Source: Octopus sinensis
Taxonomy: Eukaryota
DNA: 64,000 nucleotides
Reading direction: 5' to 3'
Assembly: GCF_006345805.1 (NCBI RefSeq)
Contig: NC_043000.1
Location: 142,786,001 to 142,850,000, forward strand
The notes below the pieces were generated by a model. That model did no database searches. It was not told the DNA's origin and worked only from the letters and a program-made list of their open reading frames with translations. Below are positions 1 through 64,000 of this stretch, one piece after another; position 1 is the first letter of the stretch; the number at the start of each line of letters is the position of its first letter. A program made the position numbers and the translations under genes.

Positions 1-559
1 TTGTGTTTATATATATATCTGTGTGTGTGTGTACATACATACATATATATATATATATGTATGTATATGTATATATACATGTATATATGTGAATGTGTGT
101 GTATGTATATGTATGTATACACTGCTTATTGTATACGTTGTACTTGTGGTTGCTTATAGGACTGAGATCAGGGTTCTTTAGTTCACTATCGTGCAACAGG
201 TAAATTGTTCATTTCGAATCATTTCAAAGCAAGATCAAAAACATTTAAATTTCTTCTTTGCGATATATTGTATGCTAACGATGGTGTTCGCATGTAAACT
301 GGAACAAGCGCTTCAATATCTTATGATCTACTTCTTCAGTACCCGTAAAACTGCCGCACTTACTAAAAGCATGAAAAGGTCAAAAATAAAGTATGCACCT
401 GTTCCAGAAGATACTAATGTAGAATGCAATATACTTGTCTGAAGGACTGGACTTGGTCTTATGGGTTGTTTTGTGTATCTTATCTTGGCAGTTATGTCTC
501 CATGAATGAATCCGCAGTCTTAGGGGGGAAAAATTGAAGATTGAGAAGGTTTCACTTAC

Positions 560-612
560 GTTTCGATATCGGGAACGGTAGCGCGGCGGAGCAACGGGCG
601 ACCGGCGCAGGC
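560..612 (-). CDS. Candidate 53-bp internal exon (GC-rich), frame unresolved: ACAGRPLLRRATVPDIE(T) or LRRSPVAPPRYRSRYRN
   Basis: Minus strand: pyrimidine tract, then ...GCGGCAG|GCCTGC...ATCGAAAC|GTAAGT (consensus donor). GC/CpG-rich island in an AT-rich background; all three frames open. Confidence 0.4.
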
Positions 613-744
613 CTGCCGCTTACGTTTTGGGATACGGAAAAAAGAGGACGGTAAGGCAGGAACATGAAACCGTTAAGTCAGCTTTACATCTATGTGGCTT
701 GTGTCTTCACATACCAACGATACATATTTGAGATAGGAAACTCG

Positions 745-1090
745 TTAGGACACTATCAGATTACGTGAGTGATTTCAAAAGATGTGTCTCTAAGATGTAT
801 ATTAAACAAAAGTTGGAAATCTTTTCCACCTAACACAGAAGTGTTGAAAAAATCAGGTTGTCTTAGTATGGAAGCTCACCAAAATAACTTATGTTTAGTC
901 ATGTCATCCTTTATGACGGTTCCAGGCTCCTGTAGATAACTCTTATGATATATTAGGAAGCAACCCCAGGATAAACCAATAGATTTTGTGTCATCAGAAA
1001 ACAAAAGCAACTATAAATTCTAGAAATCAGCACTACTCATTGAGAACCTCATTCAGTTAAGAGAAGCGAAAGACGATCTATTACGAAGAA
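745..1090 (+). mobile_element. Degenerate 3' end of RTE-clade LINE ORF
   Basis: Broken translation includes SWKSFPPNTEVLKKSGCLSMEA, resembling the RTE C-terminal W..V.N.EVL...G..S.E motif; stops and frameshifts present. Confidence 0.45.
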
Positions 1091-1236
1091 AAATAGCCTT
1101 CAGTTTCAGAAAATTGTAATTGCCCACCAATTAACGAAACATAATACTTAACTACTGCATTATACTATCGAAAGCCACACATGTCATCATGAAATATCAT
1201 AGATCAGGAGACTAACACAGTTAGCTTACATGCATT

Positions 1237-1468
1237 TAAGGCTCCGAGCTGGCAGAAACGTTAGCACGCCGGGCGAAATGCTTAGCGGTATTTCGTCTGC
1301 CGCTACGTTCTGAGTTCAAATTCCGCCGAAGTCGACATTGCCTTTCATCTTTTCGGGGTCGATTAAATAAGTACCAGTTACGCACTGGGGTCGCTATAAT
1401 CGACTTAATCCGTTTGTCTTTCCTTGTTTGTCCTCTCTGTGTTTAGCCCCTTGTGGGTAGTAAAGAAA
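1237..1468 (+). mobile_element. tRNA-derived SINE, family A (GGCGGCGAGCTGGCAGAA head; central GCCTTTCATCCTTTCGGGGTCGATAAA resembles the Nin/Deu domain)
   Basis: Pol III A/B-box-like motifs (TGGCAGAAACG; GAGTTCAAATTCC); 15-bp TSD TAGCTTACATGCATT at 1222-1236 and 1469-1483; many copies in this window. Confidence 0.9.
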
Positions 1469-1993
1469 TAGCTTACATGCATTCAGTTCCAACAATATTA
1501 GCAGAGTGCTTATATTGTTGTCCTTATATCCAAATGTGCTACTCGATTAAAGATCTGTTTTGAACGAATGTACAAATGCAGAGCTGCTGCTAGAGTGACT
1601 CTTGACAAGAGTGCATTACACGTGTAACAAAAACAATTCAAATGTAATCAAAGCTTGGTAGTCAACTGAGGACCCATGATTGAAATTCAGTCATTGCAGA
1701 CATATACCTGATGCAGAGATATATTGTCAGAGAAAGAGGAATACAGAGGAAAAGATAGAGATAAAGCAGTGTTGCAATATGTACAAGTGTGTTTGAGAGT
1801 ATATACGTCCGAATGCGAATATGTATGTGCTCGTATATATTTTATATAACTTTATTCGTTTGACTTACGAGACTCCAACCACGTTGGGGTTCCTTGAAGT
1901 GTTAATCGATCAAACTACATACATTACTCATGCTTTCCTGATACTTTTTCCCTCGGTTGCCAAGTGATGAGATATAAAAGTACAAAGATACAA

Positions 1994-2296
1994 GTTAGCA
2001 AGTTGGCAGAATCGTTAGGACATCGGACAATGTCATGCTGTTTTTCATCCGACTTTTAAGAAAAAAGGCGGCGAGTTGGCAGAACCGTTAGCACGCCGGG
2101 TGAAATACGTAACCGTATTTCGTCTGCCGTTACGTTCTGAGTTCAAATTCCGCCACGGTCGACTTTGCCTTTCATTCTTTCGGGGTCGATAAATAAAGTA
2201 CCAGTTATGATCTTGGGTCGATGTAATCAACTTAATCCGTTTGTCTGTCATTGTTTTTCCTCTCTATGTTTAGCCCCTTGTGGGCAATAAAGAAAC
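1994..2296 (+). mobile_element. SINE family A preceded by an extra diverged head, all inside one 24-bp TSD
   Basis: TSD AGATATAAAAGTACAAAGATACAA at 1970-1993 and 2297-2320; canonical SINE starts at ~2066. Confidence 0.85.
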
Positions 2297-2529
2297 AGAT
2301 ATAAAAGTACAAAGATACAAACTAGAAAACACATATAAATACATACACATCTACTACAAACTTCCACAAGTTTCTGTCAACCAAATACACTCACAAGATA
2401 TTGGCCAGAACGGGGTACAGTGTTATATATTTGTCCGAAGTGAGGAACAGTTGGACTGAACCCGAATCCACTTGGTTACAATGAGAACTTCTTAATTATA
2501 TAGAATTGTCCATATATATATATATAACA

Positions 2530-2820
2530 TGAACAACTCACCCGTCATTAGACGACATATGAGGGTCCGGCAATTTCTTGCTGAACAACCTCACAGATGA
2601 TTTGTTTATAGTGATTAAATGTTTGTATACACATAAGCTTATTCACCCCATCAAATCGACATTATCTGTACAGATGCAGTGTGTGACAAATGTCAGATGA
2701 CGAAATGATCGCAGAGCGACGTGCAATGAAGCACTTTGCTCAAAAACACAACGCAACGCTCGGTCTGGAAATCGAACCCACGATCACGCTATCGTGAGTG
2801 CAACACTCTAACCTCTAAGT
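2530..2820 (-). mobile_element. Old tRNA-derived SINE (head related to the copy at 57010-57268)
   Basis: Shares GAAG..TTTGCTCAA.AACACAACGC...GAAATCGAA with the 57-kb copy; distal end resembles the tail of the 22.2-kb SINE. Confidence 0.6.
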
Positions 2821-2837
2821 ATATATATAATATATAT

Positions 2838-2905
<68 letters not shown>

Positions 2906-3007
2906 GGAGTAAACACATAAATGTGAAACAAGGTGGAAAAAAGAGTACTCAAATACCAGTGGTAGAGTAATATGCTTTATTTTAAGCAGCAGAAAATTCA
3001 ACAAAAT

Positions 3008-3045
3008 CTGTTACTCTGAGTTTCTCGTTACCGTTCATCAGACAG
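3008..3045 (-). ncRNA. Minimal type-I hammerhead ribozyme motif (Penelope-type)
   Basis: Minus strand reads CTGT-CTGATGA-A CG GTAA CG A-GAAA-CTC A GAG-TA-ACAG: intact core, stem I CTGT/ACAG, GUA cleavage triplet. Confidence 0.7.
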
Positions 3046-5031
3046 TTTTTGCTAGAATGGAACATATATATTAATTCAATCTATACTCTTACAAACGCTA
3101 CACCTTTAAAAAGAAATGGACTTGTTTGATTGGCCCTTTAGAAAAAAACGGTCAATCTTCGAGCGATAAACAAAAAGGTCAAAAATATGTATATATATAT
3201 ATAAAAAAACTTATAAAAATTATAAAAATTATAAAATCCGAGGAAAAAACCGAGGAAAAAACCTATTGCCGTTAATGAAGACAGTACAAATAATGCATAG
3301 AATTAAACTGTTATAAATACTGCAATACATATTTATATTAAAATCCACATATATATATCAACATACACAAAAGGATGCGCGTAAACGCCATACATACATA
3401 TACAGACGTATGAATATGAATCTAAATTATACACATAAAAGCATGTGTACATATATTCACGCAAACCGTCTCGCACGCAAGCTAAAATTCATCTATGTAG
3501 CAATTCTCATATACTGAGCAAGGAGGGGGAACGAAAGAAAGGGAAAGAGAGAAAAAGGAACGAAAGAGGGGGGGGGGAAACTTGTAGCGATGTTATTGGC
3601 ATCTATAGAGGCCAGTATACATACACAAGTTTGAATTGATACATATACATACCGTCGTGTGTATGCGTGCTTAAGCACAAGCATACTTTCACTTACACAT
3701 ACACAGATACGCATGCTTACAAATACATATGCTTTGCTATACACAAACTTATATAAACATTCTAAATTTGACAACATTGCTTTTTTTAAAAAAACATTGC
3801 TTTTAAAAAATGGGTGCATTAATAAAAATATATACGAAAGACATAAAATAAAATATAACATCCTATTTTGGGTCATTTATAAATAATCAAGGTAATATAA
3901 ATAATCAAGGTAATCCTATGCAATACAATAACATGAAAACAGAGTTTGTAGGTTTTTCCTAATATATATGTAGAAACAATAAGACTTTGCTATAGATCCG
4001 TCGTAGCGCTTAAGAGTCAAAATCAAAATGAAAAATCAAAATACAAAATATTTTGTATTTTGATTTTTGATTTTGATTTTGACTCTTAAGCGCTACGACG
4101 GATCTATAGCAAAGTCTTATTGTTTCTACAAACTCTGTTTTCATGTTATTGTATTGCATAGGATTACCTTGATTATTTATATTACCTTGATTATTTATAA
4201 ATGACCCAAAATAGGATGTTATATTTTATTTTATATGTCTTTCGTATATATTTTTATTAATGCACCCATTTTTTAAAAGCAATGTTTTTTTAAAAAAAGC
4301 AATGTTGTCAAATTTAGAATGTTTATATAAGTTTGTGTATAGCAAAGCATATGTATTTGTAAGCATGCGTATCTGTGTATGTGTAAGTGAAAGTATGCTT
4401 GTGCTTAAGCACGCATACACACGACGGTATGTATATGTATCAATTCAAACTGTGTATGTATACTGGCCTCTATAGATGCCAATAACATCGCTACAAGTTT
4501 CCCCCCCCCCTCTTTCGTTCCTTTTTCTCTCTTTCCTTTCTTTCGTTCCCCCTCCTTGCTCAGTATATGAGAATTGCTACATAGATGAATTTTAGCTTGC
4601 GTGCGAGACGGTTTGCGTGAATATATGTACACATGCTTTTATGTGTATAATTTAGATTCATATTCATACGTCTGTATATGTATGTATGGCGTTTACGCGC
4701 ATCCTTTTGTGTATGTTGATATATATATGTGGATTTTAATATAAATATGTATTGCAGTATTTATAACAGTTTAATTTCTATGCATTAATTTGTACTGTCT
4801 TCATTAACGGCAATAGGTTTTTTCCTCGGTTTTTTCCTCGGATTTTATAATTTTATAATTTTTATAAGTTTTTTTATATATATATACATATATTTTTGAC
4901 CTTTTTGTTTATCGCTCGAAGATTGACCGTTTTTTTCTAAAGGGCCAATCAAACAAGTCCATTTCTTTTAAAGGTGTAGCGTTTGTAAGAGTATAGATTG
5001 AATTAATATATATGTTCCATTCTAGCAAAAA

Positions 5032-5069
5032 CTGTCTGATGAACGGCAACGAGAAACTCAGAGTAACAG
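5032..5069 (+). ncRNA. Minimal type-I hammerhead ribozyme motif (Penelope-type)
   Basis: CTGT-CTGATGA-A CG GCAA CG A-GAAA-CTC A GAG-TA-ACAG; predicted cut after 5065; AATAAA about 30 nt downstream. Confidence 0.7.
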
Positions 5070-5518
5070 ATTTTGTTGAATTTTCTGCTGCTTAAAATAA
5101 AGTATATATATATATATATATATGTTATATATTTATATTGTGAAATTAAATACTAAATTGAATTTTCACCTGTAAGTTTGGAGTTATACTCTCTAATATT
5201 ATATATGTGTGTGTGAGTGTGTGTGTAAGTGTGTGTGGATGTGTGGGGGTGTGCGTGTGCGTGTATCTCCAAGACACCCGATCAATGGTTGTGCCAGTTC
5301 AGTACCTTCGACTGTTAATGTCATATCGGACCTAAAAAAGAATTATATATATATATATATATCGTGAGAAAGAACAATAATATATATATATATGCATACT
5401 GATAAAAAGAGGGAGGAAATAATTTTTTGTACTGAAATTAAGAGCGGTTAAGGGTTATGATTAAAAGATCCATAGAATTCGGTGTGTGTGTTTTTTAATA
5501 CAAATGGTATATAAGTTA

Positions 5519-5559
<41 letters not shown>

Positions 5560-5887
5560 TCGTAGACATGCACCGATTCATTTTGCACTCTCTACCTAGG
5601 TGTGTTCTTTTCGACGTAAAACATCTCCTCTTAATTCTAAAGGGGCGTTATATCCGAAAAGTTATACTCCTTCCAGTCTTCTTTCAGCGCCAATATTATT
5701 AATGATATCGACTGAATAGCACATGTATCTTTGCTGATTTCTTTTCATTTCATTTTCGATATTTCGCATTAGTTGTACATATGTGTGTGTTTGTACGTGT
5801 GTGTGTGCGTGTCTGTGTGTGGCTGTGTATTTTTGGCTGTGTCTTTGTATGCGCATATGCATATTCATATATACATATATCTGCATA

Positions 5888-5928
<41 letters not shown>

Positions 5929-6442
5929 GAGAGATAGAGAGAGGGTTGAGAGACTCACACACACACACTAACACACACATATATATACATACATATGTAT
6001 ATATATTTATCTATATATACATATATGTTTACAATTGTCTATACAAACACACACAACAACACACACGTACACATGTATATATACGTATGTAAATCTAGGT
6101 ACATATCTATATATATATTACACATATATACACATATATTTACATACACACACGTACACACACGTACACATGCATATATACACATGTACGTCTAGATATA
6201 TATATGCATATAAATCGTAAAGTTTTTTTCTCTTTTTTATGCATAAAATCAATAACTAATTAAAAGAACTCACTACAATTGTAGCGACAGATATTTTCAA
6301 TATTTATATTGATAGTGACTTCAAATGTTTACCAGTAGTTGGTACTATCAGGCCACCTAGAAGGTTCCTGTCTCATGACCTCAATCAGAGGTGGAGGTGG
6401 ACAATTCAAAGTCATCATCATTAAAATGATTTAAAATATGCA

Positions 6443-6496
<54 letters not shown>

Positions 6497-6499
<3 letters not shown>

Positions 6500-6780
6500 T
6501 AATTGGTAGAAATACCCGGCGTTGCCCGGTTGAAGAAAATAAAGAAATTTTTAAACGCCGTCTAGATTACGCAGGTCTCAACTGCTAGTAGTTGAGATAC
6601 CAAATGTCTATGTAATTCTGCAACCCATGCAACCCATATATATATATTAATTAGTAGAAATACCCGGCGTTGCCAGGGTCGAAGAAAATAATGAAATTTT
6701 TAAACGCCGTCTAGATTACGCAGGTCTCAACTGCTAGTAGCTGAGATACCAAATTTCTATGTAACTCTGCAACCCATGCC
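6497..6780 (-). repeat. Tandem duplication (~135 bp x2) of a Helitron-like 3' terminus
   Basis: Units 6497-6630 and 6648-6780 both carry TACCCGGCGTTGCC(C/A)GG, like the Helitron hairpins at 34.85 and 49.92 kb, plus an internal TCTCAAC..GTTGAGA hairpin. Confidence 0.65.
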
Positions 6781-7470
6781 AACATGGAACATAGACGTTA
6801 AGTGAAACGTGGAAAGAAAGTTTTCAACTTATATATGTATAGAAAGTAAATACACGTTTGTGTAACTTATCTCGTAACCCAAAAAACAAGTACAGATTAT
6901 AAACAATGAAAGGCCGTGCGTCGGGTACACACACACACACACAAACAGACAGCGAATATATCACGTTACTCTTTCACTTCTATACACACAGATATACACT
7001 CACGCCTATCAGTCCAAAAATGAAAGTGTAATACTTTAATACTGCATAGTTATACACTTCTGTATCTGACATACTATGTTTAATATCTTGCCATGTTCCT
7101 CACTGAAAATATAAAGGTTCTTTTCATCTCCAACTCTAGAACATCCGACATACAACTAACCATGTGAGAAGCAAAGTTGAAGGCGATTACGTCCCACCAC
7201 CTTTAGAGATTGACCTTGTGCTTTGTTGATAGACATTGCAAAGCCAAGTTTGACAGAAAACTGCCGTCTCTCGAAGTGAAAGGTGAAATCATTTGAGATG
7301 AGAGATATCCTTGGAATGAAGACGTTATCCATATAGAATTAAGATATAAACTCAAATTAAGCATTCATACTCATACATTTATAATTTCCACTTAAAATGC
7401 GTATACATATACTGATACATATCGATACCTATGAATATTAAAAAAAATATTAATAAAATATACTTAATAC

Positions 7471-7640
7471 GTGCAGGAGTGGCTGTGTGGTAAGTAGCTT
7501 GCCAACCGACCACATGGTTCCGGGTTCAGTCCCACTGCGTGGCATCTTGGGCATGTGTCTTCTGCTATAGCCCCGGGCCGACCAATGCCTTGTGAGTGGA
7601 TTTGGTAGACGGAAACTGAAAGAAGCCTGTCGTATATATG

Positions 7641-7675
<35 letters not shown>

Positions 7676-7895
7676 TTGTGTGTGTGTGTGTTTGTCCCCA
7701 TAGCATTGCTTGACAACCGATGCTGGTGTGTTTACGTCCCCGTCACTTAGCGGTTCGGCAAAAGAGACTGATAGAATAAGTACTGGGCTTACAAAGAATA
7801 AGTCCCGGGGTCGATTTGCTCGACTAAAGGCGGTGCTCCAGCATGGCCGCAGTCAAATGACTGAAACAAGTAAAAGAGTAAAAGAGTAAAGAGTA
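7471..7895 (+). mobile_element. tRNA-derived SINE, family B (GCAGGAGTGGCTGTGTGGTAAG head, CORE-like CTTGGGCAAGTG, internal TA/TG microsatellite, (AAAGAGT)n tail)
   Basis: Near-identical copies at 19869, 32087, 45855, 49258 and 62500. Confidence 0.9.
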
Positions 7896-7916
7896 ACTAT
7901 ATAAATATACATAAAA

Positions 7917-7978
7917 TTCCGTTTGTCTGTCCTTGTTTGTCCCCTCTGTGTTTAGCTCCTTGTGGGTAGTAAAGAAAT
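7917..7978 (+). mobile_element. 5'-truncated SINE family A (3' end only)
   Basis: TCCGTTTGTCTGTCCTTG...AAAGAAATA flanked by a duplicated TATATAAATATACATAAAAT. Confidence 0.75.
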
Positions 7979-8857
7979 ATATATATAAATATACATAAAA
8001 TACATGTAAATAAAACCCATGTGGGATACGTATGGGAGGAAATGTGAGAAAAAGAGGACTGATAAAAAGAGGGACGAAATAATTTTTTTTTTACTGAAAT
8101 TAAGAGCGGTTAAGGGTTTGGATTAAAAGATCCATAGAATTCGGTGTGTGTGTTTTTTAAATATATATGGCATATAAGGTATATAATACAGTTCGAGGAG
8201 GTTCACTTTCAACGGCCGTTTCTATAGCTCAAGTCCTGGTAGAAAAATTAGTAAATTTTACAAACCATGTGGACAACGTCGCCTTCATCAGGAAAGGTAT
8301 CCTCATAAAATTACATTCTTGATACTTTTGATTCTGATTCTTACAGAATGATGGATATATATAAAAAAGAATTTCTTTTGTTCTCTTTACGTATACAAAT
8401 GGGTGGAGAGCATGGAATGGTGGGACAAGTACATTAACCTATTGGGCCTTAATTCTGACTAAATACATCACAATGAAATTTTCAATGTACTAAGAGCTAA
8501 AAGGTTTCACGTTGCAGGCGCGCTTCCAAATTATTCAATATGTTTGGTTTTATAACTTTTCAAGAAAGTGGAATGGAATTTACGACTACGTGAGGGAATC
8601 GCAACAGAGAATTTATTTAATGTATTTAAACTATATGATCTAAGGATAATGTACGATTCTTAATTCTTATCTTTTGTCTCGGGTTCGACCCGAGCACTTC
8701 TTTTTAATAGTTCTATATATTTCGTAAGAAAGAACAATAATATTATAGACACACGCACACAAAATTGTTATCTGCTAGTTAGAAGAACATAACCATTTAG
8801 TGACAGTTAAATGTCAGCTCTACATGTGCAACTGTTTTAAGTCCAGTGAAGCTTGTA

Positions 8858-8912
8858 CAATACCACGATGGCTCTCACAAACAATACCACGATGGCTCTC
8901 ACAAACAATACC
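8858..8912 (+). repeat. 24-bp tandem repeat ACAATACCACGATGGCTCTCACAA, ~2.3 copies
   Basis: Directly visible; lies within an LTR-like segment (~8760-9228, minus strand, starting TGTAGTG). Confidence 0.85.
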
Positions 8913-11091
8913 AAAATGCCCACAGACAAGTAAATTGCAAGATGTCCGAATCAGTAAAGCAGCAGGTTTTATATACGAGTTAGCCTTCTCATAGAGAGAT
9001 GCCTTAACAAAAGCCAGGGCTCCTTCACTCCCAGAGAGCTCACTGCTCCCTCGGACACCAACCTGAGTATTTCTACATCATCTTGTCACTTATATGCTAG
9101 TTAACCTATAACTGAGACCATGAGAGGTACTACTCCACCGGGTAAGTGTAGACCTGAGAATAATGGTTCCTAAAGGGCGATTCCACACTCTCCAAAACCC
9201 TGGAACTCCTGTACCAGAGCTGCACTACAGGATGTTGTCCAAAATTATACCCAAGACAATATGTAAATATATATATTCATTATTCTTAAACAAGAATATT
9301 ATCAATAGCGACTTAGAAGTTTCAACCAGTTTAGCCATCGTCGGCAGTCCGATGTCTTTTATCTATGTGTGTGCGTGTGTGTGTGTGAGTGTGTGTGTAA
9401 GTGTGTGTGAGTGTGTGCATGGGTGTGTGCGTGTGTATGTATCACCGAGGCATCCGATCAAACGTTGTGCCAGTTCGGCACCTTCGACTGTTATTGTCAT
9501 ATCGGACCTAAGAAAGGTGAAAATTAAATTTTGGGCAGGATTTGAACTGTTTTCACATATTCAAAACAAATCCCCGGTGCACCTTGTTCTACGCTCGAAT
9601 GACTCTGTTAATTCGCCTCTCAAATAGATCTTATACAACCTGATCGTGGCAAATATTTGGAGACATTCTTTTTTAATATTTTGGTAGAACGGAATATTTT
9701 GGCAAGCTGCGACGCTTACGTTATATGAAAACTTGAAACAACCAGCCGGTATCAAATTTTGCATGAGGCTTCACGGACTAGCTACTGACCAACAGATTAT
9801 ATGCTTTTAGTAAAGATTCTTTAGGTCAAGCACAAGATTTTAAATGGTACGTGTTTCAAATTTTGTGGAACTTTGATTCATGATGATGAGCATTCATTTC
9901 AATCAAACAATCGCCAGCAAAACCCCAGAAAATATAGAAAAAGGATTGTGAACTTATACATCATTGCTGTCACCGAACAATTCATCCGCTATAAAGTCTA
10001 CAAGATATTCCACATGGAGAAGTCAACCTGCATCGAGTTGATATGAATTTATACCTCTTCTGACACTCAATCAAACTTAGAGGTGTCTTGATATGTGTTC
10101 TGAGATTTTTGCCATGTTTCTCAAAGTGAAATGTCAAAGCGAAATGTCACAATTAAGGCAATTCTGCTCCGATACAGTAAATTAAAGTTATAACAAACTA
10201 CAGACATTGGAAGGCTGTTAACGAAAGCACTTGAGGCGCAGAAAATGAACCTGGATTGTTATATACTATTCACAGGGGGATTATTTATTAGAGGGCATCT
10301 TCCCATGTATACATAATATTTCAAACATTTCATTTCGTGGCGTACTAGTGTATTTCTTTCAAGCCTGGTCCAGCAAATTTCTGATACCATCTCATTGTTT
10401 GTATGTGTGAATGAGTATATGTGATCGTGGTTGTGTATGTCTGTATGTGTTAAGTCAGTATGACTGTTTCAGTGTGTGCATTTCGTGTTAGATTTACTCT
10501 TATTTCTAAAGACACTTACACTGATTGATATATTATGGATGCTCAAATGACTGTTTGTTGCTGTTGTTGTAATTGTTTTTCTCAAAGATAATTTTTACAA
10601 AGAAAACTTATTGAAAAAAAAACTACAAAAAAATATATACCTTTCTTTTCAGAATATCGATAAATTTCTGTTCTTTGACAGTTAGTTTGTAGATAATTGA
10701 TGCCTCATCTTTTTTATTGCATCATTTCACAAATATTTCAAATTGGTTTTGTATGTTTGCTTGTTTGTTTGTTGGTTTGCTTGATTGATTGACTTTTTAT
10801 CTCCAACAACATTCATTTTGTGACGTATTCTTTTTGACTTTACTATTTTTTTATTAACTGTCTTGTATATTGTGTTTTTGTTTAGATACATTTCTCAATA
10901 TATCTGGTTGTGTATCTATACATATGGATAATTATGTATTTCTATCCATATATATGTGTGTGTGTGCGGATGTGTGTGTGTGTGTGTGTTGAGACAGAGA
11001 CAGAGAGGAAGAGTGAGAAAGTGAGAGTGTGTGTGATACATAGATATACATATATATATATATATATATGTGTGTGTTTATATGTATATAC

Positions 11092-11132
<41 letters not shown>

Positions 11133-11309
11133 ATACATAGAGAGAGAGAGAGATGTTTATGTGTATACACAATACCTACATACATTTACACACATGTACG
11201 TATATATTTAAATGTGTGTGCATTAGTATGTATATGACTATTTATATATGCGGTTATGTGTGGTTCTGTGTATGAGAGAGAGAGTGTGTGTGAGAGAGAG
11301 AGAGCGAGA

Positions 11310-11725
11310 GAGAGACTGTGTGGTAAGAATTTGCTTCTTAGCTACATTGTTCAGCGTTCGGTCTCACTGCGTGGCATCTTGGACAAGTGTTTTCTATTAG
11401 AGGCACAAGTGGACCAAATCCTAATGACTGGATTCAGGAAACGGAAACTGAATGGGACCCATTGTTTGTGTGTGTGAGTGAGTGAGTGAGTTTGTGTGTG
11501 TATGTGTCTGTGAACGTACGCTTGCGTATATATATGTATCATTGTGATTGTGCTTCAAAACCGGTGTTGGTGTGTTTACGACCGGTTCGGCAAAATTGAT
11601 CTATAGAATAAATACCAGGATTTTAAGGAATAGATAAAAATGGGATCGATTCAGTCGACTAATGTAAGCGATGCTCCAGCATGACTGCAGTCTTATGAGT
11701 GAAATAAGTAAAACATGAAAGATAA
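11310..11725 (+). mobile_element. Old, diverged SINE family B
   Basis: TGTGTGGTAAGAATTTGC...CACTGCGTGGCATCTTGG...GCTCCAGCATGACTGCAGTC match the family B modules. Confidence 0.75.
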
Positions 11726-11743
11726 TATATGTATGTATATATA

Positions 11744-11779
<36 letters not shown>

Positions 11780-12200
11780 CGCTTATGTATATGTATATGT
11801 ATATATATATATTAATTATAATAAAGGGTTAACTGCAAACAAGTTGCTCAAAACCACATACCGAAAATATTAGAAACAGCAGCCAAATAGGTCACTATTT
11901 CTACTACTAGTAAAAAAGTCTCCACAAACAAACAGAATTTGTAACCCGTATATGGTAAAGAGAAAGAAGACAACGAAATCCCAGCCTATTGGATTAATTA
12001 TGGACGAATTCGTTTCTGGATTAGAATCGAAAGTTCATTTCCTTGTCAACATAATATTTCCTATAAATCTAGAAATGCTAGGAAAAAAACTCACCCATTA
12101 CACCAACTTGACCAGGCGACATCGAACGATTTAACGGTCCGCTAGCATCTCCACATTTATATAGACAGGCGAATTCGTATCTCCCTCCAAAGTGTATGTG

Positions 12201-12234
<34 letters not shown>

Positions 12235-12261
12235 GTGTGTGTGTGTCTGTGTCTGTGTCTG

Positions 12262-13079
12262 TGTAGTGGATCTTGCATGCATACGGTGGATTCGATCCAC
12301 CATAGCCAAACTTAAATTAACACTGCAACAGAACTTTTCCCACGGTGGAACAATGTTTTTTCTCTGACAGCAGTTTTATATGTTCCAGATGCCTTTAGCT
12401 AGGCTGAAATAATGTCTTCACCACTTGACCCCTTCTAACATCTTCTACTTCATCAAAAGCTAGAATAGAGATAACAAGACCACCAACTTAATCTAATGTT
12501 CTCAATGATATGTCTATCCTTCTGGATAGTTATAAAAGCAAGAATACCCCAAGCAAAAATCAGTCGGTAACGGCTCAACGAGATCAGTCGCATGATGACG
12601 ACTCAATGAGAACGAAGTCTGGCTGACCAGCTAGAACCTTGATTAAGAGGAGAAATGAAGTTTACTGTCAGCAACTATGAGACAACACCCTATAAATCTC
12701 ACTAGCTCTAATTATGTTCTCTTACATCAATCTATCTCTCTTTGTAATTACTACTAAACAATGAAGAGGACACAAACACAAACTTTACTTCGTATGCTTT
12801 TGGATTTATCATAACCTGCCAGTCGAGGCAAGGTATTTGTAACGTAACAGTAAATAAATACTTTCTTAAAACTTTATGCATTGTTCATCTTTCACATCTC
12901 CCAGTAAGCAATTATAACAACACATTTTTATATTATAACAAATTTTAAATTATAACAAATCGTTACGACTGCTGACTCCGATATTTCATAATATTGTGTA
13001 CATAATCAATCTTACCCGTTACAATTGGTAACTAAACCAACCAATTAAAACCTAACCGTTACAATTGGTGACCCTCGAC
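12262..13079 (+). mobile_element. LTR-like segment ending ...GTTACA, followed by a tRNA-Trp-like primer-binding site
   Basis: CCGTTACA-AT-TGGTGACCCTCGAC (13056-13079) matches the complement of the tRNA-Trp 3' end (TGGTGACCCCGAC) with one insertion. TATAAA and AATAAA lie upstream. 5' boundary uncertain. Confidence 0.45.
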
Positions 13080-13212
13080 TTCAACTAAAAACTTTATCGT
13101 TACGCATATATATTTTACAAAGTATATATTTAGATAACAACATGTAATTTATATACATCATGTACACACTGCCACACTGCTATACTGAAATATATATATA
13201 TATATAATATAT

Positions 13213-13278
<66 letters not shown>

Positions 13279-13290
13279 CATATATATATA

Positions 13291-13342
<52 letters not shown>

Positions 13343-13489
13343 CATATATACATACATACATACAAAATACATACATACACACGTACACACATACATGTAT
13401 ACATATACGCACACACATACATACATACATACATACATACATACATGTCACGCAATTTCGGTAACATAAACGGCAAATATTTTTGTCTG

Positions 13490-14110
13490 TCTATTATTCC
13501 CTGCTCAAAGTTTCATTTTTTTTTTTTTTTTTTTTTTTGTATTTACTGGGAATAAACTCTTCCGTATGAAGTTGTAGATTCTTTTCCGAGTTGAAGGTCT
13601 GAGTATTCAATGAATGTTAAAAAGACCGGAAACGGAGGAAATCTGACGGCGCATTGTCAGGTGAATATGGAGGGTGCGGCAAAACTTCCCAGCTAAACCC
13701 CAGTAAGTTTTGCCGTGCTGCAAAGAAATGTCCGGTCGGGCATTGTCGCATCGGAAGACAATACCTTTACGATTAGCATGTGCTTGATTCTCTGGTGAAT
13801 CGTTGCATTTAATTTACCCAGATGGTCACTGTACTCATCCGAAGTGATGGTATTGTTCGCGGGAAGAATCTTGTAAGTGACAACACCCTTCCAATCCCAA
13901 CAAACTGGAAGCAAAACCTTCTTCATGTGAAGTTCTGCTTTTGCGTTTGTTTGTGATTGTTCCTCGTGATTCTTCGATCATTGGTTGTGCTTCACGTCGT
14001 TATAGACGGTTTATTTGCATCCCCTGTTTCCATTCTCTCCAAACTGGATCATTTTCTTCACGTTTCTGCAACGAATCGCGGATGGAAATACGAGTAGCAC
14101 TCACTTGAAA
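13490..14110 (-). mobile_element. Mariner transposase remnant
   Basis: KKVLLPVCWDWKGVV..., then WEVLPHPPYSPDNAPSDF (mariner YSPDLAP motif) in another frame; frameshifted. Confidence 0.9.
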
Positions 14111-14659
14111 TTTGTATCATGTCAAAAATTGTGGGCGGGGTGGGGGGTGTTGAAGAACCTACCAATATTGCTTCAATCATGAGGATTTCTGTACATTATA
14201 TATGTGCTCTTCACTTATGCTATTTTATCTGGTTTCTTTGTTGTATGGTTTTAAACATTGCAGCTGTACCCATTTGTAAATTCATGGTGAAACGACAAGG
14301 TATTTTCTTGTTATTTAGGCAACATAATGGTTGGAATTTACAACTTTCACATTCGCCAACGAATTTATGAATTATATTTTACTGTAATTTGTTCGCGGAG
14401 AAGCAAAGTTTTTTGTCCTTGTTTTGATAGCCTTTAATTTTGATATTTACGCATTGATTTATGGTTTAATGTAAACTATTTTATATTCTACTTTATGAGG
14501 ATATTGATAATGCTTTCATCACCTCAACACTTAGTGTGCATTTGTGTCAACCAGTACAAATTATATCGGCCTTGTATACTGATTGATATCGTCCAATATA
14601 TCTTTTATGTTGTACTTATTTCTGTTTCTCTGTTTATAGTTTGATTATTTGATGGTTAT

Positions 14660-14865
14660 TAGATGGCGAGCTGACTGAGTCGTAAATACGTCGGACAGAA
14701 AAGCGTAGTGACATTTCGTCCGTCTTTACGTTCTGTGTTCAAACTCTACCGAGATCACTTTTGATTTTCCTCTTTTCTAGGCTGATTAAAAGAACCAGTT
14801 GAATTCTGTAATCTACTTTCTCCTTCTCTAAAATGTGAGGCTTTGTATCTATAGTAAAAAGATTA
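14660..14865 (+). mobile_element. Old SINE family A
   Basis: GGCGAGCTGACTGAGTCGT...TTACGTTCTGTGTTCAAAC is a diverged head. Confidence 0.6.
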
Positions 14866-15677
14866 CTAATTAATTAGTCAAAGTACCCATTGTTGATAAT
14901 TATTTGTTTCTTGTGGACTTCTTTATCACTTTCGTTCATGGGAGAGAATTTGAATGTGTTTCTAAGTAATAATTTTCTCCCTATCGTTTTGCGTGGAAGT
15001 AGATAGCTCAATGCGGAAATAGTACATACAACATACATACATGTTGCATGAATGGTGACCCATAAATCTAGCGTCAAAGCATTTAAACACTTGTTTGCAG
15101 TAACTTCCACACCAATCACATTACCCCCTGCTTTCTTCTGACAATAAAACAACACTCGCTAAAGTCACTTCGATTTGAAGATGAGATTATGATGCCTTAG
15201 CATATGTTAATGATAGATTTAGTAACTTCACTGTTCCAAATAAACTGCCAAGAATTTATTACAGAATTGTAAAAACCTACATTGATGAAATGATAAAATT
15301 AAAACACAGACATGTGTTCAATACAACATGCCGAAAAGAAAAAAACCCATTTCACTATATATTTATATACTTATGTACAAGTTGCTGTAAATAATTATTA
15401 TAAATATAGTTATTACAAATAGTTACAGATGGTCACATTTCGTTACTCTGGAGTTTCATGCCGGAACGATAGTTTCCAAACAGTGTCAACTGTTGAATTA
15501 TTCCAATATTGGAATAATTCAAAAGTACTTATCGTTTGAAAAGTTCGAAGCAACGGAATGTGGTCAACTATAACTATATATGATGATAAATATTTATTCC
15601 GAAGTAACTAGTTTCACATATTTATATTTGTATGTGTGTATGTGTGTATAAATTTTATGTATGTATGTATTTATCTA

Positions 15678-15750
<73 letters not shown>

Positions 15751-16099
15751 ATGTGTCTGTATGTATGCATGACTACAGACATACTCATACACACACGCAG
15801 ACATATATATACCATCTAGTTAATGCATATACACACAGACATAAGCATAAACCTTTCTATATCTATCTCTATCTCTATCTTCATACTTGTGTGTGTGTGT
15901 GTATGTGTGTGTGTGTATGTGTGTGTGTGTTTGTGTGCGTCTGTGTGTGTGTGTGTAAACATGCATGAGTGTGAAATAAACATCAGAGTTACTTTTCCGA
16001 AGTAGATACTGCAAGAGCAATATAAAAAAGTAAAAAGGTTTCAATATCTTCTGTATCTTCAATCAGTATCTCAATATAACCTGTATTTCGCCTATCGGC

Positions 16100-16690
16100 C
16101 GGCCTGTAACCGTCGCCTTGGACAGAGATATTTGAATTCCCCCCATCTATAGAAGAGTTCCATCTGGTTTATTCCGGCAACTATAAGCAACTTGAGCTAA
16201 ACTCGTCTGCCAAAGCCATCATCCTGGCGACTGTCTGCTGTTTTTTAAATTTCAGGCCACTCCAACAAAAGAGGATTGGTTTCAAATTTAAACAATAATG
16301 GAGAAATGGAATTGAGTACGCATACCATTTTTTGAAAATTGCTCCATCCACCAAGGTCTGGTAAATAGCTTTGTGGATAAGTGCCAAGTTTGTCCTCACA
16401 AAATGCTGTGATTTCGGCAACGATGCTCGTTTTTATGTTCCTTGATATGAGAGACATCTTTCATCGGAGCAATATTACTAGCAACTCTTCCGGAAAGATA
16501 AGTCTTCCCTTCAGAACCATCTGTAACACCTAGTCAAAAGCTTGTGGCATAACAAAAAACGAGTCTCAACACAGCTATTTTTCCGTTGGACATCTTATCA
16601 CCTTTCCTTATAAACTTGATACTTTTGAGTAGCGATGACTGTTATTTGTTGGCCTTAATTCTCTACAGGTTCGACCACTTGAAGGTTTCT
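16100..16690 (-). mobile_element. Degenerate Penelope-like reverse transcriptase fragment
   Basis: Broken frames with VCVLNS..FKFE..LL and QDDGFG, resembling the PLE RT YxDD region. Confidence 0.4.
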
Positions 16691-17564
16691 CTAAGGACAT
16701 TATCATGCTTTTTTTTTTCGAGTGTGTGTGTATCAGCCTTCTTGCAATAAATTATGCAACAGGTAAAAGTGTAGTTCAGAATACAAAGAGTTCTGCACTG
16801 ATTGCAGATATTTTTTTATTCCAAACTTTAATATTTATTTGGTGTTGTCAAGTAATCAGCAATTTTGTATCCCTCTCCACATCACCAAATTTTTCTTCTC
16901 CGCTCATCTACCACGTTTCTCCCTTCGACCACGTTTCCTCTAACGCATACGCTTAACTACGCAACTCTTACCCTCAACCATGTCTTGTTATTCTTTATCG
17001 TATCTAATATTTCATAATATAAGGATGAAGTAGATTATTTTCCTACACGGTAAAACAAGAATTGTGTAATTCCGAATAATTTTCTTTTCATTTTGTTTCT
17101 TACTCACTTTTTGTTTACCTAATTTAGAATGAAAACAATAATCTGAATATACAACTTATAGGTAATATAATCAACTGTCTGTCTTTCAGTCTATACTGAT
17201 GAACACAATCATGTCGAAACATGTTTACCGACACAATTATAGAATAAAATATAAAATATATTTAGATTTAATTGTGTAAACATAAAGTTCTGAAATAATA
17301 TTTCTTTTGCTCTTGTTCCATTCTTTTAAACGAAAACAAAAATGGAACTGCCTAAAACGTTTCATATTCTACGAAAAAAACGATTTGTGCAAACCGTTGG
17401 TAATTCTCTCAGAACAGCCAACCAACATAAGAAATTTTTCTTTGATACCTAGAAGTGCGATTTTTGCCGACGCAGGCTACTACCACTCTCTCTGAGTTTT
17501 ACATTTATCTGTATGTATGTGCTTGTGTATATATGTGTGTATGCGTGTGAGTGAGAGAATATAT

Positions 17565-17784
17565 ATTTCTTTACTATCCACAAGGGGCTAAAGATAGAGA
17601 GGACAAACAAGGACAGACAAAGGGATTAAGTCGATTACATCGACCCCAGTGCGCAACTGGTACTTAATTCATCGACCCCGAAAGGATGAAAGGCAAAGTC
17701 GACCTCGGCGGAATTTGAACTCAGAACGTAACAGCAGACGAAATACGGCCACGCATTTCGCCCGGCGTGCTAACGTTTCTGCCA
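17565..17784 (-). mobile_element. SINE family A, slightly 5'-truncated
   Basis: 16-bp TSD GAGTGAGAGAATATAT at 17549-17564 and 17785-17800. Confidence 0.9.
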
Positions 17785-17844
17785 GAGTGAGAGAATATAT
17801 GTGTGCGTGCATGCGCGCGCGTGTGTATGTGTGTGTGTGTGTGT

Positions 17845-17905
<61 letters not shown>

Positions 17906-18645
17906 CAAACACAAAGACACTGATAAATCACTTAAACACACATTGTCAGATGTGCTATGCAGTTGTACGAACATACATTTTGTTGTCAGTTATTTAAATT
18001 CTTTTCTTATCTGTTTGCTGTCATTTCACAATGGTGATGGTGTGTGTGCGCGGGACGCGGGCGGGAGGGGCACGGCGATGGTGTAAAGGTTGGTTATGTG
18101 TTTTTCGGTGCATCCTCCTAATAGACATTCTAATTGAATCACCTGGTAATTTCCAGCAGATGAACATTTGCAATCGTTTTTCAATGAGAAAGAAACATCC
18201 TTGTATGTTACACCCACAGCAGGAAGAATTAAATTGCCTTGCTATGCATCAGTGATTTTATTAATGATTGGACATTTCATTCAACGAAAACCTTGCAGCT
18301 AAACCTGATTATATACTTCAGAGAAAAGCACTGTATGCAATGCATCGTCTTAAAAATGAATGCTTTAAATACAGTTAATTGTCCGGCCAAAACCTATTCT
18401 CCAAACTATGCACAAATTTCTAAGCGAGTTAAGTTACTACCATTTTCCTTCGAGTTCTTTTACATCTGTGTTTTTGCCGCAGAGCGAAATTCCAATAAAA
18501 CAGATTATTCGTTTCTTTCACACACACACACACACCGTATTAAATGAAAATACTCAACACCATACATTATCTCTACCCCTCAACAATGCAGGAATATACT
18601 TCACTGTGTATATACACACGCAGACACTCGAGTGCACACACACAC

Positions 18646-18690
<45 letters not shown>

Positions 18691-18710
18691 CACACACACA
18701 CACACACACA

Positions 18711-18760
<50 letters not shown>

Positions 18761-18785
18761 CACACACACACATGAATATATATAT

Positions 18786-18853
<68 letters not shown>

Positions 18854-19868
18854 CAGATATATATATGCCAAATTTTTATTAATATTATTAGTGTTATTAT
18901 CGAGTGAGAGAACAGTGCATGCTCTCAAAGTGACACAGGGGTACAAATATACAAATATACAAATCCCAGTATACCCATCATGACTAGCCGTCTGAAAATG
19001 GTTCACCAGACAAGTGCATTGCAACCATATGTGTGCGACATGGTGATTGCATATCAAGATACAGAGCGCATAACTTTGCAGATGGGACCCAGTTATAATT
19101 TTCTTCTGGTCGAGTAGCCCACCATTCTCAATAGGATTCTGAATTAAGGTTGTTTAAGGATGTTGAACAAAAAACCCTATGTTTCCAGTCGTTAAGTATT
19201 GAAGATCCCATAGAATTCCCCTCAGCACATGGCTATGATGCTCACCCACTACTCCTGCTCATTATTAGAGATGCACATACCGTCAGTCATTAACGATCAT
19301 GTTCAAATGCTTAAAGTCACACATCTGACATGCGAATCTGTGGTACTGAGCAGAATATTTGCTGTATCCCATCTTTTATACCAATACAAAGCATGTAAAT
19401 GATAACAATTCCAATCAGTTATTATCAAAAGCTATGAGAGTCAGGACTAAGCATTGCATTTTATTATTATAATTGTTATTATTATTATTGTTGTTGTTAT
19501 TATTATTTTCATATTCACACAACAGATTAGACTGTTCGAAAAGTAAAATTCCTGACAAGTGGCTACAACAAGTAGATGCCAAGAGCCCACCTAAGTATCC
19601 TAGCTCTCCTTAATAACACTGTTTTCTGGCGCTGTATAAAATGGGTTTTATGCCTATTTCCTCTAACCTTTTGTTCAAATCTTTAGGGATAGTTATCAAT
19701 GCACCTATTACTACTGGGATACATTTCACTCGCACTTCCCATAGTCTCTAGGATTCAATGGCTAGGTCCTGGTACTTTGCTATTTTTCTATACCTCTCAT
19801 ATTTCTTTTTCCATCATTTGGGACTGTAAAGTAAATTATCGGGCATTTTCTATTCTCTTTATCTGCTA

Positions 19869-20240
19869 CGTAGGAGTGGCTGTGTGTTAAGTAGCTTGCT
19901 TACCGACCACATGGTTCAGGGTTCAGTCCCACTACGTGGCACCTTGGGCAAGTGTCTTCTACTATAGCCTCGGGCCGACCAAAGCCTTGTGAGTGGATTT
20001 GGTAGACGGAAACTGAAAGAAGCCCGTCGTATATATATATATGTATGTGTGTCTGCGTTTGTCCCCCCAACATCGCTTGACAACCGATGCTGTAACTTAG
20101 CAGCTCGGCAAAAGAGACCTATAGAATAAGTACTAGGCTTACAAAGAATAAGTCCTGGGGTCGATTTGCTCGACTAAAGGTGGTGCCCCAGCATGGCCGC
20201 AGTCAAATGACTGAAACAAGTAAAAGAGTAAAAGAGAGTA
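19869..20240 (+). mobile_element. SINE family B nested in the R4/Dong element
   Basis: Family B head, CORE-like segment and AAAGAGT tail. Confidence 0.9.
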
Positions 20241-21936
20241 CTACTAAATCAGGCCTTCGATTTTCTATCACTCTGTCAGTTTGAATGTCCTACAACATCT
20301 TGTATTACTTCATAGTATTTTACTTGGTTCATAATCATACCTTTTATTAGTTTGTTTAAATCCTAGCTTTCTACATATATCCCACTGGATTACTCTCCCT
20401 ATATTATCATGTCTTTTCTTGTATTCTTTCTGTGCCAGCATACTACATTCACTTACTATATGAATAAGGCTTTCCACTTTTCATTTGTATAACTTACACT
20501 GGGAATCTACTTGTTTTTGTCTATCTTTGCTTTTATTCAATTAGTCCTTAACGTTTGATCTTATGCTGCTACTAACAAGCTCTCTGTCGCCCTTTTCTGC
20601 TTGCATTTCTGCGAACATAACCATGTCTCACTACTGCTATTTTTTGCAAACATTTTTGGGAATCTACCATGCAACGCCTTCTCCTGCCAGGCAGATAATT
20701 TTTGTTCTTTTTTTCTGGCTTTTAATTTCCTTTCCGTTCTTGGTTTCTCTATGTCTTTCTGTAACTCCAGCAGCTTTTAATAATCCTTCTTCACTATTAC
20801 CTACGTAGGATTCTATATCTACTGTAGCCAAATCCATGCAGTCTTATATTGATATTAACCCTCTTCCGCCTCCCTTTCTTGGTATGTATAACCTTCCTAC
20901 TCCTGATCTTGGGTGGAGTCCTCCATTCATAGTCCTTCTTTCCAGCTATTTCAGTTTTTGTCCTATCTACAAAAGCTACAGAGTATCAAAGTAATGATAC
21001 TGCCCAGGTATTTACAGCCTTCACTAGATTCGGGTCATTTAGCTTTGACTTTACTAGCTTCCTCAATCTTCTGATATACTCATTCTCAATTTTCGTTTTC
21101 ATTTCTATAGTTAGTACTCTGTCAGATTCTAATACTCCTAGATACTTATAACTCTCTCCTCCTTGCAATGATTTTAATATTTGGCCATCTGATAATTGGA
21201 GGCATTCACTGTTTACTACCTGTCCCTTCCTCATCAATAATATTCCACACTTATCTATGCCAAATTCCATGCCCGTATCTTTGCTTAAGAGTTTTACCAT
21301 CTGTATTAAAGAATCTTTCTTTTTATTCTTACTAAAAAGCTTCAGATTATCCATGTAGAGCAAATGGTTAATTTTTCCCCTACTATTTCTGAACTGACAC
21401 TCTGCCTTTGCCTTCTTAAAACTAAACTGAGGAGTATCAAACATAAGACAAATATATTAAAGGGGACAACAAGTACCCTTGGGGAATTCTTCTTTTGATA
21501 TTAACTTTCCCTTTGACTGTGTCACCTGAGTAGAGATCTACTTTCCATTTCTCCATGCTAAAGCTAATTAATTCGCTTATGTTGTCTGCTATACTGAATA
21601 AACTCAAACATTCACTTATTCATGTTTGTGGGATGATGTCATGAGTTTCCTTTAACCTATCCATGCTATTGTTAAATATTTCTTTCTTGCTTTTACTTCA
21701 TTTTGAACTGCTTTGTCTTTGTATAATAAATCATGCGTTCCTCTAGCCTTCTTGTAACTTCTCTCTTCTGTTGGCAGTAAATTCTGGTTGTCAAGGTGCT
21801 TGTAAATGCTTTCTGAAAGTATTCTTGTTAATAGTTTCCATACTAATTGTAAGCAAGTGATTGGCCGACAGTTGCTAGCAGTGTTACCCTTGTTCTTATA
21901 TTTCATAATGGGACTGTTCTCCCTCTAACCATCCAA

Positions 21937-22028
21937 TTTGGTATTAATCCAGAAATATTATTTGGTATTAATCCTGAAATATTATTTGGTATTAATCCTG
22001 AAATATTATTTAGTATTAATCCTGAAAT
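21937..22028 (+). repeat. 24-bp tandem repeat TTTGGTATTAATCCTGAAATATTA, ~3.8 copies
   Basis: Directly visible. Confidence 0.9.
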
Positions 22029-22189
22029 TGGTCATCCAGTCTGGTATTAGTTCCCTATTAAAGTAATCCTGAAGTTGAAGGCAATTATTTTTATATTCTA
22101 CTTCTCAGGGATCTCGATCTCTCTTGTTCGGGTTGATTCTGTGAGAGCGGACAACAACTTGTCATACTTTGTAAATTGGATGTTAAGTA

Positions 22190-22578
22190 GGGGAGGGAAG
22201 CACTCCGTCGGTTACGACAACGAGGGTTCCGGTTGATCCGATCAACGGAACAGCCTGCTCGTGAAATTAACGTGTAAGTGGCTGAGCACTCCACAGATAC
22301 GTGTACCCTTAACGTAGTTCTCGGGGATATTCAGCGTGACACAGAGAGTGACAAGGCCGGCCCTTTGAAATACAGGTACAACAGAAACAGGAAGTAAGAG
22401 TGAGAGAAAGTTGTGGTGAAAGAGTACAGCAGGGATCACCACCATCCCTGCCGGAGCCTCGTGGAGCTTTAGGTGTTTTCGCTCAATAAACACTCACAAC
22501 GCCCGGTCTGGGAATCGAAACCGCGATCCTACGACCGCGAGTCCGCTGCCCTAACCACTGGGCCATTGCGCCTCCGGG
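22190..22578 (-). mobile_element. tRNA(Arg)-like SINE, family C, full length
   Basis: Head GGAGGCGCAATGGCCCAGTGGTTAGGGCAGCGGACTCGCGG...GGTTTCGATTCCC; TSD TGTTAAGTA at 22181-22189 and 22579-22587. Confidence 0.85.
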
Positions 22579-22724
22579 TGTTAAGTATCGTGGAAGATAC
22601 TCAACACCCAAACACCAATCTCAAAATCCTAGCTTATTAATCAACAGAGCAGCTTTTGGGTGGGGGAATGATCTGCTCCCATGTCAGTTCTAATTATCAT
22701 TATTATTATTATCATCATCATTAT

Positions 22725-22865
22725 TATTATTTACATTATTTACATTCGACGGATATTTGTCCTCATCATGTTTGTTGTTTCGGCTGATATACCCACTAGC
22801 CTTCATCAGGTGTCTTGGGGAAATTCCGAATCTGGGTTCTCATTCCTAAGGTGTTTTTCGATATT
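22725..22865 (-). mobile_element. Penelope-like terminal fragment with damaged hammerhead
   Basis: Minus strand CAC-CTGATGA-A GGCT...AGCC-GAAAC, but the cleavage-site and stem I 3' strand are missing; embedded in (ATT)n. Confidence 0.55.
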
Positions 22866-23066
22866 ATTATCATTATTTTTTTTTTCTTTTTTCAAATTTG
22901 CTTCCATTTCTTGACGAATATCTTCCCGACTCCTAGGGCAAAGAAACTCATAGTATACATCGGTAGGCCATTAAACTAAACTCAATAGTTCGTTCATTTT
23001 TTTTAAAGTTACGTTTAAATTAAAATCCATGGGTAGTTATCATTATTATTATTATTATTATTATTA

Positions 23067-23103
<37 letters not shown>

Positions 23104-23360
23104 ATTATTTTTATTATTATCTAAAGCAGTTTCATTCGGCTTTATGTGACTAAAAGTTTCACAAGCTCTCTGACAGAACCCCGTCTCGTTCGGGCTTCGA
23201 TTACCAAATAAAGAAGCAGAGAAAGTTGAAGATGGCTGCCGGAATGTGAAGATGGTCACTAAAAATTGGGTCATGTGGTGTTAAACATCATGTCGGCATT
23301 TCAGCGACACCAGATTGGTTAGAAAGAAAATTTCTTGGATCGCACAGCTGGTGAGTGTGC

Positions 23361-23366
23361 GTGTGT

Positions 23367-23465
<99 letters not shown>

Positions 23466-23472
23466 CGTGTGT
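23361..23472. repeat. Long (TG)n microsatellite, representative of many TA/TG/TC/GATA tracts in the window
   Basis: Directly visible. Confidence 0.95.
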
Positions 23473-24069
23473 ATACCAGATTGTGAATGCATGGATATGT
23501 GTATATGTTTGTGCGCATGTGTTAGTGTTTGTAAGTATGTACATTATTGCATTTCTGTATAAACGTATGAGTTAGTCCCTGTTTGTCTGACAGAACATTA
23601 ATTTAGGTGTGTCTGATGTGTATGTATACATATATACATGCATGTATGCATGCATACATACATATACATGCTTTTGATATTTGTATATGCAGGTGTGGCA
23701 GATGTATGCTAGTGTAGTTTCAACAGAGTTGCTCGATAGCGATGGGTGTTGGACTGAGGTTTGGTGTTGTGGGAATGGAAAGACGATGAATGTGCGTACA
23801 CAAATGTGTTTATGTGTTTGTGTATGTTTGTGAATATGTGTGTGACTGTGTACAGCTGTGGATGTATTTGTGTGTGTTTATGTGTGTCTATGTCCGTACA
23901 CATGTTCATGGACGCGAATGTATAATGCTGCAAGGGAGGCATAATGTTGTGCTGTCATTCTGCGGTCTGCATAGTCAGTGGTTAGTTGAAACCGTGTTCT
24001 TAGTTATGGGGCAGCCAATATTCAGGAGCAGCCGATGTCAAGGTGGTGTATCTGGGTTGTTGACAGCTA

Positions 24070-24660
24070 GTGGTTTGATCTTCACTAGGAGGGTGTGTCT
24101 TTGGTACCAGCAATAAGATAATTCGTATTTCTTCTTGATAGGTAACACGGGTTGGTGGAAAATGTGTAGCTTTTCACGGAGGCACATCCGGTATTTTCGG
24201 GTATCGGAAAGTAGGGTAGGGCTCCTGCCGATTTTGGTATATTCCATGCCTGATGTTTTATTCCAGAGGTCACGGAGTCTCTGTAGGGGACGAGACAAAG
24301 AAGCGAAATTCTCTCTATCCCTGCATTTAGGTGAGTGATTATGCTATGATTTACCTTGATATCAATGGTTGCCATGCCCGTGTATTGCTTTGTGATGTAT
24401 TCAGATGGTGTAAGAGTAGCCCTATAGATTACAGCCCTTGGGGTGCAGAATCCACTTAAAGGGAAGCTAGTATGGTTTCGACAGTTACATCTTGTATTTG
24501 GAGGTTTTGAAGATGCATGTTTGCATCTGTTAGCATGCAGTATTGGAAGCGATCTTATTCAAGCAGAAGTAGTTCACATTGACGTTATGTAGGTCGAAGA
24601 GGTTACAGTGTTTGTGGCCCTAGGAGAATTTCTTCATTATGAACAACAGGGAGCTCCTAG
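24070..24660 (-). mobile_element. Penelope-like element GIY-YIG endonuclease remnant
   Basis: RCNCRNHTSFPLSGFC..AVIYRAT..YTGM, then RMCLREKLHIF..KKKYEL..RHTLLV, matching the PLE CxC..CPL.G.C / VIY / YIG / CLxEK layout. Confidence 0.8.
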
Positions 24661-25394
24661 CTAGTTGATGGCATCTTCTGCGTCACATGGAAGGCTGAAC
24701 CAGATTATATTTTTCTCTTTGGTCCTCTCTGCCCAGTTAAAATTCCTGTCAAATTTCACTTAAACCACAATGTACTATGTTTAAAAGGACACATTGGTTA
24801 ATGTAAATTCGAGTATAGTATTGCTTTAAAAAAAAACAGGATGATCGTGGCTTGATTGATCTCGATTTTGTGACAGTTCATTCTACGATGACTTATACCT
24901 AAAAAAGAAAGAAAAACAGGATATCACAAATGTGTTTCAAATCATACTTTACAACATTCTAAAAAATTTTGACATATCATAGTTAGAATATCTTTGAACA
25001 TGTCTGCTTGATCAGAACGGATTTGGGGCTAAATAATAACGCCAGTACTGTAAAGTACTGTAAAATAGACAAAAGGTTAACAGGCAGTTCTGAATTCACC
25101 TCACCGGAGAAGGCAATGAAAAGACAATCTCTGAATTTTTCAGAAGCATCATTACACTTTAAATCGATGAGAGATTTCACAGAAGAGTTCACTGAGTTCA
25201 GTTGCCATTAGGAATGAAATTATCAAATGTTGTGAACACTTGCCCTTCTTCACAGACGGAGAATACATACATACATAATACATACATACATACATACATA
25301 CATACACATACATACATACATACATACATACATACAAACATCTACACACACACACACACACACACATATATGTATATATAGGTATGTATATATA

Positions 25395-25456
<62 letters not shown>

Positions 25457-25512
25457 AATATATGCATATATATATTTACATATATGTGTGTGTATAGATA
25501 GATAGATGTATA

Positions 25513-25548
<36 letters not shown>

Positions 25549-25846
25549 AAAATGCATATACATATATGCATATACACAGACACACACATATCTATATCTA
25601 TATATCTATACGTATGTGTGTATGTCTATGTATATATATATATATATAAATATATATATATACACACAAACATACATACATACACACACATACACACACA
25701 CACACACACACACGTATCAGTATGTTGTTACCGAGATTAATATCTTCCCTCAGATTATAAGGTTTCACGAGACCTATTCTGCAGTGACTACTTACTTACT
25801 AGTCACTAATGAATTTATTCATGTGAAGTTAATGATTTGTTTGAAT

Positions 25847-25913
<67 letters not shown>

Positions 25914-26428
25914 GTCTGTGTCTGTGTACATATGATGTTCACGAAAATGAACTTTCCTGTATTCATCTTTTCGATGTACGTTTTTATATCACTTTACTTC
26001 TCTCGATAGATGTTGCACTAAGTGACATTAATACACACGACATTTTAAAAGAATTTTGAGGGGTTCTTATACTCACCCTATACCACTGGTGCCGGTAAAA
26101 AAAAACATAACCTTTTACATCTTCAACTCAATTCTCATTCTCTAGATGCATCTCTGGCCAATACTGACATTGCAAGCACTATTAGTCTCTTTCTCATCTC
26201 CAAACCTAAGCTCCAGCAGACCTTGACTGTCTGTACCAATCTAGTAGTCATCTTATCAGGAGTATTTATCTCATATCACCATATTTCACCATCCTCAACC
26301 TCGTAGACCCTAAAGCACTTCAGGTCAGTTGACAACCTGATGCCCCACTGAATCTAAATGAATTCTACCTATCTCTGGTAACACGTTGCACTTCAACCCT
26401 GTTTCATCAGAAACAGCTAACCAGATGA

Positions 26429-26605
26429 CGTCTGCCGTTACGTTCTGAGTTCAAATTCCGCCGAGGTCGACTTTGCCTTTCATCCTTTCGGGGTTGATAA
26501 ATTATGTACCAGTTGCGTACTGGGGTCGATGTAATCGACTTAATCCCTTTGGCTGTCCTTGTTTGCCCCCTCTATGTTTAGCCCCTTGTGGGTAATACAG
26601 AAATA
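26429..26605 (+). mobile_element. 5'-truncated SINE family A
   Basis: 20-bp TSD AGAAACAGCTAACCAGATGA at 26409-26428 and 26606-26625. Confidence 0.9.
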
Positions 26606-27170
26606 AGAAACAGCTAACCAGATGAGTGGCACCATCTTCCTGTGCATACCACCCTTCATCCCGCACAAAACTAAAAATCACACCTATAAGTCTCCGAAGT
26701 AGTTCGTTCGTTGCTGCGTTACAGTAGTTCAGGCGAAAAACACGGGCTACCGCTACAAACCGGACAACTAGTTGCAAGTTCACCGTCCAACGAAACTACA
26801 ACAGATCTTCCTTGTCCCTTGTCAAAAGAAGCTCAACCAAACTTGAAGAATCCTTCTTTCCTCTACTCCTCAATCACGATAGTTCTGTTGGTAATAATCC
26901 CACGGAGAGAAAAGTTCCACATCTACTGCCTACTTTGTATCCCAGTCCACACTGAACACATTACATAAATCTCCAAAGCTGTCCTCTTCTATTCCACCAT
27001 GTTTACCGACATGCAAAATTATACACCAATAGTGAAACTTGGTTTTAGTCACTTCAATCCAATGTAGTCACCAACATTGACAACGTATCTTGTATTACAA
27101 TTCTTCCTTCAGCTAACCTCCGTACACGAAACTCCAGTCTCTCTCTTTCTCTCTCTCTTTCTCTCTCTCT

Positions 27171-27213
<43 letters not shown>

Positions 27214-27685
27214 TCTCAGTTGATATATTACTACATTTTTGGAAACACGGTGAAGTGAATCCTTTTCCCAGGATGTGCAACCCTTAAATATTTCTCTCAC
27301 CGGAATTGCAAATAGTATGGATTTCGTAAAATCAAATCTACTGGAGATCTGCTTTCCCATGTCACACTCTTGCATTGTTGTCCTTGACATCAGCTAAGCT
27401 TCCTAGCATCTCCAACACCTGAGCGTCCTGTTAAAGCTGCATCCAATATCTTTTTTGTCAGATCCCATTAATGTGGCGTATGTTGATAGAACTGTCTCTA
27501 ATCTACACTCTACCAACTGCAATGGAGTACATATTATTGTTTCTTTCTACAGTTTAAAAAAAAAAAGAAAGAAATCTCTCACTGCTTATATCAAGAAAAC
27601 ATCATCACAATCCGCCACAACTTCAGCGGAAACAGTACGCCGTTAGAACAACTTTATGTAGTTACAAAACAATGGGCCCCACAAA

Positions 27686-27965
27686 CATCATCATCATCAT
27701 CATCATCATTGTTCGACCGTGGTCGAGACTAAATTCCATAGTCTTTTCAAATGGCTAATAATGTGTGCGCGCGTCACAACTACACACATTGGAAAGCATT
27801 GTACAACCAAGTACTAAAGAAGATTTTTCCTCCTCCATGAAACAAAGCTGTTCCCGTTGGACGTCAACCCAGTATTTCTAAGCTACGGACCGAGTGATTT
27901 ATTGTAAGGTTATCTCCCTAGATAGATTGCCTTCACTACGGCGCTAAGGAGCCCTTTCTAGCCCC
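27686..27965 (-). mobile_element. Short RTE-derived non-autonomous element
   Basis: Minus strand starts GGGCTCCTTAGC..GAAGGCAATCTATCTAGGGAGA (RTE 5'-UTR-like) and ends in a (TGA)n tail. Confidence 0.4.
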
Positions 27966-28272
27966 ACAAACACTGAAGATCTCTCGCATTAATTTCTTAA
28001 ATGTAGTCGACAGTGGAGTACTGCTGCTAAATCTGGAACAGTGTTGCTGCTATACACCTAGATCGCATCCGAATAAACTTCACTCAGCTGATTAGTTTGA
28101 TGTCACTCTAAAATATAATGCAACTTTTGTTCTCTAGAAATGATGTCTCTTTCCTCTTCCTTTTATACTACAACTGTCTCTACAGCTTACTAATTGGCTG
28201 GTCTCGTGTACCATCACCAAAGCACACTTAGCTCCTTTGTCTCTCCTTCTCTCATCACTTATATTATATCTA

Positions 28273-28524
28273 TTTCTTTATTACCCACAAGGGGCTAAAC
28301 ACAGAGGGGACAAACAAGGACAGCCATAGATATTAAGTCGATTAGATCGACCTCAGTGCGTAACTGGTACTTAATTTATCGACCCCGAAAGGATGAAAGG
28401 CAAAGTCGATCTCGGCGGAATTTGAACTCACAACGTAACGCAGACGAAATACGGCTACGCATTTCGCCCGGCGTGCTAACGTTTCTGCCAGCTCGCCGCC
28501 TTTTTTTCTGCCAGCTCGCCGCCT
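28273..28524 (-). mobile_element. SINE family A with duplicated 5' end
   Basis: 19-bp TSD ATCACTTATATTATATCTA; TTTCTGCCAGCTCGCCGCCT occurs twice inside the TSD. Confidence 0.9.
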
Positions 28525-29469
28525 ATCACTTATATTATATCTAATCCCCAAGCCCGCACTACTAATACTATATTTAGTCCTTCCTTTCTGGAATTTCCCC
28601 AAGTAGTCTTTCCTGCAATCATTTCAACAGATTGCTAACGACATTAATCTCACTGATCTCGGAGACCTTACGAAACCCTGGGCGTATCCCCTTCATCCAG
28701 GTCACACAAATAAAAACAGTTTAATTTTTCGTGTCTCAGTTAATACACCTGGAGAATCGGTATCAGGCTTATGTATAGAGTTTTCTTCTTACTGATTATG
28801 AAGACGAAAAACATGTGTCCAGATTGCTTAGTCTTTTATGATTACATTAGTTGAAGTTAATCATTACATCAATAAAGTCGGAAGTTTCAATAACAAATTC
28901 AAATATTTAGTGTGTGTTTTCTAAGAATGTAATACATGTTTGCCACCAACTATCTGGGATCTATCGATCTATCTCCTCTTTTGCACCATGTAAAAATGTC
29001 GAGTGGTAATACGAAAATGTAAAATTCTTCGAGTTCTTTTTACCATTCGCAATTTCTTACGAACTGTTCTTCGACACAACACATAACGGTTGGGAAAATA
29101 TTTAGTGTGAGGGTTAAAACGCAAAATTCGGTAGAGATAATGAGATCAGAAACGGACGGTGCCTATAGACATTTTGCTTAGACTCTGAAACTGGTGAGGG
29201 AAAGGGAAGATCTTGGTACTCTCTGACTGGAAACTGGATCGAACCTGATTAAAGCAACCAACAACTGATTAAAGCAACCAAGAGCAAGACGTCTTCTACA
29301 CAAAAGTAGGTGCAGTCTATTTTGCACAGTTTTCTAACCAGTTTCATCTATAAAGCTTGATACGATTCGAGAGTACGAGATATGATCTTGTCTCAAAGTT
29401 CTGCACACTGATATCGAACTCAGAACCCTGAATTTACGAAACATTTGCTCAACAACACAGCCACGTATA

Positions 29470-29702
29470 TGTTTCTTTATTAACCACAAGGGGCTAAACA
29501 TAGAGGGGTCAAACAAGGACAGACAAACGAATCAAGTCGATTACACTGACCCCAGTGCGTAACTGGTACTTAATTTATCGACCCCGAAAGGATGAAAGGC
29601 AAAGTCGACCTCGGCGGAATTTGAACTCAGAACGTAACGGCAGACGAAATACGGCTGCGCATTTCGCCCGGCGTGCTAACGGTTCTGCCAGCTCGCCGCC
29701 TT
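29470..29702 (-). mobile_element. SINE family A (first of a tandem pair)
   Basis: Flanked by CAACACA(G/A)CCACGTATA. Confidence 0.9.
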
Positions 29703-29745
29703 CAACACAACCACGTATACACCAATCAAAAACGTAATATATATA

Positions 29746-29982
29746 TATTTTTTATTACCCACAAGGGGCCAAACACAGAGGGGACAAACAAGGACAGACA
29801 AACGAATTAAGTCGATTACATCGACCCCAGTGCGTAACTGGTACTTAATTTATCGACCCCGAAAGGATGAAAGGCAAAGTCGACCTCGGCGGAATTTGAA
29901 CTCAGAACGTAACGGCAGACGAAATACGGCTGCGCATTTCGTTCGCCCGGCGTGCTAACGTTTCTGCCAGCTCGCCGCCTTC
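29746..29982 (-). mobile_element. SINE family A (second of a tandem pair)
   Basis: Flanked by a ~38-bp duplication beginning CAACACA(A/G)CCACGTATACACCAATC. Confidence 0.9.
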
Positions 29983-30782
29983 AACACAGCCACGTATACA
30001 CCAATCAAAAACATAATATACTACTGAATCAGAGGAGCAGAAAGTGTTGTAGCCAGACTAATAATACGTGTATTTTGGTCAGTGAATTGGTAACGGACGT
30101 ATTTTTCCAATTAACCAGACGACTTTTATTTCGATGTAGTATAAAAAAAAAAATTTACTGTGAGTGGCAATGCCATCATACACCATACGTGAGATGCACT
30201 GAAAAAGCAGTCCAGCTTATGTCGCTTACACGAAAATAAATGTCAATTTATTAGTAATGAGCCCTTTTAGAACATTAAAAGTGTCTATCAAATTTAATGT
30301 TTTTCAAATATCTATTGATTTGATTTTTGAATTGGTTGTTTGCTTGTCTTTGTCTTGATAGCTTTCCTAAGTAACCGATTCCAGCTTGCATAGATCCGTT
30401 CCGAGATTTGTTGCTTTGTAAGCAAGAATCGCTTTTTAAATAACTTTCGTGAATAGCCTTTCATTGATGATTGATGGAATTCTAAGAGAAACATTAAGTG
30501 TCTTGTTTAAAATAACTAGCAACTATACGACCACAAGTGATCAATATTTAAGACGATTCCTAGACACTCATCTGGTTATTTTTAAATTTTATTGATATTT
30601 AATTAACACACATTAAACGTTGATAAGGAATTAAATAAACCAAGCAGAAATTCAATTAAAGCAATCAATATCTTTTTCGGAATTTTCTAAATATTAAATT
30701 AAGTATTAACTACGAATAAATATGCAAATTGACACATATACACGTGCATACATGTATGTATATATGTATGTATGTGTGTATG

Positions 30783-30816
<34 letters not shown>

Positions 30817-31650
30817 TGTATGTGTATGTCTGTGTGTGTGTGCGTATGTTTTATGTAACTGCATGTGTGTCATTTGTGTGTAGAGCATGCGTCTGAGTGA
30901 TTGAGTGTGCGTGCCGCTATGCACTGAGAGTACATGGGCGTGCCCTTTCTCTCTCTTTCTCTCCCTCTCTCTCTCTCTTTCTCTCTTTCTCTCTGTCGCT
31001 CTATCAGTATATATGTGTGTATGTATGTGCGCGCGCACATGCTCGTGTGTGTACGTGCGTACGTGCGTACGTGCAAGTGTGTATGAGTCTAGTGTATGTT
31101 TCTATATATGCGTGTGTGAGCGTACAAATAGGGTGCGCCGGGTATTTCTGAACAGAACTTTAGTGAGCCATAAAAGCGAAGCAAAATATCACTCTACTTT
31201 CAACATTCTCATTTCTCTGTCAGACTTACCGATAGCATTGATATGATCAGATAATTACTGACACAGGAAACGAAGAAGCATATCATGCTCTAAACAGAGC
31301 CACCAAACACAGTGACTCGGAGATGGCAAGCCTCTTAAAAGTGATTGGATCTTTCTTGTTCGTGGTTGGGACTTCAGCAAGGACGAGAAAATAATATTCT
31401 CAGCGGCTGAATTCGTTGTCCAACAGGTTCAATCGGACATCAATGACAAACGAGCCAAATGATAAACGTCATCGTGATAGCTCAAGGTTTCAGAATCTAC
31501 GATCAGATGTGTGGTAAGAGAAGACATTCTATCTTTTACTTGTCTCAATCACTGGACTGCGGTAATGCTGGGGCGCCATTTTGAAGGTTTTAATCGAACA
31601 AATCGACTCATTACATTTTTCAAGTCATTATATATAGGTTACGAAAGGTT

Positions 31651-31681
<31 letters not shown>

Positions 31682-32086
31682 TTCACGCTACTCCAACCTA
31701 ATCAGTTCAAAAATGAGTACCAGCCGACAGCTAGTGCGACTCACTTTCCCTCCAACTACCATATCTTCCATGTTACCCTCGGTGAGAGGGCTTAGGTGAG
31801 TGACTGTGCCAACTTGCGACTATAGAGACAACTCCAACAATTACAACAAAAGAGGCAGCTACAACAACTGTGATAGTGTGATACAAGTCACCAGATCATA
31901 TTCAGCTGAGAGTGTTGCCTAAGCTTCTTATATATGTATATACGCGCGAAAGTCTACTTTGAAATTATACAGGCGCGAGTTCGATCACACTGCTTGGCAA
32001 TTTTGCGCAAATCTCTCCTCCTTATTTTCTAGTCAACCCAAACCTCGTGACATAGAGTACATGGAAACTAAAGAAACGTGCTAGAA

Positions 32087-32509
32087 AGGCGCAGGAGTGG
32101 CTGCGTGGTAAGTAGCTTGCTTACCAACCACAAGGTTCTAGGTTCAGTCCCACTGCGTGGCACCTTGAACAAGTGTCTTCTGCTATAGCCTCGGGCCGTC
32201 CAAAGCCTTGTGAGTGGATTTAATAGACGGAAACTGAAAGAAGCACGTCGTATATATGTATATATGTGTGTGTGTGTATGAGTTTGTGCGTGTGTGTGTG
32301 TGTATGTTTGTGTGTCTGTGTCTGTCTCCCAACATCGCTTGACAACCAATGCTGGTGTGTTTACGTCCCAGTAACTTAGCGGTTCGGCAAAAGAGACCGA
32401 TAGAATAAGTACTAGGCTAGCAAAAACTAAGCCCTGGGGTCGATTTCATCGACTAAAGGTGGTGCTCCAGTATGGCCACAGTCAAATGACTGAAACAAGT
32501 AAAAGAGTG
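32087..32509 (+). mobile_element. SINE family B
   Basis: Full head-to-tail match to the 7471 copy. Confidence 0.9.
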
Positions 32510-34349
32510 ATTGTACATGCAAGATTCAAAGATCCAGCCTTGGCACGTATTATTGTGTCATACTGATTGATTCGTTAAGGATTCACATCTCTGTGGAATA
32601 CTCGTCCAACTTATGCGTTAATTTAACAAGTAGGTAGTTTAATTTGATTATACAGCTCTTTGTCATGAATGACTGAAGATCTATCGTGCGTGAGTACTGA
32701 TGTCTGTAGGCGTATTAGACATATCCTGTTTCATACGATGTATTTACATTTTTGTAAGCAGACTTCGTTAATTCTGATTGCTCACCTCATACGACCACAC
32801 GCACACAGAGACACACACAAACACACACGTTGTCTTCATTTCGTTCTCCATCTGTCTATGTATCTCCCTTTATCTGTTTACATCATTACCTTTTGACATT
32901 TTTGCCTCTTTCATTCTTTTCTCCATGTTCAATTATTCCTTTATTTCCTCTCCCCCACCCCTCTGTTTCCTTACACATGTGTGTATACACTAAAACTACA
33001 TTATTAACTTTTATGTTCTCTCCACGCTCAGTAACAGGCATATGGGAATCACGAAACATTTGTCTGTATTCAATGGATCCATTGAAAACTGTCTTGCTGA
33101 TCATTCACTAAGCAGTCAAAGAACTGTAAACAATCGTCATGTTGAAATCGGTAGATAGAAAAGAGATTAATGTTTGAACTCAAAGCTAATTATAAATGAA
33201 GATCCTCTCATAGCATGGAAGAGCCATTGTCCAAATTGTCTTCTAGATACGGTGATTTAGTCTTCTTTTAATAAAGAAACTACTAGAACTAACGTCATTT
33301 TTGCTGATGTATAATTGCTGTAGTAGTAGTAGTTGTTGTTGTTGTTTTTATTGTTGTTGTTGTCGTTGTTGTTGTTGTTGCAAAAATGGAAGGAGGAAGG
33401 GATGGAGGAGAAGAGGTGGGAATGAGGAAGGAGGCGGAAAAGAGAAGGAATTCCGTTGCTTGTTAATATGTCTGCTGTTGCCAAATTAGCTTTAAGGCAT
33501 GTACAGTGGATGGCGGAATCAATTGAGCCTTGGGCGAAATGCTTCGCGTTATTTAGTTGCACACTTATACATCCCGAGTTCAAAATCTACTGAGGTCACT
33601 TTCTTTTTTTTTTCCATTCTTTACGAGTCAATAAAAAAATGTACTAATCAAACGATTTAATTTTCTGCTTATTTATCTATTCATTTAATTATTCATTTAA
33701 AGATCGAGTGGAGCGACCAAAATAATAAGGTACTGAAATTAATAATTACTAGAATTTAAATTCTATAGATACATTAAAGTTTCATTTGAGATTTGGCTGA
33801 TATTTCTAGCAAGTCAAATGACTGCATAGAAGCTACCTCATTGAGCAGTGTGTTATGTACTGTAATGCACAAGTATAATGCTTGAAAGTATGGAACCAAG
33901 TTTAGTGTGGTTCTGTAGCTTCAATATTTTCATTCTTTAGTTACATGTAAGCTTATGAGTTATCCCTTTTGCAGCTGAATTTTTTATGTAAAATACCATC
34001 AACGTACTAGATTTTTCCCTAAAGAATTCAGGAAAATAACGACATTAAATATTAGATTTGCTTTCACTGCTGACAAGTTTTCTAGCATGGAATCATACGC
34101 AATCCAACTATACAAGTACCCATGAAGTTCTTATATTTCTCTACGCAAATACAGCAGACTCCTTTTTAGTATGGAACGAGAATATGGTAATATAAATCAA
34201 ACCTCGAATTGACCATACAAACCCTGCCAACAATACTTTGCGCTTCTTAGTAATCTTAGCAAATTTGAGTTAAAAACGGAGATGGTGAAGTTATTTTTCT
34301 TACAATTAATGCGTATGAACTACGAAGCAGAGACCACTTCAGAGAATGA

Positions 34350-34650
34350 CTATATTTATTATGTATCGGGTGCATGGGAGAAAATTGCTCTGATGAAATG
34401 CGAAGTGTATGGATGACAGCTTCGTAAAACGTTGCCATATAATCCACCCGAGAGGAACTATGGAGGAGGAAATTAACGAAGACGTGAAGAGAAATTGTGA
34501 AAGCCGATCTCAGGATAGTGAACCTCATAAAAGAGATGACAAAAGAACTCGGCAAACAGCGAGACTCAACGTCTAAACTATGCAAGCATAGAAAACTAAA
34601 CCATGCAAGCCTAGAAAACATCAGCGCAAAAATTATGCAAATGGTCATGA
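34350..34650 (+). mobile_element. Old RTE-clade LINE 3' end
   Basis: Broken KT.REIVKADLRIVNL.KEMT segment, then a CCATGCAAGC..GAAAA 3' end resembling that at 56000. Confidence 0.5.
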
Positions 34651-34837
34651 ATGTTTAAGGGTCTCTTTGAACAAAATATAAGCATTTGGGCAATAACTAT
34701 CAATGAAATAGTGTAAAACCTATCTCCAACAGTTTTATCTTTCAGCAGTATTTTGCTCTGACCATTGGTCTGAAGAATGTGTCATACCCTTCCCAGAATT
34801 TCATTCCTCAGCAATCCCCTTCATATTTTATAACGTA

Positions 34838-35232
34838 CTAGCAGTATCGCCCGGCGTTGCTCGGGTTTGTAAGGGAAATAACTATATAAGCATTTTTAGA
34901 GATGTAAAGTATAATAGCCATCTCAATATGGCTAACCACAAAGGGGGTGTATTACTGTAGCTTTTTACGTTCTGAGATTTAATAATAAATTTTTAGAGAG
35001 TTACTTCCCTTATATATGCCAAAAATGCATTAAAAATTAGAAAAATTGATGGTAATTTTTTTTTAAATCGTAGACTCATCGTAGACGCGCGCTAATACAC
35101 AGAAGGGCTCGATATGAATCACGACTATAAGATACCCGGTTTTGGTTAAACTGCACCGCAAAATGTTGGAGTAGTTAGGAATCTAAATCGTAGGAGACAG
35201 ACAGCACACAACCTCACTTTTATATATAAAGA
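34838..35232 (-). mobile_element. Non-autonomous Helitron
   Basis: Minus strand A|TC...CCCGAGCAACGCCGGG hairpin...CTAG|T, with no TSD. Confidence 0.85.
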
Positions 35233-35632
35233 TTATACATATTATACGTGGTTTGTTTTAATTTTTAAATTTCTGTTTTCATACTCACGCGGTTAGATAG
35301 TATTCTGATTTGTTTCCTATACATCGAACTCATTGTTAACAGTTATCATCGCAATTGTTTTCATATCAATTGTTTTTACTGGAGATTGGTTCTGATATTA
35401 TTACACGATAGACTGTGTCCAGCAGCACAATGAGAAATGTTTTTTTTTTATCATCTTTGAGCAATTTACAATAGGGATTTGTCCTATCTTGAAGACTCAA
35501 GTCATTTCTTGGAATTCGATAATAAGCTATTGCAGCGCTTGGTACATTGCGAGAAAAACCTGCGCGAAAGATGTGAAAACCGTACAAATGTTGAGAGATT
35601 TTAATGATTTTTGGGTAGCTCAGAACACATAA

Positions 35633-35897
35633 ATGGGCATTCCTTCGATATAGCTCGACAAGGTCGAGACATTTCACATCGAGTATTTCTGCTGGTTGTG
35701 GAGTATAGATATAACGAAATTATGCCAGCAATATCTCATTCTAAACTTGAAGAAAAAAACCCTTCCATATTTGTTTTTACCTGTTTCATGTGTGTATGTA
35801 AAATCCGCAGAAAACAGAATCGAACTATCATTTGCTTCCACGGAAATACTCGGTGAAGTGTTTTGATTTTGTCGAGTTATATCGAAAGAATGCCCAT
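35633..35897. mobile_element. MITE with ~55-bp imperfect terminal inverted repeats
   Basis: ATGGGCATTCCTTCGATATAGCTCGACAA... (35633-35689) vs ...TTGTCGAGTTATATCGAAAGAATGCCCAT (35843-35897). Confidence 0.7.
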
Positions 35898-37243
35898 AAA
35901 TGATTTCAATAATCATTAGAACGATGCTGCAGTGATATTCTGTGGAAGTGAATTCATCAGTGTCAAAAATCTCTGAAGTTGATGTGTAAAATAAAGGAGG
36001 CCGTGGACATTATTAGCCTATTGCCTCTAGGCCAGTGTTTCTAGACTACGATCAGGAAAACGCTGAAAGTAAATCAAGTTTTAGCGTGGATGTCAAAAAA
36101 TTATATATATATGACACCTTGACAGTTATTTGATAAATAACACCTCTCGCTATGGCAGCTAAATGGTTAAGGTAACAATTCCTTTGAATATGTCAGCATT
36201 TTTATGTTAGCTGTAAGAACTGTATTATTAGTGAAAGTTGACTGTTTCTACCTAATTGCAGCATCGCCATACTGGATGCTGCCACTCTTGCCATGAAGTA
36301 AAACCGTTGTTGTTTGTCCAGCTACAGGCTATAATATTCCGTCTATTACTACTTCTAATGCGCTTGCTTTTCTTTCTCTGACAAAATATCAATCACTCCT
36401 GCGTTTTTACAGCTTGTGCTATCTTTCCATTGTTTCATATTTGTCTTCAGATATCTCTACCATAGTCCCATAATCTATTTTAGTTGTTTAGTAAAAGGTG
36501 GCGAAAAGCTGATAAAGAAAAAAAAATTAAGTAGTAAATTATCTCACCCAAAGAATTTTTACTTCTTCGTTTGTCTCTTTGATTTCTTCCTTATTGTCTT
36601 ATCTTTTAAATAGAAAAGCAAAACAAATCGTATTTACACGTTATTCTTTCTGTAGTAAGCAAGCAACCATAAATTTCGTCAAATATCTCTTCACACGCTG
36701 AGTTAAAAACAGCTACTACGATTTCTTGCATTGATACAAGGACATACATTAAAGGGGCCGACTACAGATAATCGAATCTACCAATATTTTTTTTTCGATC
36801 CCATAAAGAACAAACCGTAATGGAATTTGAACTCAGAACACGAAGTGACACTGCAGGGAAGTTTAATATGGAAAGCTACCATTTCTAAGTCTCGCCACCC
36901 AAGTCATTTTTTCTTCATTTCTTGTAAAAAAATATCACCTTAACCAAAGAAAAGTCAGTAGATGATTGGCACAAAATCACTCAGAGACGTGATCCAGCCT
37001 CTGACCAAAAATATATTGTCTTCACTCTTTGCCATTTCCCCTACGACTTGTAGGGATCAGGACACTTTTAAGTATGCATATCCACACTCAATGAGGATAT
37101 GGAAAGAAAAAGGTATGGAAGTTAGACGGTGCTCTGTAACCTTTTATCACTTGCGGTTCACTTATACTCTTTTCAAAATTCAGCTGCACAACTGAACTAA
37201 AAAGGTACTATTTAAGAAGAGTGGTCCCGGTGCGCGCACTCAC

Positions 37244-37276
37244 GTAGTCGCGCAGGTTGTATTTGCTGCTAACCAT
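37244..37276 (-). CDS. Candidate first coding exon MVSSKYNLRDY of an unidentified gene (phase-0 intron follows)
   Basis: Strong Kozak context CACC-ATG-G, 11 codons, then consensus donor GTGAGT; CpG-rich context ~330 bp downstream of a CCAAT cluster. Confidence 0.65.
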
Positions 37277-37579
37277 GGTGAAGTTATTTACAAACACTGT
37301 TGTGGTAGAACCTTTGCGAGTGTTGCTTGTTGCTGTATACGTAGAGATGATGTTGACGACATTAAGATGGTGGTAGCGACGAATAGAGAGATCACCGTAT
37401 GCTGTTGGACGAATGTTGATGAGTCTCCATGTGGCTGCTGTTGTGTTGTCGCTGGAACTGGCTGTGTCTTGCGTGGTCAGAGGCTAAACCTTAAAAGTTC
37501 TGGAACCGAAAGCCTTCGACTCTATGTAAAGCTAGAGTTTTATAAGGTACAGGCGGCTCACCGAAGGTTTGGAAAAGAC

Positions 37580-37680
37580 TGTATCATGTGACCTTATCAG
37601 AAGGCTGAGATTGGTTGGGTTGCATATTGGCGCGCAATAGAGCAAGAGACAAGTTGTGCCAATACCAACCAATCAGAGTA
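37580..37680. promoter_or_regulatory. Promoter-like region with four CCAAT boxes and an E-box
   Basis: ATTGG at 37610 and 37626; CCAAT at 37659 and 37669; TCATGTGAC at ~37584; unique non-repeat sequence with CpGs retained. Confidence 0.6.
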
Positions 37681-40456
37681 GTGGACACAACAGGGTCCAA
37701 AAGGGCCATCGAAGGCTAGCTATTATCTACTACGTCCGTATTTATGTATATATAACAGAGAGAGAGAGGAATTTCCTTCAAGCGTACGCTACATATATAT
37801 TGGACAATCCTTTAGTGGTCTTAAATTTTAAAAGTAGCTTATGGAAACCTAACATAAAGGCTCCTTCATTGGCTGATGTTGTTTATTTTATAGTTATTGT
37901 TTTCGGTTGTGTTTTTAATCGCTTTCGTTACCATTGTAACCATTAATGACATCATCAACAAAAATAACATAAACTCTATAATCATAGCGAGCTGTACTAA
38001 AATAAACCGCCTTTTTCATCATTGTTGCGGTCGTCGCTGTCATCATTATCCCGTCATTATCATCATCATTTTCGTCGACGTTGTCGTAATCATTAGCGTC
38101 ATTGTCAAAATCCGTATCATATAAAAGTTAGATCTATCAATATAACTTGTTAAATAATTATGAGTCATCAATAATACTTTACTTCTTAACATCAGGATCA
38201 TTATGATCAACATTGTCATCATCATCATCATCTTCAAGTGGTTTTCTACACATTCTCTCAGCTTGCAATAAATAGCAGTTATACTTCCTTCAATGACACC
38301 ATATCTCGTTAAAAAATATTGTGGGTTTACGTTCATACGCCAGATAATTGCACCCAGGGGTAGCCAAGGAAACTTGCAGATCCTTGATTATAATGGCCAT
38401 CAATGGCACTACTGCGGAGCACCTATGCACATCCACGTTTTCAGCAGTTTCATTAATTCTGGTCATCCTCGCCACATTCAGCGTACTTACTGTGGGACAG
38501 TACCTCAAACTTTATCCTCAACTTACTTTTTGAATGGAACTTCAGAACGTCATTGAGGGCTTAACCAAAGCTGAAAGTGTCTCTCAGTCCTCCATCCACC
38601 TTTTTTGCCGTAAAGGTTTTTGATTTAGCTACAAGGCCAGCAATTTTGAGAGAAGTTTAATTGATAACGTTGATTCTGATACTAGACCATCAATCCCAGA
38701 TGGATGAAAGGCAAAGTCGACCTGCGCAGGATTTGAACTCAGAACATAATAATTCTTTCTACAATAGGAAAAAGACCTGAAACATTTGGGGTGGATCAGT
38801 CGATTACATTAATCCTAGTGTTCAGCTGGTGCATATTTTATCAATCCCAAGATCATTGAAAGGCATGACCATAGCAGAATTTTAACACAGGACATAAAAC
38901 CTTAAAAAATGTTGTTAAGTACTTTGTATAGTGTGTAAGCAATATTGCCAGCTTACCACCTTTAGATAATATTTTTTGTTGTAACTTAGCAGTTCAGCTA
39001 TATAAACTGATAGAATAAATACCAGGCTTTAAACGAACTAACAACTGGGATCAATGTTTTCAACTAAAACCCTCCAAAGGCAATGTCCTAGCATGGCCGT
39101 ACTCCAATGACAGAAGTAAGTAAAAAGGTGAGATAAGACATAGGAATAAAGCCAACAATTCTGGGGAGATGATATCAACTATATTAACCCGAGTGCACAA
39201 CTTGTACTTAATTTATCGATCCCAATTGGATGAAAGGCAAAGTCAGCCTCAGAGGAATTTGAATTCAAAATGGGAAGCCAAAATATATGCTGTTAGGTAT
39301 TTTGTCCATCATGCTAACGATTGGACCAGCTTGCCTCCTTGATAGAATCATAATAACAGTTGTTACGATCATCACAGTTATTGCTGGCTTACTCATCGTT
39401 TTCCAAAATTTTTTCACACAAGACACCACCAGAAAGCTTTTTCCGAAAAAAAAAAAAGGATTACAAAATATATAAATGCACCTTCACATAGAAATATGCA
39501 TATAGACATGCATTAACACAGAGGCATGCATAGAACCATACATTTGCATGTGCACACACATATACTTACACCACACATATACGTACACACACACACAATC
39601 ATATCACTGCTAATGTTACATATCCCTTATATATGTTCTATGATCATAGGATATCAAAAGAAATAATTATGAATGCTGCCATGAATTTCACTCCATATAT
39701 ATATATGTGTGTGTGCATGTGTGCCCATATCTATAGATATCTATGGAGATATATGTGCATTTATCCATAGATAAGTGTGTGCGTGTTTTAGTTTGTGTAT
39801 GTGTAGCAGATCTGTATCTATGTTATGATGTACACGTATGTGCAAGTCTAGTTTATTTTTTAGAATTTCATGAATTTCTAAATAGATATCAGAATTACTC
39901 TCAAAGCTATTTTATAAATTTTGTATTTATTACCTGTGTCTTTTTTTCTTCTTTTTTTTATGACCATTAATTTGTCAAATATGTTTTGGTTATGAAGAAA
40001 ACAAACAAAACATCTTTCAAAATGTTTTTCAATGAAATATGCATTTAAGTTTATAGCGAAGATATTTTGAAATGCAACAGTTTGTTGTTTGCTTCTGTAC
40101 ACTTCCACAAACAAACAGAGCCCTTAAATGAGTCAGCAAAGGGCTATCTATATAAAATGCTTGAAATGGATGAAATAGCAGCCAAATCTTTTAAACACCT
40201 GAGCACCTGAAAAAAGAAGGACACAACAGAAATTGTAAACCTACATATATTGAAATTTGAGATGCCTATGGGTGAAATATCATTCACCTCATAAATAAAC
40301 CTAAAATCAATTTAAGTCGTGAAGAACTATTCATATCCTTCATTTAAGCACCATAGCTTAACTAACATGCTATTTTTTATATTCAATTTCTTGTTACTAG
40401 ATAAGCTTTCTTCTTCAAGCCACCACTACCAAAATAAGTTTCACTACACACCACCA

Positions 40457-40765
40457 GAGGAAGGTGCAATGGCCCAGTGGTTAGGGCTGTGGACTCACGG
40501 TTGGAGGATTGCGGTTTCGATTCCCAGACTGGGCGTTGTGTGTGTTTATTGAACGAAAATGTCTAAAAAGTTCTATGAGGCTCCAGCAGGGGGTGCTGGC
40601 AACCCCTTTTGTACTCTTTTGCCACAACTTTCTTTCACTCTCTCTCTTCCTGTTTCTTGAGTAACACTGCAATGGATTGGCATCCTGTCCAGCTGCGGGG
40701 AACATATAAGCCACAGAAACCAGGAAACCAGGCCCATGAACCTGGCTAGGCTTGAAAAGGGTGAC
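40457..40765 (+). mobile_element. SINE with family C head and a different, V-domain-like 3' module
   Basis: Head matches the 22.5-kb copy; tail GATTGGCATCCTGTCCAG...GGCTAGGCTTGAAAAGGG matches the 57-kb copy. Confidence 0.8.
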
Positions 40766-41032
40766 GATTTTTTACGTTACACACCACCAGGAATCTCTCA
40801 CCTCCATAACATTTGGTATGTCTTTAATTTCATGCTGCCTGTCTGCCAATGGCATCAATGTAATTAATTTAGAGGTGTTCATCATCTCTCAAAGGGCAAA
40901 AATGTCTAAAATAAAGCATTTGATATGGCCTTGTATTCAGCACAATAGCAATGACCAGCAGAAGCCAGCCTGCATTGGGCAATAACTTTTTGTTCCTCAG
41001 TAGAATTTCCTTTCATATTGAAACTATCTTAC

Positions 41033-41331
41033 AATGGAACGAAAGCAACTCCCACATAGGCAGAAAAGCACTGCTGCAGATCCTTATCCTCACAATTAGA
41101 AGAATTAGAAAAGTAATCAGAATCTCCACACAAAAGGTTTCGAATAAATTTGTGGATTTCTTTGGATATTTGATACTGTCGATACAAGGGTTGTATTGCA
41201 TATTCTTTTGAATGACAGCATCCAGATGAGATTGTTAAACCGTCACCATCATATATGAAAACCCACCAAGCTTTGTGCAAAAATGGTTCAGCTAAATAAT
41301 TTCCAGTCATAGTAGACATACTTCAAAGTTC
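41033..41331 (-). other. Possible exon carrying a 96-codon ORF (MSTMTGNYLAEPFLHKAWWVF...)
   Basis: Non-repetitive ORF bounded by TTTCATCAAAG| and |GTAAGA; no recognised domain. Confidence 0.25.
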
Positions 41332-41429
41332 CTTTGATGAAATACATATTTATGTGAAGCCTTAATTCCCATTCTAGGCAAAGGTTGTGCTGTTAAATAT
41401 AAATGATCACGACGTAAGTAGTACCTGCA

Positions 41430-41738
41430 TCACGCTGACCTTATCTATGCTGAGGGTCTTGTCCTCTTAGCTCATCAACATCTGTTGCTGTCCTCTTAGA
41501 ATACTGCAGATAAGGTTGAGCCATTTCTCAATGCAAAGATTATTCGATACATGACTGTCAATGAAGATGAAATCATATGTAAATGCATTTCAATGATAGT
41601 ATACAATACAAAGATATCAATGACTTTAAGTACTTTGGGTCTTATGCTGCTGACATTAAGAAAATCTTTCTAACATGCAATTGGATAGGACATGCAATTG
41701 AATGTTCATAACAATCTATTTAAGTCAAGTATCTTTAA
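41430..41738 (+). mobile_element. RTE-type RT remnant interrupted by the mariner
   Basis: DLIYAEGLVLL...DFKYFGSY motifs. Confidence 0.55.
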
Positions 41739-41740
41739 TA

Positions 41741-42318
41741 TTGGGTTGTCAGGAAAGTTCCTGCCAATTTTTAAAGGAAAGAAAATAGTCAATTAATACT
41801 TGCCATTACATTTTTAATAAACCAAATATCAACATTTTGTTACACAATGCGTCTTTATCTTTCCTTTAACTTGAAAATACCCTCTTTTCAGAATTGAGGT
41901 AGTTTCATGGCAAAGAATTCATCGAGGTATCTTTTTATATCATCCAAGAAATTGAAATTTTTACCATTAAGACCATTCTGCAGAGACCTGAATAAGTGGA
42001 AATCCGAAGGAGTAATATCTGGTGAATATGGAGGATGAGATGGGGTAACACATCCCAGTCGAGCTGCAGCAATTTTTGTCTGATTCCCAAAGCATCAAGT
42101 GCCGAAAATGAACTTTCTTATCTTCCATTTTAAAGAGTTACAGAATTAACACAGGTTGTAGGAACATAAACCTTCTTCCATGATAGCTTCTTAAGATAGC
42201 TTAAACTGTGCTCTAAAAGGAAGTGTAGTCAAATCCTATTTTATGGACTTAACCATGTTCTAAAATATGTCGAAAGGTAAGCTACTATAAATCGGCACAA
42301 ACTTTCCGGACAACCCAA
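41741..42318 (-). mobile_element. Internally deleted mariner with both TIRs and TA TSD
   Basis: TA|TTGGGTTGTCAGGAAAGTT ... AACTTTCCGGACAACCCAA|TA; internal PPYSPDITPSDFHLFRSLQN. Confidence 0.9.
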
Positions 42319-44074
42319 TATTTTATGGAACGGCAAAATCATAAAAGCACCAGACAAAGTACCATATGTATTTCACTATAGTCTTTTACATTTTGTTCAA
42401 ATCCAAATGAAGTCAACAATGTCATTTTCCTTTCAGTGGTTGATAGAATAAAGTACCATTCAAATACAGAAATTGATACAAAAGACCATACCACTCCAAC
42501 ATTTAAGGCTTTGTGTCTATATTAAGACAAAATTTTTAAAGAATAAGATAGGGAACAAGATTTCATAGAATTCATGCTTTGCCAAATTGCATAGTGTAGC
42601 AAATTTTTGAGAATTTGCTACAAGTACAAACTGAAACTGTTTTGAAAATGCATCTCTGATGTGAATAGTCACAGAGCGCTGAACAAAATACTTTGCAGTA
42701 TTTAAAGCATATCTCTTATATCCTGGTTCCAACACAAATCAAGACAACTTGACATTCATCCTCTCAGAGTCAGTAGAATAAATAGCATTCAAGTATTGTG
42801 GCTGATATAATTGACTGTTACAATCCCCCAAAATCTGTGATGTTGTGCCTATGTTAGAAAACATAAACATTACTTGATGCCATCTAATTTTGTAGGAGAC
42901 AAGAAATATGAGATATGAACTGTGTGTTTTCCCAAAGTTAGTTATGATTGCAAAACAATCAGTTCAAAAGTAAAATCTGATTAATAATTTTCTTTTCCTG
43001 GGACAGGAACATAACTCTGATCAGTCCAATTCATTTTTATTTCAAAATTCAGGATTTTTGCCTTGCTGAAAGAAACTTATTGAACGTTATATACTTAGAC
43101 ATTTTTTGTGTTTTTTTCTTAAATGTAAAACTGTTATATCACACGTTCCGATGGCCTCTACTCAACTCCAGATGTCTAGACTTCTACCTCTATATCTACG
43201 TACTGGGCTAGCCTACTTCATCATCTGGGGGCGTCCACACAACAAAAACATAATAACAATATGAAATAATAATCTTCCAAAGGTTTGATATGAGATTATA
43301 TCAGATTTTGGTGTGCATTTTTCTTTGTATATATTCACTTTTGCAGTATAGTTCAGATATCTCATAGTCTAACCCAGCAGACAATAGAACTACAGTGTGA
43401 TCGCTCAATCAAATTTCCTGCAAATTATAACACATAGCCTTAAAAGGAGAGGGACACAGATTATGTAGTACAAGATACACAATACTCAAGAGAGATATGA
43501 GATGATTATGGCCAGAATATTGTTGAACATAGGTATGCACAATCAGCATTGATCTAGGATTTAAACTACAGCAACTGTCTCAATTGAACATTAACTTCAC
43601 TAAGACATCATTTATCTCCTGTGTTCTCAAAGTTTTTTAATACAAGCTGGACAGTTTGACACTGAACTTGTGTAGACAGAATTTTGTAAGAATATTATTA
43701 GGTGATTCAGATATTCACTGAAGAACAGTTCTGGTTCAGGGATGCTGACGTAACCAATTCATTGGGGTTTTTTTGGTTTTTTGTGGGAGGTTCTGTTATT
43801 CTAGAGAAGGCTGCACATTATATAATCCTTTAATATCTTACACCACACAATATTAACATGATTTAATTTAGTAAAAGCCATAATAGATATTTTAATAATT
43901 TTTTAAAAATTCTAGCCTGAACATTATTTTGAGAAGAAATAAGTTCTAACCACAAGGTGCTTCATTTGCATTAACTTAATTAAAACTAATTAGAACATAT
44001 TACAAATAATTTTTCTTCATTTTTTTTCCAAATATACTTTTCATCACAAATAATTTCATTAAAATTAAAATAAG

Positions 44075-44261
44075 AAATGGAAATATTTTTATTGTATTAA
44101 TGAAACTTTCTATTCTTAGATGGTAACTCCAAACATGGCTTAGTTTAATTGCCACTACTTGTCTCTTGGGTGCAGTTGGACTAGATTTCCAGCAAGAGGA
44201 CACCACAATTACTTGATGCATAAGATTTCAGGCCATTTTCTTATGTATAGTCACTATTTGT
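44075..44261 (-). other. Candidate terminal exon / 3' UTR of the right-hand gene
   Basis: Strong acceptor TTTTTTTTTCCTCCTGTACTTTCAG|; stop within 11 codons in every frame; AATAAA at 44088-44093 (minus). Confidence 0.45.
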
Positions 44262-45007
44262 CTGAAAGTACAGGAGGAAAAAAAAATGTTTCCTAGTAAA
44301 GGTGATCCTGGGGTATAACTTAACTCCCTTTCCTTTGGTCCAATGAGGATAACATTTCAAAAAGCCCACCAAAGATAAGACATCAGGGATCAAAGTAGCT
44401 CTCAGCAACAACACTGGAGTTGTGGTCTTTTCCTCTCTCCTATATCCAGCACACAAAAATTAAAGAAATATCAAAATATCAGAATACAAGCCAATCATAG
44501 ATTAATTATCCTCTAAAATGTGTGATAATAACAAAAAGATCTACATGATCACAGTTGATCCATAAAATAGCAATAATGCAATGAGAGGATAGACTGATAC
44601 CTTTTTACTGTATCTGAGAGAGAGTTTACATAAATAGCAATAGTAAAGAGAGCATATCACACATGGCCCAATGTTTCCACCTTTAATTGATTTGCTACTT
44701 ACTCACTTATTTATAAACCAATTACAGCAAATAATTATTAACATAGTAGCTATTAGCCGTTATTATATGCATGGTTCATGCTTTGAGAAGTTTAACAGTT
44801 AGATGTCCTTTGTATTATTACTACTTAAAACTAATCTACAGAGTGGATGAAGTATATTTTTATATATTTGTAACATATTTTACCATATTTGTACAGCAGA
44901 ATGCTTTTCTGCCACAAGCTACTCTGCAGTAGAGACCAAATGATTAAATCTTTTTAAAAAAATTTTTTTTAATGTTATATCAAATAACATCATAAATGAT
45001 GTTATAG

Positions 45008-45122
45008 GTGCAGGGTTCAGTCCCACTGTGTGGCATCTTGGGCAAGTGTCTTCTGCTACAGCCCCGGACCGACCAATGCCTTGTGAGTGGATTTGGTAGA
45101 CGAAACTGAAAGAAGCCTGTCG

Positions 45123-45200
<78 letters not shown>

Positions 45201-45421
45201 GTGTGTGTGTTTGTGTGTCTGTTTTGTCCCCCTCGCGTTGCTTGACAACCGATGCTAGTGTGTTTACGTCCCCATCACTTAGTGGTTCAGCAAAAGAGAC
45301 TGATAGAATAAGTACTGGGCTTACAAAGAATAAGTCCCGGGGTCAATTTGCTCGACTAAAGGCGGTGCTCCAGCATGGCTGCAGTCAAATGACTGAAACA
45401 AGTAAAAGAGTAAAGAGTAAA
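45008..45421 (+). mobile_element. SINE family B, 5'-truncated
   Basis: Match to family B from GGTTCAGTCCC onward. Confidence 0.9.
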
Positions 45422-45454
45422 TGAACATTTGATGCCCAGCTACCAATGAAAATA

Positions 45455-45706
45455 TTGTTTGTTCCTTCTCGAGCCACACCTGGTTCATAAGGGCTGGTTT
45501 CCCTGTTTCCTTGACATATAGGTTCCCCACCTGGATGGGACACCAGTCATCGCAGGTGAGCTGCAAGATGCAGGAGGAAAGGGTGAGAGAAAGTTGTGGT
45601 GAAAGTGTTCACTCATAAACACACACATTGCCCGGTCTGAGATTTGAACCCGTGATCCCTCAACTGCGAGTCCACTGCTCTAACCACTAGGCCATGTGCC
45701 TCCACA
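45455..45706 (-). mobile_element. SINE with C-like head and a third tail type, internally deleted
   Basis: Matches 54065-54368. Confidence 0.8.
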
Positions 45707-45854
45707 ATGAAAATATAGTTGTCATAATTATTAAACAAATAATGCATTTACTTCATGATAATCTCAGTTTCCTCAACTATGTTCTATAATATATTAGAAT
45801 TTACCCTATATGAAATTAACTGCTTTAGGACATGCAAAATTCACAGAGGAAGTA

Positions 45855-46250
45855 TACTCTTTTACTTGCTTCAGTCATTTGACTGCGGCCATGCTGGAGC
45901 ACCACCTTTAGTCGAGCAAATCAACCCTGGGACTTATTCTTTGTAAGCCCAGTACTTATTCTATTGGTCTCTTTTGCCGAACCGCTAAGTGAGTGGGACA
46001 TAAACACACTAGCATCGGTTGTCAAGCAATGCTAGGGGGACAAACACAGACACACAAACACACACATATATATATATATACATATATACGACAGGCTTCT
46101 TTCAGTTTCCGTCTACCAAATCCACTCACAAGGCATTGGTCGGCTCGGGGCTATAGCAGAAGACACTTGCCCAAGATACCACGCAGTGGGACTGAACCCG
46201 GAACCATGTGGTTGGTTAGCAAGCTACTTACCACACAGCCACTCCTGCGC
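45855..46250 (-). mobile_element. SINE family B
   Basis: Full-length reverse copy. Confidence 0.9.
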
Positions 46251-46458
46251 ATTTTAATTCATGGACTATGATGCTATTAGCGAAAAGGTTTTACCAATTA
46301 AAGTAGAGTGGCCCCCATGTTCTTGAGTTAAACCTCAAATAACTTGCATCTCATCAGTGATGGTCAGCTATATTGTCTAATTAATATTAGTTTTCCATTA
46401 TAAGTCTTTCTTCTACAGGCTTTTACTTGATCTAAGATGTTTATGATTTAACACATAC

Positions 46459-46518
<60 letters not shown>

Positions 46519-48952
46519 GGGTGAGTGTGTATGTATGACCGTGTGTGTGTTTCATAGAGAATAAAAGTCTTTGTTGTTAGTTACTTCTCAATATAAGTAT
46601 ATTACCCAGATATGTAAACATTACTTCATAATGTTCTATACACAATAAGGCTGGATATCACTTTAGATCTTTTATAAATAAAGGGAATATGTACAAAGCA
46701 CAAGAGAAAAAAAAAAGGCATCAAACCAACATTGAGGTTTGAAAAGAAATGGATATTGCTAATATCCAAACTAAGGTAATATTTTTCTATTTAATTGTAC
46801 CTAAGTTGAGTATGTAGAATTCTTAAGAATTCACATAAAATTTGAAATAAACCAGTGGAAGTTTTTCACAAACAACAAACTAGCTATTATGGTTTATCCA
46901 TTCTCAACTTAATTCTACAAAATTTTTTTTTTTTATGTGCAGATAAGGTAAATTGGAGCAGGTCAGCTCAAGAGAATATTGAACCACAAGCCAAAGACCA
47001 TAAGATTTTAATCATATCCACAGAGAAAAACAAATCAAAATAATGATGAAAAAATCAATTAACACTCTTACTTCGTTCAACCTTGATATAATACAATATA
47101 CGCAGCAATGGTTATGTGTACTTGACAAATGTTACATTGCAGAACAAAGGAAAATTCTTATACACCACATACCAAAATTTTCAGTGATATTCTCATATCT
47201 GGTGATGTTGACTTTCTCATTAATGGTGATGTAAAGGCAGCAAACTGGCAAAAGTATTAGCAGCATTTGGTCCATTCTGAGTTCAAATTCTGCTAAGATC
47301 GACTTTGCCTTTCATGCATTTGAGGTTGAGGAAATAAGTATCAGCTGAGTTTTGGGGGTCATTGTAATAAACTAGCCCACTCCTCCAAAATTCCAGGCTT
47401 TGTTTTTATGGTAGAAAAGATTATTGTTGGCATAGATGATGATCGTCTCATTTTCTTCATCATTTCCCATCCACTTTTAAATGCTCCCATGGGTACAACA
47501 GAATTTCCTGAGGCTTATTTTCTAACCAGATGCCCTTTCTGTCACCAACACTTACCTGTTTCAAACAAACACAAGAATTTATGCATACTTTAATAATGTC
47601 TAGAGGACTTTTATATTTGGCAAGATTTGTGAGGCATTTGTTATTTGTTTTCAGTTAGTGGTATGGCTGAGTAATGAAAAAAAAAGAAGCTTTCTAGATG
47701 ATGATGATGATAACGATAATGATGATAACTATGATGATGATAACGATGATGACAACTATGATGATGATGAAACAAATGGGGGAAATGTGATTTTTGGGAT
47801 CACATTCTTTTCTGACCTTGCATCAAGATTTTCATTCATTAACCAATATAACCAATGTACCATGCAATGATGAAGCTAGGAGCTATTGTTGAGCTGACAT
47901 TCTCAAGCTGTGAATGTTTGTTTTTGCTGCTGGTTAGTTCCCAGTCAAACTTAATAGTGAAGATCTACGAGATGAAAGATTTTCCATCCTTGCCTACCTC
48001 ATCAGTTGTTTTTCATGCATAAATATTTAGGATTACATTATCCAATGACTAGTTCCCTTTTTTAAAATCAATATCATATGATTTATGGTTACCATATGTA
48101 ACCCAGTTTAGAATACTTACACAATGTCTCCCAAAAAGAAGCTACAAGAGTTAAAATACAACTGCAGAAAACCCATCCACCCCACATTAACATAAAATAG
48201 CATATCCACAACAATATAACACTGCTGCTGAGGATGATTTCATGGCTATTTAGCTGCTATTTCTAATATACTGTGTTATCATATAGGCTGGTTGTTTTCA
48301 CTTTTATCATCATAAGTATTTTTGGCAAATCCATAACCGTTTGCAATCCTTTAACGTTTACATAAAGAATAATAGGGCTTGCTTTAAGTGACACCTTACT
48401 TGAGTAAATAAATATGCCCAAGTTTTCTCTGCAGTAAATGGTGTGTTGTAATCCTTATGTTTATGATTCAAAGTATAATTTTTTTTTCTTGGCACTTGGT
48501 ATTATTATTCATCCCAATTTAGACTATAAATATTGACTGAGAACTGTTCATCGGATTGAGCTAAGAAAGTTTTTATAACTAAAGGGAAAAAAATTTATGG
48601 CAAAAGGAATACCAGTATTATTTTCTAATGTACCACCACAAATTATTTTCCATCTATGCTCGGATAGACTTATCCCTTTTACAGATCCATTGACCTGAAG
48701 CTTGGCAGTTTTAAAGAAAGTATCTTACCTTTTTATTTCTTAACCATAAGTGCAGGTATAGCAATTATTAGCAGGTGTAGCAGTGTGCTAAGCAGTTAGC
48801 TTCCTACCACGTGATTTCAGATTCACTCTCACTGCACGGCACCTTAGGCAATGTCTTCCAGTGCACTCACTGGCTGACCAAAGCTTTGTGAGTGATGTTA
48901 GTAGATTGAAACTGAAAGAAACCTTTGTGCTTGTGTGTGTATATATATAATC

Positions 48953-49008
<56 letters not shown>

Positions 49009-49257
49009 ATATATATATATGTCCAAAATGGTCATGACTTCTGGTACTTGACTGATGAAAGAAAGCCAAGAATGACCTGTCTTTTTTTTAACTGTCCTAA
49101 TTGTTGTTTCTCTTGACTGCCTTTGTGTCATCTATCTGTCCAAGCGTTTTAATGCCTTCTATTGCGGTTTTGTTCCATTTTGATATATATATGTATATAT
49201 ATATATAATTATATATGTATGTATGAATGCATATCTGTATGTATTATATATATGTAT

Positions 49258-49531
49258 AGGCGCAGGAGTGGCTGTGTGATAAGTAGCTTGCTAACCAACC
49301 ACATGGTTCCGGATTCAGTCCCACTGCATGGCATCTTGGGCAAGTGTCTTCTGCTATAGCCCCGGGCCGACCAATGCCTTGTGAGTGGATTTGGTAGATG
49401 GAAACTGAAAGAAGCCTGTCGTATATATGTATATATATATATATGTGTGTGTGTATGTGCTAAAGGCGGTGCTCCAGCATGGCCGCAATCAAATGACTGA
49501 AACAAGTAAAAGAGTAAAAGAGTAAAAGAGT
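49258..49531 (+). mobile_element. SINE family B with internal deletion
   Basis: Head and tail present; the segment between the microsatellite and CTAAAGGCGG is missing. Confidence 0.85.
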
Positions 49532-49552
49532 ATATATACATGAATGTATATA

Positions 49553-49936
49553 TCTCTCTATATATAAACGGCAGTTTGTCTGTGCGTGTTTCTGTGTGTC
49601 TGTTTGCTTGTACCCTCACTCTGACCACGGCTTTCAACCGATTCTGATGAAACTTGACACACACATAGCCCAATGTCCTAATTCAAAACTAACGCAGCAA
49701 AAATTTTGAAAAGTTCTCCCAGTTCTGAAAAAAATCGATAAATTCGACATGGGGTCGAGAATCAGAAACACAAACCGCAAACTGTCTAGGGGACGCAACT
49801 CCACCTTTTTTTACTCTCAAAAAAAATTTACCATCATTTTTTTCCATTTTTTTGCTATTTTTTGGCTATAACTCTCTAAAAATGCTTTATAGTTATTTCC
49901 CTTACAAACCTGAGCAACGCCGGGCGATACTGCTAG
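49553..49936 (+). mobile_element. Non-autonomous Helitron
   Basis: A|TC...CCTGAGCAACGCCGGG...CTAG|T; 3' end near-identical to the 34.8-kb element. Confidence 0.85.
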
Positions 49937-49982
49937 TGTATGTATATATGTATATATACATAATACATACACACACACACAG

Positions 49983-50016
<34 letters not shown>

Positions 50017-50325
50017 TACAGTCTCCTTTCCTTGACATCATGTGATAGTTGTAAGTAAGCATCATCAGCACATAAAGGATGTCCACTGTTACAGATCTTC
50101 TAAGATATGTCTAACCAGTAGAGAGTGGTGGAAAATGAAACTCAAATATCAAATATCATCTCAGAAATAAGCTCAACATTTTTAGTTTTTAATATAAAGA
50201 GGTATGAGTTGAATGGGTATATAATATGGTAGATTTCCACATCCTTTGATCCTACTTCATATGTTTTGTAAAGAATAACAAACAACCTGAGATCTTAAAG
50301 CAATACTTTCTCCCATTACATTCAT

Positions 50326-50366
<41 letters not shown>

Positions 50367-50425
50367 TCTTTTTTATTACCAGTTTCAGCCAGAGCCTGCG
50401 GTCATGCTGGTGCACAACCATTAAT

Positions 50426-50641
50426 GCGGCGAGCTGGCAGACTCGTTAACACGCCGGGCGAAATGCATAGCCGTATTTCATCTGCTGTTATGTTCTGAGT
50501 TCAAATTCCGCCGAGGTCGACTTTGCCTTTCATCCTTTCGGGGTCGATAAATTAAGTACTAGTTACGCCCTGGGGTCGATGTAATCGACATAATCCGTTT
50601 GTCCCCTCTGTGTTTAGCCCCTTGTGGGCAGTAGTGAAATA
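50426..50641 (+). mobile_element. SINE family A
   Basis: Family match; CATTAATGCG duplicated at both ends. Confidence 0.9.
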
Positions 50642-50689
50642 CATTAATGCGACTGCTTATTTATCTTAAACTCACTTCCTAATGCTGTC

Positions 50690-51115
50690 ACCACAATTAG
50701 CCCCAAGGAAGTAGGGAGTTGGACAGAGCTGCCCTTCTTTGAATCTCTTTCCGTGATGTGAGTTCATCTGGTATATCAAATAAAAATTTGTTCAGTTGCT
50801 GTTTGAAGACAATTATATCTACACATTATAGATCTTTGAAGCCTTTTAGCAATGTACTGAAAAGTTGGGGACCTTTCAATGCTAAGCTGTTAAAGTATTA
50901 GGCTCCTACTCTAGGAGGAATATCCATGGAACAATGCAATGGGGGCCAAGTCTCGTGATTGATATAACTTTCAGTCCCAAAGTTTGGTGCTAGATTTTCC
51001 AGGATCCTCCATATATATTACATTTCATGACTCCTCTCCAGGGAGTAGATCCTCAGTACTTTTAGCCTCTCCTAGTAGTCTATCTGTTGCACTGAGGCAA
51101 TCTTCATTGGTCAGT
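50690..51115 (-). mobile_element. CR1/Jockey-group LINE 3' remnant
   Basis: ERLKVLRIYSLER, YIWRILE, KGPQLFSTL and FKQQLNKFL.DIPDE motifs. Confidence 0.75.
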
Positions 51116-51989
51116 TAAAGCTGAGGCAGTGTCACGTGACAACTTGCTGTGGCTGCCTGCTGGAGCCTAGTAGCAGGTATTTGAAGGGAAAAAAATTTGA
51201 CAAGGCAGTCAGTCGCCTGCTGACACTTGTTGATGCTACATAGAAGAGGCCAGGGAACAGAAGAAAGAAGGAGAAAGAAGACATGCACCAAATACCAGAG
51301 CTGAAGACACTTCCGAAAGTCGGGGGCACACCACGTCAAAATGGTAGAGGAGTAGGGGCCGAAACCAGTAGAAGAGTAGGTTCCTCCTGATGATGTCTTG
51401 AGCTATCTGGATCCTATAAAGGAGCTGTTGTGGTAGCAGACCACAAAACACGGTTGAAATTCCCCATAGGTATTTTCATCAGTCACCATCACAACACATC
51501 TTATTTTACAATCAACTTTCAGCCATTCACATCACAAGTCCTTAGCAGTACATTCTTTTTCCTTGCACTTAGTGGTTGATGGTTTTCATTGATAGTTGTT
51601 AACTCAGATGAAGTTACACTATTTGTCTTCAACAAATACACATATGTACTTACATTATACATATGCATTACATTTGTATTATATACATACACATAATATA
51701 TAAAGTACTTTATATACATGTATACAATAAACATATATGGCCATATTATATACTATCAACACACCACAAAAACACGTGCGTGTGTGGGCGTGCACACATA
51801 TATATATGTCTATATGACAACAGCCCTCCCTAAGGTATTATTCTATTAATAATATTTGTGTCTCTATTCTCCTTTTAACAATTTAATAACACGTTTTACA
51901 CTTATGATAGATACTGACTTACTTATTAAGAGTACTGCTGGTAGCAGGAACTTGAAAGGGTTAAATTAGCACAAAAACTCACACAAGAG

Positions 51990-52021
<32 letters not shown>

Positions 52022-52029
52022 ATATACTC

Positions 52030-52071
<42 letters not shown>

Positions 52072-52088
52072 ACATATCTATCTATCTA

Positions 52089-52124
<36 letters not shown>

Positions 52125-52376
52125 TACACACACACATATTTATATATAAATATATGCATGCATATATATATATACATATTCGTGTGTGTGTGTTTGCATG
52201 TGCATGTATATGTAAAATATATAGGAATAGATAGATAGATGGATATATATATACATATACATATATATCATCATCATCATCATTGTTTAACATACATCTA
52301 CCATTCCTGGCTTATATATCTATGTGTATATGTATATGTGTGTGTGTATGTGTGTAAGTATTATATATATATATAT

Positions 52377-52408
<32 letters not shown>

Positions 52409-52538
52409 ATAGATAGATAGATAGATAGATAGGTATATATACATACACACATGCATATATGTATGTATATATATATATGCATATATGTATATACATACAT
52501 GCATATATGTATATACATATATGCATATATATACATAT

Positions 52539-52582
<44 letters not shown>

Positions 52583-53144
52583 GTATATATACATACACAC
52601 ATGCACATATATACACACATGCATATATGTATATACATATATGTATACATGCATATATATATATGCATATATACATGTGCATATATATATACATATATAC
52701 ACATATGTGCACACGTGTGTGTGTGTGTGTACAAGGTAGCTATGGCAAATACTTCAAGCAGTATTATAGATTTAAAAAAAAAAACATTAATGCTGCATCA
52801 TAAAAGATTAGGCAAAACCCATAGCCATTAGAATTAGATGGTGAAAAACTTCATTCCATTAACTGTCCTAGGAACAATGCAAAGTAAGATTATTGATTTG
52901 AATTAATATACCTTGTATATAATGTTATTTCCTTCTTTATTTTTACCAGACCCCAGTTTAAAAAGAAGTAACAATTACAGAAAATCACCTATGACACATA
53001 AAGGAATAAATTTCTAAAACTTGTTTTCTATAGATCATATAGACTAGTTTCTTTACTTATTATAAAATGAGATTCATTGTATCAATATTCAAAACTCTGC
53101 ATGTGTGTGTGTGTTTGTGTGTGTGTGTGTTTGTGTGTGTGTGT

Positions 53145-53178
<34 letters not shown>

Positions 53179-53183
<5 letters not shown>

Positions 53184-53655
53184 TTATCTATATGTATATT
53201 TTTATAAATATATATATATATATGCTCTTATATAACAGGTATGTGTGAGTGAGCGTTCGTATGTGTGTGTCTGAGAAAGAGTGTGTTAACAGAAACTTAA
53301 TATAACATATGTGTGTGTGTGTGTGTGTGTAGACATATATAGACACAAATACACACATATGTATACATGCAATATAGGTGTGTAGTTGTTGTGTGTGTGT
53401 GTATGTGTGTGTGTGTATTTATATATATGTATATTTTTATAAACATATATATGCTCTTATATAACAGGTATGTGTGAGTGTTTGTATGTGTGTGTCTGAG
53501 AAAGAGTGTGTTAACAAAAATTTAATATAACATCATATGTGCATGTGTGTGTATATGTGTGTGTATGTGTACGTGTGTGCGTGTGTGTGTAGACATATAT
53601 AGACACAAATACACACATATTTATACATGCAATATATGTGTGTAGTTGTTGTTGT
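53179..53655 (+). repeat. ~230-bp tandem duplication bounded by (TG)n
   Basis: GCTCTTATATAACAGGTATG...CTGAGAAAGAGTGTGTTAAC...GTAGACATATATAGACAC occurs twice. Confidence 0.85.
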
Positions 53656-54064
53656 TGTATGTTTCTGTTTAAACAATGAGGGAAAAAAACATTAGGCAAA
53701 GCACTCAACGTATAGGTACAGAGTATTTCGTTTTTAGGAACCCAGTGCTTCTTAGAATACTACTCTCATTTCCTCACCAGAGTTTCTTAAAGTGCATTAG
53801 ATTTGATAGAAGTTCAAGACATATGTCAGCGGACAGGATAGGATTTCAATAGGAGGTGGTAGTTGTCAGTTGTAATAGTGGACTAATAAACGGTCATCTA
53901 GTACATATTGAAGTCAATGGGAGGTAGCTCAAAGAAAAGAGGAACACAGGTAGGCTGAGTTTACCCCATCACACCTAGTTAGAAACATGCAATAACTCTG
54001 TGAGGTATGTAGATATAGTGGCCTAATCCTTTATTCCGTGACTTAAGAATGTGTCCCTATTCCC

Positions 54065-54368
54065 TTGTTTGTTCCTTCTCGAACCACGCCTGGCTCATAA
54101 GGGCCGATTTCCTAGTTTCCTTGGCGTATAGGTTCCCCACCTGGACGGGACGCCGGTCCGTCGCAGGTGAGCTACAAGATGGAGGAGGAAAGAGTGAGAG
54201 AAAGTTGTGGCAAAAGTGTCAGCAGAAGTTCACCATTACCTTCTGCCAGAGCCGCTCGGAGCTTAGGTGTTTCGCTCATAAAAACACACATCACCCGGTC
54301 TGAGATTCGAACCTGCTATCCCTCGACCGTGAGTCCACTGTTCTAACCACTAGGCCAAGTGCCTCCAC
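54065..54368 (-). mobile_element. SINE with C-like head and a third tail type
   Basis: tRNA-like head; GACGGACCGGCGTCCCGTCCAGG domain; GAGAAGGAACAAACAA end. Confidence 0.8.
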
Positions 54369-54391
54369 TCACTATTCCCTTGCTTTTTCCC

Positions 54392-55111
54392 CTAAGGTTC
54401 TCAACCACTGTTTTCATCAGTGGACCCCTTTGATTACTATTTTATTCTGGTGGACCCCATAGCCATTTGATGCTTAAAAAACTAGTTTTATAAAAACTTC
54501 TTTCAAAATTCCAATTTTGTTCTTCACATTTTAACTTGTGAATGTTGAACTCTTTACTCTCTTTTACTCTTTTACTTGTTTCCGTCATTTGACTGCGGCC
54601 ATGCAGGAGCACCACCTTTAGTTGAGCTAAATGACCCCAAGACTTAGTCTTTGTAAACCTAGTACTTATTCTATTGGTCTTTTGCTGAACCTCTAAGTCA
54701 TGGGGAGATAAACACACCAGCATCTGTTGTCAAGCGATGTTAGGGAGACAAACACAGACACATATACTTATATATATATGTATACAAATCCATCATTTTT
54801 TGCTAAAATGTCTTATTGACGAGTTTCACTTTTTTCACTTTCCTGAGGAGAAGATTGCATTGTTTATACCATTTATTCTTTTGAATAGTATCAGTGGAAT
54901 TTTCGAAACATGTGTCGAAAGTAAAAATATTTGTTTACACCTGCGTTAACTCCATTTTTTATTCATATTATTCAAAATATTCAACGTAAACACGAATTTT
55001 CTACCTTTATAAACAAGGAGTTACAACACCTTTACTTGTGAGATTTTTGCTGCCCTGGTAACTATTTATTTATTTTTCCATGTTAATTGTTAACAAGGTA
55101 AAAATACACTC

Positions 55112-55168
<57 letters not shown>

Positions 55169-55525
55169 TACATATATATATATACACGTATAAATATACG
55201 ACAGGCTTCTTTCAGTTTCCATCTACCAAATCCTCTCACAAGACTTTGGTCAGCCTGAGGCTATAGTAGAAGACACTTGCCCAAGCTGCCATGCAGTGGG
55301 ACTGAACCTGGAACCATGTGACTGGTAAGTAAGCTACTTATCATACAGCCATGTAAAATACTTGAGACAGAAACCTAGCTATTTCTTGCAATACATACCA
55401 ACACATACAACTAAACCAACATTTTTTTCAGCCCTTAAGATACTATTGTGGATCCCCAATTTACTATTTCTTGTGTGAGCCCCTAAAAATCTAGGAACCA
55501 TATGAACCCTAGTTGAGAATCACTG
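54392..55525. mobile_element. hAT-like non-autonomous element containing a nested, split SINE B (54550-54780 and 55200-55352, minus)
   Basis: Ends CTAAGGTTCTCAAC / GTTGAGAATCACTG resemble CAGTGGTTCTCAAC TIRs; subterminal GTGGA(C/T)CCC repeats; TSD not evident. Confidence 0.55.
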
Positions 55526-55729
55526 TCCAAATCTAAATGTTGTAGACAGTCCTGACCTCCTTCTCACTACACAAACACTGACAACTCATTATGTCTCTTT
55601 TTTCTACCACCTATCATGCTCTTTAGTTCTTCCTTTCCTTTACCTGCCCACATCCCACTTTAATATCTAAGTGACCAGCCACTTGGTAGATTATTCCTAC
55701 CATCCTTGCATCCTCCCATCGAAACTGTA

Positions 55730-56075
55730 TTCGGCATGTAAAAAGCACCATCCGAACGTGGCTGATGCTGTCACCACCTTGACTGGTTTCCGTGCCAGTG
55801 GCACATAAAAAGCACCAATCAATTGTGGCCATTGCCAGCCTCACCTAGCACCTGTGCTGGTAGCACTTAAAAGGCACCCACTACACTCACGGAGTGGTTG
55901 GCATTAGGAAGGGCATCCAACTGTAGAAACACTGTCAGATCAGACTAGAGCCTGGTGCAGCCTCCTGGCTTCTCAGACCCCGGTTGAACCGTCCAACCCA
56001 TGCTAGCATAGAAAACAGACGTTAACCGATGATGATGATGATGATGATGATGAGGATGATGATGATGATGATGAT
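55730..56075 (+). mobile_element. RTE-related 3' UTR fragment with (GAT)n tail
   Basis: Three GGCA..TAAAA(A/G)GCACC repeats, GGCATTAGGAAGGGCATCC, then (GAT)n. Confidence 0.7.
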
Positions 56076-57009
56076 AAATCCTAAAATATTCCCATAATCT
56101 TTAAAAACAGACTAAAGTGTATTCAATTTCCAAGACCAAACACTGTCCAGTGCTCTATAGCCCTCCTAATATCTCAAAGGTGATGGAATCTCAGCCAAGC
56201 AACACTCTTCTATAATGCTATGAATACTTGCACTGTTCTGTATTTCAGATTTACTGTAGATATGCTCTCCTTTGTCACTCACTGGTGAGCTTTTTCCCTC
56301 AAAAATTTGGCGAAAATAGAAACACTGATTTCCATATTAGTGCAGCTATTGACATTATATAGCATGCAAGTATACTGTAAAAACTACCTGCCAATGAGCT
56401 CCATTCTGTCCCCCTCTATTTTCAACCTGTGCAACAATATTCTACTTGCCATCAATTTTGACAATGTCACATTCTACACAGATGACTATATTTTCTCCCA
56501 CCTTGACCTTTTATATCCAAGTGTCATCCACTTGTAACAAACACACCTGGTGTTAAATCTGCACTGATTCTCATTACCATCATCATTATCAGTTAACATC
56601 CATGTTCCATGTTGCTATGAGTTTGACAGTTTGACAGGAACTGACCAGTCAAAGAACTGCCTGGGCTTCATGTCTATTTTGGCATGGTTTCTATGGTTGG
56701 ATGCCTTTCCCAATGCTAACCACTGTAGATAATGTACTTGGCGTTTTTATGTGGCACTGACACAAGTGCAAAACATAATTAGTTCAGGTCATGACAGTCT
56801 TGCCTCATTCAGCAGGAAAATCACAATCACTACACATATCAAGAAAACTCTATTGTATTCTCAGTAAACACAAGTAACACACAACAAGAGTCATCAGAGT
56901 TGCTTGAAATGTACAGCCTACAGTCACTGATCATCTCTCCTTGAGAACACCACAAATCTTTGGCATTTCAAAAACTACATCTAAAAGACAGGCATATTTT
57001 TTTTATGAA

Positions 57010-57268
57010 TAAATAAATGCGCCCTTTGAAAGCCTAGCCAGGCTTCATGGGCCCAGTTTTCCAGTTTCAGTGGCATATGTGTTCCCCAGCTGGATGGGAC
57101 GCCAGTTCATCGCAGTGTTACTCATTTTTGCCAGCTGAGTGGACTGGAGCAACGTGAAATGAAGTGTTTTGCTCAAGAACACAACGCGTCGCCTGGTCCA
57201 GGAATCGAAACCACAATCTTTACGATCATGATGCTGACACTCTAACCACTAATCCACGTGCCTCCACG
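57010..57268 (-). mobile_element. tRNA-derived SINE with a V-domain-like body
   Basis: Head GTGGAGGCACGTGG..AGTGGTTAGAG; GCGATGAACTGGCGTCCCATCCAG. Confidence 0.8.
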
Positions 57269-58089
57269 CATTTTTTCTTCAGTGCAAGAAAATATTTTAG
57301 CCCATCAAATTGTTGTTCTCTATCAATCAAAGGTGAATTTCGCATTGGAGTACTCTTGCCACTCCAAGGCTAGTGATATTGTATCTTAATCAGTCAATGC
57401 AACAACTAGAGTAAGGTCACTCAACTGAGTGACATGAAGTCATTTATAACACACTACTACAACCAGCTCACAGATAGGCTGACTTTTCACCCAGGCTTTT
57501 CTACATTCTGTAAACATACTTGGCTAACCATTCAGTAGTGTGAAAGAGTATTTTTCAGACTCTAAATAGTTTTGACTAACTCACCCAAATATTACATAAA
57601 TTTATGTCTAATATTTTGCCTTCTCTTAATATTATTATCATTGTGACGGAGATGTACTTGCATAGCAAGTGACCTGATCTCAGATAGTGTGCTGGAACGG
57701 AAACAATTGCAGCGTGGAAGGTATTTATATGCCATTTAAGAAACACACAAAAAAAAATAAAACGTTAGATTCACTTCAACATTTAAATTTAATTTGTCAA
57801 AATATTTTTGTCGCTTTGAGACTGCGACCTGTTCACTGACAAAATTCGTGCTGCATCGCTTATCATTGTGTTTCCTCATAAACACATCTCAATCTTTGTA
57901 TTTTATGCAACATTGTAACAATGTTTTACCAGTATTATTTTTAGAGAATTTAATACATAAAACAGTGAAAATACAATATTCTTGAATTTGATCAACAATA
58001 TGTATTTGGTTAGACTTTCCTTGAAGATTTGACTCAGGTGTGTTGTTTATTAGAACTTTATACAATTAATTGAATTACATATGTTTGTG

Positions 58090-58880
58090 CACAGGAGTGG
58101 CTGTGTGGTAAGTAGCTTGCTTACCATCCACATCGTTCCGGGTTCAGTCCCACTGCGTTGCACCTTGGGCAAGTGTCTTCTGCTATTGCCTCGGGCTGAC
58201 CAAAGCCTTGGGAGTGTATTTGGTACTTATTCCATTGGTCTCTTTTGCCGAACCGCTAAGTTATGGGGACGTAAACACACCAGCATCGGTTGTCAAGTGA
58301 TGTTGGAGGGACAAACACATACACACAAACACACACACATATATATATATACATATATATGATGGGCTTCTTTCAGTTTCTGTCATATATATATATATAT
58401 ATGTGATAAATAAAAATATATGCATGCATACAAAACATATATGTACGTACCTACATCTACATGTATATATACATGCATATATAAATAATTATACGTGAGT
58501 ACAGGACACCACAACAAGACGTAGAAACGGGAAAAACAAGAAAACAGTTACAGGGCGTGCTACACAAGGAAAACACCCCCGTCATCAGCTGTCACTAGTA
58601 GACTCAAGCGTGTTTCGAAGGCAAGACAGAACACTAATCCATATATATATATATGTGTGTGTTTGTGTTTGTGTGTCTGTGTTTGTCCCTCCAACATCAC
58701 TTGACAACCAATGCTGATGTGTTTACATCCCCGTAACTTAGCAGCTCAGCAAGAGACTGATGGAATAAGTACTAGGCTTACAAAGAATAGACTCCTGGAG
58801 TCTATTTGCTCAACTAAAGGCAGTGCTCCAGCATGGCCACAGTCAAATGACTGAAACAAGTCAAAAGAGTAAAAAGAGAG
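58090..58880. mobile_element. Rearranged SINE family B: head (+), middle (-), unrelated insert, 3' half (+)
   Basis: Strand switch at ~58222; see findings. Confidence 0.8.
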
Positions 58881-58987
58881 AGCGATATATATACATATAT
58901 ACACACACACCCATGTGCACATGTGTAAATATACATGAATGATTCTATGCCGGCATATGTGAATGCATATCTGTATAGATTTGGTAC

Positions 58988-59077
58988 CTTCTATAAGGTC
59001 ATCAGCAGATGCCACTCTGCTAAATAAATTAACAATGACATCATTAATTTCAATGAGATTTTTTTTGACAAGAGCAG
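58988..59077 (-). CDS. Candidate 90-bp internal exon (phase 1-1): ALVKKNLIEINDVIVNLFSRVASADDLIE
   Basis: GCTTTTCAG| acceptor, AG|GTACC donor, open frame, helical protein-like composition, phase-compatible with the exon at 63903. Confidence 0.55.
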
Positions 59078-59916
59078 CTGAAAAGCATGACCATGCTTTC
59101 AGCTTGATATTGACTAATTTTTTTTTTTTTCTTTGAAATCCCATTGGTCATTGTTCACCAATCGCGTATTATATCAACTTTTGGTGCAAAATCAAATTCT
59201 AGAGACTAATTTTTTTTTTTTCACCGAAAGTAAATAGTTGATTGTTACATTTTTTTTTTTTCATCTGACAGGAAACACTTCCTTGGCTAAATGAATCCAT
59301 TTTTCATGTTGGCCTCAAATTTTTATACCACTATACTTTCTGATTTTCTCATTTTTTGATGTCTCACACTCACACATGCACATACAAACACACACGAGCA
59401 CACACACACACACACATGCAAACACACACACAGACACATACACACACACATGCACACTAATGGCAAAGGAAACTATTTTCCCTTTGATTCAGATTATTAT
59501 ATTTCCACAGTGAACCTTTTCAATTCTATCTATACATACATATCCTGTATTTACCAAGCACACTTTGAAATATATTACAAAGGATGCATTAGTGACTATA
59601 TAGTGTCTTAAGCAGTAGTAATTTACAAAACCAAAATAAACTAGAACATTTTCTGCCCACGTCACATACACTGCCTTTGATATTTTACCTGTAATGTTCA
59701 TTTCTGGAATTTATTTTGTCAATGAAATGAAATGTATAAAGCTTTTGCTTGTTATTTTTCTCAAAAGCTACAACAATCCAATTTCATATAAATACATAGA
59801 CAGACAGACTGCCAGACAGATAGATAAATAGATCAACAGACAGACAAATAGATAAATAGATAGATCGACAGACACACAGACAGAAAGGTAGACCGTCTGA
59901 CAAACCAACAGGCATG

Positions 59917-59972
<56 letters not shown>

Positions 59973-60083
59973 CAGATAGATAGGTAGGTAGGTAGGTAGG
60001 TAGGTAGGTAGGTAGGTAGGTAGGTAGGTAGGTAGGTAGATAGACAGATAGGTAGGTAGATAGATAGATAGATAGATAGATAT

Positions 60084-60750
60084 GTTTCTTTATTAAGGTT
60101 GCACGCAGACTGGACAGATTACAAAATAGAGCTTTTCTTTTTTGGGGAGAGAAAAGAAAAACAAAAAGGTGGGTTAGGTTTTCGATCAAAAGGGATCATA
60201 AATGGGGAGGAAGAAAAAACAGGGGAGGAAGGGAAATAAAACGATCAATAGGGATCATATATCACAGTGTCATGGTGTAAAGTGTGAAGGGTGAAGCAGA
60301 TAAGGTTTATCCATAGGAAGAAAACCCTACGGAAAAGACCACGGTAACCTTGGTCAATGATGTTACATGTTACCACATTTGTTTGCAAGTAGGTAACCCT
60401 CTGTTTTAAATTTTCTGGGTTCATAGGATTACGCTCAAGGTGGCTTCGTCATTCATACATGCCATCCTTGCTACATTCACCCATCTTTTTTTGAAACATT
60501 CGCTAGACAAAACTTGCCTCTCTACTCTCACTTTCCTTTTCAAGTGATACTTGAAAAAGTTGATGAGAGATTGACCAGAGAGGAAAGTGTTTGTCTCTAA
60601 TCCTTTCAAACGTGTCCACCAGATACACCAGATACATTCTTTCGCCATAGCCACAAGGATGATGAAAATAGCTCTTCCTGTTTGAAGGAAGGAGGCGTGA
60701 CAATATTGACAATAGACTCAGCTGATAAACCGACTCGTCCCACATGTAAA
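60084..60750 (-). mobile_element. Tx1/L1-like non-LTR retrotransposon 3' fragment inside (GATA)n
   Basis: AKECIW..WWTRLK...FFKYHLKRKVRVE...FKKRW resembles the Tx1 ORF2 C-terminus; 3' UTR with AATAAA; GATA tracts on both sides. Confidence 0.7.
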
Positions 60751-60832
<82 letters not shown>

Positions 60833-60837
60833 GGATG

Positions 60838-60907
<70 letters not shown>

Positions 60908-61284
60908 CAGATATGCTCTCATGCATTCATTGTAAACTATAGCCAGATTTGTTTACTGGTTATAACATGGAAATTGTATCCATCCTCCATCCATATAGCC
61001 AACAACTTACTGTTGACACAAACATACCATGTGAAACTGAGAAAATTTAGTAAGTCATATTATTTAAAATGAGACACCTGATGAGATGCATTCTGCACTG
61101 GTTGCAGCAACACAACTACTTGTACAATATTGCACCTTCAAGGATCAATTGCGTGATCAATGAAAACAACCATTGTGTTGAATAAAGATTCTTGCAAACC
61201 TCATTTTCCATTTCTCTTATTCATTATATATATATATGATGTGTGCGTGTGTGTATTTGCATGTATGTGAGTATGTGCATATGT

Positions 61285-61436
61285 CTTTTACTCTTTACTC
61301 TTTTACTTGTTTCAGTCATTTGACTGCGGCCATGCTGGAGCACCGCCTTTAGTCGAGCAAATCAACCCCGGGACTTATTCTTTGTAAGCCCAGTACTTAT
61401 TCTATCGGTCTCTTTTGCTGAACCGCTAAGTGACGT
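61285..61436 (-). mobile_element. 3' half of SINE family B
   Basis: Matches the family B tail. Confidence 0.85.
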
Positions 61437-61679
61437 GTATGTATATATATATATATACACACACACATACATACCTATGTACATATATATACAGAGTTTG
61501 ATGGGTAAATTGTTGCCATTTTTAAGTTTTAATTTCACATGTGCCCATTGTTTGTTTTTGATTTTATCAACTACACAATACAGTAGGGTTAGTTGAGCAT
61601 TGTCTGTGAGAAAAACAGCACCATGATGCAATTCACTCTGCCAGAAATTTTGAAACGACATGCTGTACCGCTTGGCATT

Positions 61680-61912
61680 AAGGCGGCGAGCTGGCAGAAA
61701 CGTTAGCACGCCGGGCAAAATGCATAGCCGTATTTCATCTGCCGCTACATTCTGAGTTCAAATTCCGCCGTGGTCGACTTCGTCTTTCATCCTTTCGGGG
61801 TCGATAAATTAAGTACCAGTTACACAGTGGGGTCGATGTAATCGACTTAATCCGTTTGTCTGTCCTTGTTTGTCCCCTCTGTGTTTAGCCCCTTGTGGGT
61901 AGTAAAGAAATA
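61680..61912 (+). mobile_element. SINE family A
   Basis: Full length; GGCATT duplicated at both ends. Confidence 0.9.
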
Positions 61913-62499
61913 GGCATTCATGCTGGAAGCTCCAATACAAACAGATGAAGACACAGAACAACCGTTGGTTTGCTATGTCACCAACACATGTACCGAGAGT
62001 GATCGAGAGGGATAAAAATCAAACATCCACTCAACATCATGATGTTTGGAGTGATCACTAGTGATGGCGATGTTATGCCTCCATTCATCTTTCCACAGTC
62101 TCAGATTCAACACAGAGGCCAGGAGGAGGTAATGCTACCCTGGGTCAAGGGGGTGGCTGCTGGAACACCCTGTGTCTGGCAACAGGACTCTGCACCAAGC
62201 CACACAAGTAGGAGAACACAGTCATGGCTATCAGACAATTTCTACAACCACATCACCCCTAACATCTGGCCACCTAACTCCTCGCACTGCAAACCACTTG
62301 ATTACTTGTGTAGGCTGCATTTGAGTGAGAGACCAACAAATCTCCTTGTTATACCAAAGAAGAACTGAAGGCAAGCATTATGTCAGCATTCCCCAACTTA
62401 AACAAGGAGACCTTCCAGAAGAGTTGCAGAAGATTTCAAACTCGTCTAGAGGCCGTAATTAAAGCCAATAGCGATTTTATTGAATAAATTTACTCTCTC

Positions 62500-62907
62500 T
62501 CTCACTTTTCTCTTTTACTTGTTTCAGTCATTTGACTGCGGCCATGCTGGAGCACCGCCTTTAGTCAAGCAAATCGACCCCGGGACTTATTCTTTGTAAG
62601 CCCAGTACTTATTCTATCGGTCTCTTTTGCCGAACCGCTAAGTGACGGGGACGTAAACACACCAGCATCGGTTGTCAAGCAATGCTAGGGGGACAAACAC
62701 AGACACACAAACACACACACATATATATATATATACATATATACGACAGGCTTCTTTCAGTTTCCGTCTACCAAATCCACTCACAAGGCATTGGTCAGCC
62801 CGGGGCTATAGCAGAAGACACTTGCCCAAGATGCCACGCAGTGGGACTGAACCCGGAACCATGTGGCTGGTAAGCAAGCTACTTACCACACAGCCACTCC
62901 TGCGCCT
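62500..62907 (-). mobile_element. SINE family B
   Basis: Full-length reverse copy. Confidence 0.9.
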
Positions 62908-63156
62908 CTTTAGTATTTCAAGATATTTCTATGTAATCTTGGTAAATATACCTGCTAAAATGAGATGTCAGTGTTATTTTCATTTTGCATGATTTAGACG
63001 ACAATTCATTCACCAGACCCTATGTTTATATTTATATAATTTAAATTTAAAATGAGGGTGAAAAATTGGATATTAATTTCATTAAGATTCAATTTAAAAC
63101 CAGTGGTCTAGCATATTAAAATCTGATGGTTCAGAAAATTGTATTACATACATATC

Positions 63157-63435
63157 AGAGGGATGACTACTATGTGGACAACCCTTATACTAGAAGTAGA
63201 TCCTCTATGGCCTTACCACTAAGGAATGTTCTCAAGAATATTTAGCAAACACCAGAACGTAAGCGAGCAAGACAAATGAAAAGTAAAAAAAATATAGATT
63301 AACCATAAACATGTTTCACTATTAACAGTTAACGTTCTGGTGTTTGCTAAATTTTCTTGAGAACATTCCTTAGTGGTAAGACCATAGCGGATCTACTTCT
63401 AGCATAAGGGTTGTCCACATAGTGGTCATCCCTCT
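63157..63435. repeat. Fold-back element: ~104-bp inverted arms with a ~71-bp spacer
   Basis: 63157-63260 is the reverse complement of 63332-63435 with few mismatches. Confidence 0.9.
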
Positions 63436-63470
63436 CATATGTATATAGATAGATAGATAGATAGGTAGAC

Positions 63471-63526
<56 letters not shown>

Positions 63527-63540
63527 TGATAGATAGATAA

Positions 63541-63875
63541 GTTTCTTTATTGGCCACACAGGGCTGCACACAGATGGGACAAATTACAAGGTAGAGCTTT
63601 TCTTTTGGGGGATGAAAAAAAAATGTGGCGTAGATTTTCGATCAAAAGGGATTGTAAAAGGGAAAAAAAAGAAGAAAAAAAGGGAAAGAAACAAAAGAAA
63701 AGAAAAAAGAAAAAAAAGAGAAAAAAGGGGAAGAGGAAAAAAAAACGATCAATAGGGATCGTGTATCACAGTGTCATGATGTACGGTGTAAAGGGGGAAG
63801 CAGATAAGGTTTATCCGCAGGAAGAAGAGCCTACGAAAAAGACCACGGTAACCTCGGTCAATATTGTTATATGTT
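63541..63875 (-). mobile_element. Second, shorter copy of the Tx1-like 3' UTR inside (GATA)n
   Basis: Aligns to 60084-60370; GATA repeats on both sides. Confidence 0.75.
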
Positions 63876-63902
63876 AGATAGATAGATGACTGTTTGACAG
63901 AC

Positions 63903-63945
63903 CTTTATGTGAAACACTGAGAAACAGTTTGTGAAGCTTTTTCAG
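63903..63945 (-). CDS. Candidate 43-bp exon (phase 0-1): LKKLHKLFLSVSHK
   Basis: Strong acceptor TTTTTTATTGCAG| and donor AAG|GTCTG; joins in frame to 59077. Confidence 0.5.
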
Positions 63946-64000
63946 CTGCAATAAAAAACACATTTTAGTCCACATCTAGTATTTTCATCAGGTTTTGCAC

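What the first reader, a model, noticed from the sequence alone, without database searches (positions are those of the whole stretch)
2975..5102. 2.1-kb spacer-less palindrome with a hammerhead ribozyme motif near each tip
Seen: two ~1.05-kb arms meet with no spacer at 4049/4050. Read outward, each arm ends in CTGATGA..GAAA..GTA followed by AATAAA, so both strands encode nearly the same ribozyme-terminated RNA. There is no credible ORF, and both sides abut (TA)n, the left via 70 extra bp. Known: Penelope-like elements carry minimal hammerheads and often have inverted terminal repeats. Inference: a non-autonomous fold-back PLE/retrozyme-like unit formed by self-primed second-strand synthesis, able to give a ~1-kb dsRNA rod (ADAR/Dicer substrate) or a DNA cruciform. 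Caveat: most arm differences are 1-2-bp homopolymer indels, as in unpolished long reads. The 22-bp arm-specific indel and distinct flanks argue it is real.
Basis: partly seen in the sequence, partly recalled or inferred. Interest (0 to 1): 0.85.

Follow-up and report, generated by a model that had tools for sequence, protein, structure and literature searches.

The report
Back-to-back Penelope retrotransposon insertion
This 2.2-kb palindrome is one of many young copies of a Penelope-like retrotransposon, and its two back-to-back arms likely arose when one RNA was copied from both ends of a cut chromosome, a pattern that repeats among its sister copies and could help settle how these elements make inverted copies.

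Summary
The palindrome and hammerhead motifs are there. Each arm is the 3' UTR/pseudo-LTR of a young Hydra-clade Penelope-like element. G000 holds 2,641 exact copies of the ribozyme core and open RT–GIY-YIG frames. It is not a separate non-autonomous unit or retrozyme. Inverted pairs are a published Penelope feature; how they form is open. Sister copies follow strict rules. Of 100 consecutive short-ended copies, 64 have an inverted partner bearing the 71-nt tail and none has a short-ended partner. Paired arms share variants, their lengths are coupled (p=5e-16), and 5' ends pile up at a cliff 83 nt upstream of the short end. Best reading (0.62): twin priming, in which both cut DNA ends prime on one RNA at two fixed start sites and the cDNAs are then joined, often by microhomology. 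No read spans this locus, but its tail/short ends and different flanks make an artefact unlikely. The structure is known and the family new; the mechanistic evidence is useful.

The parts
2820..2903 (.). (TA)n target, left side
   Evidence: family ends abut (TA)n in 1,226 and 3,696 exact matches
2904..2974 (-). 71-nt 'tail': optional 3' extension. Its outer end is the second of two fixed ends (inferred RT start site). In tandem copies it runs on into the ORF.
   Evidence: tail concept from PMC8557442 and PMC11167929
2975..4049 (-). left arm: 5'-truncated 3' UTR/pLTR of the element, 3' end facing outward
   Evidence: 98.9% identical to a natural full copy
3002..3051 (-). hammerhead-type motif of the left arm, with one private change in loop 2 at 3030
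4048..4051 (.). junction: 4-bp self-complementary overlap, both arms truncated at the same family position (-1080)
4050..5102 (+). right arm: same 3' UTR/pLTR, ending at the short fixed end (first inferred RT start site)
4121..4130 (+). site of the private 22-bp deletion (counterpart of 3952-3973), 76 bp from the centre, between 5-bp direct repeats
5017..5023 (+). initiator-like word (consensus recalled). Base 5019 (-83) is where sister copies stop abruptly; inferred transcription start of the element RNA.
5026..5075 (+). type I hammerhead-type motif: stem I 5032-5035/5066-5069, core 5036-5042, 2-bp stem II with GNRA loop, GAAA 5053-5056, palindromic stem III 5057-5063, predicted cut after 5065
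5096..5101 (+). AATAAA just inside the short end; use as a poly(A) signal not tested
5103..5124 (.). (TA)n target, right side

Best explanation
The palindrome is a single young insertion of a Hydra-clade Penelope-like retrotransposon made of two 5'-truncated 3' ends joined back to back in a (TA)n tract, likely formed by twin priming: the element's protein would cut both DNA strands, each end would prime reverse transcription on the same RNA at one of two fixed sites 71 nt apart, and the two cDNAs would be joined where they can pair. Shown here: family identity, the two fixed ends, one end of each type per pair, shared variants and coupled lengths within pairs, a cliff of 5' ends at -83, and excess microhomology. 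Inferred: that the fixed ends are RT start sites and that both strands are cut and extended (shown in vitro only for a Poseidon-clade element, PMC11167929); that one RNA serves both primers, which needs strand displacement; and that -83 is the transcription start, so priming near the 5' end of the usual mRNA gives the common 150-240-bp mini-palindromes. The window copy would come from a read-through or tandem transcript on which both cDNAs stopped at the same place and annealed at a self-complementary word. The copy has no coding capacity. No host function is needed to explain it.
For: Identity (about 0.97). The arm search gave 1,257 candidates; the 40 scored gave 44 matches at 95-100%. Copies extend upstream into one ORF and tandem copies repeat every 3,359 bp. 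An open 766-aa frame exists with Hydra hallmarks. Its model (pLDDT 89) has telomerase RT as top structural match (3du5, E 4e-9). Mechanism. Of 100 consecutive short-ended copies: 64 have a tail-ended inverted partner, 0 a short-ended one, 2 a non-standard end, 34 none found. Of 30 tail-ended copies: 23 have a short partner, 0 a tail partner, 2 unclear, 5 none. In 49 pairs the arms share 100 minority substitutions in 12,346 bp, against 335 in 259,004 bp across pairs; discordance at recurrent variants is 1.6 vs 12.4 per kb. In the 64 pairs, 21 of 22 long short-arms have a long partner and 0 of 42 short ones do (p=5e-16). 44 of 100 short arms stop at -64..-83 and 2 at -84..-103. 8 of 36 direct joins overlap by 3 nt or more, against 4.5% expected (p=2e-4). 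Four of 56 pairs are disjoint, as in L1 twin priming (PMC2837659).
Against: No biochemistry exists for this family. In the published in vitro system RT start sites did not differ between strands, and priming was not homology-based (PMC11167929). One RNA versus two RNAs from the same locus cannot be separated by sequence alone. Two pairs (L022, L028) differ at recurrent variants outside the TA run, and 20 such discordant calls remain overall, 10 of them in an unreliable TA run. 12 of 36 direct joins are blunt, and 20 of 56 junctions score as inserts, some only because exact extension stopped at private variants. 34 of 100 short-ended copies have no detected partner. Fold-back also predicts shared variants and coupled lengths, and later central deletions could blur the geometry. 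The 56 junctions are not a random sample. The -83 start has no RNA evidence. No read or contig spans this locus.
Confidence: 0.62

Rival explanations
1. Self-primed fold-back (the first reader's idea; Arkhipova et al. 2013 proposed self-priming on an antisense template): one strand snaps back and is copied, the tail is then trimmed from one side at integration, and central deletions follow.
For: It explains shared variants, coupled lengths and near-symmetric junctions: 10 of 100 short-ended copies are exact zero-spacer palindromes, read by eye. It is in print for Penelope (PMC3846280, passages). 22 of 56 junctions are geometrically compatible (with L065 corrected).
Against: 4 of 56 pairs share no sequence, 19 have the tail-less arm reaching further 5', and 11 leave under 3 nt of loop. 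L050 and L053 were binned as compatible but are symmetric. Solo short-ended copies running from -83/-82 to 0 with (TA)n on both sides exist (L173, L204, L205), which suggests the short end is a priming site in its own right. One-sided losses of about 1.9 kb would be needed (L075).
Confidence: 0.17
2. Dual priming: a protein dimer brings two RNAs from the same source locus, and each cut end primes on its own RNA.
For: It needs no strand displacement. The idea is in print for L1 (PMC2837659, passages). A few pairs differ at recurrent variants (L022, L028).
Against: It does not by itself explain 64 tail/short pairs against 0 short/short, nor why long arms pair with long arms when most templates appear to end at -83.
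Confidence: 0.14
3. This locus is a long-read fold-back or assembly artefact.
For: Most arm differences are 1-2-bp indels that depart from the family majority. No independent record spans the centre or the flanks, and the 22-bp deletion is not among the listed rows.
Against: The flanks differ, and the two ends are the family's two different fixed ends, which a mirrored read cannot produce. The arms carry private substitutions and a private deletion. Four contigs of run X15 show the family's commonest zero-spacer junction at 5022, so such junctions exist outside this assembly.
Confidence: 0.04
4. A non-autonomous retrozyme-like unit, or a host-selected dsRNA gene, that spreads or works as a palindrome.
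For: It has two hammerhead motifs, no ORF and a perfect rod fold. Animal retrozymes are related to pLTRs (10.64898/2026.07.22.740005, passages).
Against: No second copy with this junction was seen among the 56 junctions classified or the long copies. Long sister pairs break at different places. The ribozymes are on opposite strands, so a rod transcript would pair them up and block the dimer fold. The arms differ by only two substitutions, too young to show selection.
Confidence: 0.03

Closest known systems
Hydra clade of Penelope-like elements (Craig et al. 2021, PMC8557442), e.g. Hydra-2_aMil, Penelope-13_HM, Hydra-1_Obim
   Same: Single ORF with RWK and DKT motifs, C-terminal GIY-YIG without CCHH, CxCX5C linker, CxxC and CxH motifs, (TA)n targets and a hammerhead near the 3' end. 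Stem I, stem III arms and cleavage base match those listed for Hydra-2_aMil. Penelope-13_HM is listed with a 966-nt inverted 5'-truncated copy.
   Different: The unit is 3.36 kb with a 1.08-kb 3' UTR (published members are generally under 3 kb). The tail is 71 nt rather than 30-40. Stem II has 2 bp with an A-A apposition at its base. The hammerhead differs from that listed for Hydra-1_Obim, so it is likely a different family. Copies number in the thousands and are very young.
Poseidon PAc of Anolis (Frangieh et al. 2024, PMC11167929)
   Same: Two fixed ends bounding a tail, AT-rich targets and a hammerhead in the pLTR. In vitro that protein cuts and extends both strands from two start sites and is predicted to dimerise.
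   Different: Different clade. The paper does not treat inverted insertions (the word 'inverted' occurs once, for a reagent). Its hammerhead overlaps the start codon, whereas here it lies about 170-210 nt upstream of the first Met.
L1 twin priming (as described in PMC2837659; Ostertag and Kazazian 2001 seen only as a reference entry)
   Same: Both nicked strands prime on one RNA, the 3' ends face outward, and the inner junction often has microhomology.
   Different: In L1 the second site is variable and the two pieces are disjoint with an internal deletion. Here both sites are fixed, the arms mostly overlap to give palindromes, and this is the commonest outcome.
Adineta vaga Penelope families (Arkhipova et al. 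2013, PMC3846280)
   Same: Head-to-head inverted pLTRs with palindromes at the junction, and a tail on one of the inverted pLTRs.
   Different: Few copies there, explained by self-priming. The statistics here favour two primers.
Non-LTR retrozymes of animals
   Same: Type I hammerhead with a palindromic stem III, non-coding, related to pLTRs.
   Different: Retrozymes occur as solo or tandem direct units. This is an inverted pair of truncated ends of an autonomous element.

Membership tests
EN+ Penelope-like element | single ORF with telomerase-related RT | tested here: met
   In sister copies, not in the window: 766-aa open frame, YRDDG invariant in 18 of 18 aligned proteins, top fold match TERT. 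Pfam gave no hit for the query itself; RVT_1 hit 3 of 18 members.
EN+ Penelope-like element | GIY-YIG endonuclease in the same ORF | tested here: met
   GVVY...YTG core with conserved R, H, E, N. Pfam GIY-YIG hit 2 of 18 members but not the query.
EN+ Penelope-like element | partial tandems forming pLTRs, inverted 5'-truncated copy, optional tail | tested here: met
Hydra clade | RWK motif and DKT in place of DKG | tested here: met
Hydra clade | no CCHH inside GIY-YIG; CxCX5C linker; CxxC and CxH around E and N | tested here: met
   The linker is complete in L027, but the second Cys is Phe in L032 and L023.
Hydra clade | (TA)n insertion and hammerhead near the 3' end | tested here: met
Hydra clade | phylogenetic placement with named Hydra proteins | not tested
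Hammerhead ribozyme (type I, dimer-type) | conserved core, stems I-III, NUH triplet, palindromic stem III | tested here: met
   Stem III self-dimer -9.4 kcal/mol; monomer fold only -1.3 against an MFE of -7.6.
Hammerhead ribozyme (type I, dimer-type) | G10.1-C11.1 pair closing stem II | tested here: not met
   A-A at 5043/5052 in the young subfamily, A-U or A-G in older copies; feature from PMC4209133. No Rfam hammerhead match.
Hammerhead ribozyme (type I, dimer-type) | self-cleavage | not testable with these tools
   needs an in vitro assay
Non-LTR retrozyme | non-autonomous unit repeated as such, solo or in direct tandem | tested here: not met
   The arms continue into an RT ORF in sister copies, break at variable places and pair in inverted orientation.

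The most novel reading that the evidence does not exclude
Programmed twin priming is the default integration route of this, and perhaps all, endonuclease-bearing Penelope elements: two RT active sites start at two fixed points near the 5' end of one mRNA, one per DNA strand. That single step would explain the tail, the head-to-head palindromes and the mass of short hammerhead-only copies. It would also have seeded this genome with roughly 800 or more young inverted repeats (64% of 1,226, extrapolated), a ready source of dsRNA for editing and small-RNA pathways.
Probability: 0.35. Interest if true: 0.75.

Novelty: new member of a known kind. Interest (0 to 1): 0.5.

Why it matters
The locus itself is one of thousands of related ends, and inverted Penelope copies are in print. 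What matters is the population behind it. How Penelope-like elements make tandem and inverted structures is named as undefined in PMC8557442, and self-priming is the explanation proposed in PMC3846280. This young, high-copy family gives hundreds of near-fresh products with strict rules (one tail per pair, shared variants, coupled lengths, a sharp 5' edge). These tie the two RT start sites seen in vitro to the inverted structure and give clear predictions for an existing assay. It also offers open reading frames for the first biochemistry of a Hydra-clade protein. In practice, such palindromes in this genome should not be dismissed as read fold-backs.

Tried and rejected
Rfam at E<=5 over 1-12000 gave only generic hairpin (miRNA) matches and no hammerhead. 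Free folding of the motif did not give the hammerhead fold. Pfam found nothing for three ORF fragments or for the full protein, and the PDB sequence search reached only E 0.32. Single-sequence AlphaFold failed (pLDDT 33); the 18-row alignment worked. Laying 4 of 24 listed runs on 3985-5400 was no test of this locus: the 24 listed contig pieces were 66-124 nt, repeats at the right flank were skipped, and run X23 laid no reads. No RNA run holds the stretch among those listed, so expression and editing were not examined. A genome-wide count of the commonest symmetric junction is not available. Subfamily origin of the 22-bp deletion was tested and rejected: it is private. A target-site duplication cannot be read because both flanks are (TA)n. 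An intron end at the cliff was considered (an acceptor-like AG precedes stem I, as reported for D. virilis in PMC4209133) and set aside, because copies stop at -83, not -76, and are preceded by (TA)n or the partner arm. Three look-ups of earlier scan findings returned nothing. Paper searches found no paper applying twin priming to Penelope inversions. Arkhipova 2006, Evgen'ev and Arkhipova 2005 and the Pyatkov papers were not read, nor the supplements of PMC11167929 and PMC3846280; they may bear on this.

Full report
Observation. The left arm 2975-4049 and right arm 4050-5102 are reverse complements with no spacer. They differ by two substitutions, seven 1-2-bp indels, one TA-unit shift and a 22-bp deletion in the right arm. 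Against 40 sister arms, each small indel departs from the majority in one arm or the other, as consensus errors would. The two substitutions are private to the left arm, and the deletion is unique in G000 against 363 undeleted matches. Both arms end in a hammerhead-type motif and AATAAA. The left arm carries 71 more bases (2904-2974), and both sides abut (TA)n. No long frame overlaps the region.

What it is. The arm is a repeat: 1,257 candidates, of which 40 were scored, giving 44 matches at 95-100%. The 32-nt ribozyme core occurs exactly 2,641 times. In most of the 18 other loci read, the sequence continues upstream into the end of an ORF whose stop codon lies 7 nt before the arm start. A natural tandem gives a 3,359-bp unit. 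A protein search listed 85 scored matches, many without stops, and one frame is open for 766 aa (708 from the first Met). It has 1,128 relatives at E<=1e-30. An 18-row alignment conserves RWK, DKT, YRDDG, a CxCX5C-type linker, a cysteine-free GIY-YIG core, CxxC and CxH. These are the features that Craig et al. give for the Hydra clade (PMC8557442, section 11 read). The model (pLDDT 89) matches telomerase RT best. The motif shares stem I, the stem III arms and the cleavage base with Hydra-2_aMil in that paper's supplement, and differs from Hydra-1_Obim (supplement part 2 read).

The ribozyme. Core, stems and cut triplet are in place. Stem III is palindromic and self-dimerises at -9.4 kcal/mol, while the monomer fold is worth only -1.3. 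This fits the dimer-type motifs of Cervera and De la Pena (PMC4209133, part 1 of 4 and passages). Stem II has two pairs and lacks the G10.1-C11.1 pair; older copies have A-U or A-G there. Rfam does not detect it. Activity is untested, and in a fold-back transcript the two motifs would pair with each other. In PAc, ribozyme mutants did not impair insertion in vitro (PMC11167929, parts 1-2 of 4 read).

The family rule. Copies end at two fixed places, the short end (window 5102; 1,226 exact matches followed by TA) and the tail end (window 2904; 3,696). Among the first 100 core matches listed, I counted 25 outward-facing pairs within 5 kb and 1 inward-facing pair. I examined all 100 listed short ends: 64 have an inverted partner with the tail, 0 have a short-ended partner, 2 a non-standard end and 34 none found. 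Of the first 30 tail ends, 23 have a short partner, 0 a tail partner, 2 are unclear and 5 have none (two are a duplicated pair). Within 49 pairs the arms share minority substitutions at 8.1 per kb against 1.3 across pairs, and disagree at recurrent variants at 1.6 against 12.4 per kb. L022 and L028 are exceptions. Lengths are coupled: 21 of 22 short arms reaching beyond -90 have such a partner, 0 of 42 others do (p=5e-16; one long arm has an internal deletion). 5' ends pile up to -83 and then stop: 44 at -64..-83 against 2 at -84..-103. Tail arms show the same edge, and some solo copies run exactly from -83 to 0. Base -83 (window 5019) sits in an initiator-like word (consensus recalled), and the D. 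virilis Penelope promoter lies in the pLTR (PMC2377424, passages). I infer an RNA 5' end there.

Junctions. In 56 junctions, a non-random set, all pairs are one tail plus one short end (L065 corrected). Four are disjoint, 19 have the tail-less arm reaching further 5', 11 leave under 3 nt of loop, and 22 are compatible with a fold-back. Of 36 direct joins, 8 overlap by 3 nt or more (4.5% expected, p=2e-4) and 12 are blunt (53% expected). Twenty score as inserts, some through private variants. Ten of the 100 consecutive copies are exact zero-spacer palindromes, seven at the self-complementary 4-mer equivalent to window 5022-5025 (read by eye). Run X15 shows that junction in four contigs. The window copy is the only kilobase-scale exactly symmetric case among those I examined. 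Its centre is a self-complementary word of the family sequence.

Mechanism. Published work shows that a Poseidon protein cuts and extends both strands and starts at two sites bounding the tail (PMC11167929), but it does not treat inverted copies. Arkhipova et al. explained head-to-head palindromes by self-priming (PMC3846280, passages), and Craig et al. call the cycle undefined and the tail likely a product of endonuclease resolution (passages). Twin priming on one RNA, known for L1 (PMC2837659, passages), accounts for all the rules at once: two sites on one RNA give one end of each kind, one template gives shared variants and coupled lengths, run-off at the RNA 5' end gives the cliff and the symmetry, and early stops of the tail primer give disjoint arms. 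Fold-back explains sharing and coupling, but needs trimming plus later deletions for 34 of 56 junctions. Two RNAs from one locus remain possible. I give 0.62, 0.17 and 0.14. Dimerisation of this protein could not be tested.

Is this locus real? No record spans it. A mirrored read cannot give two different family ends, different flanks and private differences, so I put artefact at 0.04.

Verdict. The structure is a known kind; Penelope-13_HM is even listed with a 966-nt inverted copy. The family appears new and is very young. My searches found no paper linking twin priming to Penelope inversions, but older key papers were not read. Also seen as passages only: PMC13282606, 10.64898/2026.07.22.740005, 10.1101/2024.12.14.628481; PMC3649969 gave a reference entry only. 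Interest 0.5: an ordinary locus, but the family makes an open mechanistic question directly testable.

Noticed in passing
window 22730-22850 (-): A second, older hammerhead-bearing repeat family (1,954 candidates; best 39 other matches 87-93%), often next to (AAT)n runs. 11 of 25 loci showed some inverted self-match within about 260 bp, several clearly outward-facing pairs. Probably another Penelope-like family; ORF not sought.
   Followed up: partly
window 17185-17240 (+): A third hammerhead-like core with a palindromic stem III and a decayed stem I.
   Followed up: no
window 24370-24501 (-): Weak tblastn match (43% over 47 aa, E 1e-4) to the linker and start of the endonuclease of this family's protein: a relic of a related element.
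   Followed up: no
window 45007-46205: Diverged inverted repeat, about 400-bp arms at 80% with a 442-bp spacer.
   Followed up: no
window 6488-6779: Two tandem 149-bp units, each starting in (TA)n: another element that sits in TA tracts.
   Followed up: no
L130:994-1521 (G000:C1 about 13,870,300-13,870,900): A whole mini-palindrome insertion duplicated in tandem with its TA tract.
   Followed up: no
L064, L225, L226, L229: Complex long insertions with a third short piece or an internal deletion at the junction, suggesting template jumps during cDNA synthesis.
   Followed up: partly
L027 with L005, L028 with L012, L241 with L243: L005/L027 and L012/L028 are the same places fetched twice. L241 and L243 are near-identical copies on an unplaced contig and a chromosome, a sign of haplotype duplication in the assembly that may inflate counts slightly.
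   Followed up: no
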